From assembly GCA_963663035.1 (NCBI GenBank), contig OY760074.1:800001-864000 (forward strand): DNA of 64,000 nucleotides, read 5' to 3'. The DNA comes from Acidobacteriota bacterium (lineage in GTDB: Bacteria; Acidobacteriota; UBA6911; RPQK01; JADFOI01). This document shows, piece by piece, positions 1 to 64,000 of this stretch. The number at the start of each line of letters is the position of its first letter. Positions within the stretch are counted from its first letter, which is position 1. Under the pieces are notes generated by a model, which ran no database searches, was not told the origin of the DNA, and was given only the letters and a program-made list of their open reading frames with translations. The translations under genes and the position numbers were made by a program.

Positions 1-5
1 AATCC

Positions 6-692
6 TTGATGCTGACGGGGGACCTGAATGTGGCGGTGGTGGAGTGGATCGTGCAATACCGGATCTCGGATCCTTATCTGTATCTTTTTAAGGTGCGCAA
101 CGTGGAAGACACTTTTCGTGACATGAATGAAGCGGTGATGCGACAGGTCGTGGGGGATCGGACGGTCACGGAGGTGCTGACCGTGGGTCGTCAGGAGATC
201 GAAAGCACCGTGCAAGTGATGCTGCAGGAAATGTGTAGTCAGTACGAAACGGGCATTACCATTGATCAGGTGGTCTTGCAGGATGTGAATCCTCCTGATC
301 CTGTGAAACCCTCCTGGGATGAAGTCAACCAGGCCCAGCAGCAGCGGGACCGATTAATCAACGAAGCGCAGGGCGAGTACAACCGGGTCATCCCACGGGC
401 ACAGGGCGAAGCCCAGCAGACTATTTTGCAGGCCGAAGGGTACGCGCTGGACCGGGTCAATCGTGCTGAAGGGGATTCCGCTCGCTTCAAGGCGCTTTAC
501 GAAGCCTATCGTCAGGCACCGACGGTCACCCGCCGGCGCATGTATCTGGAAACCATGGCCAAGGTGCTGCCCAAGATGGGGGGCAAGCTCTATATTGACA
601 GTGCTGCACAGGGAGTGATGCCGCTGCTTCCCCTGGAGACTCTGCGGGGTCTCAGCTCACCGGGTGGAGCATCAAACCGGGGGGAGGACTAA
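6..692 (+). CDS. hflK: FtsH protease modulator HflK (5'-truncated by window edge)
   Basis: SPFH domain (MLTGDLNVAVVEWIVQYRI...LQDVNPPDPV...AEGD..RF); overlaps hflC. Confidence 0.92.
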   Translation: MMLTGDLNVAVVEWIVQYRISDPYLYLFKVRNVEDTFRDMNEAVMRQVVGDRTVTEVLTVGRQEIESTVQVMLQEMCSQYETGITIDQVVLQDVNPPDPVKPSWDEVNQAQQQRDRLINEAQGEYNRVIPRAQGEAQQTILQAEGYALDRVNRAEGDSARFKALYEAYRQAPTVTRRRMYLETMAKVLPKMGGKLYIDSAAQGVMPLLPLETLRGLSSPGGASNRGED

Positions 693-1624
693 TGGACGTT
701 AAAACAAGCGCAGGTTTGCTCATTCTGGTCGTGCTGGTGGTTGGAACTTACGCCGCGGCTTATACCGTGGATGAAACACAGCAGGTCATTATCACCCGGT
801 TCGGAGAACCCGTTGGGAACGCAATTACCGATCCCGGCCTCAAGTTCAAGTTGCCTTTCATCGAGGTGGCCAACTTTTTTGATAAACGTTTCCTGGAATG
901 GGACGGAGATGCCAACCAGGTTCCTACCCGCGACAAGCGGTTCCTTTGGGTGGACTCCTATGCCCGCTGGCGGATCTCTGACCCTTTGAGGTTCTTTGAA
1001 CGCGTGCGCAACGAACTGGGAGCTCAATCCAGACTGGACGATATCCTGGATGGTGAAACCCGCAACTCCGTTGCACGTCATGATCTGGTGGAGGTTGTTC
1101 GAAGCACCAATCGGGAAGCCGACGCGAGCTTGTTGGATTCTGAAGAAGAGACAGCCGTTCTGGAAACCATTGAAAGGGGACGCCGGGAGATCGTCCGCAC
1201 GGTTTTGGAGACAGCTCGGACTCGCACTTCAGATCTGGGAATTGAACTCATGGACTTTCAGATCAAGCGGCTAAACTATGTGGAAGAGGTCCAGAGGGAT
1301 GTTTTCGCACGTATGATTGCCGAGCGCAACCGGGTCGCGGAGCGCTACCGTTCCGAGGGAGAAGGGGAAGCCGCCCGGATCCGGGGTGAGAGAGAGCGGG
1401 AACTGAAACGGATTCAGTCCGAAGCCTATCGGGTCGCTGAGGAATTGCAAGGCGATGCGGATGCGGAAGCGACGGGGACCTATGCAGAGGCCTATAACCG
1501 CGATGCCTCATTCTACGCCTTCATGAAGAGCCTGGAGACTCTGGAGGAGACCGCCGATGCCAACAGCACCTTGATCCTCAGCACCGATACTGAGCTGCTG
1601 GAATACCTGAAGCAAGCACAGTAA
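692..1624 (+). CDS. hflC: FtsH protease modulator HflC
   Basis: N-terminal TM, VDETQQVIITRFGEP...PGLKFKLPF, RMIAER...RSEG; GGAGG RBS. Confidence 0.93.
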   Translation: MDVKTSAGLLILVVLVVGTYAAAYTVDETQQVIITRFGEPVGNAITDPGLKFKLPFIEVANFFDKRFLEWDGDANQVPTRDKRFLWVDSYARWRISDPLRFFERVRNELGAQSRLDDILDGETRNSVARHDLVEVVRSTNREADASLLDSEEETAVLETIERGRREIVRTVLETARTRTSDLGIELMDFQIKRLNYVEEVQRDVFARMIAERNRVAERYRSEGEGEAARIRGERERELKRIQSEAYRVAEELQGDADAEATGTYAEAYNRDASFYAFMKSLETLEETADANSTLILSTDTELLEYLKQAQ

Positions 1625-1733
1625 CTCTCTGCGTTCGGATTCGGCACCTGAGGTGCCTCCCACGTTGAGGTTAGCTCCCTAGATTGCTGAAGGTGGGAGG
1701 GGCCCTCAGGCCCCGAATGGGTGTAGCACGAAG

Positions 1734-2474
1734 TCAGGAGTCAACTGAGTCTACCCCATTCCGAACGGCGATGATTTCGGCCAGGATCGAAACGGCGATC
1801 TCTTCGGGACGTCTTCCCCCTAAATTCAATCCGATGGGCGAGTGAATCCGCGATACCTGCTTATCGGTGATGCCCATCTCTTTGAGCGACGCCACTCGAC
1901 GGGCATGGGTCTTGCGGGAGCCAAGGGCGCCGATGTAACGGCAGGGACTCTCCAGGGCCAGTTTCAGGGCCGGATTATCCAATTTCTCGTCGTGACTGAG
2001 AGCCACCAAATAGGTCCCTTCGTTGAAATCCGATGGTGAGAGTACTTCCTGGGGCCACTTCACGATCAGCTCGTCGGCGTGGGAAAAGCGCTGGGGGGTG
2101 GCGAAGGCGGAACGGGGATCCACGACAATAGTCCGAAAGCCCAACACCTTGGCAAATGTGATCAGTGGGATGGCCGCATGGACTGCACCAATGATGATGA
2201 GTCTTGGGGATGGGGGAAACACTTCGATGAAGACCTCGCTCTTTTCTCCCTCCGAGTCGAAGGAGGCTCTCTCTGATTTCTGCTGCTGGAAAAGCGCCTC
2301 GGCATGCTGATGGACCTGCTGGTTCAGATCGGCTGGCTGAAGCTTTCCCTTACTCTGTCCGTCCGGCCAGATCAGCATCTTACTTCCCAGTCCCGGGCCG
2401 ACTATTACCGTGCAAAGAGCAATCAGCTGTTCAGCTTCCAGGGATTGACCTAGTTCCTGGTGAAGATTGGACAT
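1734..2474 (-). CDS. XdhC/CoxI family molybdoenzyme maturation factor, Rossmann-domain part
   Basis: LIIIGAVHAA, YIGALGSRK, SPIGLNLGGRRPEEIAVSILAEI; probable ATG at 2474. Confidence 0.85.
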   Translation of the reverse strand: MSNLHQELGQSLEAEQLIALCTVIVGPGLGSKMLIWPDGQSKGKLQPADLNQQVHQHAEALFQQQKSERASFDSEGEKSEVFIEVFPPSPRLIIIGAVHAAIPLITFAKVLGFRTIVVDPRSAFATPQRFSHADELIVKWPQEVLSPSDFNEGTYLVALSHDEKLDNPALKLALESPCRYIGALGSRKTHARRVASLKEMGITDKQVSRIHSPIGLNLGGRRPEEIAVSILAEIIAVRNGVDSVDS

Positions 2475-2481
2475 GGTGGTC

Positions 2482-2796
2482 TCATTCCTCGAGCAGCTCC
2501 ACAAAGACTTCGATCTCCCCTCCACAGGTTAGACCCACCGTCCATGCTTGTTCGTTGGTAATGCCGAATTTTACGAGCTTGGGCCGGCCTGATTCCATGA
2601 CTCCTCGAGCTTCCTCAACCACCGCTCCCTCGACGCAGCCACCACTGACGGAACCTACTATTTCGCCCTCTGAAGAGACGGCCATTTTCGAGCCCAGGGG
2701 ACGTGGACCCGATCCGTAAACCTTCACCACCGTGGCGATGGCGACTTGCTGGCCTGCCGCCTGCCACTGTTTGATATCTTTTAAAAGTTCGCGCAT
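2482..2796 (-). CDS. XdhC/CoxI family protein, N-terminal domain (split gene)
   Basis: ATVVKVYGSGPRPLGSKM, GSVSGGCVE, GLTCGGEIEVFVE. Confidence 0.88.
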   Translation of the reverse strand: MRELLKDIKQWQAAGQQVAIATVVKVYGSGPRPLGSKMAVSSEGEIVGSVSGGCVEGAVVEEARGVMESGRPKLVKFGITNEQAWTVGLTCGGEIEVFVELLEE

Positions 2797-2841
2797 TTCA
2801 AGACTCCCAATGCTAGCGTCCCTTCTGGGAAGGACACCTGT

Positions 2842-3693
2842 TCACATGAATCTCAAACCGGTAGTGATCGATACGACAACGGAGAGAATCGTCAGTACGA
2901 TACACAGGAGAGCAGCGATCTGATGATCTGTACGCTCAGGTGCCAGGGGGTCAAGCCACCTGGCCATCAGGTAGCCTCCGCCAAATCCTCCCGCATGAGC
3001 CCAGTTGTCGATACCCTGCATCACGAATCCAAAGACGAAAAGAATGACCGCGAAAGTCAGGGCCTGTTGACCCACCGCACTTCTCCCTCTTCTTCCCGCA
3101 TAAACGAGGGCTCCCAGGAGTCCGAAAACGGGAGCCGAGGCACCGATGGTCATCGTTGCCCCTCGCAGAGGCGAGGGAAGAAAGGTAAAATACGCCCCCA
3201 TCCAGCTGCTCAGAAAAAATCCGGTAATAGAAGAGACGGTATAGATGATGACGGTGCGGCCGATGCCATATTCGGATGACGTGGCTGGGGCCAGCTGGCG
3301 AATCCACATCATATTGAAGACGATGTGCAGTAATCCTCCGTGCAGCCAGGCAGCACTCAGTACGGTCCACCATCGTCCGGCCTGAAAGAAAGGCATCGCT
3401 CCGCTTGCTCCGAACAGAAAGAGGCTGCGTTGACTGGGAGAGAGCATAGTGAGAAGGCCGCCTCCCCGAATTCCAGAAGGGTCGGCCAACAGCATGGCGA
3501 TATAAAGACCGGCGCAGCCCCAGATGACCACCTGGACAAAACCAAGGTCCTGCCCCAGGCGTCTCAACAGGGAAGTATAGCCCCACATACCCGGGTTGGG
3601 ACGGTCGCAGTAGAAGCACTTCTCCTCGTTGACACTGACCAGCTTGTGACAGGAGGGGCAGACGATCGATCCCGTGGTTTGACGTTTGAACAT
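2842..3693 (-). CDS. Rhomboid intramembrane serine protease with N-terminal Zn ribbon
   Basis: CPSC..CFYC; WLHGGLLHIVFNM; GAS; AHAGG. Confidence 0.88.
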   Translation of the reverse strand: MFKRQTTGSIVCPSCHKLVSVNEEKCFYCDRPNPGMWGYTSLLRRLGQDLGFVQVVIWGCAGLYIAMLLADPSGIRGGGLLTMLSPSQRSLFLFGASGAMPFFQAGRWWTVLSAAWLHGGLLHIVFNMMWIRQLAPATSSEYGIGRTVIIYTVSSITGFFLSSWMGAYFTFLPSPLRGATMTIGASAPVFGLLGALVYAGRRGRSAVGQQALTFAVILFVFGFVMQGIDNWAHAGGFGGGYLMARWLDPLAPERTDHQIAALLCIVLTILSVVVSITTGLRFM

Positions 3694-3743
3694 AAATCTT
3701 CCCTATGCCGGGATGATGATATCATGACCGGCGCAGACGCCAT

Positions 3744-3770
3744 CTGACAGCTGACAACTGACAACTGACA
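3744..3770 (+). repeat. Heptamer tandem repeat (CTGACAR)x4
   Basis: ctgacag ctgacaa ctgacaa ctgaca. Confidence 0.85.
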
Positions 3771-3774
3771 TGTG

Positions 3775-4206
3775 TTAGGAGGCAGGAGGGCGGCTGGTCG
3801 GGTTCTTCTCTAGAAAATCCAACAGGATCTTTCGGTGGTCGAAGACGAGGCGGTCAAAGGGGAGCTCCTCGAGGGGATAAATGGCAGCCTCTTTGGCATC
3901 ACTGGCTGCCCTGGGCTTTCCCACTGAATCACCCACAAAAACCACAGAGACCGTGTGGAAGCGGGGGTCACGACTCGGATCGGAATAGACCCCCAGCAAG
4001 TAAGCCAGCTCGACATCCAGTCCGACCTCCTCTTTCATCTCCCGTACGGCAGCGGTTTCCACCGACTCCCCCACTTCAACAAAGCCGCCAGGTATGGCCA
4101 GGCCCAGGGGTGGTTTTTGACGGTCGATCAAAACGATGCCCTGCAAGTGGTCCCCCTCCCAGACCTGCAGAATCACATCTACCGTCAGTTTGGGTGTTTC
4201 GATCAT
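3775..4206 (-). CDS. NUDIX hydrolase
   Basis: Nudix box GGFVEVGESVETAAVREMKEEVG; SDPSRDPR. Confidence 0.92.
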   Translation of the reverse strand: MIETPKLTVDVILQVWEGDHLQGIVLIDRQKPPLGLAIPGGFVEVGESVETAAVREMKEEVGLDVELAYLLGVYSDPSRDPRFHTVSVVFVGDSVGKPRAASDAKEAAIYPLEELPFDRLVFDHRKILLDFLEKNPTSRPPAS

Positions 4207-4227
4207 CTCTGAAGGGATGGTTCTTGA

Positions 4228-4274
4228 CTCCTACCTCCTGACTCCTACCTCCTGACTCCTGACTCCTACCTCCT
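4228..4274 (+). repeat. Heptamer tandem repeat (CTCCTAC/CTCCTGA)
   Basis: About 7 units overlapping the pepF stop codon. Confidence 0.85.
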
Positions 4275-6065
4275 TCCCTCCATTTCCTCCGCCCTTGTGA
4301 TCAGCTTCTCGATGGCCGAGAGTCCCTCCTGCCAGAACTGGCTGTCATTGAGGTCGATTCCCAGCTTTCCCAGCAAAACGTGAGGCCAGTCCGATCCTCC
4401 CGATTCCAAGAGACCCAAATACCGTTTAACGAAGGCATCTCCCTCCTGTTGATATCGCGAGTAAAGTGCCAGAACGAGCAGCTCTCCGAAAGCGTACGCA
4501 TAGACGTATCCAGGCGTATGGAGGAAGTGAGGAATATAACTCCACCAAGTACTGTAGTGATCTCCCAGCTGGACACTCCCCTGAAACATGTCCCTTTGAG
4601 TTTCCATCCACAGTTCACTGAAGTGCTCAGAGGAAAGTTCGCCTTCGGTGCGGCGGGCCGTGTGGATCCGGTCCTCGAATCGGTTCATTGCCACCTGACG
4701 GAAGACGGTGGCCACGATGTCATCGATTTTGCTGACAACCATAGCAAGACGGGCGCTTGGGCTTTCTTCCTGTTCCATGAGGCTGTCGAAAGCGAGCATC
4801 TCTCCAAAGGTCGAGGCGGTCTCTGCCAGTGTCAAGGGGGTGTCGGATTGCAGAAAGCCCTGCTTGCGCGAAAGATATTGGTGTACTCCATGTCCCAGTT
4901 CGTGGGCCAGGGTTTCGACGTCACGAATGGTTCCCGCGTAATTCACCAACACGTAGGGGTGAGCACTGGGAACCGCTTGATGACTGAAGGCGCCTCCAAT
5001 TTTTCCGGCTTCAATCGGGGCATCGATCCACCGCTGCTTGAAAAAATCAGCCGCAATGGACCCCAATCGTGGATGAAAAGCTGTATAGGCCTTCACGGTG
5101 ATTTCCTGGGCCCGATCCCACGAGTAGAGAGTGTCTACCTTTTCCAAGGGCGCATATCGGTCGTAGTCATGGAGTTCTTCAAGTCCCAGTAACTTTCCCT
5201 TTAATTTGTAATAGCGTGCCACCAGGTCGTAGCGTTCTGTAATGGATTCGATCAGGGTCTGAACTGCTTCTGCAGAGATCTCGTTGGACAGATTGCGACT
5301 GGAAAGCCAGTTTGGATAGCTCCGCAGCTGGTCATCGGAGCTTTTATCTGCCAAGACAGTATTGAAGATATAGGTCAGCTCTCGCAGGTGGTGACCGAGA
5401 CCTTCAGTGAAGGAATCAGCAGCTCGCTTGCGCACCTTGCGATCAGCGCTGTAGAGCTTAGCCAGAATCTCCTGCTGGTTCAGTTCTTGATTGTCAAAGG
5501 AGAAGCGTGCTGATCCGAAAATTTCATCAAAGAAGCGATTCCAGGCATGGCGTCCAGTGAGGGCCTTCTCTGACAGGATCTTCTCCTCAGGCTCACCCAG
5601 GACATGGGGTTTGGCCAGGCGTTCACGCTCAAGGTAGTGCCGATAGGGGGCCAGTGGGGTACTCTTTAACAGCTTTTTAGCCTGTTTGTCTTCCAGCTGA
5701 ATCCACTCCAGCTCAAAAAACAGTATTGCCTGCTGAATCTGGGTGCTGACTTCACGGATTTTTTGCAGCAGTGCACCGCGCTTGGAGTCTTCCATATGTG
5801 TGCACCAGTTGAGATAGGCATAGGTGTGGGCCCGGCTCAGTCGCTCCTGTAGAGCCTCGAATTGCTGCAGTGCCGCAGCAAGCCCGCTATCATCCAGCGA
5901 AGCGACACGACCCCTGTACTGCTTGGCAAACTCTTCGGCGACCGCGGCGGCCCCTTGAAGATCACTTTCCAGGGCCTTCGAGTCGGGGTAAAGATCTGCC
6001 AGATTCCAATGGATCTCCTCTGCACCTGTTTTGGCTGGTTGTTGCTGGTTCACTTTTGGCCTCAC
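4266..6065 (-). CDS. pepF: M3 family oligoendopeptidase F
   Basis: WNLADLY N-terminus, TLAHELGHGVH, AETAS, HF..PGYVYAYAFG. Confidence 0.9.
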   Translation of the reverse strand: MRPKVNQQQPAKTGAEEIHWNLADLYPDSKALESDLQGAAAVAEEFAKQYRGRVASLDDSGLAAALQQFEALQERLSRAHTYAYLNWCTHMEDSKRGALLQKIREVSTQIQQAILFFELEWIQLEDKQAKKLLKSTPLAPYRHYLERERLAKPHVLGEPEEKILSEKALTGRHAWNRFFDEIFGSARFSFDNQELNQQEILAKLYSADRKVRKRAADSFTEGLGHHLRELTYIFNTVLADKSSDDQLRSYPNWLSSRNLSNEISAEAVQTLIESITERYDLVARYYKLKGKLLGLEELHDYDRYAPLEKVDTLYSWDRAQEITVKAYTAFHPRLGSIAADFFKQRWIDAPIEAGKIGGAFSHQAVPSAHPYVLVNYAGTIRDVETLAHELGHGVHQYLSRKQGFLQSDTPLTLAETASTFGEMLAFDSLMEQEESPSARLAMVVSKIDDIVATVFRQVAMNRFEDRIHTARRTEGELSSEHFSELWMETQRDMFQGSVQLGDHYSTWWSYIPHFLHTPGYVYAYAFGELLVLALYSRYQQEGDAFVKRYLGLLESGGSDWPHVLLGKLGIDLNDSQFWQEGLSAIEKLITRAEEMEGRR

Positions 6066-6538
6066 TGGTTTTCTGAGGACCTCCGGACCAGGATCAGGGC
6101 ATCCTCTCGCTCTTTCCCTATGGGGTAATAGCCCTTTCGAATACCGATTTTAACGAATCCTGAAGACTGATAGAGGTGGAGTGCCGGGTGATTGGAAGCT
6201 CTCACTTCCAGAAAGATGGCTTCGACTTGAGCGACACGGGCCAGCTCAATGAGATGGTTGAGCATCCTGCGTCCTTCGCCACGATGGCGGAGTTCGGGCC
6301 GGACGCACAGGTTCAAAATATGGGCGGTATTTCCTTCGATAGCCATGACGGCGTAGACTTGGACAAGACCCTCTTGTTCGAATACACGGCAGCGGTACCC
6401 TAAGGCCACACAGTCACGAAAGGAGCTCAAAAGCCATGGAGTTGGGAAGGTTGCTCTCTCGATCTCCACCACCTGCTGGAAATCTGATTCCTTCATCGAG
6501 CGAAGAGAGGAACGATTACTTTCCAGGCGCGAAATCAT
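6062..6538 (-). CDS. rimI: Ribosomal-protein-alanine N-acetyltransferase (GNAT)
   Basis: HILNLCV, LEVRASN..A..LY...GF...GIRKGYY. Confidence 0.88.
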   Translation of the reverse strand: MISRLESNRSSLRSMKESDFQQVVEIERATFPTPWLLSSFRDCVALGYRCRVFEQEGLVQVYAVMAIEGNTAHILNLCVRPELRHRGEGRRMLNHLIELARVAQVEAIFLEVRASNHPALHLYQSSGFVKIGIRKGYYPIGKEREDALILVRRSSENQ

Positions 6539-6688
6539 GGGCAGAAAAGCTGGAGAATAACATCAGGGTGTGTGACGATCAACCGGACAGTCCCCCAACT
6601 CTCCAGTCATCTTTCCGACACAGGAGCGCCGCTAAAGTTTCCACAGTCATTTGCTCCCATGTACAATGAGTTCAACCAAGGAGAAAAG

Positions 6689-8089
6689 ATGAAAAGGTAC
6701 CATTCTTTTTACCTGCTGCTAGCTGTATGCCTGTTCTGGATGGCCACTGACAAGGCCGAAGCCTTGGAACTCGAGGTTGGTCAGGCCTTTCCCAATATGC
6801 TGCTGCCTTCTTTGGAGGGCCCTCCGAGTTCGATAGCAGATTTTCGAGGAGACAAACTCATTGTGCACATATGGGCCTCCTGGTGAGCCGGCTGCCGAAG
6901 GCATGTGCCCGTGTGGCACGAAGCGACCAAAGAGGTACAGAAACAGGGCAAGGTGAAGATGGTTGGCATCATTTTGGAGCAGCATCCCGACCGCACCCGA
7001 CTTTTCATGCAATGGAAAGGGATGGACTGGCCCATTCTGATCGACTCCTTTAATCTTTTGGAGTCTTCTGCGGTGCCGATCACCTTGTTCATTGATGAAT
7101 ACGGAGTCATTCGAAGCGTCCGGCCAGCCGTGGAAGAACTGGACGATTTTCTCAATCGAACTTACCCGGAAACGGCCCCACCACCTCTGGCCGGGTTGCC
7201 TGACTTTGAGCAGCTCAAGGAGGCGACCAGGAAGAATAGCGTTGGGTCTTGGCGGGCTTATGCCAGGGCAGTCAGTTTATGGGGGCAGCCTTCTCAGATC
7301 AGTGAGGCGATTGAGGCTTATCAACAGGCACTTGAGAAAGAGCCGGAGCACGGTCCCACCAACTTCGAACTGGGCGTGGCATATCGCAAGCGCTACGACT
7401 CGGACGATCGTCAGCCGGAAGATTTCCAGAAGGCCGTGGAGAATTTGGGTCAGGCGCTGGATATCGATCCCAATCAATACATTTGGCGCCGTCGAATACA
7501 GCAATACGAGCCACGCCTGGACAAGCCCTATTCCTTCTATGACTGGGTGACGACAGCTCGTCAGGAGATAGCCGAGCGAGGGGATACACCGGCCCAGCTC
7601 CCGGTGGAGCCAGGTGGAGCCGAGTTCGCCTATCCCACTGAGAGTTTCGAGACTGCCGAAGCTGAGAGAGAGGACCCTGATCCGCGAGGCCGGATCTTTC
7701 GTGATGAGAAGGGCTTCGTACAGGTGGAAACTACGGTTGTTCCAGCGGCAGTAGCTGCCGGTGACACTGCGCGGATCCACCTCGTCTTTCGACCCAACCT
7801 ACAGGTCAAAGCTCACTGGAACAATGAGGTAGAGGACTTGGTGTTTTGGGTTGATCCACCTGAAGGCTGGCAAGTGGACAATCACTATGTGACTGTAGCC
7901 AATCCACCTGAAGCGATTAGCCAGGAGACCCGCAAGGTGGAGTTTGAGTTGCGCAGCCCGGAAAAGCCAGCCGGTTCTGTGACCGTTCCGGCTTATGCGC
8001 TTTACTACGTGTGTGAGGATATCGATGGCACCTGCCTCTATCGCCGTCAAGATATCCCGCTGCAAGTTCAGGTCAGCTCCGGGCAATGA
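6689..8089 (+). CDS. Exported TlpA/thioredoxin-fold selenoprotein (UxxC) fused to TPR-like and DsbD-N-like domains
   Basis: In-frame TGA at 6884-6886 in HIWASW-U-AGC joins ORFs 6572..6886 and 6905..8089; signal peptide; C-terminal YYVC..GTC. Confidence 0.82.
6893..6920 (+). promoter_or_regulatory. Candidate bacterial SECIS hairpin(s)
   Basis: TGCC-GAA-GGCA and GTGCC-CGTGT-GGCAC immediately 3' of the UGA. Confidence 0.45.
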
Positions 8090-8106
8090 CCAAGGGCACT
8101 GTGAGA

Positions 8107-8182
8107 GGCCCGCAGGCTAAAGCCTGCGGCTCTGATGGAGCTAGTCCAAACAGTCAGAGCCGTGGGCTTCAGCCCACGGGCC
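8107..8182. repeat. REP doublet (REPIN-like), two inverted palindromic units
   Basis: ggcccgcaggctaaagcctgcggctctga ... tcagagccgtgggcttcagcccacgggcc. Confidence 0.8.
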
Positions 8183-8206
8183 AGGCCCGTGGAGCGCTCA
8201 GAGTCC

Positions 8207-8668
8207 TTATGCGGTGTGCACCTGGGACGTGGAGACCGTTCTGTGGCCGGTGCTGTGGCTTCTCAGCCACCGGTAACTGACTCCTAGGATGGCACCGAAA
8301 ACCAGATGACCATACAGGCTGGGAAGCATCTGGGAAGCTGCTGCGGCATTCCAGTTGACAGCAAAGCCCATTCCCATGAACAGTGGCATCAAAGTCAGCG
8401 GTCCCAGAAACCACCAGGTTGCACCGTAGAGGAGGCCGTAGCCCAATCCGCCGCTGGTGCTGTGCAGGAAGCGGTCAAAGATGACCGCAAACGAGATGCC
8501 GATCAGGGTGCTGATGACCAGGTGAACCAGGAAGCCCACTGCGGCCGAGGGCACTCCCACCATCATACCGATCATGGGAAGCATCCCCATCGTTGCCATC
8601 ATGGCTCCGAAGACCACTCCACCGGCCAGACCAGCGTAAATACCAGGTTTAAGATTTTTCACATTCAT
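8207..8668 (-). CDS. Four-TM membrane protein of unknown function (conserved-looking His in TMs)
   Basis: Hydrophobic, HLVIS and HLVFG motifs, AAGGAGG RBS; divergent from the ECF sigma gene. Confidence 0.8.
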   Translation of the reverse strand: MNVKNLKPGIYAGLAGGVVFGAMMATMGMLPMIGMMVGVPSAAVGFLVHLVISTLIGISFAVIFDRFLHSTSGGLGYGLLYGATWWFLGPLTLMPLFMGMGFAVNWNAAAASQMLPSLYGHLVFGAILGVSYRWLRSHSTGHRTVSTSQVHTA

Positions 8669-8802
8669 GATGTTACCTCCTTAGTGTTGGTAAAAGTTTT
8701 CTCTTCCTTTACACTTGCCTCCATCGGGAGGCCTGAGTTCTGTCCCGATCCACTAGTGAGTGTCCCCAGGGTTCGAATGCTTACACCTCCTGCGAGCCTG
8801 TG

Positions 8803-9381
8803 ATGGCGATGGACGATCCGCAATTTGCAGAGAAAATACGGGCAGAAGACCCGGAAGCGCTCCGAAGCGGTGTCGAGACTTACCTGGGCCAGATTCACCG
8901 CACCGCTCTGGGCGCGGGTCTGGGTCCAGAGCGCGCCCGCGAAGTGACTCAAGCCACCTTTGCCACTTTTATTGAGAAGGCACCCAGCTTTGAAGGACGG
9001 TCACACGTGCGCACCTGGCTGTTCGGAATCCTCTACCACAAGATCAGGGAGGCTCGCCGCGGATTACAGCAGGAACGCCAGATGGATGAGATCGAGGACG
9101 TGTTCGAAGGACGGTTCGATGCCAAAGGCAGTTGGGTCCGTCCACCACATCCCGTCGACCTTCAGCTCTATGATTCGGAAATCAGGGAGTTTTTCGAGGA
9201 CTGCCTGGAAAAGGTACCGACCCAGCAGCGAATGGCATTTGTTTTACGCGAGGTGGATGAATTGAGCAGCAAAGAAATTTGTAAGATTCTAAACATTTCC
9301 AACACTAACCTAGGAGTACTCATGTATCGGGTGCGTAACCGTCTTCGGGAATGCTTGGAGGCCAAAGGCGTGAAGAGGTAG
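8803..9381 (+). CDS. ECF RNA polymerase sigma factor
   Basis: FEGRSHVRTWLFGIL, FVLREVDELSSKEICKIL, YRVRNRLRECL. Confidence 0.9.
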   Translation: MAMDDPQFAEKIRAEDPEALRSGVETYLGQIHRTALGAGLGPERAREVTQATFATFIEKAPSFEGRSHVRTWLFGILYHKIREARRGLQQERQMDEIEDVFEGRFDAKGSWVRPPHPVDLQLYDSEIREFFEDCLEKVPTQQRMAFVLREVDELSSKEICKILNISNTNLGVLMYRVRNRLRECLEAKGVKR

Positions 9382-9386
9382 CGGGG

Positions 9387-9653
9387 ATGGGATGTTGCAG
9401 GGACATTACAGAGAAACTTGCCAGTGACGAGTTCAGAGAGGCCAGCCTGTGGAAGCGGCTCACAGTCCGTTTCCATCTGCTCATGTGTCGCCATTGTCGG
9501 CGCTACGCTGCGCAACTGAAAACCATCGGCGAGATAGCCAGGGATCTATGGGGACCCCAAAGCGAAGACCCTTCTACACTCGAGAGTTTAGAACGTGAAA
9601 TTCTGGAAACCACCCGTCGCGATCACGAGGGTGGTAGGATAGACTCCCCATGA
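9387..9653 (+). CDS. Zinc-binding anti-sigma factor (zf-HC2)
   Basis: C...HLLMCRHC motif directly after the sigma gene. Confidence 0.85.
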   Translation: MGCCRDITEKLASDEFREASLWKRLTVRFHLLMCRHCRRYAAQLKTIGEIARDLWGPQSEDPSTLESLEREILETTRRDHEGGRIDSP

Positions 9654-10726
9654 GTTCAACCAGCACTGTTCAGGAAGGGACGATCAAGTCGCTGAAAGCA
9701 GTTCAACATGAGCTTTCAGATCCTCGGATCCAGCTCCAGACCTTAGCTCAACAGGGTGGCAAGCTCCCCAGATTTGAAGAGCGACTGGATGAAATTGGAC
9801 TCTATCCCCTCAGACCGACCGAGATCGTGATTTTCCAGGTCAATGTCGGAAAAATGTGCAACCTGACCTGTGCTCACTGTCACGTCGATTCGGGTCCAGA
9901 TCGAGACGAAATCATGACGCGTGAGACGATGCAATTCTGCCTCGAAGCGATCAAAGCTTCGAACATCAGGACCGTCGATCTGACGGGTGGGGCTCCTGAA
10001 ATGAACCCGAACTTTCGCTGGTTTGTCGAGGAAATTTCCAAGCTGGGTCGTCAGACCATCGTGCGAAGCAATCTCACCATTCTGACGGTGAACAAAAAAT
10101 ACCGGCAGCTCCCGCAATTCTTCGCTGACCACAAAGCCTTACTCATCTGCTCGCTTCCATGCTACACGGCTGAAAACACGGATAAGCAGAGGGGAAATGG
10201 TGTGTTTGATCGGTCGATCGAAGCACTCCAGATGCTCAATGCTGTGGGATATGCTCAGGCGGAATCGGGTTTGGAGCTACATCTGGTCTACAATCCTGTG
10301 GGTGCTTCTTTGCCGCCGCCTCAGGAGAAGCTGAGTATCGATTACAAACGAGTCTTGAAAGAGGAGTTCGGAATCCTATTCAACGACCTCTACTGCATTA
10401 CCAACATGCCTATCAGCCGCTTTCTCGAGTACTTGTTGCGTCTGGGCCAGTATGAGGAATATATGAAGACCCTGGTCAACGCATTCAATCCTGCAGCAGC
10501 GCCCGGCGTCATGTGTCGAAATACCATATCGGTCGGATGGGAGGGGACTCTCTATGACTGTGACTTCAATCAGATGCTGGAGTTAAAGGTTGAGAACAGT
10601 GCGCCGCGGCACATCCGCGACTTCAAGCTGAACAAATTGACAGAGCGCAGGATTGTGTTGAATCAGCACTGCTACGGCTGCACTGCCGGCGCGGGTTCAA
10701 CCTGTGGAGGGGAAATCGTACAATGA
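9650..10726 (+). CDS. arsS: Radical SAM protein, arsenosugar-biosynthesis ArsS family (Cys form)
   Basis: CNLTCAHC, LTGGAPEMNP, YDCDFNQML, HCYGCTAGAGSTCGG. Confidence 0.85.
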   Translation: MSSTSTVQEGTIKSLKAVQHELSDPRIQLQTLAQQGGKLPRFEERLDEIGLYPLRPTEIVIFQVNVGKMCNLTCAHCHVDSGPDRDEIMTRETMQFCLEAIKASNIRTVDLTGGAPEMNPNFRWFVEEISKLGRQTIVRSNLTILTVNKKYRQLPQFFADHKALLICSLPCYTAENTDKQRGNGVFDRSIEALQMLNAVGYAQAESGLELHLVYNPVGASLPPPQEKLSIDYKRVLKEEFGILFNDLYCITNMPISRFLEYLLRLGQYEEYMKTLVNAFNPAAAPGVMCRNTISVGWEGTLYDCDFNQMLELKVENSAPRHIRDFKLNKLTERRIVLNQHCYGCTAGAGSTCGGEIVQ

Positions 10727-11697
10727 GCCAGAGTTATTTGAAAACAGCCAGGGATGTCTACAGGGAGGCTGCATTAAGCCCACAAGAAGGGCTCTGCTGC
10801 ACCACTTCTCCTGTTTGGAACTTACCGCAGCTCGAGATCCCCAAGAAGATGCTCGAGATGAATTACGGCTGTGGAACGACTGTCCACCCCCGAGATCTCG
10901 CTGCCGCTCCCAAGGTCCTTTATGTGGGTGTGGGAGGCGGCATGGAACTTCTCCAATTCGCCTATTTCAGCAGGAAACCCCGCTCCATCATCGGAATTGA
11001 TCCGGTGGAGGAGATGGTGGAAGTCTGCCGTCAAAATCTCAAAGGAGCAGAAGAGCTGAATTCCTGGTTAGAAGGCGATTTTTTCGATTTGCGTCTTGGA
11101 GATGCTCTGGATCTACCTGTGGAAGATGACTCCGTCGATCTCGCTGCACAGAATTGCCTGTTCAATATCTTCTCTGTAGAGGATCTGAAGCGTGCCCTGA
11201 GTGAAATGTACCGGGTCCTGAGACCGCAGGGAAAACTCCTGCTTTCTGATCCCATTTGTGAGGGTGGGATCCCAGAGAACCTGCGCAGGGATGAACGCTT
11301 GAGAGCCCTTTGTCTGAGCGGTGCCTTGCCTTTGAGACAGTATATTGATCTGATTACCGATAGCGGCTTTGGGACCGTGGAAATTCGCGCCCGGCGTCCT
11401 TACCGTGTCCTGGATCCCCAGCATTTCCATACGGACCAGTTGATCTTCATTGAAAGTGTCGAAGTGTGTGCCATCAAAGATCCGATGCCCCCGGATGGTC
11501 CCTGCGTATTCACTGGCAGAACGGCCATCTATTTTGGAGATGAGGACTCCTTTGATGACAGCCAGGGACACGTCCTGCCGCAGAACCAGCCCCTGGCGGT
11601 GTGCGACAAAACGTCTGAGGCGTTAAAGGAGCTGAATCGGGAAGACATTTTCATATCCCCATCGACCTATTTCTATGAGGGCGGAGGATGCTGCTAA
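10723..11697 (+). CDS. arsM: Arsenite S-adenosylmethionine methyltransferase, ArsS-associated type
   Basis: LCCT, NYGCG, GVGGG SAM motif, AQNCLFN, CLSGA, C-terminal GGGCC; overlaps arsS. Confidence 0.82.
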   Translation: MSQSYLKTARDVYREAALSPQEGLCCTTSPVWNLPQLEIPKKMLEMNYGCGTTVHPRDLAAAPKVLYVGVGGGMELLQFAYFSRKPRSIIGIDPVEEMVEVCRQNLKGAEELNSWLEGDFFDLRLGDALDLPVEDDSVDLAAQNCLFNIFSVEDLKRALSEMYRVLRPQGKLLLSDPICEGGIPENLRRDERLRALCLSGALPLRQYIDLITDSGFGTVEIRARRPYRVLDPQHFHTDQLIFIESVEVCAIKDPMPPDGPCVFTGRTAIYFGDEDSFDDSQGHVLPQNQPLAVCDKTSEALKELNREDIFISPSTYFYEGGGCC

Positions 11698-11702
11698 GAA
11701 GC

Positions 11703-11915
11703 AAATCCTAAAGTCTAAATTCTAAATCCCAGCCGGCAGACCGGCTGAAATCCTAAATCCTAAATTCCAAATCCCAAACAAATCTCAAATCCCAAATTTC
11801 AAATCTCAAACAAATTCTGAATTCCAGATGTATTAATTTGGAACTTAGAATTTGGAATTTGTGATTTGGATTTTAAGATTTCCGGAAATCTTTAAATTTC
11901 CGGAAGTTTTGGAAT
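11703..11915. repeat. AT-rich heptamer array (AAATCCY) followed by its inverse (TTTGGAW)
   Basis: aaatcct/aaattcc/aaatccc/aaatctc units, then tttggaa/tttggat units. Confidence 0.8.
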
Positions 11916-11988
11916 AAAAGCCCGCTTGGGTGACATTTCAATTGGAGAACACCAAAAGACCAATGTACACCCATGAAAGGAGCGAAGA

Positions 11989-12459
11989 ATGAGATTCAAC
12001 AACTTCAGTAAAAAGGGGCTTGTGATGGCTGCCTTGGCCTTAACGGTTATGGCAGTGTCCTTCTTTGGGACCGATGTCGCAGCCCAGATGGGGCAGCCGG
12101 AAATGATTAGCCTTCGAGGCACGCTCATTGATCTGACCTGTGCTGCCAAGGGGAGGGCAATGATGAACTCCTGGGACAACACAGGACAGGATCACATGAT
12201 GCCCGACGGCAATGTCCAGAAGAGCTGTGCCAGCATGTGTTTGACGGGTGGTCAACCGGCAGCCCTCTTTGCCAATAATCAGGTTACGGCAGTGTTAGCT
12301 TGCAATCCACGGCAGACGCTTGCCAGCTATGCCGCCGAGTCAGTTGAGGTTCAGGGCTTTTGGGCCGGTGCCGGATCGGATGTCAAACCATTCGTACCGA
12401 CAAGGATCCGTAAAGGTACAGGTGCCTGGGAGGACGTGGACTGCGCCACCATGCACTAA
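11989..12459 (+). CDS. Secreted Cys/Met/His-rich hypothetical protein
   Basis: Signal peptide; LIDLTC, DHMM, CASMC, C-terminal CATMH; AAGGAG RBS. Confidence 0.75.
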   Translation: MRFNNFSKKGLVMAALALTVMAVSFFGTDVAAQMGQPEMISLRGTLIDLTCAAKGRAMMNSWDNTGQDHMMPDGNVQKSCASMCLTGGQPAALFANNQVTAVLACNPRQTLASYAAESVEVQGFWAGAGSDVKPFVPTRIRKGTGAWEDVDCATMH

Positions 12460-12526
12460 GTAATCTCCCCACGGACCGGTAGTGTGCCCTCCCCGAGGGC
12501 TACAGAGGAGCCTGACGAGGCTCAGA

Positions 12527-12554
12527 CAGAGCCGTGGGCTTTAGCCCACGGGCC
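12527..12554. repeat. REP unit
   Basis: cagagccgtgggctttagcccacgggcc, same as 8155-8182 and 29011-29038. Confidence 0.8.
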
Positions 12555-12594
12555 CACCCGGTCCACCCCCCCCTCTGACGAGGGCCTTTGAATC

Positions 12595-12999
12595 ATGTGG
12601 AAGAGAATTCTCACTGCTCCCCTGCTACTGCTGTTGTTATGGGGGTGTGGTACGAGTGCGGAAGATCATCGAAGAGCACTGGAGGAGCGTGGAATTCCCT
12701 GGGATGAGGAGGCCTTCGTTGACCACGCCAAGCAGGGTGACCAGGCCGTCCTGGAGCTGTTTCTCGGTGGTGGCATGGATCTTGACGTTCGGGATAGTAC
12801 CGGTGCCACAGCACTGATGTACGCGGCTCTAAACGGCCATGTTGCTGCGACTTCTCTTCTGATAGAGCAGGGTGCTGATCTCAATGCCGAAGATGACCTG
12901 GGGAGGAGGGCTTTAGACTATGCGTCGGTCCACCCCGAGAGCGGGGCCTTCCAGCTCCTGGCCGCGGCAGGAGCGATCTACGGCACCTTCTCCCAGTAA
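12595..12999 (+). CDS. Ankyrin-repeat lipoprotein
   Basis: Lipobox LWGC; GATALMYAALNGH, GRRALDYA. Confidence 0.85.
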   Translation: MWKRILTAPLLLLLLWGCGTSAEDHRRALEERGIPWDEEAFVDHAKQGDQAVLELFLGGGMDLDVRDSTGATALMYAALNGHVAATSLLIEQGADLNAEDDLGRRALDYASVHPESGAFQLLAAAGAIYGTFSQ

Positions 13000-13019
13000 C
13001 AGCGATTTCTTCTCTTGCG

Positions 13020-13931
13020 TTAGTCGCTAATCTTTCCCGGGCGGAAATAACCCTGTTTCGCACGCACAGTGAGCCTTGGCAAGCCCTCAGGTGGTTTCAG
13101 CCGGACCTTGATTTCTCGCCATTCCCGACTGGGCTTCTGGTCTGTCGGTGTGTAACCCAGGACGTACTGATTTCGTAACTCCGTGTGAATTAAATCCATG
13201 AAATAATCCAACTGCTTAAAGGTGTCCGGGAAAAAGACACGGCCGCCGGTCAGTCGGCCCAGCCCTGCTATGATCGCCTCGCCGAAGCCCAACTCGCCGT
13301 GCGCTCCGATCACGTAAATCTGCACGTCCGACTCCTTCACAAAATCTTTGACTTCGCTGAAGGTATAACGGCTGCTGTTGTCTTCCCCGTCGGAAATGAT
13401 GATCAGGGCTTTTTTCTCTTGCCGGGCCTCGCGCATTTTCTCCAGGCCCAGGTAAACAGCATCGTACAGAGCCGTCCGGCCTTTGGGATTGGATAGTGAA
13501 ACTTGATTTTGAATCTTTTCAGAGTCGGGACTGAAGTCCTGAACGAGAGTGGTCCGATTGTTGAATGTGATCAGGAAGTACTGATCGCCCGGATCTCCGT
13601 GCTCCAGGAATTGGACCAGCGAATGGCGGGCACTCCTGATGCTTGTCTTCATCGAACCGCTGAGGTCCAGGATAATGCCAACGCTGAGGGGAGACTTTTC
13701 ACTGAAAAAGTGAGTGATCGTCTGCTCGACTTTGTTCTCGAAGATCTTGAAATGCTCCCGTTGCAGACCGACCACATAGCGGTTGAGGGGATCGGCCACC
13801 GTCACTCGCATTGCCACCGTGTCCACACCCACCCGGAAACGAGGCACAGACTGTTGCTGACCCAGGGCACCAGCGCCGGTGAGAAGGAAGAGAAAGAGAA
13901 AATTGGAGATAATAAGTCGCAGTGAACTCAT
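13020..13931 (-). CDS. VWA domain protein, Acidobacteria type
   Basis: FRVGVD, DLSGS MIDAS, TALYDAV, ISDGEDN, ELRNQYVLGY. Confidence 0.88.
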   Translation of the reverse strand: MSSLRLIISNFLFLFLLTGAGALGQQQSVPRFRVGVDTVAMRVTVADPLNRYVVGLQREHFKIFENKVEQTITHFFSEKSPLSVGIILDLSGSMKTSIRSARHSLVQFLEHGDPGDQYFLITFNNRTTLVQDFSPDSEKIQNQVSLSNPKGRTALYDAVYLGLEKMREARQEKKALIIISDGEDNSSRYTFSEVKDFVKESDVQIYVIGAHGELGFGEAIIAGLGRLTGGRVFFPDTFKQLDYFMDLIHTELRNQYVLGYTPTDQKPSREWREIKVRLKPPEGLPRLTVRAKQGYFRPGKISD

Positions 13932-13942
13932 ATCCTATCCGG

Positions 13943-14623
13943 TTAATGACAAAGTGAGGCACTGAGCTCCTTTGACAGCTTCTCCACCCGGTACAGGTAA
14001 ATCATCATGTTTTGGCCTTGAAGGTCCTCCAGGTTGACTGTGTGGGTGGGGAGGGAAAAATAGTCCTTGATTCGCTGCTCCGCTTTTAAAATCTGTTCCC
14101 GGATGAACTGAGTTTCCTTCTGGAATCCCGAGTTGCGTGAATTGGCTTCGATCTTGGGCTTGAAGTGACTCTTGCTATCCAAGCCCCTTAAAACATAAGA
14201 CAAGGTCCTGCGAAGAGCTTTTGCTTCATCCGCCACCTCTTTCATCGAGTCCTTCCAGCGGGCCTTTGCCTGGTCCCTGGACTTAGGGTTGGAAGCGCGA
14301 CTCAGGGTCTCCTCCCGATTGCGCAGGGCCGCGTTGAAGTGGAGTTTGAGCGCGTCAAGCTTCTGGCTTACTCCTGCCAGGAAATCGTCGATGAGCCGGT
14401 CAACGTTTCGCTCAAGAAAACGCTCGTTTCCTCGGTAGAACCTCCTTCCATAGACATCTGTGTAGGACATTGTTTGAAGATGTTGGTGGAGAAAATAGTT
14501 CCTGAGGAGGGGGTTATCTCGGCCGGATTCCAAGGTGTTGGAAAACAGGTACCCGCTAGAAAAAATTCCCCACACCAAGAAAAAGAGCGTTGGGTAGAGA
14601 GTATGTCTTCGCTGCCAGTTCAA
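13943..14623 (-). CDS. Hypothetical exported helical protein
   Basis: 226-aa ORF with hydrophobic N-terminus, co-directional with the VWA gene; start uncertain. Confidence 0.6.
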   Translation of the reverse strand: MNWQRRHTLYPTLFFLVWGIFSSGYLFSNTLESGRDNPLLRNYFLHQHLQTMSYTDVYGRRFYRGNERFLERNVDRLIDDFLAGVSQKLDALKLHFNAALRNREETLSRASNPKSRDQAKARWKDSMKEVADEAKALRRTLSYVLRGLDSKSHFKPKIEANSRNSGFQKETQFIREQILKAEQRIKDYFSLPTHTVNLEDLQGQNMMIYLYRVEKLSKELSASLCH

Positions 14624-15018
14624 AGTTCTGTCCTCTTGAGATCAATGTCTTTCAACCGCGTGTTGTATAGGCAAAGTTCTGCCAGAGTGCGCACCTGCTT
14701 TCCTGAGGCTGCGCGGTAGGTAGTGCTTTGACCTGTAAGCCACCGGTAGGGCGCTCCAAAAATCGCACCGAATCCCAGACCTGCGTACGTCCTCAGCTTT
14801 TTCTCTTTGAAGTTCACTGTGTTACCTCCTCTTGTAAAGGATCTGGTGTCCGCATCAGCAGGTCTGACCCGGGTCGGTTAATGAGTGAGGGCAGGGAGTA
14901 AAACATTACCTTTTCAACCGTAACCTTAATAGTCGCTGTAAGAATTTGGACTTGGGGCGCACTCACTAAACATCGGATGGTGAAGATCTCCAAGGTTGAC
15001 TGGAAAGGAGAAAAGAAT

Positions 15019-15543
15019 ATGTTCAGGAATCTGACCAAGAAACAATTTGTGCTTGTTCTCGCGGGAACACTGTTTGCTGCCCTCTTTTATGGACTCACCC
15101 AGTCCAATGGCTGGGCACTCGGCCAGTACGAGAGCGAGAAAAGGGAGGTGGTCGAGAGCCCATCTGTACTGGCAAATGCCTGGGAAGAAAGGACCGACTC
15201 ACAGCTCCATGCCTCACTTCGGGACGTTGATGTGGATTATCGTCTCTTTCTGAAAAAATTTATGGCTCGTGTATTCAACGGGCCGGAGGTGAGTTCCGGA
15301 GTCGCACTCAGGGGGATGGGTGAAGACCAGATGATTTTATTGGAACTCCGTGACCAAGAGGGCAATCTGGCGGCTCAATCCACAGTAGAACTTGGTGGGC
15401 AATCGAAGGTAACCAGGTTGATTCATGAGATTGAGTGGAGCGCTCCAATCGACTTGTCCAACTTCGCCGGGAGCCTGACTGCTTGTGGACAGTCGAACTT
15501 TGCCGCAAGCGGGATCACCTCCAAGTCAATCCCCAGAATTTGA
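15019..15543 (+). CDS. Hypothetical exported protein
   Basis: AAGGAG RBS, ATG 15019, N-terminal TM/signal. Confidence 0.65.
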   Translation: MFRNLTKKQFVLVLAGTLFAALFYGLTQSNGWALGQYESEKREVVESPSVLANAWEERTDSQLHASLRDVDVDYRLFLKKFMARVFNGPEVSSGVALRGMGEDQMILLELRDQEGNLAAQSTVELGGQSKVTRLIHEIEWSAPIDLSNFAGSLTACGQSNFAASGITSKSIPRI

Positions 15544-15554
15544 AGGAGAAGAAG

Positions 15555-16468
15555 ATGATGAAGAAGATCGTGAAGATCGCAGTTGCATTTACCGTATTGG
15601 CAATTCTCGGGACGGGGATCCTGTGGGCTACCCAATCCGAAGAGCTTCCAGACGGACGGGGGGGATATTTCGACGTTAGGCTTCACTCTGTTCCTTTGAG
15701 TGAGATCCTAGGCGGTGGTCCAGCAAAGGATGGAATCCCCGCTTTGAGCAACCCTGAGTTTGTTTCAGCCGAGCAGGGAGACAGGTTTCTTCTCTCCTGG
15801 GATCGTGTACTCGGAGTCGAGTACAACGGTGTCGCTAAAGCTTACCCGATCAAAATCTTGAACTGGCATGCGGTGGTGAATGACAGAATTGGCAATAAGG
15901 CCATCGCCGTCTCCTGGTGACCTCTGACCGGTTCGGGCGTAGGTTACGACCCGATAATAGACGGCAGGCGTTACACTTTCGGTGTCTCGGGCAAGCTTTA
16001 CAAAGATAACGTGTTGCTCTACGACCACCAGACGGGAAGCCTCTGGTCGCAGATTATGAGGGAGGCCGTTACCGGACCCAAGACCGGAACAGACCTGAAA
16101 ACCTTTCCGGTCGTTGAAACCACCTGGAAGAGCTGGATGAGAGAGCATCCGGATACGCTGGTTCTGAGCTTGAATACCGGGTATGCCCGTGATTACAACT
16201 GGGACCCCTACGGGATCAATGCTGAGAGAGCTGTGGGGGTGATCTCCCAGGGAGAGAGGAAAGCCTATTCATTCCGGGAGCTGAAGAAGGTCAAGAGTTT
16301 CCCGATTCACGATCAGGTAGGGAACCAGGCCGTGTTCATCTACTTTGAGAGCGAAGCGGAAAAAGCCTGGGTGACAGATCCAGCCGGAACTACGTGGAAT
16401 CCTTCCTCACCTATCTCTCGGCCTGGAAGAGTTTTTACCCTGACACTAAGATCTTCGAGGCCGAATAG
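15555..16468 (+). CDS. DUF3179 family selenoprotein (UxxT), apparent 1-nt frameshift near 16388
   Basis: GGPAKDGIPAL, KAYPIKIL.WH.VVND, VSW-U-PLTGS (TGA 15918-15920), FGVSGKLY, YDHQTGSLWSQ; family-like C-terminus AWKSFYPDT lies in another frame ending TAG 16468. Confidence 0.82.
15924..15967 (+). promoter_or_regulatory. Candidate bacterial SECIS element
   Basis: TCGGG-CGTA-[GGT]-TACG-A-CCCGA (15933-15954), loop 21 nt after the UGA, with lower stem CTG/CAG and CCG/CGG. Confidence 0.7.
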
Positions 16469-16598
16469 GTTCCTCCTGCCCTCTTCTCCCCGAACTTTTT
16501 TTAAAGGCGTGGTAAAATTCTTATGAGGAGTTTACTAGCCCGTGCTAGCGTGTCCAGGTGGCGTTTCACTTTCAGGTCTTTCTGCTAAGGAGGTGGTG

Positions 16599-17873
16599 AT
16601 GGCTTCAGATACCCTGACGATTACAGATAATCGAACCGGGAAAAGCTATGAGTGTCCAATTCAGTCGGGGACGATTCGGGCCATGGATCTTCGTCAGATT
16701 AGAACTTCTGATGATGATTTCGGCCTGATGACCTACGATCCGGGCTTCACCAACACAGCTTCTTGTCAAAGTCAGATCACCTTTATTGATGGAGGTAAGG
16801 GCATTTTGCAGTATCGGGGCTATCCCATCGAGGAGTTGGCAGAAAAAAGTACGTTTCTAGCAGTTGCCTATCTTCTCCTGGATGGTGAACTGCCCTCTGA
16901 AAGCGAGCTGGAAGAGTGGCGCTCCGATATCGTTCAGCACACCATGGTTCACGAGAACATCAAGCATTTCATGGACGAATTTCACCATGATGCCCATCCC
17001 ATGGGAATACTCCTGAGCACGGTGGGTGCCCTTTCCACCTTTTACCCGGACGCCCGCGACCTTTCTGATCCAGTGAATCGCAGGTTACAGATCGTCCGTC
17101 TCATCGCCAAGATGCCCACCCTGGCCGCCTTCGCCTATCGCCACAGGATGGGGATGCCCTATAGCTATCCAGACAACAGCCTCAGCTTTACCGGAAATTT
17201 TCTCAGTATGATGTTCAAGATGGCAGAGCCGGAATACAAGGTCAATCCGGTGCTCGAGCAGGCCCTGGATCTGTTATTCATCTTGCACGCTGACCATGAG
17301 CAGAATTGCAGCACCAATGCGATGCGTTCGGTTGCCAGTTCGAAAACCGACCCCTTTTCTGCTGCGGCTGCTGCCATTGCTGCCCTTTACGGCCCTCTTC
17401 ATGGGGGGGCTAATGAGGCTGTCCTGCGCATGCTCACGGAGATCGGCAGCCCAGCCGGCATTCCCGACTTCATGGAAAAGGTAAAATCCGGAAAAGCCCG
17501 CCTGATGGGCTTCGGTCACCGCGTCTATAAGAATTACGATCCCCGAGCACGAATCATCAAGGAGATGTCTACCCGGGTCTTCGAAGTAACGGGCCGCAAT
17601 CCGCTGCTCGATCTGGCCCTTGAACTGGAGGAGATCGCACTGAAGGAGGACTACTTTGTGGAGCGAAAGCTGTATCCGAATGTGGATTTCTATTCGGGCC
17701 TGATCTACCAGTCCATGGGGATTCCGCCGGACATGTTTCCGGTGCTGTTTGCTATCGGCCGAACAGTGGGGTGGTTGGCCCAGTGGGAGGAGATGCTCTC
17801 AGACTCCGAGCAGAAGATCGCCCGTCCTCGCCAGATTTACACAGGTCAGCAGTCCCGGCACCTGGGTGACTAG
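16599..17873 (+). CDS. gltA: Citrate synthase
   Basis: YDPGFTNTASC, HADHEQNCST, GPLHGGANE, GFGHRVYKNYDPRA, PNVDFYSG. Confidence 0.96.
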   Translation: MASDTLTITDNRTGKSYECPIQSGTIRAMDLRQIRTSDDDFGLMTYDPGFTNTASCQSQITFIDGGKGILQYRGYPIEELAEKSTFLAVAYLLLDGELPSESELEEWRSDIVQHTMVHENIKHFMDEFHHDAHPMGILLSTVGALSTFYPDARDLSDPVNRRLQIVRLIAKMPTLAAFAYRHRMGMPYSYPDNSLSFTGNFLSMMFKMAEPEYKVNPVLEQALDLLFILHADHEQNCSTNAMRSVASSKTDPFSAAAAAIAALYGPLHGGANEAVLRMLTEIGSPAGIPDFMEKVKSGKARLMGFGHRVYKNYDPRARIIKEMSTRVFEVTGRNPLLDLALELEEIALKEDYFVERKLYPNVDFYSGLIYQSMGIPPDMFPVLFAIGRTVGWLAQWEEMLSDSEQKIARPRQIYTGQQSRHLGD

Positions 17874-17893
17874 TATCTCGTCCCACAGGAGAG

Positions 17894-18688
17894 CTATTGT
17901 GAAAGCAGGCCATCGATGACGGGCTCAAAGGAATTAAAGGGCAGGGCTCCTCTAAGGGTCTGAACCACTTTCACTTTGTTAGGATCCTCGGAATCGGTAA
18001 ATCCTAGTCCGAAAGAGGGCGTGGCCCGTATTCCAATCTTGGCTCCGACTGCAAGATCTTCACGGATTGCAACCGCAAATTGTCCGCTCTGCAGGCATGT
18101 ATCGAACTTCGCCCCATCCACACCGAGTGCTGCAGCATGGGACTTGAGCTGTAGGGTAGTCAGCGAGTTCTGATTGGCAAACAGGCGGTCATGCATTTCC
18201 CAGAATTTGCCCTGTTGGCCGGCGCAGCTGACTGCCTCAGCCGCTTGAAATGCATAGGGATGGATGGATTCCAACGGAAAGTCGAAGTAGACATACTTGA
18301 GCTTTCCAGTCTCGATATAATCTTTCAAGATTTGAGGCATCGTCTCACGGACGTGTCTTCCGCAAAACGGTCACTGGTAGTCGGTGAACTCGATCAAGGT
18401 CAGCTTCGCATTTCGGTCGCCCTTAAATGGACTCCCCTCAATATCCAGATCAATGTTCAGGACAACGGGAACTGGAGCGGGAGCCGCAGCGGGAGCCGGA
18501 GCCAGTCTTGTGCTGAGAAGGCGCTTGATCTCCTGAAGCTCTTCTTGAATGGCCTCCTGGCCTGCCTTGAGTGCCTCGATCTCGTTTCTCAGGTCGTCAC
18601 CAGACGTGTCCTGTGCCAAGCCGGCTGGCCCACCCCAAAAGGTGAGTAGACTCAATCCAAAGACTACGGTGAACCACTTTATCCTCAT
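17894..18688 (-). CDS. Exported DsbA/Com1-like thioredoxin-fold selenoprotein (UxxC)
   Basis: In-frame TGA 18373-18371 in EFTDYQ-U-PFC; DFPL..IH, cis-Pro ATPSF; signal peptide and coiled coil. Confidence 0.88.
18341..18369 (-). promoter_or_regulatory. Candidate SECIS hairpin
   Basis: cgttttgcgga-agacacg-tccgtgagacg, 11-bp stem including G.U pairs, starting 2 nt after the UGA. Confidence 0.45.
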
Positions 18689-18844
18689 GATTTTCTCCTA
18701 TTGTTGCAAGCCTCTTATCTTTACTATCTCCCAGCGACCCCAGGCAGGTCAACCATTATCCCCTGTATCCTGCCTTGTACTCCATGCAAGGTGTAAGAAG
18801 TCGGACCGTGGCGACACTCACTTCAAGAGAAAGGAGAAGACCCA

Positions 18845-19864
18845 ATGAAAAGACTGTCACACATGGCTTCTGTGCTGATGATCCTGATTCTGCTGTTTCC
18901 GACCAGTGTTACTGCCGGTCGAAAACACACGGACGTGGAGAAGATCGGGAATCGCAAGATCAATGGAAGGATCGTCGGCATCTTTCCCAATTTCATCTCT
19001 CAGGGAAAGGAGATTCAGCTGGGTGCCCAGTTTGCACAGATGTTCGAGGAGACAGCGCGATTGGTGGAAGACCCGCTGGTGACGGAGTATGTCGACCGAC
19101 TTGGACAGGAGATTGTCAAACACTCGGACGCCAAGGTGCCCTTTATGATCAAGGTGGTGGACACCGATGAAGTGAATGCCTTTGCTTTGCCGGGCGGCTT
19201 TCTCTATGTCAACAAGGGTCTGATTCTGGAAGCTGACAATGAATCTGAATTGGCGGGAGTCCTGGCTCATGAAATTGCTCACGTGACTGCCCGGCATGCT
19301 ACTGAGAGGATGTCAAAAGGTCAGCTGCTGCAGTTCGCTGCCATTCCCGCTCTCTTCGTGGGAGGAGGTTTGGCCGGGTATGGAATTCAAAATGGTCTGG
19401 GTCTGGGTATGAATCTGGCTGTCCTGGGCATTACCCGAAAGTCTGAGTCGGAGGCAGATCAGCTGGGGACACAGTACCTCTGGAACACGGGGTACGATCC
19501 TCACGGGTTCATTACCTTTTTTGAAAAACTTGAGGCCCGGCAGAAGGACAAGCCTGGTAAGTTCGCGGGCTTCTTTAGAACTCATCCCACCCCCGAGAGT
19601 CGGATCGAAGATGTGCAGGAGGAGATTTCCTTTTTGCCTGCTAAGGGAGAATACGTTGTCAGCGGTTCTGAGTTTGAACGGGTCAAGGCTCGCTTGATCG
19701 AGTTGGACTACCAGGGAATGGAGCCAGGTACGTATCAGGGACAGGCAGAGGCCAAGCGGCCAACTTTGAAGCGAAGAACCAACACAGACGGGACGGAACG
19801 GGACAAGCCCACTTTGAAGAAAGACCGTCCCACCTTGAAGAGGTCAGAAGGCTCGAAAAGCTGA
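18845..19864 (+). CDS. M48 family metalloprotease (BepA/YfgC-like)
   Basis: NAFALPGG, AHEIAH, ESEAD, THP; signal peptide. Confidence 0.9.
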   Translation: MKRLSHMASVLMILILLFPTSVTAGRKHTDVEKIGNRKINGRIVGIFPNFISQGKEIQLGAQFAQMFEETARLVEDPLVTEYVDRLGQEIVKHSDAKVPFMIKVVDTDEVNAFALPGGFLYVNKGLILEADNESELAGVLAHEIAHVTARHATERMSKGQLLQFAAIPALFVGGGLAGYGIQNGLGLGMNLAVLGITRKSESEADQLGTQYLWNTGYDPHGFITFFEKLEARQKDKPGKFAGFFRTHPTPESRIEDVQEEISFLPAKGEYVVSGSEFERVKARLIELDYQGMEPGTYQGQAEAKRPTLKRRTNTDGTERDKPTLKKDRPTLKRSEGSKS

Positions 19865-19896
19865 CGGAGACGGACTAAAGGGGACAGCCCCCTACT

Positions 19897-20418
19897 CTAA
19901 TGATCTTCGGAAGGTGGCTTTGAGTAATCGTCAAAGACGAATGTGAAGAGTTCCGGCTCTCCACCGGAAACCGTTTCAGGAAGCCGAAGCAAGAGCGTCA
20001 GGGTCACGGGAAACTCTACCTCTCGGTCCAGTTTGGCTTCCACTGTCCCTGGGGCTGCTCCAACTCCCAGGGGGGTGCCGGGAGGATCAGGAAATTCACC
20101 CCAGTGAACCGTTCCTTCGCACTCACCAACCTTGTCGGGAGGCAGGAGCTCGGTAAATTCATCGTACAGATAGACCCGGAACAACCCCTCTGGAGTCAAG
20201 GTTGCTTCCAGATGATGCTTATTATCCAGTGCCATGAAGAAGACTCCGCCATGTTTGGGGTCGTGATCTTCGTGGCCCATGGCTGTTTCCATTTCAGGGG
20301 AATGTTCAGCCATCTCTGCCTGGCCAGTCTCAACCTCAGGAGATCCACTCCCCTGGCAGCACACCAGAAGCAGTGCCAGGGAGAACACCACTAAAGAGAG
20401 AATTCGTGTGTAAGTCAT
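19897..20418 (-). CDS. His-rich lipoprotein, putative metal binding
   Basis: Lipobox-like LLVCC; GHEDHDPKHGG...HHLE. Confidence 0.7.
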   Translation of the reverse strand: MTYTRILSLVVFSLALLLVCCQGSGSPEVETGQAEMAEHSPEMETAMGHEDHDPKHGGVFFMALDNKHHLEATLTPEGLFRVYLYDEFTELLPPDKVGECEGTVHWGEFPDPPGTPLGVGAAPGTVEAKLDREVEFPVTLTLLLRLPETVSGGEPELFTFVFDDYSKPPSEDH

Positions 20419-20649
20419 AATCTGATGCCTTCTGTTTCAGTTGTCTTCTGCAAGCCAAATCAGCGCAAATGAGATTGCGAAGAGAGTCATCCTCGTCGCC
20501 ATACTGCTTGAGTGTACTTTGACTTTCTCCTGGAGTCGAGGTCAGTGGATTGAGAAATCAAAAATGCGATAAAGTGTAATGAATAAATTCAAAGAGATTT
20601 GTGGCCGATGACAGATCATATGAAGCCCTTGGGCAAGAGTTGGGAGAGC

Positions 20650-21696
20650 ATGGCGACACTCACAGATCTTCCTGCTTTCGGAATATGCGGCTGGAGTGGT
20701 TCCGGGAAAACGAGCCTGATTGAGCGTGTGGTTCCACATTTACGCAAAAAGGGACTCCAGGTGGCGGTGCTCAAGCACACTGACCATGAAATCGACGTGG
20801 ACCATCCTGGAAAGGATAGTGATCGACTCTTTCATTCGGGGGCGGATGTCTTTCTGAAAGGGTCGGAGGAAGGATTACTGAGGTCGCGAGAAGCTGCCCA
20901 CGTCAGCTTGTCTGCCACTCTCAGTTCACTCCCTCTGAGGTACGACCTGGTGCTGGTGGAAGGCCACAAAGAGTCACCTCTCCCCAAAGTGTGGCTGCTG
21001 GATCCGACTGAAAACCGAGCACCCGCTGAAATCGAGGAGATCCTTGCTACGCTGCCCCGCGACTCGGACCGGGTTGGGTCCTTCTTGTCTATTTTGGACA
21101 ATTGGCTCTTCAAGCAATGGCTGAAGACACCTGTTTTTGGATGCCTTCTGATTGGCGGTCAAAGCAAGCGCATGGGGCATCCCAAGCACATGATTCGAAA
21201 AGATGGCAAGACTTGGATTGAACGAAGTGTGGGATTGCTTCGTGAGCTAACCTCCACGGTGATGATTGCAGGGACGGGAAGTTTGCCGGAAGGCCTGGGA
21301 CAGTGCCTCCGTCTGGCGGATGTGCCTGCTGTCAGTGGACCCATGGCTGGGGTTCTGGCAGCTTTGCGTTGGGCCCCACGTGCTTCTTGGCTGGTGGCTG
21401 CATGCGACCTTCCTCTGTTGTCCCTGTCTTCTTTGGAGTGGCTTCTCTCCACCCGTGCACCCGGAGTCTGGGCCACGCTTCCCCAGCTGAGGGGGCAAGA
21501 CGGTCGGATTGAACCTCTCTTGGCTCACTACGATTTCCGATCCCGCTCCCTAGTGGAAACTTTAGCCAGCCATGGCGATTTTTCACTTTCTCGTTTGGGC
21601 TCCCATGCCAAAGTCATCGTGCCCTCGCCTCCTTCTTCTCTTGTCCCAGCCTGGCAGGACGTCAATACGCCGGCGGAGGCGATACAGGTTGGGTGA
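20650..21696 (+). CDS. mobA: Fused MobB-MobA molybdenum cofactor guanylyltransferase
   Basis: GWSGSGKT, LKH, PGKDS (MobB); GGQSKRMG, GPMAG, ACDLP, DVNTP (MobA). Confidence 0.88.
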   Translation: MATLTDLPAFGICGWSGSGKTSLIERVVPHLRKKGLQVAVLKHTDHEIDVDHPGKDSDRLFHSGADVFLKGSEEGLLRSREAAHVSLSATLSSLPLRYDLVLVEGHKESPLPKVWLLDPTENRAPAEIEEILATLPRDSDRVGSFLSILDNWLFKQWLKTPVFGCLLIGGQSKRMGHPKHMIRKDGKTWIERSVGLLRELTSTVMIAGTGSLPEGLGQCLRLADVPAVSGPMAGVLAALRWAPRASWLVAACDLPLLSLSSLEWLLSTRAPGVWATLPQLRGQDGRIEPLLAHYDFRSRSLVETLASHGDFSLSRLGSHAKVIVPSPPSSLVPAWQDVNTPAEAIQVG

Positions 21697-22269
21697 GTGA
21701 GTCAGCTACAGGTCTTCGAAAGAGGAGCTGGTTTCCCTTTACTGGCCCTGCCCAAGATACCGATGGTTCGAAGTGCAGTCCTGGTCGGTTCTATCGCCCC
21801 CGACATGGCTTTTTACGTGCTGTCATTGGGTTCGTTATGGTACTTCCAGAATGTGCTGGGGTGGCCCCGTAATGAGACTGCGAGGTATATATTCGGTACC
21901 CTGTATTTCGAAGATCCTGTGTGGATCGCTTGCCTGAATGTTTTGCACTCGCCCCTGAGCCTCGTGTGCGGACTGCTTGTCATCCGCTTGCTGAAGACCC
22001 GTTGGAGTCACTTTTCCAATTGGATGCAGTGGTTTCTGATGGCCTGTCTTCTGCACTCGTTTGTAGACATCGCCACTCATTATGACGACGGTCCCGTGCT
22101 CTTTTGGCCATTGAACTGGACCCTTCGCTTTTATAGCCCCATCAGCTATTGGGATCGTGCTCACTTCGGCAGAGAGTTTCGAATCTTCGAAATCATCTTG
22201 GACCTGTCATTAGTGGGTTACCTCATTTTCTCCTGGTTCCGCCGATCCCGACCACCGCAAACTGACTGA
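21697..22269 (+). CDS. Membrane metal-dependent hydrolase-like protein (N-terminus uncertain)
   Basis: GSIAPD, LHS, LHSFVDIATHYDD, FWPL. Confidence 0.7.
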   Translation: MSQLQVFERGAGFPLLALPKIPMVRSAVLVGSIAPDMAFYVLSLGSLWYFQNVLGWPRNETARYIFGTLYFEDPVWIACLNVLHSPLSLVCGLLVIRLLKTRWSHFSNWMQWFLMACLLHSFVDIATHYDDGPVLFWPLNWTLRFYSPISYWDRAHFGREFRIFEIILDLSLVGYLIFSWFRRSRPPQTD

Positions 22270-22303
22270 TCTGACAGTCCTGGTCCCATATCTGCTAGCT
22301 ATG

Positions 22304-23533
22304 TCAACTCTCACGATCGGCCACTGAGACATCCTCTACTGAGGCCTCATATTTGGCCTCGCTCAAGGTCTCCAGGATCTGTCGAAGGTGGCCCATCCCC
22401 AGCGTTTGAAGGACAAACTCCACTTCTGCTGTTCGTAAAGAGAGATTCGTGAAGGCTCGCTGATGGCGAACCTCAATGATGTTGGAGTTGGCCTCACCCA
22501 GGATCTGGCTCACTTCCGCGAGCGAACCCGGAACATCAGGTATCCCTACACGGAGTCTCACCAGCCGACCGGACCGGACCAGCCCGCGCTGCATGATCGA
22601 CGAGAGCGCGAGTAGGTCGATGTTACCGCCGGAGAGAATCAAGCCCACCTTCCGGCCCTTGAAGCGAGCCCGATGTTCCAGCAGCGCTGCCAGGCCGACT
22701 GCTCCTGCCCCCTCCACGACGGTTTTCTCCACCTCAACAAGAAGAAGCACAGCCGACTCGATTTGGCCTTCGTCGACCAGCAGGATCTCATCCACGAACT
22801 CTCTGACCAAGGGCAGTGTGTAGCGTCCCGGCTCTGTTACCGCAATGCCGTCCGCCATGGTAGTCGTGCCGCACTCGATCTTAGCGCCTTCCAGTGCCTG
22901 CAGCATCGAAGGAAAGCGTGCAGCCTGCACGCCGATCACTTCGATCTCTTGACGAATGCCCTTGGCAGCGATGGCGGTCCCGGCTATGAGGCCGCCTCCG
23001 CCAACCGGAACCAGGAGCACCTCCAGATCGGTGCAGGCCTCCAGCATCTCCACAGCAATGGTTCCCTGACCGGCGATGATCTGCTCATCATCGTAAGGAT
23101 GAATGAGGTGCAGGCCCCTTTCCCCGACAAGCACCTCGGTGAACTCGCGGGCCTCATCCAATCCCTTGCCACGGAGGATCACCTCGGCTCCAAAGGCTCG
23201 GGTGCTCTCGACCTTGATATTGGCCGTGTGACGCGGCATCACGATAGTGGTGGGGATGCCGAGCCCCTGAGCATGGTAGGCCACCGCTTGCGCATGGTTG
23301 CCCGCCGACATCGCTATGATTCCGGCCTTCTGCTCCTCCCTCGTGAGTGTCAGAAGCTTCACCAGAGCGCCTCGTTCCTTGAAAGAAGCCGTGAATTGGT
23401 GGTTCTCAAATTTGAGTCGTACATCGGCTCCAGTGATCTCAGAGAGCGTCTTGGATCGTGTGCAGGAGGTTTTGATAACGCTGCCCTTGATGGCTTCTGC
23501 AGCTTCATGGATCTTCTGTAGGCTAACCGTCAT
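22304..23533 (-). CDS. ilvA: Threonine ammonia-lyase with C-terminal ACT domain
   Basis: TASFKERGA PLP lysine, SAGNHAQ, PVGGGGL, SGGNID. Confidence 0.9.
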   Translation of the reverse strand: MTVSLQKIHEAAEAIKGSVIKTSCTRSKTLSEITGADVRLKFENHQFTASFKERGALVKLLTLTREEQKAGIIAMSAGNHAQAVAYHAQGLGIPTTIVMPRHTANIKVESTRAFGAEVILRGKGLDEAREFTEVLVGERGLHLIHPYDDEQIIAGQGTIAVEMLEACTDLEVLLVPVGGGGLIAGTAIAAKGIRQEIEVIGVQAARFPSMLQALEGAKIECGTTTMADGIAVTEPGRYTLPLVREFVDEILLVDEGQIESAVLLLVEVEKTVVEGAGAVGLAALLEHRARFKGRKVGLILSGGNIDLLALSSIMQRGLVRSGRLVRLRVGIPDVPGSLAEVSQILGEANSNIIEVRHQRAFTNLSLRTAEVEFVLQTLGMGHLRQILETLSEAKYEASVEDVSVADRES

Positions 23534-23652
23534 GATTCACCTCGCAATCTTGAGAGTTCATCATACGTTTTGGCCCATCTTTGCAAAAGAGCTTTCTGTG
23601 CTACATTGAGAAGGTCGATAGCCGGAGAGGGCGCACGCCTCGGTAGGGACCC

Positions 23653-24078
23653 ATGATCAAGGTCAGCAACACTCTTTTCATTCAAGAGGACGAACTTCAG
23701 TTCAAGGCTTCCCGCAGCAGTGGACCGGGGGGGCAGAATGTCAACAAGCTGAACACTCGGATGACACTGTCGTTTGACCTGGAAAACTCTCCCAGTCTGT
23801 CTCAGGCAGACAAGGAGCTGATCAAGAGACGCCTTTCCACTCGTATCAACAATAAAGGAGTTCTTCGCGTTGTCTGCCAGCGACATCGAACCCAGGAATC
23901 CAACAGGCGGACGGCAGTGGAACGGTTCACGGAGCTGTTGGCGCAGGCCCTCAGGAAAAGTACGCCCCGAAGGAAAACCCAAGTCTCAATGGCGGCGAAA
24001 CGCCGGCGCCTTGAGGAAAAGGCACAGCGCAGCCGATTAAAGCAGTTGCGGTCGAAATCTCAGTTGTGGGATGAATGA
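23653..24078 (+). CDS. arfB: Alternative ribosome rescue factor ArfB
   Basis: RSSGPGGQNVNK GGQ motif, basic C-terminal tail. Confidence 0.93.
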   Translation: MIKVSNTLFIQEDELQFKASRSSGPGGQNVNKLNTRMTLSFDLENSPSLSQADKELIKRRLSTRINNKGVLRVVCQRHRTQESNRRTAVERFTELLAQALRKSTPRRKTQVSMAAKRRRLEEKAQRSRLKQLRSKSQLWDE

Positions 24079-24120
24079 TTGTCTTTGGTTATAATGCGCG
24101 TAAGAAGAAAGGAGAAGCTC

Positions 24121-25044
24121 ATGCGTTTAGGGTTTGCTTTGCCACAGATCGGTCCAAATACAGGGTCGGAGGCCCTGATTACGGTCGCAAAAGGCGCGGA
24201 AGAACTGGGGTTCGACAGTTTGTGGGTGTTGGACCGAATACTCTGGCCGGTCGATCCCCAGGCACCCTATCCTGTAGGAGATGGCACCTTGCCCGAGCTC
24301 TACAAGACCGTGCTGGACCCCCTGGAAACGCTGACATTTGTTAGCGCTCACACAAGCCGCATCGGCCTCGGAACCAGCGTCCTGAACATCCCCTTTTACA
24401 ACCCCGTCATGTTAGCGCGACGTTTGAGCACGATTGACGTCCTCTCAGGAGGAAGGCTGCGTCTTGGCCTGGGACAGGGATGGTCACCCGATGAATTCGC
24501 TGCCGCCGGTTCAGTGATGAAAGATCGCGGTAAGCGCTCAGATGAATTCCTTCAGGTCCTCAAGGCAATTTGGACGACCGACCCGGTGGAGTTCAAGGGA
24601 GAGTTCTACAACATCTCAAAATCTTTTATCGGCCCCAAGCCGGTTCAGAAGCCACACCCGCCAGTCTTCATGGCTGCCTATGTTCCGGCCGCTCTGCGAC
24701 GTGTTTCGCGGTACAGCGATGGCTGGATGCCAGTGGGAATTCCCTTAAGTGGTGTGGCGCAGATGTTTGAAGGGGTAAAAGAGATGGCCCGGGAAGCCGG
24801 CCGCGACCCCGAGACACTGAATCTGGTGGTTCGCGGCAACCTTGAGTTCTCAGAGACACCGATCAACGGCGAGCGCGCCGAGTTCACGGGCACTCAGGAG
24901 CAAATCAAAGGGGACATCTCGGAGGCGCGTCAAACGGGTGCGAGTGAGCTGATCCTGGATGTGCAGTTCTCTCCTGATGTGGACTCGGTGGAAAAGTTGG
25001 TGGCACGCATGGAGCAAGTTTGGGAACTGGCCAAGGAGTCCTGA
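24121..25044 (+). CDS. LLM-class (probably F420-dependent) oxidoreductase
   Basis: AEELGFDSLWV.D, LGTSV, DVLSGGRL.LGLG.GW, PKPVQKPHPP. Confidence 0.88.
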   Translation: MRLGFALPQIGPNTGSEALITVAKGAEELGFDSLWVLDRILWPVDPQAPYPVGDGTLPELYKTVLDPLETLTFVSAHTSRIGLGTSVLNIPFYNPVMLARRLSTIDVLSGGRLRLGLGQGWSPDEFAAAGSVMKDRGKRSDEFLQVLKAIWTTDPVEFKGEFYNISKSFIGPKPVQKPHPPVFMAAYVPAALRRVSRYSDGWMPVGIPLSGVAQMFEGVKEMAREAGRDPETLNLVVRGNLEFSETPINGERAEFTGTQEQIKGDISEARQTGASELILDVQFSPDVDSVEKLVARMEQVWELAKES

Positions 25045-25059
25045 ACCAGTCAAACCATT

Positions 25060-25494
25060 TTGGCTGGAAGCTCTGCTCTGACCCAGAAGGAGAAGGAATT
25101 CATTGGCGCTGGGCGAGTGGCGCATTTGGCAACTTCTGATGCCAGGGGACGCCCATTGGTTGTGCCCATTTGCTATGCCGTTGATGGTTCTGATCTCTAC
25201 TCCTCCATTGACGAGAAACCCAAAAAGGTCTCCCCTCTCCTGCTGGAAAGGATAAGAAACATTCGTGAAAGCCCCTATGTCTCCATTGTGGTTGATAGAT
25301 ACGAAGAAGATTGGACACGACTGGCCTATGTTTTGATTCGGGGAAGGGCAAGGATACTCACCCGAGGTCCGAGACATAAGAAGGCTGTAGATCTCTTAGA
25401 GAGGAAATATCCTCAGTATCGAGAAATGGCCATAGACAGCCGCCCCATCATCCACATCACGCTTGACCGCACCAAGAGCTGGGGCGTTCTATAA
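25060..25494 (+). CDS. PPOX-class (probably F420-dependent) oxidoreductase
   Basis: RVAHLAT, DEKPK, RIRNI, DRYEEDW..L, KYPQY. Confidence 0.85.
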   Translation: MAGSSALTQKEKEFIGAGRVAHLATSDARGRPLVVPICYAVDGSDLYSSIDEKPKKVSPLLLERIRNIRESPYVSIVVDRYEEDWTRLAYVLIRGRARILTRGPRHKKAVDLLERKYPQYREMAIDSRPIIHITLDRTKSWGVL

Positions 25495-25575
25495 ATCCTT
25501 CTTTCAGGGCGGTGTACCCATGGTCGAAAGGACGGTCAGCCACTTTAAGAATTCAGGAAAAGCTAGGGAGGAGAA

Positions 25576-26076
25576 ATGAGTGGAACTCAATGGTTATTGG
25601 TCGGCCTCATCGGCTGTGGTCTCGTGGTCTTTTATGTGTCCAGCTCCAGACAGGAGTCACCTCCACAAGCACCAGAGCAGACGGATGTAACGCAAACCAA
25701 CGAGTCTCAGGGGCAAGAGATCACAGGCCAGGTGATCGAACACTCGGTCTTGCGTGAATGGAATCCCGATAACGATTTCAGAGGCCTTGGGTTGGAGATC
25801 CTGGTGAGTGACGAAGCCACTGAAGATCAGCTTGTAAGCCTCATCAAAACGCTGGCAGCTGCCAGCGACCATGTGAATATCAGGGTCTACAGTTCGGAAG
25901 AAGCCTATCAGGAAGAACGAAGCCAGAGTTATGGTGATGCCTATAAGAGAGGATATCTCTTGTTCTACGTCAAGAACTTCACCGGAAACGGCCTCTTCGA
26001 TGGATTCAACGAAATCAGGTGGATGCAGCAGACAGGCGATCTCCCTCATAAGCTGGGACAGAAAATAGAATTTTGA
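25576..26076 (+). CDS. Hypothetical membrane-anchored protein
   Basis: GGAGG RBS, N-terminal TM. Confidence 0.7.
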   Translation: MSGTQWLLVGLIGCGLVVFYVSSSRQESPPQAPEQTDVTQTNESQGQEITGQVIEHSVLREWNPDNDFRGLGLEILVSDEATEDQLVSLIKTLAAASDHVNIRVYSSEEAYQEERSQSYGDAYKRGYLLFYVKNFTGNGLFDGFNEIRWMQQTGDLPHKLGQKIEF

Positions 26077-26213
26077 CCGCTGACCACCGGGCCGCTGACA
26101 ACTGACAGCTGACCGCTGACCCGTCCGGAGCCCCGAAGGGGCGCCAGGTAATAGCCCAGGGCGTAAGCCCTGGGTAGGATGCAGCAGCCGATCAGAGCCC
26201 TGTAAGGGCGGCT
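26074..26213. repeat. Heptamer array (CTGACMR) plus a second REP-like palindrome family
   Basis: ccggagccccgaaggggcgc (inverse copy at 41161-41180), cccagggcgtaagccctggg, gccctgtaagggc. Confidence 0.7.
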
Positions 26214-26396
26214 CAAAGGCTCGACACTGCAAACTGAGGTTTACATCTGTGGGTGGAATCGGAGCCCACAGCTCCCCTTGAAGTCCCCACGCTGATTCCA
26301 GAAAAGACTAGAGCCACAGGAGTTACAGGCCGATTTCGGTAGTGATTTCCGACACTCTGGAATGGATATTGCTTCGATGAAGGACGAGCAAAGAAA

Positions 26397-26750
26397 ATGC
26401 CACGTTTGGAACGGACTCTGGAAGCCATCCTTGATGAAGTAGACGAGTTAGAACAGGTGCCTAAAGAGGACCTGTCTTTTGGCGATCAGGTGCGGGTAAC
26501 CACCTTCGACGCGGTCTACTCGATCCATGTGCTTGAGGACGGTTTCTACGCCGTGTCCGGCGGGTGGTTTGATCGCCACGGCCTGTCCCCCTGTAAAACA
26601 ACGATTAGCGGTTGCACCTGGGGCGGCAGTGCGATCAAGATTGACATTGTGGCAGCCTTAGGCTTGCGCCTGGAGTTCGGCAACCGACTCTTGAGTAGCC
26701 CTATTCAAAGGGTTGAAGTCATTCGATTCGAGGGCGAGCAGATTCACTGA
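26397..26750 (+). CDS. Hypothetical protein
   Basis: 117-aa ORF with protein-like composition. Confidence 0.65.
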   Translation: MPRLERTLEAILDEVDELEQVPKEDLSFGDQVRVTTFDAVYSIHVLEDGFYAVSGGWFDRHGLSPCKTTISGCTWGGSAIKIDIVAALGLRLEFGNRLLSSPIQRVEVIRFEGEQIH

Positions 26751-26767
26751 CCCTCCCCACCTTCTCC

Positions 26768-27826
26768 TCAGTCCTTTGAATTCCCAATAAAACTGACCAT
26801 CAGATCGGCAACCTCGCGGGGGTATTCCTGAAAGACATAGTGCATGCTCTGGTTGAAAAGGTGCAGCTCAGTGCGATCGACCACGGCGCTGATGATGTTG
26901 AAGATCTCGATGCCAATTGTATAAGAGGCTCCTGGATCATTGAATCCCCAGATAATCAAGGTTGGAGCCTTCAAGCGGCCTGCCTTGACTCGGGAGTAGG
27001 TTTCACGCTTCATGTCATCGATCCACCACCCGCCCCGAGACCTGGGGTTTTCCGCCATTTTTTCCGGATTCTTCTCCACCCACTGCGCAGTCAACGACCT
27101 CATTTTCTCGCTAGCTTCCCTGAACTTGGGAAGCAAGGAGACTCGGAGTTCCTCCTCAACAAAAGCATCGGTGAGGGAGTCTTTATGGTGTAAGCGGGAA
27201 ACCCAGAATTCACGAATAGACTCTTCGGTTGGAGTAGGGGGTTCCACTTGTTGAGGTTGAGTCGGAGTCGGTGGTGCCGCTGGGGGAGGTTGAGTTGGGG
27301 CGGAAGTCGTCTGGCTGGGTGGGTTTAGAGTGGCAGGATTCAGGGTGTTGCTGTCGTAGATGGTGAGAGTCTCTATCATCTCGGGGTGATCGGCAGCGAT
27401 ACGGAGCGAGGGCAGAGCACCTCTGGAGTGACCCGCCAGATGGACTTTCTGCATACCTAGCGTTTCCATAAACCTGTAAATATGCTGAGCGACTCCCAGC
27501 ATCGTGTAGTCGGCGTCCCTGATGGGATTTTCCGTATAACCCTGACCCAGCTTGTCTATGACATAGACGTGGAAATGTGGGGTCAGGTCATCAAAAATAG
27601 CTCTAAAATTATTGGAAAAATGGGCCGCGGAACCGAAGCCACCGCCGTGGACCAGCACCATGGCTTCGCCACTTCCCCCTTCAAAGTACCCGGTCCTGAC
27701 TCCATCCACGTCCACAAACTGGATCTCCCCCATCGGTGCTGCGGACAAGTGTGTTGTTGTAAAGAAAAGCAAAGCGGCCCAGCTGGCCAGAAAGTGTTTG
27801 AAGAAAGCCCTTCTCGGATAATTCAT
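26768..27826 (-). CDS. Alpha/beta hydrolase with Tat-like signal peptide
   Basis: RRAFF; VHGG, GHSRG nucleophile elbow, IIWGFND, C-terminal His. Confidence 0.88.
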   Translation of the reverse strand: MNYPRRAFFKHFLASWAALLFFTTTHLSAAPMGEIQFVDVDGVRTGYFEGGSGEAMVLVHGGGFGSAAHFSNNFRAIFDDLTPHFHVYVIDKLGQGYTENPIRDADYTMLGVAQHIYRFMETLGMQKVHLAGHSRGALPSLRIAADHPEMIETLTIYDSNTLNPATLNPPSQTTSAPTQPPPAAPPTPTQPQQVEPPTPTEESIREFWVSRLHHKDSLTDAFVEEELRVSLLPKFREASEKMRSLTAQWVEKNPEKMAENPRSRGGWWIDDMKRETYSRVKAGRLKAPTLIIWGFNDPGASYTIGIEIFNIISAVVDRTELHLFNQSMHYVFQEYPREVADLMVSFIGNSKD

Positions 27827-27838
27827 CTTTCTGCTACC

Positions 27839-28852
27839 TCACTTGGTGTTTGAGACCTTTGAGTTTTTGATGAAACCGACCATCAGATCGGCAATTTCAC
27901 GGGGATAGTCCTGAAAACCATAGTGCCCGCACTGGTTGAAAAGGTGCAGCTCGGTGCGATCGACAACCGCGCTGACGATGTTGTAGATATCGATGCCAAG
28001 TGTATAAGAGGCTGATGGATCGTTGAACCCCCAGATAATCAAGGTCGGAGCCTTCAACTGACCAGCATTGATTCGGTCGTAGGTTTCACGCTTCATCTCA
28101 TCGTACCACCACCTGCGCTGAAGCCCTGGGTTCTCCTCCAGTTTCTCCGGATTGTTCTTGACCCACTGATCAGTCAACGAACTCATCTTGTCCCTGGCTT
28201 CCTTGAGTTCGGGAAGCAATGAGACTCGGAATTCCTCCTCAACAAAAGCATCGGTAATAGACTCTTGATGGAATAAACGGGTAGACCAGACTTCACGAAT
28301 AGACTCTCTGGTTGGGGTCGGGTTCTCCACTTGTGGAGGTTGAGTCGGGCTGGAAGTCGTTTGGCTTGGCGAGGATGGAGGGTCAGGGGCCAGGGTGTTG
28401 CTGTCGAAGATGGTGAGAGTCTCTATTAACTCGGGGTGATCGGTAGCGACCCGGATAGCGGGCAGAGCACCTCTGGAGTGGCCCACCAGATGGACCTTCT
28501 GCAAACCCAGCGTCTCCATGAACTTGAAAAGATGCTGGGTGACTGCCAGCATCGTGTAGTCGGCGTCGCGGAGGGGATTATCCGTATGACCCTGATCGAG
28601 CTTGTCTATGGCATAGACATGGAAGTGTGGTTCCAGATAGTCAAAGATAACTCTCCAGTTATTGGAAAAATGGCCTCGAATATCACCGAAGGCACCGCCG
28701 TGGACCAGCACCATGGCTTGGCCGCTTCCCCCTTCGACGTATCCGGTCCTGACCCCATCCACGTCCATAAACTTGACCTCCTCCATCGGAGCCGCGTACG
28801 ACTGTGTCGTTCTAAAGAGGAGCAAAGCGGCCAGACTGGCCAGAGAGTGCAT
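27839..28852 (-). CDS. Alpha/beta hydrolase, tandem paralog lacking the RR motif
   Basis: Colinear with 26768-27826; GHSRG; ATG 28852 with the same upstream ggtagcagaaag. Confidence 0.88.
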   Translation of the reverse strand: MHSLASLAALLLFRTTQSYAAPMEEVKFMDVDGVRTGYVEGGSGQAMVLVHGGAFGDIRGHFSNNWRVIFDYLEPHFHVYAIDKLDQGHTDNPLRDADYTMLAVTQHLFKFMETLGLQKVHLVGHSRGALPAIRVATDHPELIETLTIFDSNTLAPDPPSSPSQTTSSPTQPPQVENPTPTRESIREVWSTRLFHQESITDAFVEEEFRVSLLPELKEARDKMSSLTDQWVKNNPEKLEENPGLQRRWWYDEMKRETYDRINAGQLKAPTLIIWGFNDPSASYTLGIDIYNIVSAVVDRTELHLFNQCGHYGFQDYPREIADLMVGFIKNSKVSNTK

Positions 28853-28980
28853 CTTTCTGCTACCGCCTCTTGGGTTATGGAAGATCGTTGTACCGAGCAA
28901 GGTTCATCTTCCCCTTAATTAGGGTGTGATTCTTGTAGATACTAGAACGTTAGGGGGTTGAAGGCAACGGAAATGTGGGT

Positions 28981-29068
28981 ACGGCTCTGACGGAGCTAAC
29001 GAGGTTCAAACAGAGCCGTGGGCTTTAGCCCACGGGCCTGTCAGCGGTCAGGTGTCAGTTGTCAGCGG
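28981..29068. repeat. REP unit with partial partner, plus GTCAG heptamers
   Basis: cagagccgtgggctttagcccacgggcc at 29011-29038. Confidence 0.75.
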
Positions 29069-30104
29069 GGTACAGACCGGGGACATAGGTAACAAAACAG
29101 ACCGGAGACATGGGTGACAGTCTAGTAGGGGAGTATGGAGGCCCAAAGGAGGTGCCCCATGCCCTGGAAGAAGACGGAACCCATGAAAGAGCGAGTCTGT
29201 TTTGTGGCGGAAGTGGAAGAAGGTCGGTTCAACATGAGTGAATTGAGTGAGCGTTACGGGGTGAGCCGGAAGACAGGTTACAAGTGGTGGGGGCGTTACC
29301 AGAAAGAGGGGATTATGGGATTGCAGGATCGCAGCCGGACACCGCATCACAGTCCCACCCGGACGCCAGAGAAAGTGGCCGAAGCGATCCTAGAGGCGAA
29401 GCGGAAACATCCTCGCTGGGGAGCTCGCACGTTGCTGCCCTGGCTGAGGCGACGTCACCCGGAGGTGAAGTGGCCAGTCAGCTCGACGGCGCAGGAAATC
29501 CTCAAGCGGAAGGGTCTGACTGAGCCCCGCCGACGTCGTCGAAGGCACGCCAGTAGGAGCGAACCGGTGCTGGAGGTCGGGAAACCCCATGAGGTGCTGA
29601 CGGCGGACTTCAAGGGAGAGTTCCGTACCCAGGACGGGAGTTATTGTTATCCGCTGACGGTGGCGGACTACATGAGTCGGTACTTGCTGGCGTGTCAAGG
29701 TTTCGCGTCAACGGCCGGGGGACCGGTCAAGGGGGTGTTTGTGCAAATATTCCGTGAGTACGGGTTGCCGCAGGCGATCTTGACCGACAACGGGACTCCC
29801 TTTGCGAGTACGGGACTGTGTCGCCTCTCGCGGCTGTCGGTCTGGTGGATCCGCCTGGGGATTGACCCGGTGTTGATTCAACCTGGACATCCCGAGCAAA
29901 ACGGGAGGCACGAACGAATGCACCGGACGCTCAAGGAACACACCACTCGGCCTCCAGCGGCGAACCGAGCAGCACAACAGAAGGGGTTTAACCGCTTTCG
30001 AGCCGAGTATAACCAAGAGCGACCCCACCAGGCACTGCTGACCTTGCCCCCTAAAACGAGTCCAGTTTGAATGTTAGGATTTCCGGTTTAGGAAGGAGGC
30101 AAGG

Positions 30105-30383
30105 ATGGCAGGGAAGCGGTTTAGGGCAGAACAGATCATCATGAAGCTGCGTGAGGCAGAGGTGGGTCTGGCCCAAGGACAGAGGGTGGGACAGGTGTCG
30201 AAGCAGATGGGGGTGAGCGAGCAGACCTACTACCGGTGGCGCAAAGAGTACGGAGGGCTCCGGTTGGACCAGGCCAAGAGGTTGAAGGTGTTGGAGAAGG
30301 AGAATACCCGGTTGAAGAAGCTGGTGGCGGATCTGTCTTTGGACAAGCAGATCCTGAAGGAAGTGTCCTCGGGAAACTTCTAG
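30105..30383 (+). CDS. IS3 OrfA
   Basis: [38 protein letters not shown]. Confidence 0.92.
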
Positions 30384-31276
30384 GCCCGGCGAACAGGAGA
30401 CGAGCGGTGATGTGGGTACGAGAGCGATTAGGAGCAGAGCGAGTCTCCGAACGTCGGGCCTGCCAAGTGCTGGGACAGGTTCGATCGACCCAGCGAAGGG
30501 AAAGGCAAATTCCCGATGATGAGGCCCGATTGGTGGCCCGGATGGTGGAGTTGGCTACGCAATACGGGCGTTATGGCTACCGGCGGGTCACGGCGATACT
30601 TCATGGGGAAGGGTGGAAGGTGAATCCTAAGCGGGTGGAGAGGCTGTGGAGACAAGAAGGGCTGAAAGTCCCGTCCAGACAGCCGAAACGAAGGAGGCTG
30701 TGGCTTAATGACGGTTCCTGTGTTCGGTTACGAGCGGCTCGCAAGAACCACGTCTGGAGCTATGATTTCGTGCATGAACGGACCCATGATGGGCGAGCCT
30801 TTCGGCTATTGACGATCCTGGATGAGTACACCAGAGAGTGCCTCGCCATTGATGTGAAACGGCAGATGAATCACCAAGACGTGTTGGACCGGCTGGCGGA
30901 GTTATTCGTTGATCGGGGAGTGCCTGAGTTTATCCGGTCCGATAACGGATCGGAGTTTACGGCACAGGCGGTCCGGGACTGGCTGCAGGCTGTTGGGGTA
31001 AGGACCTTGTACATCGAGCCGGGCAGCCCCTGGGAGAATGGGTACATTGAGAGTTTCAACGGGAAACTACGGGATGAGCTGCTGAACATGGAGATCTTCG
31101 ACACGCTGGGGGAAGCCAAGGTGTTGGTAGAACGCTGGCGGAGGGATTACAATCAGATCCGGCCTCACAGCGCCTTGGCCTATCGGCCGCCGGCGCCAGA
31201 GGCCAAACTACCTAGGTCGCAGGCACTGGATCCAATCCCTTGGAGTGGACTTCAAATGGTCCCGGGTCTAGCATAG
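30371..31276 (+). CDS. IS3 OrfB DDE transposase, via -1 frameshift at G-GGA-AAC (30371-30377)
   Basis: [29 protein letters not shown]. Confidence 0.9.
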
Positions 31277-31575
31277 AGGGTGGACTCGTTCGTGGGGGCA
31301 GGTCACTGCAGGAGAGAACTCCAGCAGAAGTACACCGTCCTTCTGAGCGGCCCTATCCGAAGCGCTTGCCACGGTTGGAGTATCCGGGTTACTTTGAGGT
31401 GCGGCGGGTTGGTTCAAACGGGTGTATTCGCTGGCAAGGACACCGGCTGTTCTTAAGCGGGGTTCTCCAAGGGCAGGACGTTGGTCTGAATGAGATTGAG
31501 GATGGAATCTGGTCGGTGTGCTTTGGATCGGTTCTACTGGGACGTTACGATGAACGACAACAACGCTTATACGGT

Positions 31576-31626
31576 TAGGAGGGGTATCGAAGGGAGCCCT
31601 ACGGGCTCCCTTCGATACCCCTCCTA
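31576..31626. terminator. Perfect 24-bp hairpin inside the IS481 right end
   Basis: taggaggggtatcgaagggagccc-tac-gggctcccttcgatacccctccta; no U-tract, so terminator function is uncertain. Confidence 0.5.
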
Positions 31627-31735
31627 CTCCGTGAAAGTGTTACCTATGTCTCCGGTCTAAAGTGTTACCTATGTCCCCGAATCTTCACGGGAGCGGCCGC
31701 TCACCGAGCCAGCAGGTGTTCCCCCATGATCTGGG

Positions 31736-32056
31736 CTAAATGTCTTGTTCCCCTTGATCCCTCTTCTCCTTGCACATCTTCTCTTTCTCTCTCCACATTT
31801 TCTCTTTCCACATTCTTCGGCGAGGGTTGACGTTGCGCCCGACTACCCCACGACCCAGGATCCAAGAGGCCATGGCGGCCAGGAGCACTAAGCCAAAAGC
31901 GTTGCTGAAGCTCATGGGAACCGCGCCAAACAGATCCGGCATGGCCATGTTCCAGGAGAAATACACCGCAATGGTGGCCACGATGATCACCAGCATGGTC
32001 CAGCCGATCCCGATCATCAGGAAACGACCGATGGAGTGCTTTCCCGGGTGATGCAT
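31736..32056 (-). CDS. Small two-TM hypothetical protein
   Basis: AGGAGG RBS; two hydrophobic segments, charged tail. Confidence 0.7.
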   Translation of the reverse strand: MHHPGKHSIGRFLMIGIGWTMLVIIVATIAVYFSWNMAMPDLFGAVPMSFSNAFGLVLLAAMASWILGRGVVGRNVNPRRRMWKEKMWREKEKMCKEKRDQGEQDI

Positions 32057-32264
32057 GAGGTCTCCTCCTGACAGAGCTAGATGACCGTGTCTGTAGATAG
32101 TAGACCTTCAGGGAGTGAATGGCAACAGGTGAGACTGCGAAACCGCAGCGTAGCTTGACGATACCACTGTGGAGTTGTAGCCTACGCCACAACCTAAGTG
32201 AATCGTTTCGGAAGCCTATAACTTGATTTCTCTAACGGGAACGGCAAAACAGGGAGCAATCACA

Positions 32265-34121
32265 ATGAAAAAACACCTTTGGATGGCGGCTATGGTGATG
32301 GCTGCAAACATCACTGTGGGCTTTGGGCAGCAGGCCGCGGATACGATTCTGCACAACGGCAGGATTCTGACCGTGGACGCGAATTTCAGTGTTGCCGAGG
32401 CCGTTGCGGTTCGCAACACTCAGATTGTGGCGGTGGGAACCAACAATGAAGTTCTGAGACTGGCCGGCCCCAACACGGTCCAGATAGACCTGAAAGGCAA
32501 GACGGTGACGCCGGGGCTTATCCATACCCACACCCATATGGAATCACCCGGGCGTTATGGCCGCAACCTGTCTGCCTCGGTGCAAAAGCGATATTCTGTG
32601 AACTTTAGACAGGTGAACACCGTGGACGATGTCCTCAAGCAGATCAGGGACACCATTGAGGCTTTCGACTTCGAGCCGGGCGAGTGGATCTCTTTCACCA
32701 CCAACCCGACGGGAGATCAGGCCAGGATGCTCTTTGACGACATGAACCGGTGGGAACTGGACAAGGCCGCTCCAGACAATCCTATCTTTCTCTCTTTGGG
32801 GGTGCCGATCCTGAACATGGTGCTTATCAACAGTAAGGCCATCGAAGCACTGTGGGACAAGCACGGAGACTTCATTGAGACCTACGGGCGTTACTGGCTC
32901 GATCCCTCCGGCCGGCCGGATGGCCATCTGGAGCCTCCCGCCGCCCGTATCGTTGTGCAAGAGTTTGCGCCGGTGCCCGATGTCGAGATCATGGCTCCCC
33001 TCTACAGGAAGGCTCTCGAGGAGCGGGCAGCATCGGGTATCACGACGCTTTCAGGGGGTCTGCATGAATTCTCTGTGGACGTCTATAAATGGCTCGACGC
33101 CCGAGGTCAGATGCCGTTGAGATATGGCTACGGTGTCAGTTGGACCTTTGGGATCCCGGGAGCGGACAACACCCAGTACCAAATGGGGAGCGGCACCGAC
33201 ACGGTCTGGATCACTTCAATGAGTGCCCGGGGGGTCGATGGAGCGGGCGCCAGAATGTGCATTTCGCTCGACAGGGACGCCGCTGCAGTGGCCGAAGCTC
33301 AAGGAGGCCAAGGTTCCCTGATGGGGCTGGCTGCAATCTCCGACTGGTTCCCGCGCGGCCAATGCCACCTGGACATTGAGTACAGTGGAGGAAACCGGGG
33401 GGCGAGCCTAAGGGCCAACTACTTCCCCGAGTGGTACAACCAGGTTGCCCAGGACGGTCTGCGCTCCGCCAATTTGCACATGTCTGGGGATGAGTCCTAC
33501 AGCCTTTTTCTGTCGATGCTGGAGCGTATCGACCGGGCCAACCCGGGAGCGGTGAAGGGCTGGGCCATGGACCATTGCACGATGATCAAGCCCGAGGATG
33601 TGCCACGCGCGGCCAAACTGGGACTGATGTGGAGCTGCGCCCCGCTGGGCGAAGGGGGTCGAGCCCCCATGATTGGGGCGGCTTTCGGCGACGCTGTGGC
33701 TCACACCTTTGTGGCTCCGGTGAAGAGCATGCTAGACGCAGGCATCAACGTTTCCCTGGAGGGGGGATGGTCGGCAATCGAGACCCTGATCACGCGCAAG
33801 GACCCGGACGGCAAGGCGTGGGGACCTGACCAGAGCTTGGACCGGGCCACCGCTCTGAGAGTCGCCACCCGCAACGGGGCCAATTATGTCCTCAAAGGGG
33901 ACAAGCTCGGTTCCATCGAGACGGGCAAACTGGCCGACCTGGTGGTGATCGATCGGGACTATATGACGATTCCCGAGGAAGACATTTCTGAAGTTGGGGC
34001 TTTGGTGACGATGCTGGGCGGAAAATTCATCTTCGTGCATTCCGACTTTTCCGAAGAGTATAACTTTAGACCTGCTGGCGCCGTTCTTGGAACTCCTGAG
34101 ACACTCAGGGAGCGAGAGTAA
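32265..34121 (+). CDS. Secreted amidohydrolase (YtcJ-like, amidohydro_3)
   Basis: ADTILHNGRILTVD, PGLIHTHTH, GSIETGKLADLVV; signal peptide. Confidence 0.87.
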   Translation: MKKHLWMAAMVMAANITVGFGQQAADTILHNGRILTVDANFSVAEAVAVRNTQIVAVGTNNEVLRLAGPNTVQIDLKGKTVTPGLIHTHTHMESPGRYGRNLSASVQKRYSVNFRQVNTVDDVLKQIRDTIEAFDFEPGEWISFTTNPTGDQARMLFDDMNRWELDKAAPDNPIFLSLGVPILNMVLINSKAIEALWDKHGDFIETYGRYWLDPSGRPDGHLEPPAARIVVQEFAPVPDVEIMAPLYRKALEERAASGITTLSGGLHEFSVDVYKWLDARGQMPLRYGYGVSWTFGIPGADNTQYQMGSGTDTVWITSMSARGVDGAGARMCISLDRDAAAVAEAQGGQGSLMGLAAISDWFPRGQCHLDIEYSGGNRGASLRANYFPEWYNQVAQDGLRSANLHMSGDESYSLFLSMLERIDRANPGAVKGWAMDHCTMIKPEDVPRAAKLGLMWSCAPLGEGGRAPMIGAAFGDAVAHTFVAPVKSMLDAGINVSLEGGWSAIETLITRKDPDGKAWGPDQSLDRATALRVATRNGANYVLKGDKLGSIETGKLADLVVIDRDYMTIPEEDISEVGALVTMLGGKFIFVHSDFSEEYNFRPAGAVLGTPETLRERE

Positions 34122-34145
34122 GAGATGCAGCGCTAGGGATTCTCG

Positions 34146-34171
34146 AGCCGGGATTATGCATAATCCCGGCT
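34146..34171. repeat. Perfect 26-bp palindrome equivalent to the joined ends of the 55389/56448 elements
   Basis: agccgggattatgcataatcccggct. Confidence 0.8.
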
Positions 34172-34242
34172 AGGCAGCTTTGGACCCTGATCATAGATGA
34201 TCCGCCTGCCCATTTCGATCCAATCATAAGGCCTTTCCTGCA

Positions 34243-34271
34243 TTGACATGCAGCAGGGGACGGGGTATAAT
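34243..34271 (+). promoter_or_regulatory. Consensus sigma70 promoter
   Basis: TTGACA-17 nt-TATAAT upstream of the rpoD-like gene. Confidence 0.85.
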
Positions 34272-34376
34272 CCCTAGGCCTTTATCCACATCTCTGAACT
34301 GTTACAACCCTGACAACGAAGGACTTTCAGGGCCATGGCCGATCATGAATTCCAAACAGCGGTAGGAGTTTCGTAA

Positions 34377-36098
34377 ATGTTGTCGATTAACGAACTACTG
34401 GAAAATAGTGAAGAAAGATTCGCGGGCATTAAAGAGCTCATAACCCTCGGGGAAGAGAAGGGCTATCTTCTTTACGAAGAGATTCAAGATATCCTTTCAG
34501 ATCATATCCAGTCCTCAAAAGATCTAGACAGGATTCTTCAGGTGGTCAGTGATGCCGGGATCCAGGTTGTCGATTCTGAGCAAAAGCTGGAAGCTGTCAA
34601 GCTGAAGACCCGCCCCAAAGCAGTAGAAAAGGACGGGAAGCAGGGGCCTCATCCTGCTGCTGTGAGCTTTGAGAAGACCAATGATCCGGTTCGGATATAT
34701 CTCAGAGAAATGGGCACGGTGCCTCTTTTGACTCGGCAAGGAGAAGTTGAGATAGCCAAGAGAATTGAAAAGGGCCAAGAGAGTGTCCGTGAAGCGCTGT
34801 TTCGCTCGCCAGTCGTGGTCGCGCAAATCTCCAAGTATGGCGATCAGCTCCGGAATAACGATCTGAATATAAAAAGCCTGGTCAAATTCAGCGAAGATGA
34901 ACTAACGGATGAGATCCTGACCAAGAGGCGTAGGTTGGTGTTGAGGCGCATCAATAAAGTCGCCGCCTTGGAAGGGGAAGCCGCCGAACTAAGAAAACGG
35001 GTGAGTAGGGTCAAGAAAGACGGTAAGGCCCACAAGAGAATGCTCTCTCAGTTAGCACGCCTTCGGATCCCCATAACCCGGATTCCCCGTGAGCTGGAGC
35101 TGACGGCTCAGGTGCATCAAAAACTGGTGCAGTTGATCAGGAACACCGTGGATCAGATTGTCACACTGGAGAGAGAATCCAAGCAACTCAAAAAATTGAA
35201 GGAAACTCGATTAAAGCTCGATGAGGCCAAGAAAGTGAGATTGCGCCGGCGAGTCATTGACAAGGAGATGAAGGAAATCGAGGAGGAGGTGTCAGCTTCG
35301 CCAATCGCAATCAAGCGAACCCTGGCAGCCATAAAACAGGGAGAGTTGGAAGCGGAAATTGCCAAGAAGGAGCTGGTGGAAGCCAACCTTCGCCTGGTGG
35401 TCTCGATTGCCAAAAAGTACTTCAACCGGGGATTACAGTTTCTGGATTTAATCCAGGAGGGCAATATCGGCTTGATGAAAGCTGTCGATAAGTTTGAATA
35501 CCAAAGGGGTTACAAGTTTTCCACTTATGCCACCTGGTGGATTCGCCAGGCCATGACACGAGCCATTGCCGATCAGGCGCGAACCATTCGTATTCCGGTG
35601 CATATGATTGAGGCCATCAACAAGCTGATCCGGACCTCGCGTGCGCTGGTTCAGGATTATGGTCGAGAGCCTACTTCCGAAGAAATTGCTGAGAAGATGG
35701 ACATTCCAGTGAGTAAGGTGCGCAAAGTTCTCAAGATCGCTCAGCAACCCATCTCATTGGAGACCCCTGTCGGAGAGGAAGAGGATAGCCACCTGGGTGA
35801 CTTTATCGAAGACCAGGGCGCCGTTTCCCCTGCCGAGGCGGTGATCAATCTCAATCTTAAGGATCAGACGGCGGCCGTCCTGCAGACCTTGCTCCCCCGA
35901 GAGGAGCAAATCGTTCGAATGCGATTTGGCATCGGGGAGGGTAGCGAAAGTACTCTAGAGCAGGTCGGGCAGAGGTTCTCTCTCACCCGCGAGCGGATTC
36001 GCCAGATCGAAGCGAAGGCACTGCGCAAACTGCGCAATCCCCCCTCGGGAAGAGGGGACAGTGTAGACTGGCCCCCTATCCCCTCCCTACGGTCATGA
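34377..36098 (+). CDS. rpoD: RpoD-type sigma70 factor (possibly a paralog)
   Basis: Region 1.1, [53 protein letters not shown]. Confidence 0.88.
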
Positions 36099-36126
36099 CT
36101 GGCACGACGGTCCTAGGACGACTTCG

Positions 36127-36849
36127 ATGATCCCACTGCGTGATGACAATCCCACCACCATCGTGCCCGTCATGACCGTGGGCCTGATTGCGCTCAACGT
36201 CCTGGTGTTTTTCTACCAGATTTCGCTGGGGCCAGGAGAAGGTGAGCTGTTTGTCTACCAATTTGGTGCCATTCCTTCTGTCATCTTCGGTTCCCAAACT
36301 CTTCCCTCCGAGCTGGTAGCCATTCCCGCCTCATTCAGCATTTTCACCAGCATGTTTCTGCACGGTGGGTTCATGCATCTGATCGGCAACATGCTCTACC
36401 TGTGGATCTTCGGCAACAATATAGAAGACGCCATGAGCCATGGACGATTCGTTTTGTTCTACCTGCTGACCGGCGTAGTTGCTTCGATGAGCCACTTTCT
36501 AACCGACGTCACATCGGAGATCCCCACCATCGGCGCAAGCGGTGCCATCTCGGGGGTCCTGGGTGCCTACATCTTATTGTATCCTCGGGCGCGGGTTCTG
36601 GTTCTGATTCCGCTGGGCTTCTTTATGCGCGTGATGTACATCCCGGCTGGATTTGTTCTGGGATTTTACTTTGTCATTCAGCTTTTCCAGGGGACCTTAA
36701 GCTTGGGAGAGGGCGGCGGCGGAGTCGCTTGGTTCGCTCACATCGGAGGATTCATCGCGGGGTTGGCTCTGGTAGGGTTGTTCAAGCAGCCAACGGTCCA
36801 GTTCTTCAACCAGCCACATCACCACCCTCGCCGGATAGATCGCTGGTGA
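36127..36849 (+). CDS. Rhomboid intramembrane serine protease
   Basis: MIPLRDDNP, SMFLHGG..HL.GNM, GASG, AHIGGF. Confidence 0.92.
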   Translation: MIPLRDDNPTTIVPVMTVGLIALNVLVFFYQISLGPGEGELFVYQFGAIPSVIFGSQTLPSELVAIPASFSIFTSMFLHGGFMHLIGNMLYLWIFGNNIEDAMSHGRFVLFYLLTGVVASMSHFLTDVTSEIPTIGASGAISGVLGAYILLYPRARVLVLIPLGFFMRVMYIPAGFVLGFYFVIQLFQGTLSLGEGGGGVAWFAHIGGFIAGLALVGLFKQPTVQFFNQPHHHPRRIDRW

Positions 36850-36863
36850 GGCCTGCCGACACA

Positions 36864-37071
36864 AGCCCGCACTTCTCACACCCGCTCTGTTGCATCGGCG
36901 CAATGATCCGCCCTGCCAGCGTTGCACGACCCGCAAGCGGGTACCCCTCGGCTCCTCAACGTACTCAAGAGTACGTTTGCGGGGGCCGACCCCAAGCGGG
37001 TACCCCTCGCGCGCCTTGTCAGGCCGGCCCTTCCGCCGCTTCGCGACGACCTGGTGTGAGAAATGCGGGCT
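36864..37071. repeat. About 208-bp structured intergenic element (MITE/REPIN-like)
   Basis: Terminal IR agcccgcaYttctcacacc (18/19); core shared with the 55389 and 56448 copies. Confidence 0.8.
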
Positions 37072-37108
37072 ACACCTGATACCGGCCTGATTTTGTTAAG
37101 CTGGAAGT

Positions 37109-37810
37109 ATGTCGACTGCTCACTCCTCACGAGGACCGTCCGGCTGGGCAATTGTCTTTGTTCTGCTCTTCGCTTCCTTCCCGCTCTGGTTTGAAGCTCT
37201 CTGGCCGTGGTATTCAAGCGAACCCCTGGTGCCGTCGATTATTGGCGCGCTTGGGGTGTCCGGACTGCCTGATTTTCCCTTTACGGTACTGCTGTGGGTT
37301 ACCGTTCCGCTTGGCCTTGTTCTGCTTTTCCGGATCCTACTCCGGAAAAGGTCTGGAGCGGCGCTACCCAAGGAGGCTTTAAACGTAACCGTTCAGATTA
37401 GGGAGCCCCTCTACATCAAGAGAGTGGAGCTCGTGCAGGGGGACGGAGAAAGTCCTTATTGGATGCTCATGTTGAGCCAAGCGGTGATCCGAAATCGGAC
37501 CAAGTCCAGGGTCAGCTTGAAATTCGATCTTCAATGCAAGACTGAGGATGGCAAACCCTGTGAGCTTCCAGAGCGCAGCCAGCTGGATTCGTTCATCAAG
37601 ACTCCGGAGAGCCCACATGACTTTCTAAAGGGGCCAGTCGCTTTAGATAGCGGTAAGAAGGCCGAAGGGGATATCTGCTTTGGCTACGCTGAGTTCCCGG
37701 CAACCAAAGAAGGCCCCAAGCTGGAGACTTCCGACTCTCAACTGCTGGTCACGGACAGGCTGTCCAACAAGAAAGTCGTCTTCGACGTGCATGGGTTAGT
37801 GAAACCCTGA
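37109..37810 (+). CDS. Hypothetical membrane protein
   Basis: Two N-terminal TMs, soluble C-terminal domain. Confidence 0.7.
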   Translation: MSTAHSSRGPSGWAIVFVLLFASFPLWFEALWPWYSSEPLVPSIIGALGVSGLPDFPFTVLLWVTVPLGLVLLFRILLRKRSGAALPKEALNVTVQIREPLYIKRVELVQGDGESPYWMLMLSQAVIRNRTKSRVSLKFDLQCKTEDGKPCELPERSQLDSFIKTPESPHDFLKGPVALDSGKKAEGDICFGYAEFPATKEGPKLETSDSQLLVTDRLSNKKVVFDVHGLVKP

Positions 37811-37880
37811 CAGCTGACACCTGACAGCTGACACCTTTCCCTCTGTTCGAACTCTCCGGGTTCAGGTTACAATCCAGCCC

Positions 37881-38246
37881 ATGAATTTCAGAAAGATCAG
37901 CGAAGTCGCTCAATTCAGTCCCGAGAAGATGCAAAAGATTAATCTCTTTGAGAGTTCGCGAATGTTCTGCGACCTCTACTGCCTGGAACCTGACCAGAAG
38001 CAGAAGCTTCACAGCCACCAAGGAAATGACAAGATCTACTATGTCGTTGAAGGCGAAGGCCGCTTTACCATCGGCCAGGAAACGCGCTTACTCCGGCCGG
38101 GCGACATCACTTGTGCCTTTTCAGATGAGCCTCATGGAGTGGAGAACTCGAGCGACGGACGTCTCGTTTGTCTGGTCTTTATGGCTCCTCACCCCAGTTG
38201 GACAGATGAGAGAGAGTCAAAAGAGTTGACGGAAGGCTCACTCTAG
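37881..38246 (+). CDS. Cupin domain protein
   Basis: HSH...KIYYVVEGEG...PHGVEN. Confidence 0.88.
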   Translation: MNFRKISEVAQFSPEKMQKINLFESSRMFCDLYCLEPDQKQKLHSHQGNDKIYYVVEGEGRFTIGQETRLLRPGDITCAFSDEPHGVENSSDGRLVCLVFMAPHPSWTDERESKELTEGSL

Positions 38247-38262
38247 TTGAAGATGGCAGGCG

Positions 38263-38859
38263 ATGAATGAAGTGAAACGGGTTGCCGTTGTGTTGTGTAT
38301 CGCCCTTTTGAGCGGATGCTCGAGTTCCCAGCAGAGTGACTCGGGGTCTGCCCCTGAACAAGCGAGTTCCCCCGAGTCGGCACAAGCTTCCGGTGCTGGA
38401 CTGGAATTTGAGACCCCTTCAGCCTGGATCAAGGAAACTCCTTCTTCCTCTATGCGCTTAGCTCAGTACCGCTTGCCTCACCTCCCAGAGGATAGCGAGG
38501 ATGCGGAGCTGGCGGTCTTTTATTTTGGAGGCCAGGGAGGAACGGTTCAGGCCAATGTGGAACGCTGGATCGGACAGTTCTCAGACCCCAATGGTTCTCC
38601 TCTAGCCGATGCCGTCAAAGTTTCCGAGAGGGACACCGATGCAATCCACCTGACCATTGTCGATGTGAGCGGCACTTACCACCAGGCCCAGGGACCGATG
38701 ATGGCAGCAACGACGGACAAACCCAACTACCGGATGCTGGCCGCGGTAGCCGAGGGGCCTACTGGACCCACTTTCTTCAAACTGACCGGGCCTCAGGGCA
38801 CTGTGGATCATTTTGAAGACAGTTTTCAGACGATGCTGGATACGGTCCGGATCAGGTAG
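38263..38859 (+). CDS. Conserved hypothetical lipoprotein
   Basis: Lipobox LSGC; SMRLAQY, ANVERWIGQF, FFKLTGP. Confidence 0.8.
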   Translation: MNEVKRVAVVLCIALLSGCSSSQQSDSGSAPEQASSPESAQASGAGLEFETPSAWIKETPSSSMRLAQYRLPHLPEDSEDAELAVFYFGGQGGTVQANVERWIGQFSDPNGSPLADAVKVSERDTDAIHLTIVDVSGTYHQAQGPMMAATTDKPNYRMLAAVAEGPTGPTFFKLTGPQGTVDHFEDSFQTMLDTVRIR

Positions 38860-39981
38860 TCACTCCTTGAACAGAGTGAGGAACTCCTCCAGCCCTGCTT
38901 CTTGCAGACTATCCTTTGGGACAAACCGAAGCGACGCTGAGTTAATGCAGTACCTGAGGCCGGTCGGCTCCGGACCGTCCTCGAAGAGATGACCCAGGTG
39001 GGAATCGGCATCTTTACTGCGAACCTCGGTTCTCACCGTAAAGAGGCTCCGGTCCTGTTTTTCCTCGACATTTGTGGCTACCAGGGGCCTTGTAAAGCTG
39101 GGCCAGCCGGTACCGGACACGAATTTATCAGTGGAGCTAAAAAGAGCTTCTCCGCTGACGACGTCGACATAGATCCCTTCGGCCTTGTTGTCCCAGTACT
39201 CATTCTGAAAGGGGGCTTCGGTGCCGTCCTGCTGGGTGACCTGGTATTGAAGTTTGGTCAGTCTGGATTGCAGAGTGCGATCATCGGGTTTGCTGTATTC
39301 CACATCGGCCTCCGGTTTTGAACCCGTTTCCGATAGCTTGAATTCCTTGTCGTTGTTTTCCCAGACCTTGTCCAGGAACTGGTCGCGTCCAGAGTTGTAT
39401 CGGTAATATCGATAACGGATCGAATGATTCTTGTAGTAGTCCTGATGATACTCTTCTGCCGGGTAGAAAGCTTTGAGTGGTTGAATCTCGGTGACGATGG
39501 GTCTATCGAAGATTCCCGACTCCGCAAGTGCGTCCCTTGACTTTTCAGCGAGCTGCCTTTGTGCCTCATCGTGATAGAAAATCCCAGTTCGGTACTGCGC
39601 ACCACGGTCCACGAATTGCCCTGCATTATCGGTGGGATCCACATGTTTCCAGAATACCTCCAGCAGGTCAGAATAGCTGACCTGAGCTGGATCAAAAATC
39701 ACTTGAGCGGCTTCCACATGGCCGGTCCTTCCTGAAGCAACATCCTGATAGGCCGGACTCACCTCTTCTCCACCGGAGAACCCAGAGATCACTTCGGTGA
39801 CTCCAGTCACCTTCTCGAAATCGGCCTCAACACACCAAAAACAGCCACCTGCGAAAGTAGCAGCCGCTTTGGCGGGCGGGTTTGCTCCTTCGGACTGGGA
39901 CAGCAACGAAGTGGCCGCTCCACCCGGTGCAAACAGGGCGACGAGGAAAAGGGGTGCAAAGAGAAAAAGGACATATTTCAT
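38860..39981 (-). CDS. msrAB: Exported bifunctional methionine sulfoxide reductase MsrA-MsrB
   Basis: [15 protein letters not shown]; GWPSF, HLGHLF, RYCINS; signal peptide. Confidence 0.93.
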
Positions 39982-40290
39982 GGGCTTAGACTCCTTTGTG
40001 GCTGTGTTGTATAGATCGTTCCAGCCCATGCCCATTCGCTAGACTGAGATGCAGAGAAAAACTGCTGTCAGAAATGGGACATTGCTCTAATTTGATGAAC
40101 TTGCTACTGATTCCTCCCATCACTCTAGATGCTTAATCTGTGACGAAGTTCCCACTAAACTTATTTGCAATCGGCGGGTTTCCTTCCGCCCAGCGTTCTT
40201 GGTGTCCTTGAACTCCCTCCAAGTTTTAGCATTAAATTAACATTAAGGACGAATCGCTACAAGGTCGGCCAGAGATGAGCGATACGAAGG

Positions 40291-40755
40291 ATGACGAATA
40301 TGACGGATGAAACGGAATCTTTTGCGATGAGTGAACTGGAAGGCGTGCTCCTGTTTAGAGGTGTTGAGCTCGGTTCCATTCAAGAGATCCTCGAAAATTG
40401 TCCGGTGCAGAAGTTGAAAAGTGGTGAGGTTCTTATTGACGCGGGAAAACCCAACCATTCCATTCATGTGCTCCTGACTGGCCAGTTGACGGTTCGCCTG
40501 GAACTCTCACTGCAGCCCATTGCAAGACTGGAACAGGGAGAGGTGGCCGGTGAGATCTCGGTAGTCGATGGAGAGCCGGCAACCGCCTATGTGGTGGCTG
40601 AGGAGGATTGTCGCGTGTTGGAACTCTCTGAAGACGTCTTGTGGTCGCTCCTGGAGGCTTCATCCCGCATAGCTCACAATCTGCTCTTTGTCGTCGTCCA
40701 GCGACTACGTCGTGGAGATTCTCTCATCCGGGCACTGAGCCTGGCTGGGGGATGA
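40291..40755 (+). CDS. Stand-alone cyclic-nucleotide-binding domain protein
   Basis: GEVLIDAG, GEVAGEIS...PATAYVVA. Confidence 0.85.
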   Translation: MTNMTDETESFAMSELEGVLLFRGVELGSIQEILENCPVQKLKSGEVLIDAGKPNHSIHVLLTGQLTVRLELSLQPIARLEQGEVAGEISVVDGEPATAYVVAEEDCRVLELSEDVLWSLLEASSRIAHNLLFVVVQRLRRGDSLIRALSLAGG

Positions 40756-40776
40756 ACCGCTCCCTCGTCGTGAGCC

Positions 40777-41064
40777 TCATGGGCTCTCTTCCGTGAGGTA
40801 GGCCATTGTCTTGATGCCCGATACTTCAATCCTGCGATTGCAGCGAGGAGTCTTGCACACCACGCTGTCGTCAATGAGCACCATGTAGCTCTGAAAGTTT
40901 GCAAACTGGCTTCGGGCCCGCTCATCGGCATTGGCAGGCAGATGCTTCTTCTTTCGCCGGACGAGCCAGCGCAACTGGTAGGTTTCCTGCTGCCTGCACG
41001 ACGGGCAGCGCAAAGCAATCGGCTTGGTGCTATTGGATTCGTCGCAAAATCGTCGTTCGTCCAT
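40777..41064 (-). CDS. Small Zn-ribbon-like hypothetical protein
   Basis: CPSC and C-x4-C. Confidence 0.7.
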   Translation of the reverse strand: MDERRFCDESNSTKPIALRCPSCRQQETYQLRWLVRRKKKHLPANADERARSQFANFQSYMVLIDDSVVCKTPRCNRRIEVSGIKTMAYLTEESP

Positions 41065-41198
41065 ATTCGACCTTATACCAGCATAGACCGATCAGTACTA
41101 GTGTCGGGAGTCTTTCTAGCACATAGGGGCAAGTGGAGGAAAGCCCACCACCGCATTGTGGCGCCCCTTCGGGGCTCCGGAGGGTGTCTTGCCCGTTG

Positions 41199-41768
41199 TC
41201 AGGTGTCAGTTGTCAGCGGCCCCGTGCCGTTAGCCAGCTTTAAAGTGATATCTACCGACTGTGCATCACCCAAGTCAGTCAAGGACTGCTGTAGATCTTC
41301 CGCTGACAGATCGGGAGGGACCTGCAAGAGAGCCGTCATGGAAAAAAGAGGGGATCCACTGATCGGTGAGTTGTACACGGACGTCTTGATCTCGGCAATA
41401 TTGACACCCTTACCAGCAAGAAAGGCGGAGATCCCATGGATAATTCCCTGGTGATCCGCACCTGCCACCTCAAGAGCATAGGGGAGGTAGCCCTGGTAGG
41501 CGGGATTATCCATTTCCTGGACGGTGACGGTGAGAGTTTCGGATCCACAATCTTGCAGATATTCTAAGAGCTGGCTGACGGTCTCGCCGGGAGCTGATAC
41601 CAAAAAGAGCCCCACAAATTGGTCACCTAAACTTGCTGTCCGACTTTCCTCCACGTTGGCCGAAGTCGCAACAATGCCCTCAGTTATCTCTTTGACAATG
41701 CCTGGACGATCTTGGCCCACAACCGTTACCAGTATCTGTTGCTGCATGCTGCTGGGATTATACTTCAC
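41199..41768 (-). CDS. GcvR-like double-ACT protein
   Basis: VVGQDRPGIV and GADHQGII ACT motifs. Confidence 0.85.
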   Translation of the reverse strand: MKYNPSSMQQQILVTVVGQDRPGIVKEITEGIVATSANVEESRTASLGDQFVGLFLVSAPGETVSQLLEYLQDCGSETLTVTVQEMDNPAYQGYLPYALEVAGADHQGIIHGISAFLAGKGVNIAEIKTSVYNSPISGSPLFSMTALLQVPPDLSAEDLQQSLTDLGDAQSVDITLKLANGTGPLTTDT

Positions 41769-41871
41769 AGGACACCTGCAGCGCCTCTCTGAGAAGACCT
41801 ATACTAGTAAAGTCACCGGTACGTTGAAGAATAGAGAGCAGAAGAGAGAGGGAGAAGTTGAGGAGGGTGAA

Positions 41872-42036
41872 TTGAACCAGAGATTCTGTCCTAAATGTAA
41901 AAAGAATGTTAAGACTGAAAAGGTACCTCGAATCGCTGAAGACCTGGAGGATTCAGTGGTAGTAGAACTCGATATCATCTGCAAAGAGTGTGGTTCTCAT
42001 ATTACTTACCGTAGAATGAGGATGAGCTTGGACTGA
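41872..42036 (+). CDS. 54-aa Zn-finger protein
   Basis: GGAGG RBS, TTG start, CPKC...CKEC. Confidence 0.7.
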   Translation: MNQRFCPKCKKNVKTEKVPRIAEDLEDSVVVELDIICKECGSHITYRRMRMSLD

Positions 42037-42185
42037 ATTAAGGTGGCTGGTGACCTTGATATCGACGGTTTCATGCCCTACACAGGAACTTTTACTTGAG
42101 CTCAAAGTAGACTCCAGTTATGACCCCTTCCGCGACGACCCTCGCTTCCACGACCTGCTTCCATGAGAAGGCCCTTATTTGTCAA

Positions 42186-42487
42186 GACCGACTTGGCGGT
42201 CAAAAGTCCGGGACCGGGTGATTAAGCCAGCTGATGGGAGTTCGCTTAATCGATCCAGTGATGCTGATTTTGTTTGCCTTGCTTCCATCCGCACTCTTTT
42301 TCAGCCCTTGATTTGGACTGGGTGCATGTAAGGGTTCGTCAAACTGGGCGCTGCCATCTGCGGCTCGTTCTCTTCCGAAGGAAGGAACAGCAGGTCGTTC
42401 GCAGTCACCCGAACTGGGCATTTGGATCATTGAGGTTAACTCCATGGGCGGGTCACGTTCACCGGAATCCCTTCTGGGTTCAATCTT
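42186..42487 (-). ncRNA. Predicted bridge (seek) RNA
   Basis: Two internal-loop hairpins (42346-42410, 42272-42344) whose loop strands match the target and donor junctions; RNA boundaries approximate. Confidence 0.8.
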
Positions 42488-43570
42488 TTAGGCAGCCCCT
42501 TCCAGGTACTCTTGATTGTTGTACAGCGGTTCATAGGTCTCTCCTGTGACCCACAGATGGTGCAGCAGGACCGAGAGTTTACGAGCCACCGCCACCACGG
42601 CTCGCTTCTTGGCGCTTTTTCCTCCTCTGGAAGCAATCCTCTCCCCATAGCGTCGCAAGTCACAATCCGAGCCAAAAGGTCCCAGGATGTACTGGGAACT
42701 ACCGACCAGTAGTTTGCGAACGAATCGGTCGCCGGCTTTGGTAATCCTCAACTGAGGATCCCGATTCCCGGATTGGTCTTGTCTGGGAGTGAGCCCCAGA
42801 TACGCTCCCACCTGGCGACTTCTTCCAAACCGATGGGCATCCTCGAGGGTCAAAACAAAGGCCAGAGCTGTGATCGGTCCTACTCCTCGAACTTGCTGAA
42901 GGTTCTCGGTGTCCGGATACTTCTGCTGGCACAGTTGCTGAATCTGCCGATCGTATTGGCGGATCTGTGCGGTGAGCTGTTGGATCATCTCCAGCAGGGG
43001 CTCCAAAGCCATCTTCAGGCAACCCGGAATGTGGAGTTTGACCCGATGGGGAAAAGCCTCTGTGGAACAACTGGGCAGACGCTCCCCGAAGGCTTTCACA
43101 GATCCTCGGATAGGATTGACCAGCCGGGTTCGGGCTCTCACCAGCTCATCTCTAGCTTTAACCACCGCCAGGTCCGCTTGAGCGGCTTCGCCCCGATGCT
43201 GAATCGGATACAACAGCTCGGGATCCACTCTTCCTAAACGTCCCAGAAGCTCTCCATCCTTGCGGTCCGATTTCTTTCGGTTCTGGCTGATGAGTCGAAC
43301 CTGTCGGGGATTGGCCACGATTTCTTCGTGTCCTTGCTCCTTGGCTATCGCTTGCACCCACCGAGAGTGGGTTCCCGTTTCCAACACCACCCGCATTTTT
43401 GGCTGAGACTTGAAGAACCTTTCCATGGCTCGTCGTTGAGTCTTCACCCTACCTTCTTCCACTTTCTGTCCTGACTTGTCGATGATGCAGTAGTAGGAAA
43501 ATTTGTCTCCCAGGTCCAAACCCATCGTCAGTTCCGGAATCTGTGTGATCTCTTTGATAGAATCTTTCAT
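42488..43570 (-). CDS. IS110-family DEDD recombinase/transposase
   Basis: GLDLG, VLETG, KSDRKD (DEDD); GVGPITA, YLGL.P...QSG catalytic Ser; AAGGAG RBS. Confidence 0.95.
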   Translation of the reverse strand: MKDSIKEITQIPELTMGLDLGDKFSYYCIIDKSGQKVEEGRVKTQRRAMERFFKSQPKMRVVLETGTHSRWVQAIAKEQGHEEIVANPRQVRLISQNRKKSDRKDGELLGRLGRVDPELLYPIQHRGEAAQADLAVVKARDELVRARTRLVNPIRGSVKAFGERLPSCSTEAFPHRVKLHIPGCLKMALEPLLEMIQQLTAQIRQYDRQIQQLCQQKYPDTENLQQVRGVGPITALAFVLTLEDAHRFGRSRQVGAYLGLTPRQDQSGNRDPQLRITKAGDRFVRKLLVGSSQYILGPFGSDCDLRRYGERIASRGGKSAKKRAVVAVARKLSVLLHHLWVTGETYEPLYNNQEYLEGAA

Positions 43571-43732
43571 GGCCAAGCTCCTTTGCTAAAGAGTTAATAT
43601 TTTGCAGCCCAAGCTTTGGGACTGCGTTCCTCTTACTGCAGCTCATTTTAGAGACTGCCTCTGAGGAGTTTGGCCTTCTCATCCTTATCTGCTGCGGATG
43701 AACCTAGAGCAGTAGCTGTCGAATTATCCCAT

Positions 43733-44316
43733 CTATGTTTTTGCCCGCATGTCGGAGTGCTGCCCCATATGCATGATGATATCTACTGTAGTCTGCAATA
43801 TAAGGAATTGAAGCAGAGAAATGCCTGAGCCGCTCACGGGAAGAACAGTCTTAAGCGCGAGGAACATGGGAAACAACCGTAGACCGGGACATACCCAGAA
43901 GGCCGCGACGTTTGGGGTTCCGTTCATGTCTTCCTGCCTATGATGAAAATACGAGAATACATGATTCACCGCAAAAGCCATGATGCATACGGCAAAGCCA
44001 ATATCGCCCATGCCGAGAGCAGGCGCCTTGGCGCCAGTGAGGAATAACAGGAATATGAGGTGAACGGGCCCAAAAAAAACAGAAAATGCCAGGCAAGCAT
44101 CTTTTTTGTTTTCTCCATTGGCTCCACCGGTTGGTAGTTGACGAGCATACCTCCTGTGGAGAACTGCTTCAGATTTAAGGTCCTGCGCCAAGTGAAAAGC
44201 GTCATAATGAGACTCTGTACCCCGTAGATCCACAAGACATCTATGAGGCGCCAACTCTGCCACAAAGCAAAACCGATGGTCACAAGATTGGCAAGAAGGA
44301 GAGATAACACAGACAT
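43733..44316 (-). pseudogene. DUF6498-like membrane protein, frameshifted at an A8 run (44072-44079)
   Basis: SLLLANLV...WIY..QS in one frame continues as GPVHLIFL...NHVFSYF in another. Confidence 0.6.
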
Positions 44317-44476
44317 TAGGGAACACTATGGACCTGTCTGACGAAGACCGCAGTGATGCTAGTCACCACTGAGCCTAGGACGCAGTTGGGGCAGGATTCC
44401 TCCAACCTTTTCTACAGCTTCGATGTTTTCGATTGCCTCCAACCTGCTGCGGATGAATCTTCAGCAGTAGCCTCCC

Positions 44477-44774
44477 GATTTCTCTAATTTTTTATTTTCT
44501 ATTTTTGAGATTGGGACTCCTACCCATTCTCTGACACACAGGCACCGAGATAGACACTCTCCCCCCCCAAGTCAGTCTTCTTTTTAGGAGTCCCAAGGTG
44601 AGGTTTTGTTCTCCAGGGTGACACTGATTTCTCTAATTTTTTATTTTCTATTTTTGAGATTGGGACTCCTACCCATTCTCTGACACACAGGCACCGAGAT
44701 AGACACTCTCCCCCCCCAAGTCAGTCTTCTTTTTAGGAGTCCCAAGGTGAGGTTTTGTTCTCCAGGGTGACACT
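44477..44774. repeat. Exact 149-bp tandem duplication
   Basis: 44477-44625 = 44626-44774. Confidence 0.92.
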
Positions 44775-44986
44775 GCAAAAGGGGAGAATGCGGCTCCCGC
44801 CCACACTGAGGGGGAGTGGTCGGATCAGATCCCGCGAGAACCGCACTGACTAATACGCAGAAGCGATCAAGTGGTTTCACTCCAGTGCACAATGGCCTCT
44901 ATCCGGTGGCGCCCTCCTTCGTATCCTCCGCTAAATAGGGGGAGAGGGAGGCCTTCTTCAGGTGGTTTTAACGGCACCACCGAACC

Positions 44987-45205
44987 TCAGCTCTCTTTCT
45001 GAGGTGGTTTAGGGGTACGGGGAGGGGTGGGTCCCCTGCTTTTACCGTTCCAAGGTCTCCAGATTAAGAAACCCCTCGGATAGTTTGGATCCAAGGTTCT
45101 GTCCACGAACCGCGTCTTGGGCTCGAATGACTCAGGCTTACGTTTCCAGAAAGCTGAGTAAAAGCCCACAATCCCGGCGATCAAAGAACCGATACTCTCA
45201 ATCAT
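44987..45205 (-). CDS. Small hypothetical protein
   Basis: GAGGAGGTG RBS; hydrophobic N-terminus, Pro/Lys-rich tail. Confidence 0.55.
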   Translation of the reverse strand: MIESIGSLIAGIVGFYSAFWKRKPESFEPKTRFVDRTLDPNYPRGFLIWRPWNGKSRGPTPPRTPKPPQKES

Positions 45206-45516
45206 TCTTCACCTCCTCTGAATTATCGTCCGCCTCCTGGCACTGCAGTTGAGCAGCCAGAGGTAGACTCGAAAATGACATCAACTGGGAGAAGTCATTG
45301 GAAGCAGAAGGAAGGAAGCCTTTCCATTGCTCTCAATCGAGCCCCATCGTTCCTCCTTTTGGAGGCTGGCTGTGGCACCTTGGTGGCTAACCAGGTTGCC
45401 GTCGCGGTCATCGGGCCAGTCCCTCACGCGACTCTTGATGCAAGCGGAAGTATAGTACTCACTCAACACCCGTGTCACCGGTGCGTAGAAGAATAGAGAG
45501 CGAAAGAGAGGAGAGC

Positions 45517-46035
45517 ATGAGCACTTTTGCTGAGCGCATGATTGGAGCGGCCACACTCGATGTCCATACCTATGAGGAGGTGGAGGCAGATACTACGGCC
45601 ACGACCCAGGCCATGGCTGTCGTGGTGCTCTCCAGCGTCGCCCAGGGAATAGCGGGTCTGACGCAGGGAGGTGGCATGGGCTTTGTTGCCGGTGCAATGG
45701 GGGCTCTGATCGGCTGGTTCATCTGGGCCTTTCTTGTGTACATCATCGGAACCAAAGTTCTTCCCGAGCCACAGACCCGCTCCAATCTAGGAGAACTATT
45801 GCGCACCACTGGGTTCTCTGCCTCCCCAGGACTACTGCGGGTGCTCGGAGTCATCCCGCTTTTGGGCGGGCTGATCATGTTTGCAGTGAGTATCTGGATG
45901 CTGGTTGCCATGATCATCGCGGTGCGGCAAGCACTGGACTATCAGAGCACGGGTCGAGCTGTGGGGGTCTGCCTGATCGGCTGGTTCGTCTTTCTCGTGA
46001 TTTTGATAATGCTTTCGGGGGGAAGAGCCGCCTAG
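45517..46035 (+). CDS. YIP1-like membrane protein
   Basis: YEEVEAD, LLRTTGF...PG, AVRQALDY..TGRA; multiple TMs. Confidence 0.8.
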   Translation: MSTFAERMIGAATLDVHTYEEVEADTTATTQAMAVVVLSSVAQGIAGLTQGGGMGFVAGAMGALIGWFIWAFLVYIIGTKVLPEPQTRSNLGELLRTTGFSASPGLLRVLGVIPLLGGLIMFAVSIWMLVAMIIAVRQALDYQSTGRAVGVCLIGWFVFLVILIMLSGGRAA

Positions 46036-46069
46036 CTCAGGAGGTAGAAGGCTCACTGCTCCCTGATCT

Positions 46070-46178
46070 TGACTACCCGTCAAACTCCTCCTGGAAATTT
46101 TTTGAAGGGGCTGTCTACAGTCAGTACGCGCACAGGGGCCCCGGGGGGACTCTTCAGACAATGTTTGGAAAATGGCCA
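46070..46178. repeat. Conserved non-coding element, copy 1
   Basis: ttgact..gWcaa, ggctg-N4-cagtcagtacgcgcaca, cagacaatg, aaatggccat; shared with 47527-47639. Confidence 0.7.
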
Positions 46179-46236
46179 TGTCCACGGGAAGTAAGGGGGA
46201 AACGATCTTTGGGAGGTACTACTGACACTTCGGGTT

Positions 46237-47457
46237 TCATGTAGCGAGAAGGGTCTGTCGAATCTTCTCCCTTGGAGTTGCCTGACCAACGAAAGCCATC
46301 ATCTTCTCCCAAGATTGCTGGAGCTGACGCAGGTGGTTGAAGACATTGAAATTCGGAGCGGCCTCCACTCCTGCAATCTCAATGTTTCTCAGCGCTTCCC
46401 TCGCGTCTGCCTCCTTCCCCTCCTCGCGATATAGTTTCGCAAGCTTCGCAGAAGCCTGGCTGATCTTTTCCTCCAAGTCATCCCTCAGAAATGCACCTGG
46501 GTAGGGATCCAGGTCTTTTGCCTGAATACAAACCATCCCCTCGACAGGTTCCTGGTCACGAATCTTTGCCCTCTCGTACACAAATCTGAAAATGTCTTGC
46601 CGCAGTTGCTTCCACACCTTGTGGGGTTTAGGTGGAGGCAGATGTTTAATGGAAAGGGTGTTGTCCAGGAAAAACCTGTAGCCGAACATCCGCATATTGA
46701 TGAGAAAATCGATATCCTCTCCACGGGTGATGTTTGTGTCAAAGGGAATATGAGTGAAGACCTCTCGGTGAACAACCATGTTGCCTCCAAACACAAAGGG
46801 TGTTTCTTTCAGGCGAGGCTCTCTACCGATTATTTCCTCAAAAGCTTCGTTCATCCGGTCCATCTGATCCCAGTGCTCCATCCAGGGCATCTTGGGCTTT
46901 GAAAGTCGCCAGTTCCCATCGGGTTGCAAGTAATATCCCGCCACTGCACCCACAAAGTTTCCGTCCATTGATCGTGCGATAAATTCTTGAGCTTTGCTGA
47001 GGTATTCGGGATCCTCGAACACCTCATCATCGTCAATGAGAATTGCGATTTCCGAGTCGAATACATGGGGGATGAACAGACATAGGTTGCGGATGTTTGA
47101 ATACCCTTGGAGCTTGAGAAGCGTAGAGAAGCTCTCCTCCCCCGCTTCTTGCACTACTTTCTGTACTCCCTGGAGGTGTGAGTGGCTGAAGAGGTGAATC
47201 TTCACATCGGTATCCACGGAGCCGATGATGGTTGCCACTTTATGCTCTACTTTATCCTCAATGTCCTCACTGTTGGCGACGGCGATCACCACCACCTCGA
47301 AGTCCTTGTCTCTCAAAACATTTAAGCTCTCCAGAGTCCTTCCCAGTGTCCCTTCCCTGTCCAAGGGAGTGGGATGATCGTAAATAGCGTCTGTTTCCCT
47401 CATTCCCAAGGCGTGTTTCCTGGACCAATAGGATGGAATCACCATGGTCGTTTTCAT
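46237..47457 (-). CDS. GT-A fold glycosyltransferase (GT2-like)
   Basis: VIPSY, GYSNIRN, LIDDDE DxD motif, RGEDID. Confidence 0.8.
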   Translation of the reverse strand: MKTTMVIPSYWSRKHALGMRETDAIYDHPTPLDREGTLGRTLESLNVLRDKDFEVVVIAVANSEDIEDKVEHKVATIIGSVDTDVKIHLFSHSHLQGVQKVVQEAGEESFSTLLKLQGYSNIRNLCLFIPHVFDSEIAILIDDDEVFEDPEYLSKAQEFIARSMDGNFVGAVAGYYLQPDGNWRLSKPKMPWMEHWDQMDRMNEAFEEIIGREPRLKETPFVFGGNMVVHREVFTHIPFDTNITRGEDIDFLINMRMFGYRFFLDNTLSIKHLPPPKPHKVWKQLRQDIFRFVYERAKIRDQEPVEGMVCIQAKDLDPYPGAFLRDDLEEKISQASAKLAKLYREEGKEADAREALRNIEIAGVEAAPNFNVFNHLRQLQQSWEKMMAFVGQATPREKIRQTLLAT

Positions 47458-47526
47458 CAGTCCATCTCCCAGTTGATCTTTGATACTAACAGAGACCCCA
47501 ACACTCTTAACCGGATAGGGTGCAGT

Positions 47527-47639
47527 TTGACTCTCCGACAATACTATCCCTGAATATTTCAAAAGGGCTGCGTGCAGTCAGTACGCGCACATGGGCCAAC
47601 CCACCGACCCCCCAGACAATGATGGCGGGAAATGGCCAT
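47527..47639. repeat. Conserved non-coding element, copy 2
   Basis: Same conserved blocks as 46070-46178. Confidence 0.7.
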
Positions 47640-47871
47640 CTCTAGCACTCCCGGGCTTGCTCCAATGAACAAGAACCACGTCCCGTGCCTCCAAGGATTA
47701 CTGGTTGCGATCTCCTGCTGATTGTTGGCTTGAATTGTGCTTGGGCAAACCAGGTCTGGAAGGTGAAACTCTGGTCTTTGTGGCACCTATATGGCACCTA
47801 TGGGCTCAGTATGAAGACAGTGCGAGGTCTTAGGATTAGGTATAAGATATTGTTTATAAACCAGTTATATC

Positions 47872-47947
47872 TGGTGGGCGGTACAGGACTTGAACCTGTG
47901 ACTTCCTCCTTGTAAGGGAGGCGCTCTGCCAGCTGAGCTAACCGCCC
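47872..47947 (-). tRNA. tRNA-Val(TAC)
   Basis: GGGCGGT acceptor stem, anticodon arm CCTCC-CTTACAA-GGAGG, GGTTCAAGTCC T-arm, encoded CCA; 76 nt. Confidence 0.97.
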
Positions 47948-47994
47948 AGGTTGGATGAGGGGAGGGGCACAATCAGCTCGTAGTATAGCCGATT

Positions 47995-48237
47995 CTACAT
48001 ATTCTTTTGCAAGAAGGACTTGAGGCGGTCTTCCACTTCTTCTGGAATTTCAACTTGTTGATCCTGCAGCTGCTCGGCCATCTCGGAGCAGGCTCGATAC
48101 GACTTGAGAAAGTTGAGACAGGAAGGGCAAGCAGTGAAGTGCCGGTCCAGCTTCTCCTGAGTCTCAGGTTCCAGACTCTCCTCCAGGTAATCCACTAGTA
48201 AGTCAAAACAGTCCTTGCACTTAAAAATGTGCTTCAT
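47995..48237 (-). CDS. Zinc-binding anti-sigma factor (zf-HC2)
   Basis: C...LVDYLE...HFTACPSC. Confidence 0.87.
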   Translation of the reverse strand: MKHIFKCKDCFDLLVDYLEESLEPETQEKLDRHFTACPSCLNFLKSYRACSEMAEQLQDQQVEIPEEVEDRLKSFLQKNM

Positions 48238-48836
48238 GCTTTGCCCTCAAGGTAGCTCTCCAATTTCTTGCGTACGAACAACCGCGCCCGATGAATTCGC
48301 GTCTTGGCAGTGGCCTCCTTCAGACCCAGCAGGGAAGCGATTCGCCTGATCGGATATCCCTCAATATCCTTCAAAGCCAGTGCAAAGCGATATTCAAAGG
48401 GCAGCGACTGGATGGCCTCGTATAACTGGCTGGAGAGTTCTGCATTCAGCATGACATCTTCTGGATCCACCGACCAGCTGAAGACCGAACTCTGAAGGTA
48501 GCCATCCTCGGAAAAGTCGGGAGTGAAGGTCTCAAGCTGGATCTCCTGTTTGCGTTTGGCCCGATTCTTTCTCAGCCACATGATGGAGTTGTTGATGGCG
48601 ATCCGCTTCATCCACGGCCAGATGTCACTCTCTTCTCGAAAGGTGTCGATCTTACGAATGACCCTGAGCAAAGTATCCTGCAAAATCTCTTCTGCATCGG
48701 GGGGATTTTTAGTGTAATTCAGGATCACACCAAACAGAGGTCGGGAGAACTGCTGGACGAAACCATCAATCACTACCGAATCGTGACTCTTGAGGCCCTG
48801 GATGAGCTGCTGCTGTCCCAATTCCTTGGTTCTCAT
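48234..48836 (-). CDS. ECF RNA polymerase sigma factor
   Basis: DAEEILQD, WMKRIAIN, KTRIHRAR. Confidence 0.9.
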   Translation of the reverse strand: MRTKELGQQQLIQGLKSHDSVVIDGFVQQFSRPLFGVILNYTKNPPDAEEILQDTLLRVIRKIDTFREESDIWPWMKRIAINNSIMWLRKNRAKRKQEIQLETFTPDFSEDGYLQSSVFSWSVDPEDVMLNAELSSQLYEAIQSLPFEYRFALALKDIEGYPIRRIASLLGLKEATAKTRIHRARLFVRKKLESYLEGKA

Positions 48837-48931
48837 TGCCTGCCCTTGAACTCATACCATACAGAAAACCTGGCTATCTGGGAAGCCCTGCTCAATTGCA
48901 CTAGCGTCTTCGGAGTTGATACGATTCTCAT

Positions 48932-51712
48932 ATGAAGTGGCTGTTTCTCCTCCTGTTTTCCTGGGTTTCGGGCGCTTCTTTTCAGGCCGATTTGCTGGCT
49001 GGAAGTCAACGTCGCTCCGCTCAACCTCCAGAGTATTTCAAGGAATTTGAGGCCAGAGAAGACGAGGGGAACTTAACGCGAGTCGTCCTTCGCAACGGCT
49101 TGACGATTCTGATCGAAGAACAGCCACTGGAAGCGCTGGCGACGGTGGTGACCTATATCCGGGCGGGTTACTCACAGGAGGAGGAAGACAACAGAGGAGT
49201 CAGTCACCTCCTGGAGCGGCTCTATCTGTACCGAAGCGAAGTCGTTTCTGAGATGATCAGCTTGGGAGTGATGCTGAATGTCACCACCAACTATGACGGG
49301 ACTCTCATCTCTTCGACCGGTGCGGCTGAAAGTGTCTCGGAAACGCTGGAGCTTCACGCTGGGCTCTTGCAGGCTCCTCAAATTGATCCACAGGGACTCG
49401 CCCTGGAGGTTGAGTTCCTTCAGGCAGAAAGACTTCTCCAGCTGGACTCACCTCGGGTCTTTGCCAAGCAGAAACTCCTGGAGTTGGTTTATCCGGAAGG
49501 GCCACCAGGAGGGTTCCTGTCCGAAGGCGAGAGCTTTTCTGGACTGACAGAGCTGGATTCCACTCTTGAGCAGTTAGCTCGGTTCCACGAGAACTATTAT
49601 CACCCCGAGAACGTCATCCTGGCCGTTTCAGGAGCGGTGCGCCGCGAACGGATCCTGGAGAAGGTGGTGGAGTTTTACAGCCCCATGAAATCACCGAAAA
49701 GAGATAGCCAGGAGTCGGAAGAGCCTGCCAGTCGCGAGCCAGGTGGAGGAACGAATTCCTTTTCCTATCTCCATCTACGCGGCAACCACCAGCAGCCCTA
49801 TTTGCTCTTTGCCTATCGGATCCCGGGTCTGGAACATGATGATTATTTCCCCTTGCAAGTCCTTTCCTACATTCTGGGGCGAGGACGTGGTGCGCTTTTG
49901 CAGCAGTCGATGGTCGAGAAGGACGACAGTGCTCTTGAAGTGGTCGTCGAAGTGGAGCCCTTCCAACAAGGAGGAACCTTCCTGTTCTCTGTGACTCCCA
50001 ATTTGGAAAAGGTGGACCGGGCTGAAGTCCAGGTGTTGGCTCAATTGGAAGCTCTCAAACGACAGGGAATTTCGATTGAGCAGTTGGACCGAGCCAAAGC
50101 ACTCCTGTTGAGGGAACATTATCAAGGGTTGCAGAGCCTTGAGCAGCGAGCCAACTCTCTGGCCCGGCACGAGGCATTGGGGAATTACCTTGAGCGTGAC
50201 GGGGTAGTGGAAGTGTTGACCCAGGTCACTCCCGAACGGGTCTCCCAGGTGCTGGAGCGCTACTTCACTGACCCCAATCTCTCACTGCTGGAATACTTTC
50301 CACAAAATGCAGAGCCCCGCACTTTCACCCCGGAGAGCCTTCTGGAAACCCTGCGTCTGTTAGTTTCCAGCGTTCTTCATGAGCAGGCGGATCCAACCGA
50401 CGAACTTCTGGTAGTCGAGACCGAATCGAGTTTCCAGCCCCCTGAGTTTCATCCCAAGTACCTGACTTATGATCTCAAACGGACTTCAGTCCTGCGGGGT
50501 CCCATCATCTACTTTAAGGAAGAGCATGTCGTTCCTCTCGTGCACCTGGGGCTCTTTTACCCGGGAGGCCGAATCGAAGAATCCGCTCAGGACTTCGGTA
50601 TCACTGACCTGCTGCTTAGAGCGTTACTTCGAAACGCCGTTTCCGGCGAAGATTCCATTTCCTTCACTGAACTGGAGCGTCTGGGAGCTGAGATAAAGCT
50701 GGTCAATGAAAAAGATTTTTTTGGCTTCCAGGTGACCGCTCTATCGCCTCACCTGGAGAAGGTTCTGGGAACTCTCATTGGCTGGACTCGTGAGGCAGCC
50801 GTGGAAGAAGAAGATCTCACATCGGCCCGTCAGGAGGTCCTGGCACTCCTGGACCGGGAAAAGGAGACCAGATTTCTTCATCTCCTGGACTTGACCCGCA
50901 GCCTCGTCTTTCACGAACACCCCTATGGCGTGAGTCGATACGGGACGAGGCAGAGCGTTTCCAGTGTGACTCTTGAAGCCGTTCAAGACTGGTTGGAAAG
51001 TCACATGACGCGTGTCCATCCGTTCATTGTGATCAGGGGAGATATCGAGGGGACCTCGTTTTTGCGGGAGTTTGTCTCCATCCTCAGCAACGTCATGTAT
51101 GACAGCGGAGTGCCTGTCGAAAGGGAGATATGGGAGGAAGAGGATCAGTCGGATTCCGCAGGGGAGCTGATCTTCGAAGAACAGAGTGGTGAGATGGTGA
51201 TGGCTTTCCGGGGACCTGCCAGGGGGACACGTCAAGAGGCTGCGCTGGATGTCCTGGAAGGAGCTTTGCTCAGTCCAGGGGGACCTCTCTGGGATTCACT
51301 TCGAAACCAGGGTCTGGCCTACCGACTCAAGATGTTTCACGAGACGGGTCTCAATGGGGGAGCCATCTTCACCTCGTTTGCCACCTTGCATGGCAAGGAG
51401 GAATCTGCCCGCCTCGAATTCCTGAAGCAGCTGAGTCAGCTGGAGCAAGTACCGCTGGCACAGACAGACTTTCTCAACGCTGTAGTGGGTGCCATTACCA
51501 GGTTTCACATCCGGCAGCAGGCAGGAGAGAGTTACATCCTCGAGCTGGGGCAGAGTATTTTGGCGAAAGAGGGAGTCGACTCCCTTCGACAGTATCCCTT
51601 CACACTCCAAAACATTCGCCGCGAGGATGTCATGTCCGTCGCAAAGGAATATTTTAGGAGAGAGGAGTCAGGAGACAGGAGTCAGGAGGCAGGAGAGAGG
51701 AGTCAAGAGTGA
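48932..51712 (+). CDS. M16 (pitrilysin-like) peptidase homolog, probably non-catalytic
   Basis: LRNGLTILI, HLLER in place of HxxEH, YHPEN..LAVSG, HPYG; signal peptide. Confidence 0.82.
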   Translation: MKWLFLLLFSWVSGASFQADLLAGSQRRSAQPPEYFKEFEAREDEGNLTRVVLRNGLTILIEEQPLEALATVVTYIRAGYSQEEEDNRGVSHLLERLYLYRSEVVSEMISLGVMLNVTTNYDGTLISSTGAAESVSETLELHAGLLQAPQIDPQGLALEVEFLQAERLLQLDSPRVFAKQKLLELVYPEGPPGGFLSEGESFSGLTELDSTLEQLARFHENYYHPENVILAVSGAVRRERILEKVVEFYSPMKSPKRDSQESEEPASREPGGGTNSFSYLHLRGNHQQPYLLFAYRIPGLEHDDYFPLQVLSYILGRGRGALLQQSMVEKDDSALEVVVEVEPFQQGGTFLFSVTPNLEKVDRAEVQVLAQLEALKRQGISIEQLDRAKALLLREHYQGLQSLEQRANSLARHEALGNYLERDGVVEVLTQVTPERVSQVLERYFTDPNLSLLEYFPQNAEPRTFTPESLLETLRLLVSSVLHEQADPTDELLVVETESSFQPPEFHPKYLTYDLKRTSVLRGPIIYFKEEHVVPLVHLGLFYPGGRIEESAQDFGITDLLLRALLRNAVSGEDSISFTELERLGAEIKLVNEKDFFGFQVTALSPHLEKVLGTLIGWTREAAVEEEDLTSARQEVLALLDREKETRFLHLLDLTRSLVFHEHPYGVSRYGTRQSVSSVTLEAVQDWLESHMTRVHPFIVIRGDIEGTSFLREFVSILSNVMYDSGVPVEREIWEEEDQSDSAGELIFEEQSGEMVMAFRGPARGTRQEAALDVLEGALLSPGGPLWDSLRNQGLAYRLKMFHETGLNGGAIFTSFATLHGKEESARLEFLKQLSQLEQVPLAQTDFLNAVVGAITRFHIRQQAGESYILELGQSILAKEGVDSLRQYPFTLQNIRREDVMSVAKEYFRREESGDRSQEAGERSQE

Positions 51713-51826
51713 GGAGACAGAAGACAGACCACAGACCACAGACCACAGACCACAGACCGCTTAGCTCCTACCTCCTATCTCCTACCTCCTGTCTTCTACC
51801 TTCTACCTCCTACCTCCTGACTCCTT
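51662..51826. repeat. Mixed heptamer arrays (AGGAGWC, CACAGAC, CTCCTAC)
   Basis: AGGAG array and CTCCT array are mutually inverted. Confidence 0.8.
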
Positions 51827-51845
51827 CCTTGTCAGGGGTCCACCC

Positions 51846-52907
51846 ATGAAGGCGGTGATCATGGCGGGGGGGCAGGGGACTCGCTTCTGGCCTGCCAGCC
51901 GGGAAGGACAACCCAAGCAGTTTCTGAAGATTACCGGCTCCGGGACGCTGCTTCAGGAAACCGCGGCTCGACTGCAGCCCGTGCTTGCCCGGCAGGATCT
52001 CTACGTGGTGTGCGGCCGGCAATATGTCCGACAGGTCCGCGACCAACTTGATCAGCTCGCTGAAAATCAGGTTATTGTCGAGCCCTCAGCCCGCAATACG
52101 GCAGCGTGTGTGGGACTGGCCGGCTGCTATTTGAAACGTCGGTTTCCCGATGAAGTCATGGCGATACTGCCCTCAGATCACGTGATAGAGGAGGTGGAGG
52201 AGTTTCATCAGGTTCTACAGGCCGCTGAGGAACTTGGAAGGGAGGGCTGGTTAGTGACCCTCGGCATCCGCCCCGCCTATCCGGCAACGGGTTACGGTTA
52301 TTTGAAAAGAGGAGAGAGCCTCGGGGAGTTTGGAGGGTGTGAGGCTTTTCAGGTCGCGGGATTCACCGAGAAGCCGGGGCGCGCTGAGGCGGAGGGTTTT
52401 TTGAAAGAGGAGAACTATTACTGGAACAGTGGAATGTTTCTCTGGTCCATTGACAGGATTCTGGCAGAGATTGAAGTGCATATGCCTGATTTGCACCAGG
52501 CCCTGATGGAAATTGAGGGAAGTTGGGATAACCGTGCCCGCATGGAGGAGATCTATTGCGGGATTGAGAAGACTTCCATCGACGTTGGGGTGATGGAGAA
52601 GTCTGAGAAGGTCGCTGTCCTTCCTTGCCGTCTGGGATGGAGTGATGTGGGGAACTGGTGGGCTTTGGAACAGGTCGCAGCCAGCGATGGGGAAGGGATA
52701 ACATCCAACACCCGCTTGGTCAATATCGACAGCCGCGACTGCGTTGTTCACACTTCACAGGGTAAATTGGTCGCCCTGGTGGGAGTAAAGGATCTGGTGG
52801 TGGTTGACTCTCCCGATGCTCTCTTGGTTTGTGCCAAGGAACACAGCGAGGATGTCAAGCAGGTCGTTGAGAAACTCAGAGGCGAAGGTTGGGACGAATA
52901 TTTGTAG
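51846..52907 (+). CDS. manC: Mannose-1-phosphate guanylyltransferase
   Basis: IMAGGQGTRFWPASR...PKQFL, EP.ARNTA, PSDH, WNSGMF, WSDVG. Confidence 0.92.
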   Translation: MKAVIMAGGQGTRFWPASREGQPKQFLKITGSGTLLQETAARLQPVLARQDLYVVCGRQYVRQVRDQLDQLAENQVIVEPSARNTAACVGLAGCYLKRRFPDEVMAILPSDHVIEEVEEFHQVLQAAEELGREGWLVTLGIRPAYPATGYGYLKRGESLGEFGGCEAFQVAGFTEKPGRAEAEGFLKEENYYWNSGMFLWSIDRILAEIEVHMPDLHQALMEIEGSWDNRARMEEIYCGIEKTSIDVGVMEKSEKVAVLPCRLGWSDVGNWWALEQVAASDGEGITSNTRLVNIDSRDCVVHTSQGKLVALVGVKDLVVVDSPDALLVCAKEHSEDVKQVVEKLRGEGWDEYL

Positions 52908-52908
52908 C

Positions 52909-54030
52909 ATGAGTGGAAAACTGGACGATCTTGAGACGATTAGAAAGTGCGATAAGCAGGGGATGTTGGGGATTCTCAACAGTTTCGACCGGCAGTTGGA
53001 GGAAGCTCTTGAGATTGGGCTGCAAGCTGATATCTCAAGCCAGAGAACCGTCGGAACGGTTCTTGTGTGCGGGATGGGAGGTTCGGCCATGGCCGGGGAC
53101 TTCCTGCGTGCTTATCTGGGAACCGATCTCAAAGTTCCCCTTTTTGTGAACCGCAACTATTCCATTCCCGGCTTTGCCGATGAGAACACACTGGCCCTTA
53201 TCTGCAGTTATTCAGGAAATTCGGAGGAGACACTCTCGGCCTTCCACGAAGCTCGCAGGATGGGGTGTCACATCATCTGCTTGGGCAGCAACGGAGAACT
53301 TCAGAGTTACTCAAATGAATATGGCTACCCATTCCTACAGATTCCGGGCGGTTCCCCGCCACGCACGGCTTTGGGGTATCTGGCCATTCCGCTGCTCATC
53401 GTTTTAGCCCGGCTGAGCCTGATTTCAGATCGTAGTGAGGAAATCGGCCGCTCTGTGAGCTGGGTGAAGAGCCGAATTGAACTGTATGGGTTGGAAGCTC
53501 CAGAGGAAGGAAATGCGGCCAAAGGGCTGGCTTTGCAAGTTCACCAGAAAATTCCGGTGGTCTACGGGAGTGAGGGTCGGCTGGAGATCGTCGCCAAACG
53601 ATGGCGAAGCCAGTTTTGTGAAAATGGAAAGCAGCTGGCTTACTCGAGTGCTTTACCCGAGATGAATCACAATGAGATTGCGGGTTGGAAGCACCCGGCT
53701 CCAGCCCTTCAGCAGCTGTTTCCCATATTCTTGCGGGACCGGGAAGACCATCCTCAAATCCAGGCTCGAACGGAAATGACGCGCCGGCTGGTGGCGGAGA
53801 AGGCGGGGGCCTTTCTGGAATTCTGGAGCGAGGGAGAGAGCTGGCTGGAGCGTCTGTGGACACTGATCCTGTTGGGGGACTATGCCAGTCTTTACCTGGC
53901 TTGCTTGAATCGTGAGAATCCCACCCCGATGCAAGTGGCTGAAGATCTGAAGATCCGTCTGAGACAGCAGGGGGCAAAAGATAATCAAGGGGGAGACCAG
54001 AATCAATCCAGAGATCTTTCGAGAGTATGA
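52909..54030 (+). CDS. Bifunctional phosphoglucose/phosphomannose isomerase (SIS)
   Basis: GMGGSA, SYSGNSEETL, PR.ALGY, ENGK, PEMNHNE. Confidence 0.9.
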   Translation: MSGKLDDLETIRKCDKQGMLGILNSFDRQLEEALEIGLQADISSQRTVGTVLVCGMGGSAMAGDFLRAYLGTDLKVPLFVNRNYSIPGFADENTLALICSYSGNSEETLSAFHEARRMGCHIICLGSNGELQSYSNEYGYPFLQIPGGSPPRTALGYLAIPLLIVLARLSLISDRSEEIGRSVSWVKSRIELYGLEAPEEGNAAKGLALQVHQKIPVVYGSEGRLEIVAKRWRSQFCENGKQLAYSSALPEMNHNEIAGWKHPAPALQQLFPIFLRDREDHPQIQARTEMTRRLVAEKAGAFLEFWSEGESWLERLWTLILLGDYASLYLACLNRENPTPMQVAEDLKIRLRQQGAKDNQGGDQNQSRDLSRV

Positions 54031-55366
54031 TATTCGCGGAATAGCCGACACAGATCTCAGCGACGAGGTTGTGATCACCTTGGGACGTGCTTTGGGCACT
54101 TACCTGCAGAGGCAGGGTTGTCAACGCCTCACGCTGGGGCGGGATTGCCGTCTGAGCTCGACACGACTGAGGGACTCTTTGTCAGAGGGGCTTCTCTCAA
54201 CGGGCGCCACTGTTGTGGATGTCGGGGTGTGCCCGACTCCTGTCCTCTACTTTTCGCTTCACCATCTCGACGCCCAGGGGGGAGTCATGATCACGGGCAG
54301 CCACAATCCGGCCCAATACAATGGCTTCAAGGTCGCCGCAGGAAAGTCCACTATCTATGGAGATCAGATTCAGGAAGTGGGGCAGATAGCCCAGTCGGGC
54401 GACTTTGTTGAGGGGGAGGGCGCAATGGAGGAGGTCTCCCTCAGTTCTGACTACCGCCGCTATTTGGGGGAGGTGCTTGGTCCTCTGAGCAACCCCCCTC
54501 GAGTCGTGGTTGACGCCGGGAACGGAACCACTGCCCTTTTAGCACCCCAGATCTACAGGGACCTTGGTTGCGAAGTGACTGAACTCTACTGCACCATGGA
54601 CGGACATTTCCCCAACCATCATCCCGATCCCACAGTGCTCGAGAACCTGCAAGATCTCATTCAGAAAGTCGACCAGGAGCAGGCTGACCTGGGGATTGCC
54701 TTTGATGGCGATGGCGATCGTATCGGGGTGGTGGATGATCAGGGCAACGTCATCTGGGGGGACTATTTGATGATTCTTTACAGCCGTGAGATCCTGAGCC
54801 GAAGACCGGGAGCCACCATCATTGCGGAAGTAAAGTGTTCCAAGAACCTCTACGACGACATCGAGAGAAACGGTGGGCGCGGGCTCATGTGGAAGGCTGG
54901 ACACTCCCTGATAAAGGCCAAGATGAGAGAGGAGAATGCACCTCTGGCAGGAGAAATGAGTGGGCATATGTTCTTTGCCGACCGATACTTCGGATACGAC
55001 GATGCCATCTATGGCGGTGCGCGTCTCCTGGAGATTCTTTCCGAAAGTGGCAAGCCCATCTCTCAAATGCTGGCTGATGTTCCCAAGACTTACAGTACCC
55101 CCGAGATTCGGGTCGAGTGTCCGGAGCATTTGAAATTCGAAGTGGTGAGCCAAGCCCAGGCATTTTTCAGTCAGCATTATGAAACCATCACCGTGGATGG
55201 TGTGAGGCTCCTGTTTGATGATGGCTGGGGCCTGATTCGCGCTTCCAATACCCAGCCAGCACTTGTCCTGCGTTTTGAAGCCCAATCGCAGGAGCGGTTG
55301 AAGGAAATTCGATCCCTGATTGAGGGCAAGCTGGAAGAGTTCAAGGAAGCCGTCATTCCTCGCTAG
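54002..55366 (+). CDS. Phosphomannomutase/phosphoglucomutase (no canonical start before the conserved N-terminus)
   Basis: IFREYDIRG, TGSHNP, FDGDGDR, GEMSGH, RASNTQP. Confidence 0.9.
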   Translation: MNPEIFREYDIRGIADTDLSDEVVITLGRALGTYLQRQGCQRLTLGRDCRLSSTRLRDSLSEGLLSTGATVVDVGVCPTPVLYFSLHHLDAQGGVMITGSHNPAQYNGFKVAAGKSTIYGDQIQEVGQIAQSGDFVEGEGAMEEVSLSSDYRRYLGEVLGPLSNPPRVVVDAGNGTTALLAPQIYRDLGCEVTELYCTMDGHFPNHHPDPTVLENLQDLIQKVDQEQADLGIAFDGDGDRIGVVDDQGNVIWGDYLMILYSREILSRRPGATIIAEVKCSKNLYDDIERNGGRGLMWKAGHSLIKAKMREENAPLAGEMSGHMFFADRYFGYDDAIYGGARLLEILSESGKPISQMLADVPKTYSTPEIRVECPEHLKFEVVSQAQAFFSQHYETITVDGVRLLFDDGWGLIRASNTQPALVLRFEAQSQERLKEIRSLIEGKLEEFKEAVIPR

Positions 55367-55388
55367 AAGCAGTCGTTCCGCGCCAGGG

Positions 55389-55599
55389 AGCCGGAATTAT
55401 GCATAGGTTTTCGTGACGAAGTGCCGCAGGCGCCTCGATGACAAGGCGTGTGAGGGGTACCCGCTTGCGGGTCGGGCCCCGCAGGTGTGCTCATGCAGTA
55501 CGCCGAGGAGCCCAAGGGGTACCCGCTTGCGGGTCGCACAACGCAGTCAGCGTGGATGATTGCGGCACTGCAGTAGAAAACTTATGCATAATACCGGCT
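55389..55599. repeat. About 210-bp structured intergenic element
   Basis: Terminal IR agccggWattatgcataRgttttc (22/24); two internal aggggtacccgcttgcgggtc. Confidence 0.82.
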
Positions 55600-55632
55600 A
55601 GCTAAGGTATCCTTGAGGGCTGGAATCGAGAA

Positions 55633-56445
55633 ATGAACAACTATCATGTTCTCATAATCAGTGACGGCACGGGCGAGACGGCCAACAGAATGCTGAAGGC
55701 CGCCATGGTACAGTTTGGAGAGGATATCTTCGTCACCCGCCATGCCAACGTCCGCGAGCAGGACCAGATCAAGTCCATTCTGGCGCGCATTTCCAGCGAT
55801 AATATCTTGGTTTTACATACCTTTGCTTCCAGGGAGCTGCGCGATTTTATGGAGCGTCTGACTTCAGAACAGGGTGCCCAATCCGTTGATTTGCTGGGCC
55901 CGCTGATGGATACGCTGGGTTCTCTTTTTCATAAGGCGCCGGTTGCCCAACCTGGTCTGCTGCATCGAGTGGATGATGAGTATTTGTCGCGAATGGATGC
56001 GATTGACTATGCCATCCGTCACGATGACAAACGCGCCCTGACGGACCTGGAGACGGCCGATATCGTCCTGTTAGGGGTGAGCCGAACCTCCAAGACACCG
56101 CTGGGACTCTTTCTGGCTCAGGAAGGGTGGAAAGTGGCAAATATTGCCATCGTTCACGGGAAAAAATTACCCGCCCGGCTTTTTGAAGTCGACCAGAAGA
56201 AAATCGTAGGTCTCTCCATTGATCCCAAGCGGCTTGCCGAGATGCGTCGCGCCCGGCTTCAGCGGGGAGATATGAAGGATAAAAATTATGCGGAGATGGA
56301 TCGCATAAACGAGGAGTTAGAGTACGCCCACTCCCTTTACAGCAGCAACCCCGGCTGGCCGGTCATTGATGTCACCGGCAAGTCACTGGAAGAAATTTCT
56401 CAGGAAGTTCTCGGTGCCTTGCTGGGTAAGGGCCGGAAGCTTTAG
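55633..56445 (+). CDS. ppsR: PEP synthase/PPDK regulatory kinase-phosphorylase (DUF299)
   Basis: ISDGTGETA, HDD, GVSRTSKTP, IDVT.KS.EE. Confidence 0.9.
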   Translation: MNNYHVLIISDGTGETANRMLKAAMVQFGEDIFVTRHANVREQDQIKSILARISSDNILVLHTFASRELRDFMERLTSEQGAQSVDLLGPLMDTLGSLFHKAPVAQPGLLHRVDDEYLSRMDAIDYAIRHDDKRALTDLETADIVLLGVSRTSKTPLGLFLAQEGWKVANIAIVHGKKLPARLFEVDQKKIVGLSIDPKRLAEMRRARLQRGDMKDKNYAEMDRINEELEYAHSLYSSNPGWPVIDVTGKSLEEISQEVLGALLGKGRKL

Positions 56446-56447
56446 AT

Positions 56448-56652
56448 CGGATTATGCATGAATTCTCTACTGCAGCGCCGAAATCATCCGTCCTGCCTGT
56501 GTTGCGCGACCCGCACAAGCGGGTACCCCTCGGCCTCCTCAACGTACTGCAGAGAGTACGTTTGCGGGGATCGACCCGTGGCGGGTACCCCTCGCGCGCC
56601 TTGCCAGGTTGGCGCCTTCGTCGCTTCGTGACGAGAACCTATGCATATTCCG
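56448..56652. repeat. About 205-bp structured intergenic element, inverted relative to the 55389 copy
   Basis: cggattatgcat...atgcatattccg; same core. Confidence 0.82.
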
Positions 56653-56677
56653 GGCTTATAGATCTGCGGTAATCTCC

Positions 56678-57538
56678 ATGAGCATGATTCTTGCCGAGAA
56701 GTACCACAGCTGTGGAAATGACTTCCTGATCGTTGCTTCCAGTGAAGTTCAAGCGGAACAATACTCGAATCTTGCCCAGGCCATCTGTGATCGCAACTTT
56801 GGCGTCGGGGCCGATGGCTGCGTGGTCGTGAGAGAGAGCTCCTCCGCCCAGTTCCATCTGAAGATCTTCAATCGGGATGGAACTGAAGCAGCGATGTCGG
56901 GTAACGGTTTCCGTTGTGGATGTGCTTTTTTGCATCGTCACAGCCGGGTGAGTCAACCGGAAGTCACCGTTCAGTCCGGTTCGGGAGTGAAGAAGTACAC
57001 TCTGCTTGAAGAGGCAGAAGGATTTTGGAAATACAGGTCTCGGATGGGAGAGCCTGCCTTTGAACCCGCTGCCATTCCCTTTAAGGCTCCCTCAGAGTTG
57101 GAACAGGTGGTGGGATATTCCCTGGAGGTTCCAGGGGGAACGGTCTCTATCGCGGCACTTTGGGTGGGGAACCCCCAGTGTGTTGTTTTTGTGGAGGAGC
57201 TCCCCACAGGGGTTGAGCTTGAGAGGCTCGGCAGTGGGCTGGAGTGTCACCCCTCGTTTCCGGAAAGGACGAATGTCAGTTTCGTCCAGGTCAAGGACCC
57301 TCACCATTTGAAGATCAAACTCTGGGAGCGTGGTGTTGGAGAAACCCATAGCTCGGGTACCGGTGCCTGTGGCGCAGCGGTGGCTGCCATTCGTTCCGGA
57401 CAAGCCCAGTCTCCGGTCGACGTCCAGAGCCCGAAAGGATCTCAGCAAGTGGAGTGGAATCCCGGCGGCGAGATGCTTCTCACAGGCGAGGCCGAATTCA
57501 TTGGTGAGGTCAAATTTCATTGGAAGCAAGGTGTCTGA
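56678..57538 (+). CDS. dapF: Diaminopimelate epimerase homolog with Ser at both catalytic positions
   Basis: KYH..GNDF, R.FGVGADG, MSGNG, VGNP, FPERTNV, WERGVGET.SSGTG. Confidence 0.88.
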   Translation: MSMILAEKYHSCGNDFLIVASSEVQAEQYSNLAQAICDRNFGVGADGCVVVRESSSAQFHLKIFNRDGTEAAMSGNGFRCGCAFLHRHSRVSQPEVTVQSGSGVKKYTLLEEAEGFWKYRSRMGEPAFEPAAIPFKAPSELEQVVGYSLEVPGGTVSIAALWVGNPQCVVFVEELPTGVELERLGSGLECHPSFPERTNVSFVQVKDPHHLKIKLWERGVGETHSSGTGACGAAVAAIRSGQAQSPVDVQSPKGSQQVEWNPGGEMLLTGEAEFIGEVKFHWKQGV

Positions 57539-58667
57539 GCAGGCTTTGATCGAGAAAATCCAAGGCGAAACAGATCAGATCATCGAACTGCTGCGCAGCC
57601 TGGTCGAACGTGAAAGTCCCAGTCGCCGCAAGGACCTGGTAGATCAGGTGGGTGCTTGCATTGTAGAGCACGTGGTTGCCCAAGGTTTGACCCCTCAAGT
57701 TGTCCCCCGCAAGGAGGTCGGTGACCTCATCTGGGCGGAATGGGGAGAGGAAGAAGAGGGACGCATTCTTGTCCTCTCTCACATTGACACCGTTTGGGAG
57801 GCTGGCAGCCTGGCCCGAAATCCATTTCGCGTGGAAAACGGTCGCGTCTACGGACCTGGCATTTTTGATATGAAGGCCGGTGTTGCCGCCACGCTGAAGG
57901 TTCAGGAGTACCTCGCGCGAGGTTGGATCTCTCCGCGCAGGAAGGTGCGTTTTCTCTATACCACTGACGAAGAACTCACCAGCACCTACAGCCGGGACCT
58001 CATCGAGGAGTTTGCCCAGGAGAGTGACCTGGTGCTTGTCACTGAGCCGCCGCTTCCGGGGGGCGAATTAAAGACCTCTCGCAAGGGTGTCGGGACCTAC
58101 CTTGTCAAGATTCATGGAAAGTCGGCCCACTCCGGTCTGGAGCCCGAAAAGGGAATCAATGCGGTGGAGGAACTGGCCAGGCAGATCCTGGACATTCAGT
58201 CTCTGTCGGCGCTTGCTGAAGGGACAACCGTGACGGTCACCCAAGTCCAGGGAGGCCGTGCCCTGAATGTTATCGCCGACTACGCTGAGGCTACTGTGGA
58301 CACACGATTTAGAACCACTGAGGAAGCACAGCGTGTGGATGGGGGGATTCGCAATCTCCAACCGAATCTGCCCGGGATTCGCCTTGAAGTCGAAGGAGGC
58401 ATCGACCGATCTCCCATGGTCAAAACACCCCGCTCTGAAGAGATGTTCGAGTCGGCTCAGGGAGTTGCCACGGAACTGGGGTTCGATTTAGGTGAAGGGG
58501 AAAGTGGTGGCGGCAGTGACGGGAATATCACTGCCGCCCTCGGAGTTCCCACACTTGACGGTCTGGGAATTTCCGGGGATGGGGCCCATGCCTGGCACGA
58601 GCATATCGAAGTGAGTGCTCTGGCCCCACGCATTGCTTTGCTGGCCCGCCTCATTGAACGTCTATAG
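57531..58667 (+). CDS. M20 family metallopeptidase (glutamate carboxypeptidase-like)
   Basis: HIDTV, GPGIFDMKAG, DEE, AHSG, GGSDGN, GAH. Confidence 0.9.
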   Translation: MSEQALIEKIQGETDQIIELLRSLVERESPSRRKDLVDQVGACIVEHVVAQGLTPQVVPRKEVGDLIWAEWGEEEEGRILVLSHIDTVWEAGSLARNPFRVENGRVYGPGIFDMKAGVAATLKVQEYLARGWISPRRKVRFLYTTDEELTSTYSRDLIEEFAQESDLVLVTEPPLPGGELKTSRKGVGTYLVKIHGKSAHSGLEPEKGINAVEELARQILDIQSLSALAEGTTVTVTQVQGGRALNVIADYAEATVDTRFRTTEEAQRVDGGIRNLQPNLPGIRLEVEGGIDRSPMVKTPRSEEMFESAQGVATELGFDLGEGESGGGSDGNITAALGVPTLDGLGISGDGAHAWHEHIEVSALAPRIALLARLIERL

Positions 58668-58712
58668 CCCCTGAATTGACTAATCTCCCCCTTCTGAGTA
58701 AGTTTGCTCCGC

Positions 58713-60909
<2,197 letters not shown>

Positions 60910-60918
60910 TGCCCTTCA

Positions 60919-61179
60919 TTACTCTGTCGGGTCGCTTGAAGCGTCGATCCTTGCCGTATACCCGTTGGTTCCGGAAAAACTGAATCCTTCCTTCTCGTTA
61001 TCGTGGATCAATGCAACCGTTTTGTATTGAGTATGGTTGAGGCAGGGGCACGCCAGGTCGCAGCTGCACGCATCTATGTCGTCGGCTTTCAGCTCCCACT
61101 TTGAAGTCGGAAGGGATGCTGCCAAGACTGGCGCTAATGCGATCCAAGTTTTGATCAATACAGCGGACCAGCCGATCAT
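60919..61179 (-). pseudogene. Internally deleted DUF1326-like protein
   Basis: Signal peptide then W.L....DACSCDLACPC, jumping almost directly to FSFSGTNG; only 86 aa. Confidence 0.5.
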
Positions 61180-61220
61180 GATTGCTCTTTTGTTGAGTCC
61201 ATTATTGGTGCTTCGCTAGC

Positions 61221-62465
61221 TCAGCCCTCTTCATCCCCAATGAAATCCTGGTAAGTCTCCCGCCGGCGGATGAGTTGGGTGCGGTCTTCCTCCACCAGGA
61301 TCTCTGGAGCTCTGGGGCGAGAGTTGTAATTGGAAGCGGACACGAATCCGTAAGCGCCGGCATTCATCAAAGCCAGATAGTCTCCCGATGCCATTTGGGG
61401 GAGTAAGCGGTCGTGAGCGAAAAAGTCCCCGGTTTCACAGACCGGGCCCACCACATCCACTTCGATAGGCGGCTCCTCCTTTTGCTCGAGAGGACGGACT
61501 TCATGATAGGCCTGATAGAGAGAAGGACGAATCAAGTCATTCATGGCACCATCCACGATCAGAAAGTGCTTTTCATAGTTCACCTTGTGATAGAGGACCT
61601 TGTTGACCAGCACACCTGTATTTCCCACAATAAACCGTCCTGGCTCGAAGAGAATTTGATAGTTGTCCTGATGTTCCCGGAGAAACTCGGCGTATGCGCT
61701 CAAATCTGCTTCCTTTTCCTCTTGGTAGGGAATGCCGACTCCTCCTCCCAGGTCGAGGTGGTCAACCTTCAAACCTTTCGTCTCCAACATGGCGGCCACT
61801 CCCTTTAGCTCAAGGAAAGCATCCAAAAAAGGCTGAATGTCAAGGATTTGTGAGCCGATATGGCAGCCCAGACCCACCAGCCGCACATGGGAGGATTGCT
61901 TCAACAGCCCAACGATCTCCTCCACCCGATTGATGTCAATGCCGAACTTGTGGTGGTGAAAGCCGGTGGCAACATAGGGGTGAGTGGGGGAGTCGACATT
62001 GGGATTGATTCTCAAGGAAATGTGCGAACGAACGTCTTTGCCCTCAGCCAGGCTGATCAGAATTTCCAGTTCCTCAATCGACTCAATATTGACGCTCAGA
62101 AGGGGCATCGCCAGTGCTGCTTCAAGCTCTTCGACAGTTTTTCCCACCCCGCTGAAAACGATTCGCTTGGGCTCTGCGCCAATCTTCTTGAGTGCGTAGA
62201 GTTCTCCTCCCGAGACCACATCAAAGCCGCTCCCTTCCTCTTGGAGTATTCGCAGAATCGACAGATTCGAGTTGGCCTTGACGGAGTAGCAGATGAGCGG
62301 GTTCACGGCCTTGAAGGCCCTCTGGAAGGAGCGGTAGTTCTGCCGGATAGCATTCTTGCTGTAGACGTAGCAGGGGGTGCCATACTCCTGGGCAATGCTC
62401 GCTAGAGACACCTCTTCGCAGTGGAGTTCTCCGTTGCGGTATTGAAAGGCCTGTGTGAGAAACAT
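61221..62465 (-). CDS. lysA: Diaminopimelate decarboxylase
   Basis: YGTPCYVY, YSVKANSN, HIGSQ, EPGR, GPVCETGD, SNYN; ATG 62465. Confidence 0.95.
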   Translation of the reverse strand: MFLTQAFQYRNGELHCEEVSLASIAQEYGTPCYVYSKNAIRQNYRSFQRAFKAVNPLICYSVKANSNLSILRILQEEGSGFDVVSGGELYALKKIGAEPKRIVFSGVGKTVEELEAALAMPLLSVNIESIEELEILISLAEGKDVRSHISLRINPNVDSPTHPYVATGFHHHKFGIDINRVEEIVGLLKQSSHVRLVGLGCHIGSQILDIQPFLDAFLELKGVAAMLETKGLKVDHLDLGGGVGIPYQEEKEADLSAYAEFLREHQDNYQILFEPGRFIVGNTGVLVNKVLYHKVNYEKHFLIVDGAMNDLIRPSLYQAYHEVRPLEQKEEPPIEVDVVGPVCETGDFFAHDRLLPQMASGDYLALMNAGAYGFVSASNYNSRPRAPEILVEEDRTQLIRRRETYQDFIGDEEG

Positions 62466-62558
62466 GAGCTGTGAAGGGCAGGATGTTAGCAGAGGGGATT
62501 CCGGGGTGTCTACTTTGCCGGTATCAGTTGGCAGTCCCCAGCGATAGAATGTCACATC

Positions 62559-63512
62559 GTGAGAAATGAGTTCGATGTGATTACCGGCGGAGCTGGCTTT
62601 ATCGGCTCCCATCTTTGCCGCGCTCTTTTGAAGCAGGGTCGAAGCCTTCGCATCGTGGACAACTTCTCTACCGGCAAGAGGGGAAACCTGGCACAGATGA
62701 TCCAGGAGCACCCGGGTCAATGTGAGATTCACGAGCAGGATATTCGTGACCTGGAGGAGCTGAAAAGACTCTTTCAGGGGGCCCAGACGATCTACCACCA
62801 GGCGGCACTCATGTCGGTCCAGCAGTCTATCGAAGATCCTCTGGAGTGCAACAGTGTTAATGTGGTAGGGACATTGAAGGTTTTGACGGCGGCCAGAGAT
62901 GCGGGGGTTCAAAAGGTGGTCTTTGCAAGCAGCACTTCTGTTTATGGGAACTCAGAAGACCTTCCCAAGCGGGAGGAGATGGAAGCAGATCCGATCTCTC
63001 CCTATGCGGTCACGAAATATGTGGGTGAGCTTTACTGCAAGATTTTTTCAGAAATGCACCACCTGCCGACCCTTGCACTGCGTTACTTCAACGTCTTCGG
63101 TCCCAACCAGGATCCGAAATCCGAGTATGCTGCGGTGGTCCCTCGTTTTATTAGCCGAGCCCTCAATGGGCAAAGCCCCATCATTTACGGCGACGGTGAA
63201 CAAAGTCGCGACTTTATCTTTGTTGAAGATATCGTTTCAGCCAATCTTTTGGCGGCTGAGTCCAAGACTCAGGGAAGGACTTTGAACATTGCCAGTGGCC
63301 AGAGCATCACGGTGAATGAACTGGCCAGCATGCTGAATGAAATTCTGGAGTTGAAGCTCGAACCAGCTTACCAGCCTGCTCGTCAGGGGGATGTCCGTGA
63401 CTCTCAAGCCGATGTAACCCGGGCCAGCCAGTTGATAGATTTCGATGCCAAGATCTCAGTCCGAGAAGGCTTGTGTCGGACGGTGGAATGGTTCCAGAAA
63501 AGACCTGAGTGA
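62559..63512 (+). CDS. NAD-dependent nucleotide-sugar epimerase (extended SDR)
   Basis: TGGAGFIG, YAVTK, RYFNVFGP, GDGEQSRDF. Confidence 0.92.
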   Translation: MRNEFDVITGGAGFIGSHLCRALLKQGRSLRIVDNFSTGKRGNLAQMIQEHPGQCEIHEQDIRDLEELKRLFQGAQTIYHQAALMSVQQSIEDPLECNSVNVVGTLKVLTAARDAGVQKVVFASSTSVYGNSEDLPKREEMEADPISPYAVTKYVGELYCKIFSEMHHLPTLALRYFNVFGPNQDPKSEYAAVVPRFISRALNGQSPIIYGDGEQSRDFIFVEDIVSANLLAAESKTQGRTLNIASGQSITVNELASMLNEILELKLEPAYQPARQGDVRDSQADVTRASQLIDFDAKISVREGLCRTVEWFQKRPE

Positions 63513-63535
63513 TCTAACCTGGGAGTGCCACGAAC

Positions 63536-64000
63536 ATGGAATTAAAGGAAAAAATACTGACCAAGCGGGCGAAGATCGGCGTGGTGGGAGTTGGCTATGC
63601 CGGGCTGCCACTGGCCATGGCCTTTGCCCGCAGTGGATTCATGGTGCACGGCATCGATGTGGATGATGAGATGGTCAAGAATCTTAACCAGGGGAAGTCT
63701 CATATTGAGGACGTCAAGGATGAAGTGGTCCAGTCCGTCATCCACTCCGGGTGCTTCAAGGCTCACTCTGACTACCAAATCGTGTCCCAGTTGGATTGTG
63801 TCATCCTGTGCGTTCCAACCCCCTTGCGACAAACCGGAGATCCCGACATTAGCTATATGGTTGACGCGGCCAAAAAGGTAAAGGAACACCTTCATAAGGA
63901 TATGCTGATCCTTTTGCAGAGCACCTCCTATCCGGGCACCACGGATGAACTCCTGAGGGTGGAGTTGGAAAGTGAGAACTTTCAGATCGGAAAAGATCTC
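63536..64000 (+). CDS. Nucleotide-sugar dehydrogenase (UDP-Glc/GlcNAc 6-DH family), 3'-truncated; absent from the ORF track
   Basis: MELKEKI...IGVVGVGYAGLPLA, CVPTP, STSYPGTT. Confidence 0.9.
   Translation, partial: MELKEKILTKRAKIGVVGVGYAGLPLAMAFARSGFMVHGIDVDDEMVKNLNQGKSHIEDVKDEVVQSVIHSGCFKAHSDYQIVSQLDCVILCVPTPLRQTGDPDISYMVDAAKKVKEHLHKDMLILLQSTSYPGTTDELLRVELESENFQIGKDL

What the first reader, a model, noticed from the sequence alone, without database searches (positions are those of the whole stretch)
42150..43695. IS1111-type bridge recombinase with a readable bridge RNA (target loop, donor loop, CT core, handshake bases)
Seen: intact DEDD/Ser recombinase, sub-terminal IRs and a 3' non-coding end of about 325 nt. 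On the minus strand, 42410-42346 folds as outer stem GGGUG-A-CUGC/GCAG-CGCCC and inner stem GUUC-CUUCC/GGAAG-A-GAAC. One loop strand, ACGACCUGCU (42398-42389), is identical 10/10 to the flank 42150-42159; the other, GCCGCAG-AU (42364-42356), is complementary 8/9 to the junction atctgctgc (43687-43695). A second hairpin (42344-42272) has loop strands ACCCUUACAU (7/10 to donor end atccttatct, 43681-43690) and AUGGAAG-CA (9/9 complementary to junction tgcttccat, 42156-42164). Established: IS110/IS1111 recombinases use such bispecific RNAs, and IS621 has a CT core with handshake dinucleotides. Inference: target ACGACCTG-CT-GCKGC, donor ATCCTTAT-CT-TCCAT, with AU and CA as post-exchange handshake bases. 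The class is known; this looks like a distinct, reprogrammable ortholog. An outward-facing TTGACA lies on the minus strand at 42180-42185.
Basis: partly seen in the sequence, partly recalled or inferred. Interest (0 to 1): 0.9.

Follow-up and report, generated by a model that had tools for sequence, protein, structure and literature searches.

The report
Insertion sequence carrying its own guide RNA
This is a 1.5-kb mobile element of the known IS110/IS1111 kind whose own non-coding RNA spells out where it inserts, here the last codons of a repeated kinase gene family; it is a well-supported new example of a known mechanism.

Summary
The element is 1531 bp (42158-43688, minus strand) and has 4 copies in this genome. 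It carries an IS110-family DEDD/Ser transposase, 11-bp sub-terminal inverted repeats and a 330-nt 3' non-coding end.

About 18 relatives at 46-56% protein identity share the RNA scaffold but sit in different sites. Both strands of the first loop co-vary with each element's own flanks (0 of 20,000 permutations each). The stems co-vary too (10 of 18 pairs compensatory, 0 of 500 shuffles). Held-out relatives found with a covariance model mostly fit as well.

The second loop tracks the element's own ends, with less variation to test. The AG/CT core and the AU handshake are supported. The 'CA' handshake is not (13 of 36).

The target is the 3' end of paralogous Ser/Thr-kinase/TPR genes, not a REP.

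Transcription, circle formation and reprogrammability are untested. Verdict: a real new member of a known kind, with moderate interest.

The parts
42158..43688 (-). Whole insertion sequence, 1531 bp, counting the core copy at the right end
   Evidence: Four copies share exactly these ends. Contigs of uninterrupted targets diverge from the window at 42159/42160.
42488..43570 (-). Transposase/recombinase gene, 360 aa from the ATG (an in-frame TTG lies at 43576)
   Evidence: PF01548 and PF02371; NF033542 at 224 bits. D19, E64, D102 and D105 are invariant in 18 relatives. Motif GLTPRQDQSG at residues 259-268.
43672..43682 (-). Left sub-terminal inverted repeat ATGAGAAGGCC
   Evidence: Conserved with at most 2 substitutions in 27 of 35 related loci.
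43683..43688 (-). Left terminal extension ATAAGG (left donor arm)
   Evidence: Most relatives have ATGGG here.
42163..42173 (-). Right sub-terminal inverted repeat GGCCTTCTCAT
42158..42162 (-). Right terminal extension GGA plus core AG (CT on the plus strand)
   Evidence: Relatives have GGA or AGA, then AG.
42262..42416 (-). Conserved guide-RNA region (covariance-model match, 128 bits)
42346..42410 (-). Target-binding hairpin: outer stem, internal loop, inner stem-loop
   Evidence: z = -3.6. Outer stem: 6 of 9 pairs with compensatory changes. Inner stem: 3 of 4.
42389..42398 (-). Target loop, 5' strand ACGACCUGCU. It pairs with core plus 8 nt of the right flank (transposase-strand top strand).
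   Evidence: 10/10 to 42150-42159. Co-varies with own flank, 0 of 20,000 permutations.
42356..42364 (-). Target loop, 3' strand GCCGC-AG-AU: 5 nt of left flank, core, and the first 2 nt of the left end
   Evidence: 8/9 here and 9/9 in relatives L019 and L021. Co-varies with own flank, 0 of 20,000 permutations.
42272..42344 (-). Donor-binding hairpin (second loop)
   Evidence: Present in the MFE fold, but z is only -0.67. The inner helix UGCAC/GUGCG is conserved. An outer stem of 3 or more pairs forms in 7 of 18 relatives.
42326..42335 (-). Donor loop, 5' strand ACCCUUACAU, partly complementary to core plus left end
   Evidence: 7/10. CCUUA pairs with TAAGG here, where relatives have CCCA with TGGG. 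22 of 20,000 permutations reach the own-element score.
42280..42288 (-). Donor loop, 3' strand AUGGAAG(CA), identical to the right end plus core
   Evidence: 9/9. The G/A position follows the right end in 18 of 18 elements. 0 of 20,000 permutations.
42180..42185 (-). Outward-facing TTGACA, 22 nt from the right end
   Evidence: TTGAC lies 21-22 nt from the end in 18 of 18 relatives.
42104..42157 (+). Host side 1: orphan tail of a kinase/TPR gene (...DPFRDDPRFHDL), with only 35 codons of open frame upstream
43689..43716 (+). Host side 2: core copy and the rest of the interrupted gene tail (..LLRMNLEQ, stop)

Best explanation
This is an IS1111-group member of the IS110 family, a 1531-bp insertion sequence. 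Its DEDD/Ser recombinase is aimed by an RNA made from the element's own 3' non-coding end.

The first hairpin of that RNA is an internal loop. Its 5' strand pairs with one DNA strand of the target (core plus 8 nt to the right). Its 3' strand pairs with the other DNA strand (5 nt to the left, the core, then 2 nt that match the element's left tip).

A second loop in the same way matches the element's abutted ends, presumably as an excised circle. The two DNAs are exchanged at a shared AG/CT dinucleotide.

The site it reads lies in the last codons (..DLL|RRMNLEP) of a paralogous Ser/Thr-kinase/TPR gene family.

Shown here: element anatomy, copies, ends, empty sites, RNA structure conservation, and guide-flank co-variation.

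Inferred by analogy with IS621 and ISEc11: that the region is transcribed, binds the recombinase, that a circle forms, and the chemistry of strand exchange.
For: 1. Protein. PF01548 and PF02371. NF033542 'IS110 family RNA-guided transposase', 224 bits against a cut-off of 140. D19/E64/D102/D105 are invariant in 18 relatives. A GL-P----SG motif is found by pattern in 16 of 18, and Ser is aligned in 17 of 18.

2. Mobility. There are four copies with identical ends and only 6 variable positions. Three encode identical proteins; the fourth is interrupted by another IS.

3. Empty sites. Unoccupied paralogous tails read ..GCCGC-AG-CAGGTC... In 4 of 4 sequencing runs, contigs follow the flank to 42159 and continue GCGGCGGATGAA.

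4. Structure. 18 consensus pairs, 95.6% of cells paired against 86.4% when shuffled. 10 pairs have changes on both sides, and 0 of 500 shuffles reach this. Slid controls give 25-48% paired. G-U pairs occur on this strand only (UG in 16 of 19 at pair 127/169).

5. Target loop co-variation.
- 5' strand against own right flank: 6.6 matches versus 4.5 for other elements' flanks. The own flank ranks first in 13 of 18.
- 3' strand against own left flank: 4.8 versus 3.5. The own flank ranks first in 11 of 18.
- 0 of 20,000 permutations for each. The result is the same without the near-duplicate L019 (n = 17).
- In 96%-identical relatives the guide reads AAGACC where the window has ACGACC. Their flanks read GGTCTT in 3 of 4 (L019, L020, L024; L021 has GGTCGT), and the window has GGTCGT.

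6. Held-out relatives found by the covariance model. The right flank fits the 5' guide in 3 of 4 (8/9, 9/10, 8/9; L052 only 6/9). The left flank fits in 3 of 3.

7. Within this genome. The only two family sites with 8/8 right-arm match and a CT core are both occupied. The one empty site with an equal total has a CG core.

8. Donor loop. The 3' strand equals the right end, and its G/A position agrees in 18 of 18 elements compared. The AA core of L042 is mirrored in three of the four RNA strands (both target-loop strands and the donor 3' strand; the donor 5' strand does not follow it). The 5' strand follows variant left ends in WIN, L025, L039 and L047. Permutations reaching the own-element score: 0 and 22 of 20,000.

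9. Order of matches. The top-strand match lies 5' of the bottom-strand match, as Siddiquee et al. describe for IS1111 elements (PMC11187229, section 9).
Against: - No direct evidence that the RNA is made or bound. RNA-library contigs cover the region, but they cannot prove transcription.
- No sigma-70-like promoter was found in the integrated element.
- Hairpin 2 is no more stable than shuffles (z = -0.67). An outer stem of 3 or more pairs forms in only 7 of 18 relatives.
- The donor 5' strand matches only 7/10, with mismatches at positions conserved across the family. It fails to follow the left-end variants of L033, L046 and L059.
- The right-end G/A switch needs only about 2 changes on the protein tree, and a single origin is not ruled out. 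Donor co-variation therefore rests on few independent events.
- All four resident copies sit at GCAGC where the RNA reads GCCGC, one mismatch.
- Copy C sits in a poorly matching site (right arm 6/8) and has a mutated right tip.
- In 3 of 18 relatives the right flank does not fit the 5' guide: L045, L046, and L047 (in L047 the match lies 10 nt further out).
- Permutation tests ignore relatedness among elements.
Confidence: 0.88

Rival explanations
1. Seeker-RNA-only model. Only the first hairpin is a functional guide, as in the 82-96-nt seekRNAs of ISEc11, ISPa11 and ISKpn4. The element's ends are recognised by the protein through the conserved sub-terminal repeats. The second 'donor loop' resembles the ends only because both are conserved.
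For: - The sub-terminal repeat ATGAGAAGGCC and the tips are nearly invariant across relatives at 46-56% identity. This is what protein recognition predicts.
- Hairpin 2 has z = -0.67, and an outer stem forms in only 7 of 18 relatives.
- The donor 5' strand matches only 7/10, with conserved mismatches.
- The right-end switch may be one or two events.
- The predominant co-purified seekRNAs were short (PMC11187229, section 9).
Against: - Where the ends do vary, the RNA mostly follows. TAAGG/CCUUA (window clade), TGGT/ACCA (L025), TGAG/CUCA (L039), TGGA/UCCA (L047), GGA versus AGA in 18 of 18, and core AA in L042.
- Permutations reaching the own-element score: 22 and 0 of 20,000.
- Durrant et al. 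report donor-binding nucleotides in IS1111 RNAs, often in a multi-loop (PMC11208160, section 12).
Confidence: 0.1
2. Chance or captured sequence. The loop-flank matches are coincidence, or a piece of target DNA picked up by imprecise excision, with no guiding role.
For: In a single copy, a 10-nt and a 9-nt match could in principle be a captured target fragment. The triplet-repeat nature of the site (GCAGCAGCAG) creates alternative registers.
Against: Relatives with unrelated targets carry their own flank sequences at the same two loop positions (0 of 20,000 permutations). Held-out elements do as well. The two matches lie on opposite strands of a loop closed by co-varying stems.
Confidence: 0.01

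Closest known systems
IS1111-family elements with a seekRNA: ISEc11, ISPa11, ISKpn4, ISPst6 (Siddiquee et al. 2024, PMC11187229; sections 6, 9 and 13 and passages read)
   Same: - Sub-terminal inverted repeats.
- The long non-coding region lies downstream of the transposase gene.
- GL-P----S(T)G motif.
- One RNA hairpin carries a top-strand match 5' of a bottom-strand match, and the two overlap at the insertion point.
   Different: - The protein is only about 25% identical to the IS4321/IS5075 transposases over about 280 residues (tblastn).
- It is 360 aa, against the 330-350 aa stated for the family.
- The covariance model of this clade's RNA finds nothing at E<=1 in loci of IS4321, IS1618, ISShdy1 or a Phenylobacterium element.
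- The target is a protein-coding motif.
- No experiment exists for this element.
IS621 bridge RNA (Durrant et al. 2024, PMC11208160; Hiraizumi et al. 2024, PMC11208158; passages and section 12 read)
   Same: - Two loops, each with two guide strands that read opposite DNA strands and overlap at a CT core.
- Two handshake bases in the target loop match the donor.
- DEDD plus Ser active-site residues.
   Different: - IS621 belongs to the IS110 group. Its RNA lies upstream of the gene, and the 5' loop strand pairs with the bottom strand, the reverse of this element.
- Protein similarity is confined to the C-terminal domain (E = 5e-7, 32 bits).
- The donor loop here is a weaker, partly mismatched match.
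- The donor-loop handshake is not supported.
ISEc21, an IS110-family element (Siddiquee et al. 2024, passage in section 12)
   Same: [quoted passage not shown]
   Different: It belongs to a different group, with an upstream RNA and a different target family. Here the target is the extreme 3' end of host kinase/TPR genes.
ISPpu9 and ISPpu10 of Pseudomonas putida (PMC12288879 and bioRxiv 10.64898/2026.03.19.712850; search-listing abstracts only)
   Same: IS110-family elements that insert into a repeated chromosomal sequence present in many copies.
   Different: Their targets are REP or intergenic repeats, not a coding gene tail.

Membership tests
IS110 family (DEDD transposases) | N-terminal DEDD (RuvC-like) domain and C-terminal Transposase_20 domain | tested here: met
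   PF01548 E = 4e-17 and PF02371 E = 7.5e-19. NF033542 at 224 bits against a cut-off of 140.
IS110 family (DEDD transposases) | Catalytic D, E, D, D and the Ser of an SG motif | tested here: met
   D19, E64, D102 and D105 are invariant in 18 relatives. S267-G268 are present, with Ser aligned in 17 of 18. Equivalence to IS621 D11/E60/D102/D105/S241 is inferred from the motifs, not from a full alignment.
IS1111 group | Sub-terminal inverted repeats of 7-17 bp (Durrant 2024, section 12; Siddiquee 2024, section 6) | tested here: met
   11-bp ATGAGAAGGCC / GGCCTTCTCAT, 6 nt and 5 nt inside the ends.
IS1111 group | Long non-coding region downstream of the transposase gene | tested here: met
   330 nt downstream against 118 nt upstream.
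IS1111 group | GL-P----S(T)G motif in the C-terminal domain | tested here: met
   GLTPRQDQSG at residues 259-268. The pattern is found in 16 of 18 relatives.
IS1111 group | Transposase length 330-350 aa | tested here: not met
   360 aa here. Relatives range from 342 to 366 aa. The deviation is small.
IS1111 group | Transposase clusters with IS1111-type proteins in a phylogeny | not tested
   Indirect evidence only. tblastn gives 25% identity to IS4321/IS5075 over residues 16-296. IS621 aligns only in the C-terminal domain. No tree with ISfinder references was built.
seekRNA / bridge RNA | Internal loop whose two strands match opposite strands of the target and overlap at the insertion point; top-strand match first in IS1111 | tested here: met
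   Order as in PMC11187229, section 9.
seekRNA / bridge RNA | Second loop matching the element's own joined ends (donor) | tested here: inconclusive
   The 3' strand matches 9/9 and follows the right end in 18 of 18 relatives compared. The 5' strand matches 7/10 and follows 4 of 7 variant left ends. An outer stem forms in 7 of 18.
seekRNA / bridge RNA | Core dinucleotide represented in the guide strands | tested here: met
   CU in the target 5' strand, AG in the target 3' strand and AG in the donor 3' strand. The donor 5' strand matches only one of the two core bases. L042, with core AA, carries UU/AA/AA in those three strands, while its donor 5' strand does not follow the core.
seekRNA / bridge RNA | Handshake bases (IS621-type) | tested here: inconclusive
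   Target loop: AU matches the left tip AT in most elements, and UU matches TT in L025. Donor loop: 13 of 36 positions match, and 3033 of 20,000 permutations do as well.
seekRNA / bridge RNA | The RNA is transcribed, binds the recombinase and is required for transposition | not testable with these tools
   Only contigs of RNA libraries cover the region.
Any Rfam family | Match to a curated covariance model | tested here: not met
   At E<=10, four matches on 41500-44500, none within the element and none near its gathering score.

The most novel reading that the evidence does not exclude
This Acidobacteriota-centred clade may be a separate bridge-RNA scaffold subfamily with a simple natural code: 8 + 2 + 5 nt for the target, and tips of 5-6 and 3 nt for the donor. 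Its recombinase would recombine any two DNAs carrying matching gene tails. If so, the many orphan kinase-gene tails in this genome are footprints of RNA-guided rearrangements between paralogous tails rather than simple decay. There are 12 such orphans among 21 tails, including all three occupied tails found by the pattern and a second orphan tail 750 bp from the window copy. On this reading the element reshapes a host gene family as well as inserting into it.
Probability: 0.12. Interest if true: 0.6.

Novelty: new member of a known kind. Interest (0 to 1): 0.35.

Why it matters
RNA-guided IS110/IS1111 recombinases are being developed as genome-editing tools, and natural diversity is the raw material for that work.

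This clade offers a compact example outside the usual Proteobacteria. About 18 relatives carry different targets on one conserved RNA scaffold. Their natural variation already shows which RNA positions read which DNA positions, and which do not, such as the donor-loop 'handshake'.

Biologically, it shows such an element aimed at a conserved coding motif at the very end of a paralogous kinase family. Insertion costs the protein only its last seven residues.

None of this changes the known mechanism.

Tried and rejected
- Rfam. No family matches the region.
- Promoter scan. No sigma-70-like site in 42050-43800.
- Junction promoter. TTGAC lies 21-22 nt from the right end in 18 of 18 relatives. 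At 15-20 nt spacing, however, the best -10-like hexamers score only 3-4 of 6, in both the circle and the integrated form. By my own reading of the ends, a hexamer formed only on joining has the A2 and T6 positions at 17-18 nt. That is weak, so a Pjunc-type promoter (known for ISEc11, as cited in PMC11187229) is neither shown nor excluded.
- Circle junction. Read laying found no joints, but all four runs are contigs, so this says nothing about circles. A depth profile from contigs cannot show expression.
- Hairpin next to TTGACA. A hairpin of 4 or more pairs abuts it in only 9 of 18 relatives, so it is not a family feature.
- Longer handshake. A 4-nt AUGG handshake was rejected. Positions 3-4 do not follow the variant left tips of the window clade or of L059.
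- Alternative register. Pairing GCCGCAG three bases further left was considered. It was rejected because 96%-identical relatives sit at GCCGC-AG exactly.
- Occupancy of orphan tails. 3 of 12 orphan tails are occupied against 0 of 9 intact genes. By my own estimate this is too few to be significant.
- Literature. A search for IS110 + Acidobacteri* + 'bridge RNA' found 0 papers. One preprint could not be fetched.
- Supplements. Supplementary tables of Durrant 2024 and Siddiquee 2024, which list predicted RNAs and targets for ISfinder elements, were not seen. They could already contain a close relative.
- Not used. Structure prediction, complex prediction and the large protein searches were judged unnecessary.
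Full report
OBSERVATION

Every string and coordinate in the finding is reproduced.
- Plus strand 42150-42159 reads ACGACCTGCT. The minus-strand RNA 42398-42389 reads the same ten letters.
- RNA 42364-42356 is GCCGCAGAU, against the reverse complement of 43687-43695, GCAGCAGAT (8/9).
- ACCCUUACAU (42335-42326) matches 43681-43690 at 7/10.
- AUGGAAGCA (42288-42280) is the exact reverse complement of 42156-42164.
- TTGACA lies at 42185-42180 on the minus strand.

The minus-strand ORF 42488-43570 (360 aa) is intact. It matches PF01548 and PF02371 and NF033542, 'IS110 family RNA-guided transposase', at 224 bits against a cut-off of 140.

Both hairpins appear in the minimum-energy fold of the whole 328-nt non-coding end. 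On its own, hairpin 1 is much more stable than shuffles (z = -3.6, 0 of 200). Hairpin 2 is not (z = -0.67, 44 of 200).

THE ELEMENT AND ITS COPIES

The window's genome is a single 3.59-Mb contig. It holds four copies plus 12 short matches to the right flank alone.

In transposase orientation every copy begins ATAAGG-ATGAGAAGGCC and ends GGCCTTCTCAT-GGA-AG. Each copy is 1531 bp. The four copies differ at six positions. Copy D carries an insertion of about 1.26 kb inside the transposase gene. The window copy alone carries four of the six differences, including 42355 next to the 3' guide. Copy C has a G-to-A change in its right tip.

Three copies encode identical proteins.

THE TARGET

The flanks belong to a repeat. 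Unoccupied members read ..TTCATCC-GCCGC-AG-CAGGTC..GGAAGCGAGGGTCGTCGCGG.

In all four sequencing runs laid on the region, contigs follow the window up to 42159 and then continue GCGGCGGATGAA. That is the uninterrupted site. The ends and the shared AG (CT on the plus strand) are therefore fixed independently of the RNA.

Read on the other strand, the repeat encodes ..DPLRDDPRF(T/Q)DLL(R/L)RMNLEP-stop. A pattern search gave 28 hits, of which I judge 21 to be real gene tails. Nine end open frames of 485-820 codons. Twelve are orphans with 7-96 codons upstream. One intact member is a 794-aa protein with a protein-kinase domain and TPR repeats.

The target is thus a coding motif at the extreme 3' end of a paralogous Ser/Thr-kinase/TPR family, not a REP element. 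The three occupied tails found by the pattern (copies A, B, D) are all orphans. Copy C sits in a diverged site.

RELATIVES

A scan of species-representative genomes found four full-length copies at 96-97% protein identity and one partial copy at 98%, in Acidobacteriota MAGs. It also found relatives near 52%.

A sample of 401 genomes of the phylum gave 26 with a match at E<=1e-40.

The sub-terminal repeat is found on both sides, with at most 2 substitutions, in 27 of 35 related loci. The tips are nearly constant: AG then ATGGG on the left in most, ATAAGG in the window clade, and GGA or AGA then AG on the right. The flanks differ from element to element.

The non-coding ends share a scaffold. 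It runs GGGYGACUGCG, variable strand, variable stem-loop, variable strand, AGAU.GCAGCRCCC. It then continues ..CCCA..AUGCAC, stem-loop, AGUGCG.AU(G/A)GAAGC.

STRUCTURE

RNAalifold on 19 sequences predicts the outer and inner stems of hairpin 1 and the inner helix of hairpin 2. Eleven of its 19 pairs carry compensatory changes.

The same structure without one lone pair was then counted.
- 95.6% of cells are paired, against 86.4% in shuffles.
- 10 of 18 pairs show changes on both sides.
- 0 of 500 shuffles reach either value.
- Slid controls give 25-48% paired.

Unconstrained folds of 18 relatives gave these results.
- Target-loop outer stem: 15 of 18.
- Target-loop inner stem: 17 of 18.
- Donor inner helix: 17 of 18.
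- Donor outer stem of 3 or more pairs: only 7 of 18.

The last result fits the remark of Durrant et al. that donor-binding nucleotides of IS1111 RNAs often lie in a multi-loop (PMC11208160, section 12).

GUIDE-FLANK CO-VARIATION

The strand just after GACUGCG is the reverse complement of core plus 7-10 nt of that element's own right flank. The strand just before GCAGC equals 4-8 nt of its left flank, the core and the first bases of the left tip.

Only the variable flank parts were scored, against all elements' flanks.

| Strand compared | Own | Others | Own flank ranks first | Permutations reaching own |
|---|---|---|---|---|
| Target 5' strand vs right flank (n = 18) | 6.6 | 4.5 | 13 of 18 | 0 of 20,000 |
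| Target 3' strand vs left flank (n = 18) | 4.8 | 3.5 | 11 of 18 | 0 of 20,000 |

Dropping the near-duplicate L019 changes nothing.

Exceptions on the 5' strand are L045, L046 and L047. In L047 the match lies 10 nt further out.

In the 96%-identical relatives the guide reads AAGACC where the window reads ACGACC. Their flanks read GGTCTT in three of four (L019, L020, L024), and the window has GGTCGT.

A covariance model built from the alignment finds the RNA in relatives that were not used to build it.
- The right flank fits the predicted guide in 3 of 4 (L052 does not).
- The left flank fits in 3 of 3.

Within the window's genome, the only two family sites with an 8/8 right arm and a CT core are both occupied. 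The one empty site of equal total has a CG core.

DONOR LOOP AND HANDSHAKES

The 3' strand AU(G/A)GAAG equals the right end. Its G/A position agrees with the right tip in all 18 elements compared (L033 has a further mismatch). L042, whose core is AA, carries the matching letters in both target strands and in this strand, but not in its donor 5' strand. On the protein tree the G/A switch needs only about two changes, so these are few events.

The 5' strand carries CCCA opposite the usual TGGG. It follows four of seven variant tips: CCUUA/TAAGG in the window clade, ACCA/TGGT, CUCA/TGAG and UCCA/TGGA. It does not follow in L033, L046 and L059. Conserved mismatches remain next to the core. With n = 17, 22 of 20,000 permutations reach the own-element score for the 5' strand, and 0 of 20,000 for the 3' strand.

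The two bases after the core in the target loop are AU in most elements, where the left tip starts AT. They are UU in L025, whose tip starts TT.

The two bases after AAG in the donor loop begin with a conserved C. They match the right flank at 13 of 36 positions, and 3033 of 20,000 permutations do as well.

COMPARISON WITH WHAT IS KNOWN

Siddiquee et al. (PMC11187229; sections 6, 9, 13 and passages read) define IS1111 elements by four features.
- Sub-terminal repeats.
- A downstream non-coding region.
- A GL-P----S(T)G motif.
- A seekRNA with the top-strand match 5' of the bottom-strand match.

All four are met here. The protein, at 360 aa, is slightly outside their 330-350 aa range.

Durrant et al. 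(PMC11208160) predicted bridge RNAs in the right end of 93% of ISfinder IS1111 elements. In IS621 the strand order is the reverse. Handshake guides are described by Hiraizumi et al. (PMC11208158; PMC13626964, abstract only).

The class and the mechanism are therefore in print. What is particular here:
- The protein is distant from annotated elements. Identity is at most 35.5% among the 25 rows shown for the plasmid collection and 25% to IS4321/IS5075. Only the C-terminal domain aligns to IS621 and ISCro4.
- The clade's RNA model does not detect the RNA ends of IS4321, IS1618, ISShdy1 or a Phenylobacterium element.
- The target is a coding gene tail. ISEc21, which targets IS3 transposase codons, is a precedent.

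UNEXPLAINED

- All four resident copies sit at GCAGC although the RNA reads GCCGC. Most empty sites, and the sites used by the 96% relatives, read GCCGC.
- TTGAC lies at a fixed 21-22 nt from the right end in 18 of 18 relatives, without a convincing -10.

VERDICT

This is a new, well-documented member of a known kind. Transcription, circle formation and reprogrammability remain untested.

Noticed in passing
L004:2530-3789 (own genome, copy D of the element): The fourth copy is interrupted inside the transposase gene by a second insertion sequence of about 1.26 kb. That element has terminal inverted repeats and a 346-aa ORF with integrase-core (rve, rve_3) and HTH_21 domains, so it looks IS3-like.
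   Followed up: partly
window 44441-44470 (+), and the genome-wide list: A second orphan gene tail (..NLLRMNLQQ, stop) lies about 750 bp beyond the element's left side. With the interrupted tail at 43689-43716 it brackets one small gene. Genome-wide, 12 of 21 kinase/TPR gene tails are orphans without a gene body, and several cluster at 66-90 kb next to copies B and C.
   Followed up: partly
window 42180-42185 (-), and the same place in 18 relatives: TTGAC(A) is conserved 21-22 nt from the right end in 18 of 18 relatives. No good -10 hexamer follows at 15-20 nt in either the circle or the integrated form. A GC-rich hairpin abuts it in 9 of 18.
   Followed up: partly
L026:2363-2485, L027:2307-2429, L028:2355-2477: In three Thermoplasmata MAG loci with 23-25% identical transposases, the clade's RNA model gives weak hits (16-20 bits, rough E = 2e-4 to 4e-3). 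The hits lie immediately upstream of the gene, not downstream. This would fit the idea that the RNA has moved between element ends.
   Followed up: no
L045 (non-coding end, position 22 after the stop codon): A 28-nt copy of the sequence just outside the right end also lies inside the element, right after the transposase stop. The right flank of this element does not fit its 5' guide.
   Followed up: no
L047 right flank: The 9-nt match to the 5' guide lies 10 nt further from the element end than in all other relatives.
   Followed up: no
window 42355, 42487, 42177-42178: The window copy differs from the other three copies at four positions. One of them, G instead of U, lies directly 3' of the target-loop guide.
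   Followed up: no
window 42150-42170 (+): Insertion replaces the last seven residues of the host protein (RRMNLEP) with a single Pro. A stop codon supplied by the element's inverted repeat follows (..HDLLP, stop).
   Followed up: no
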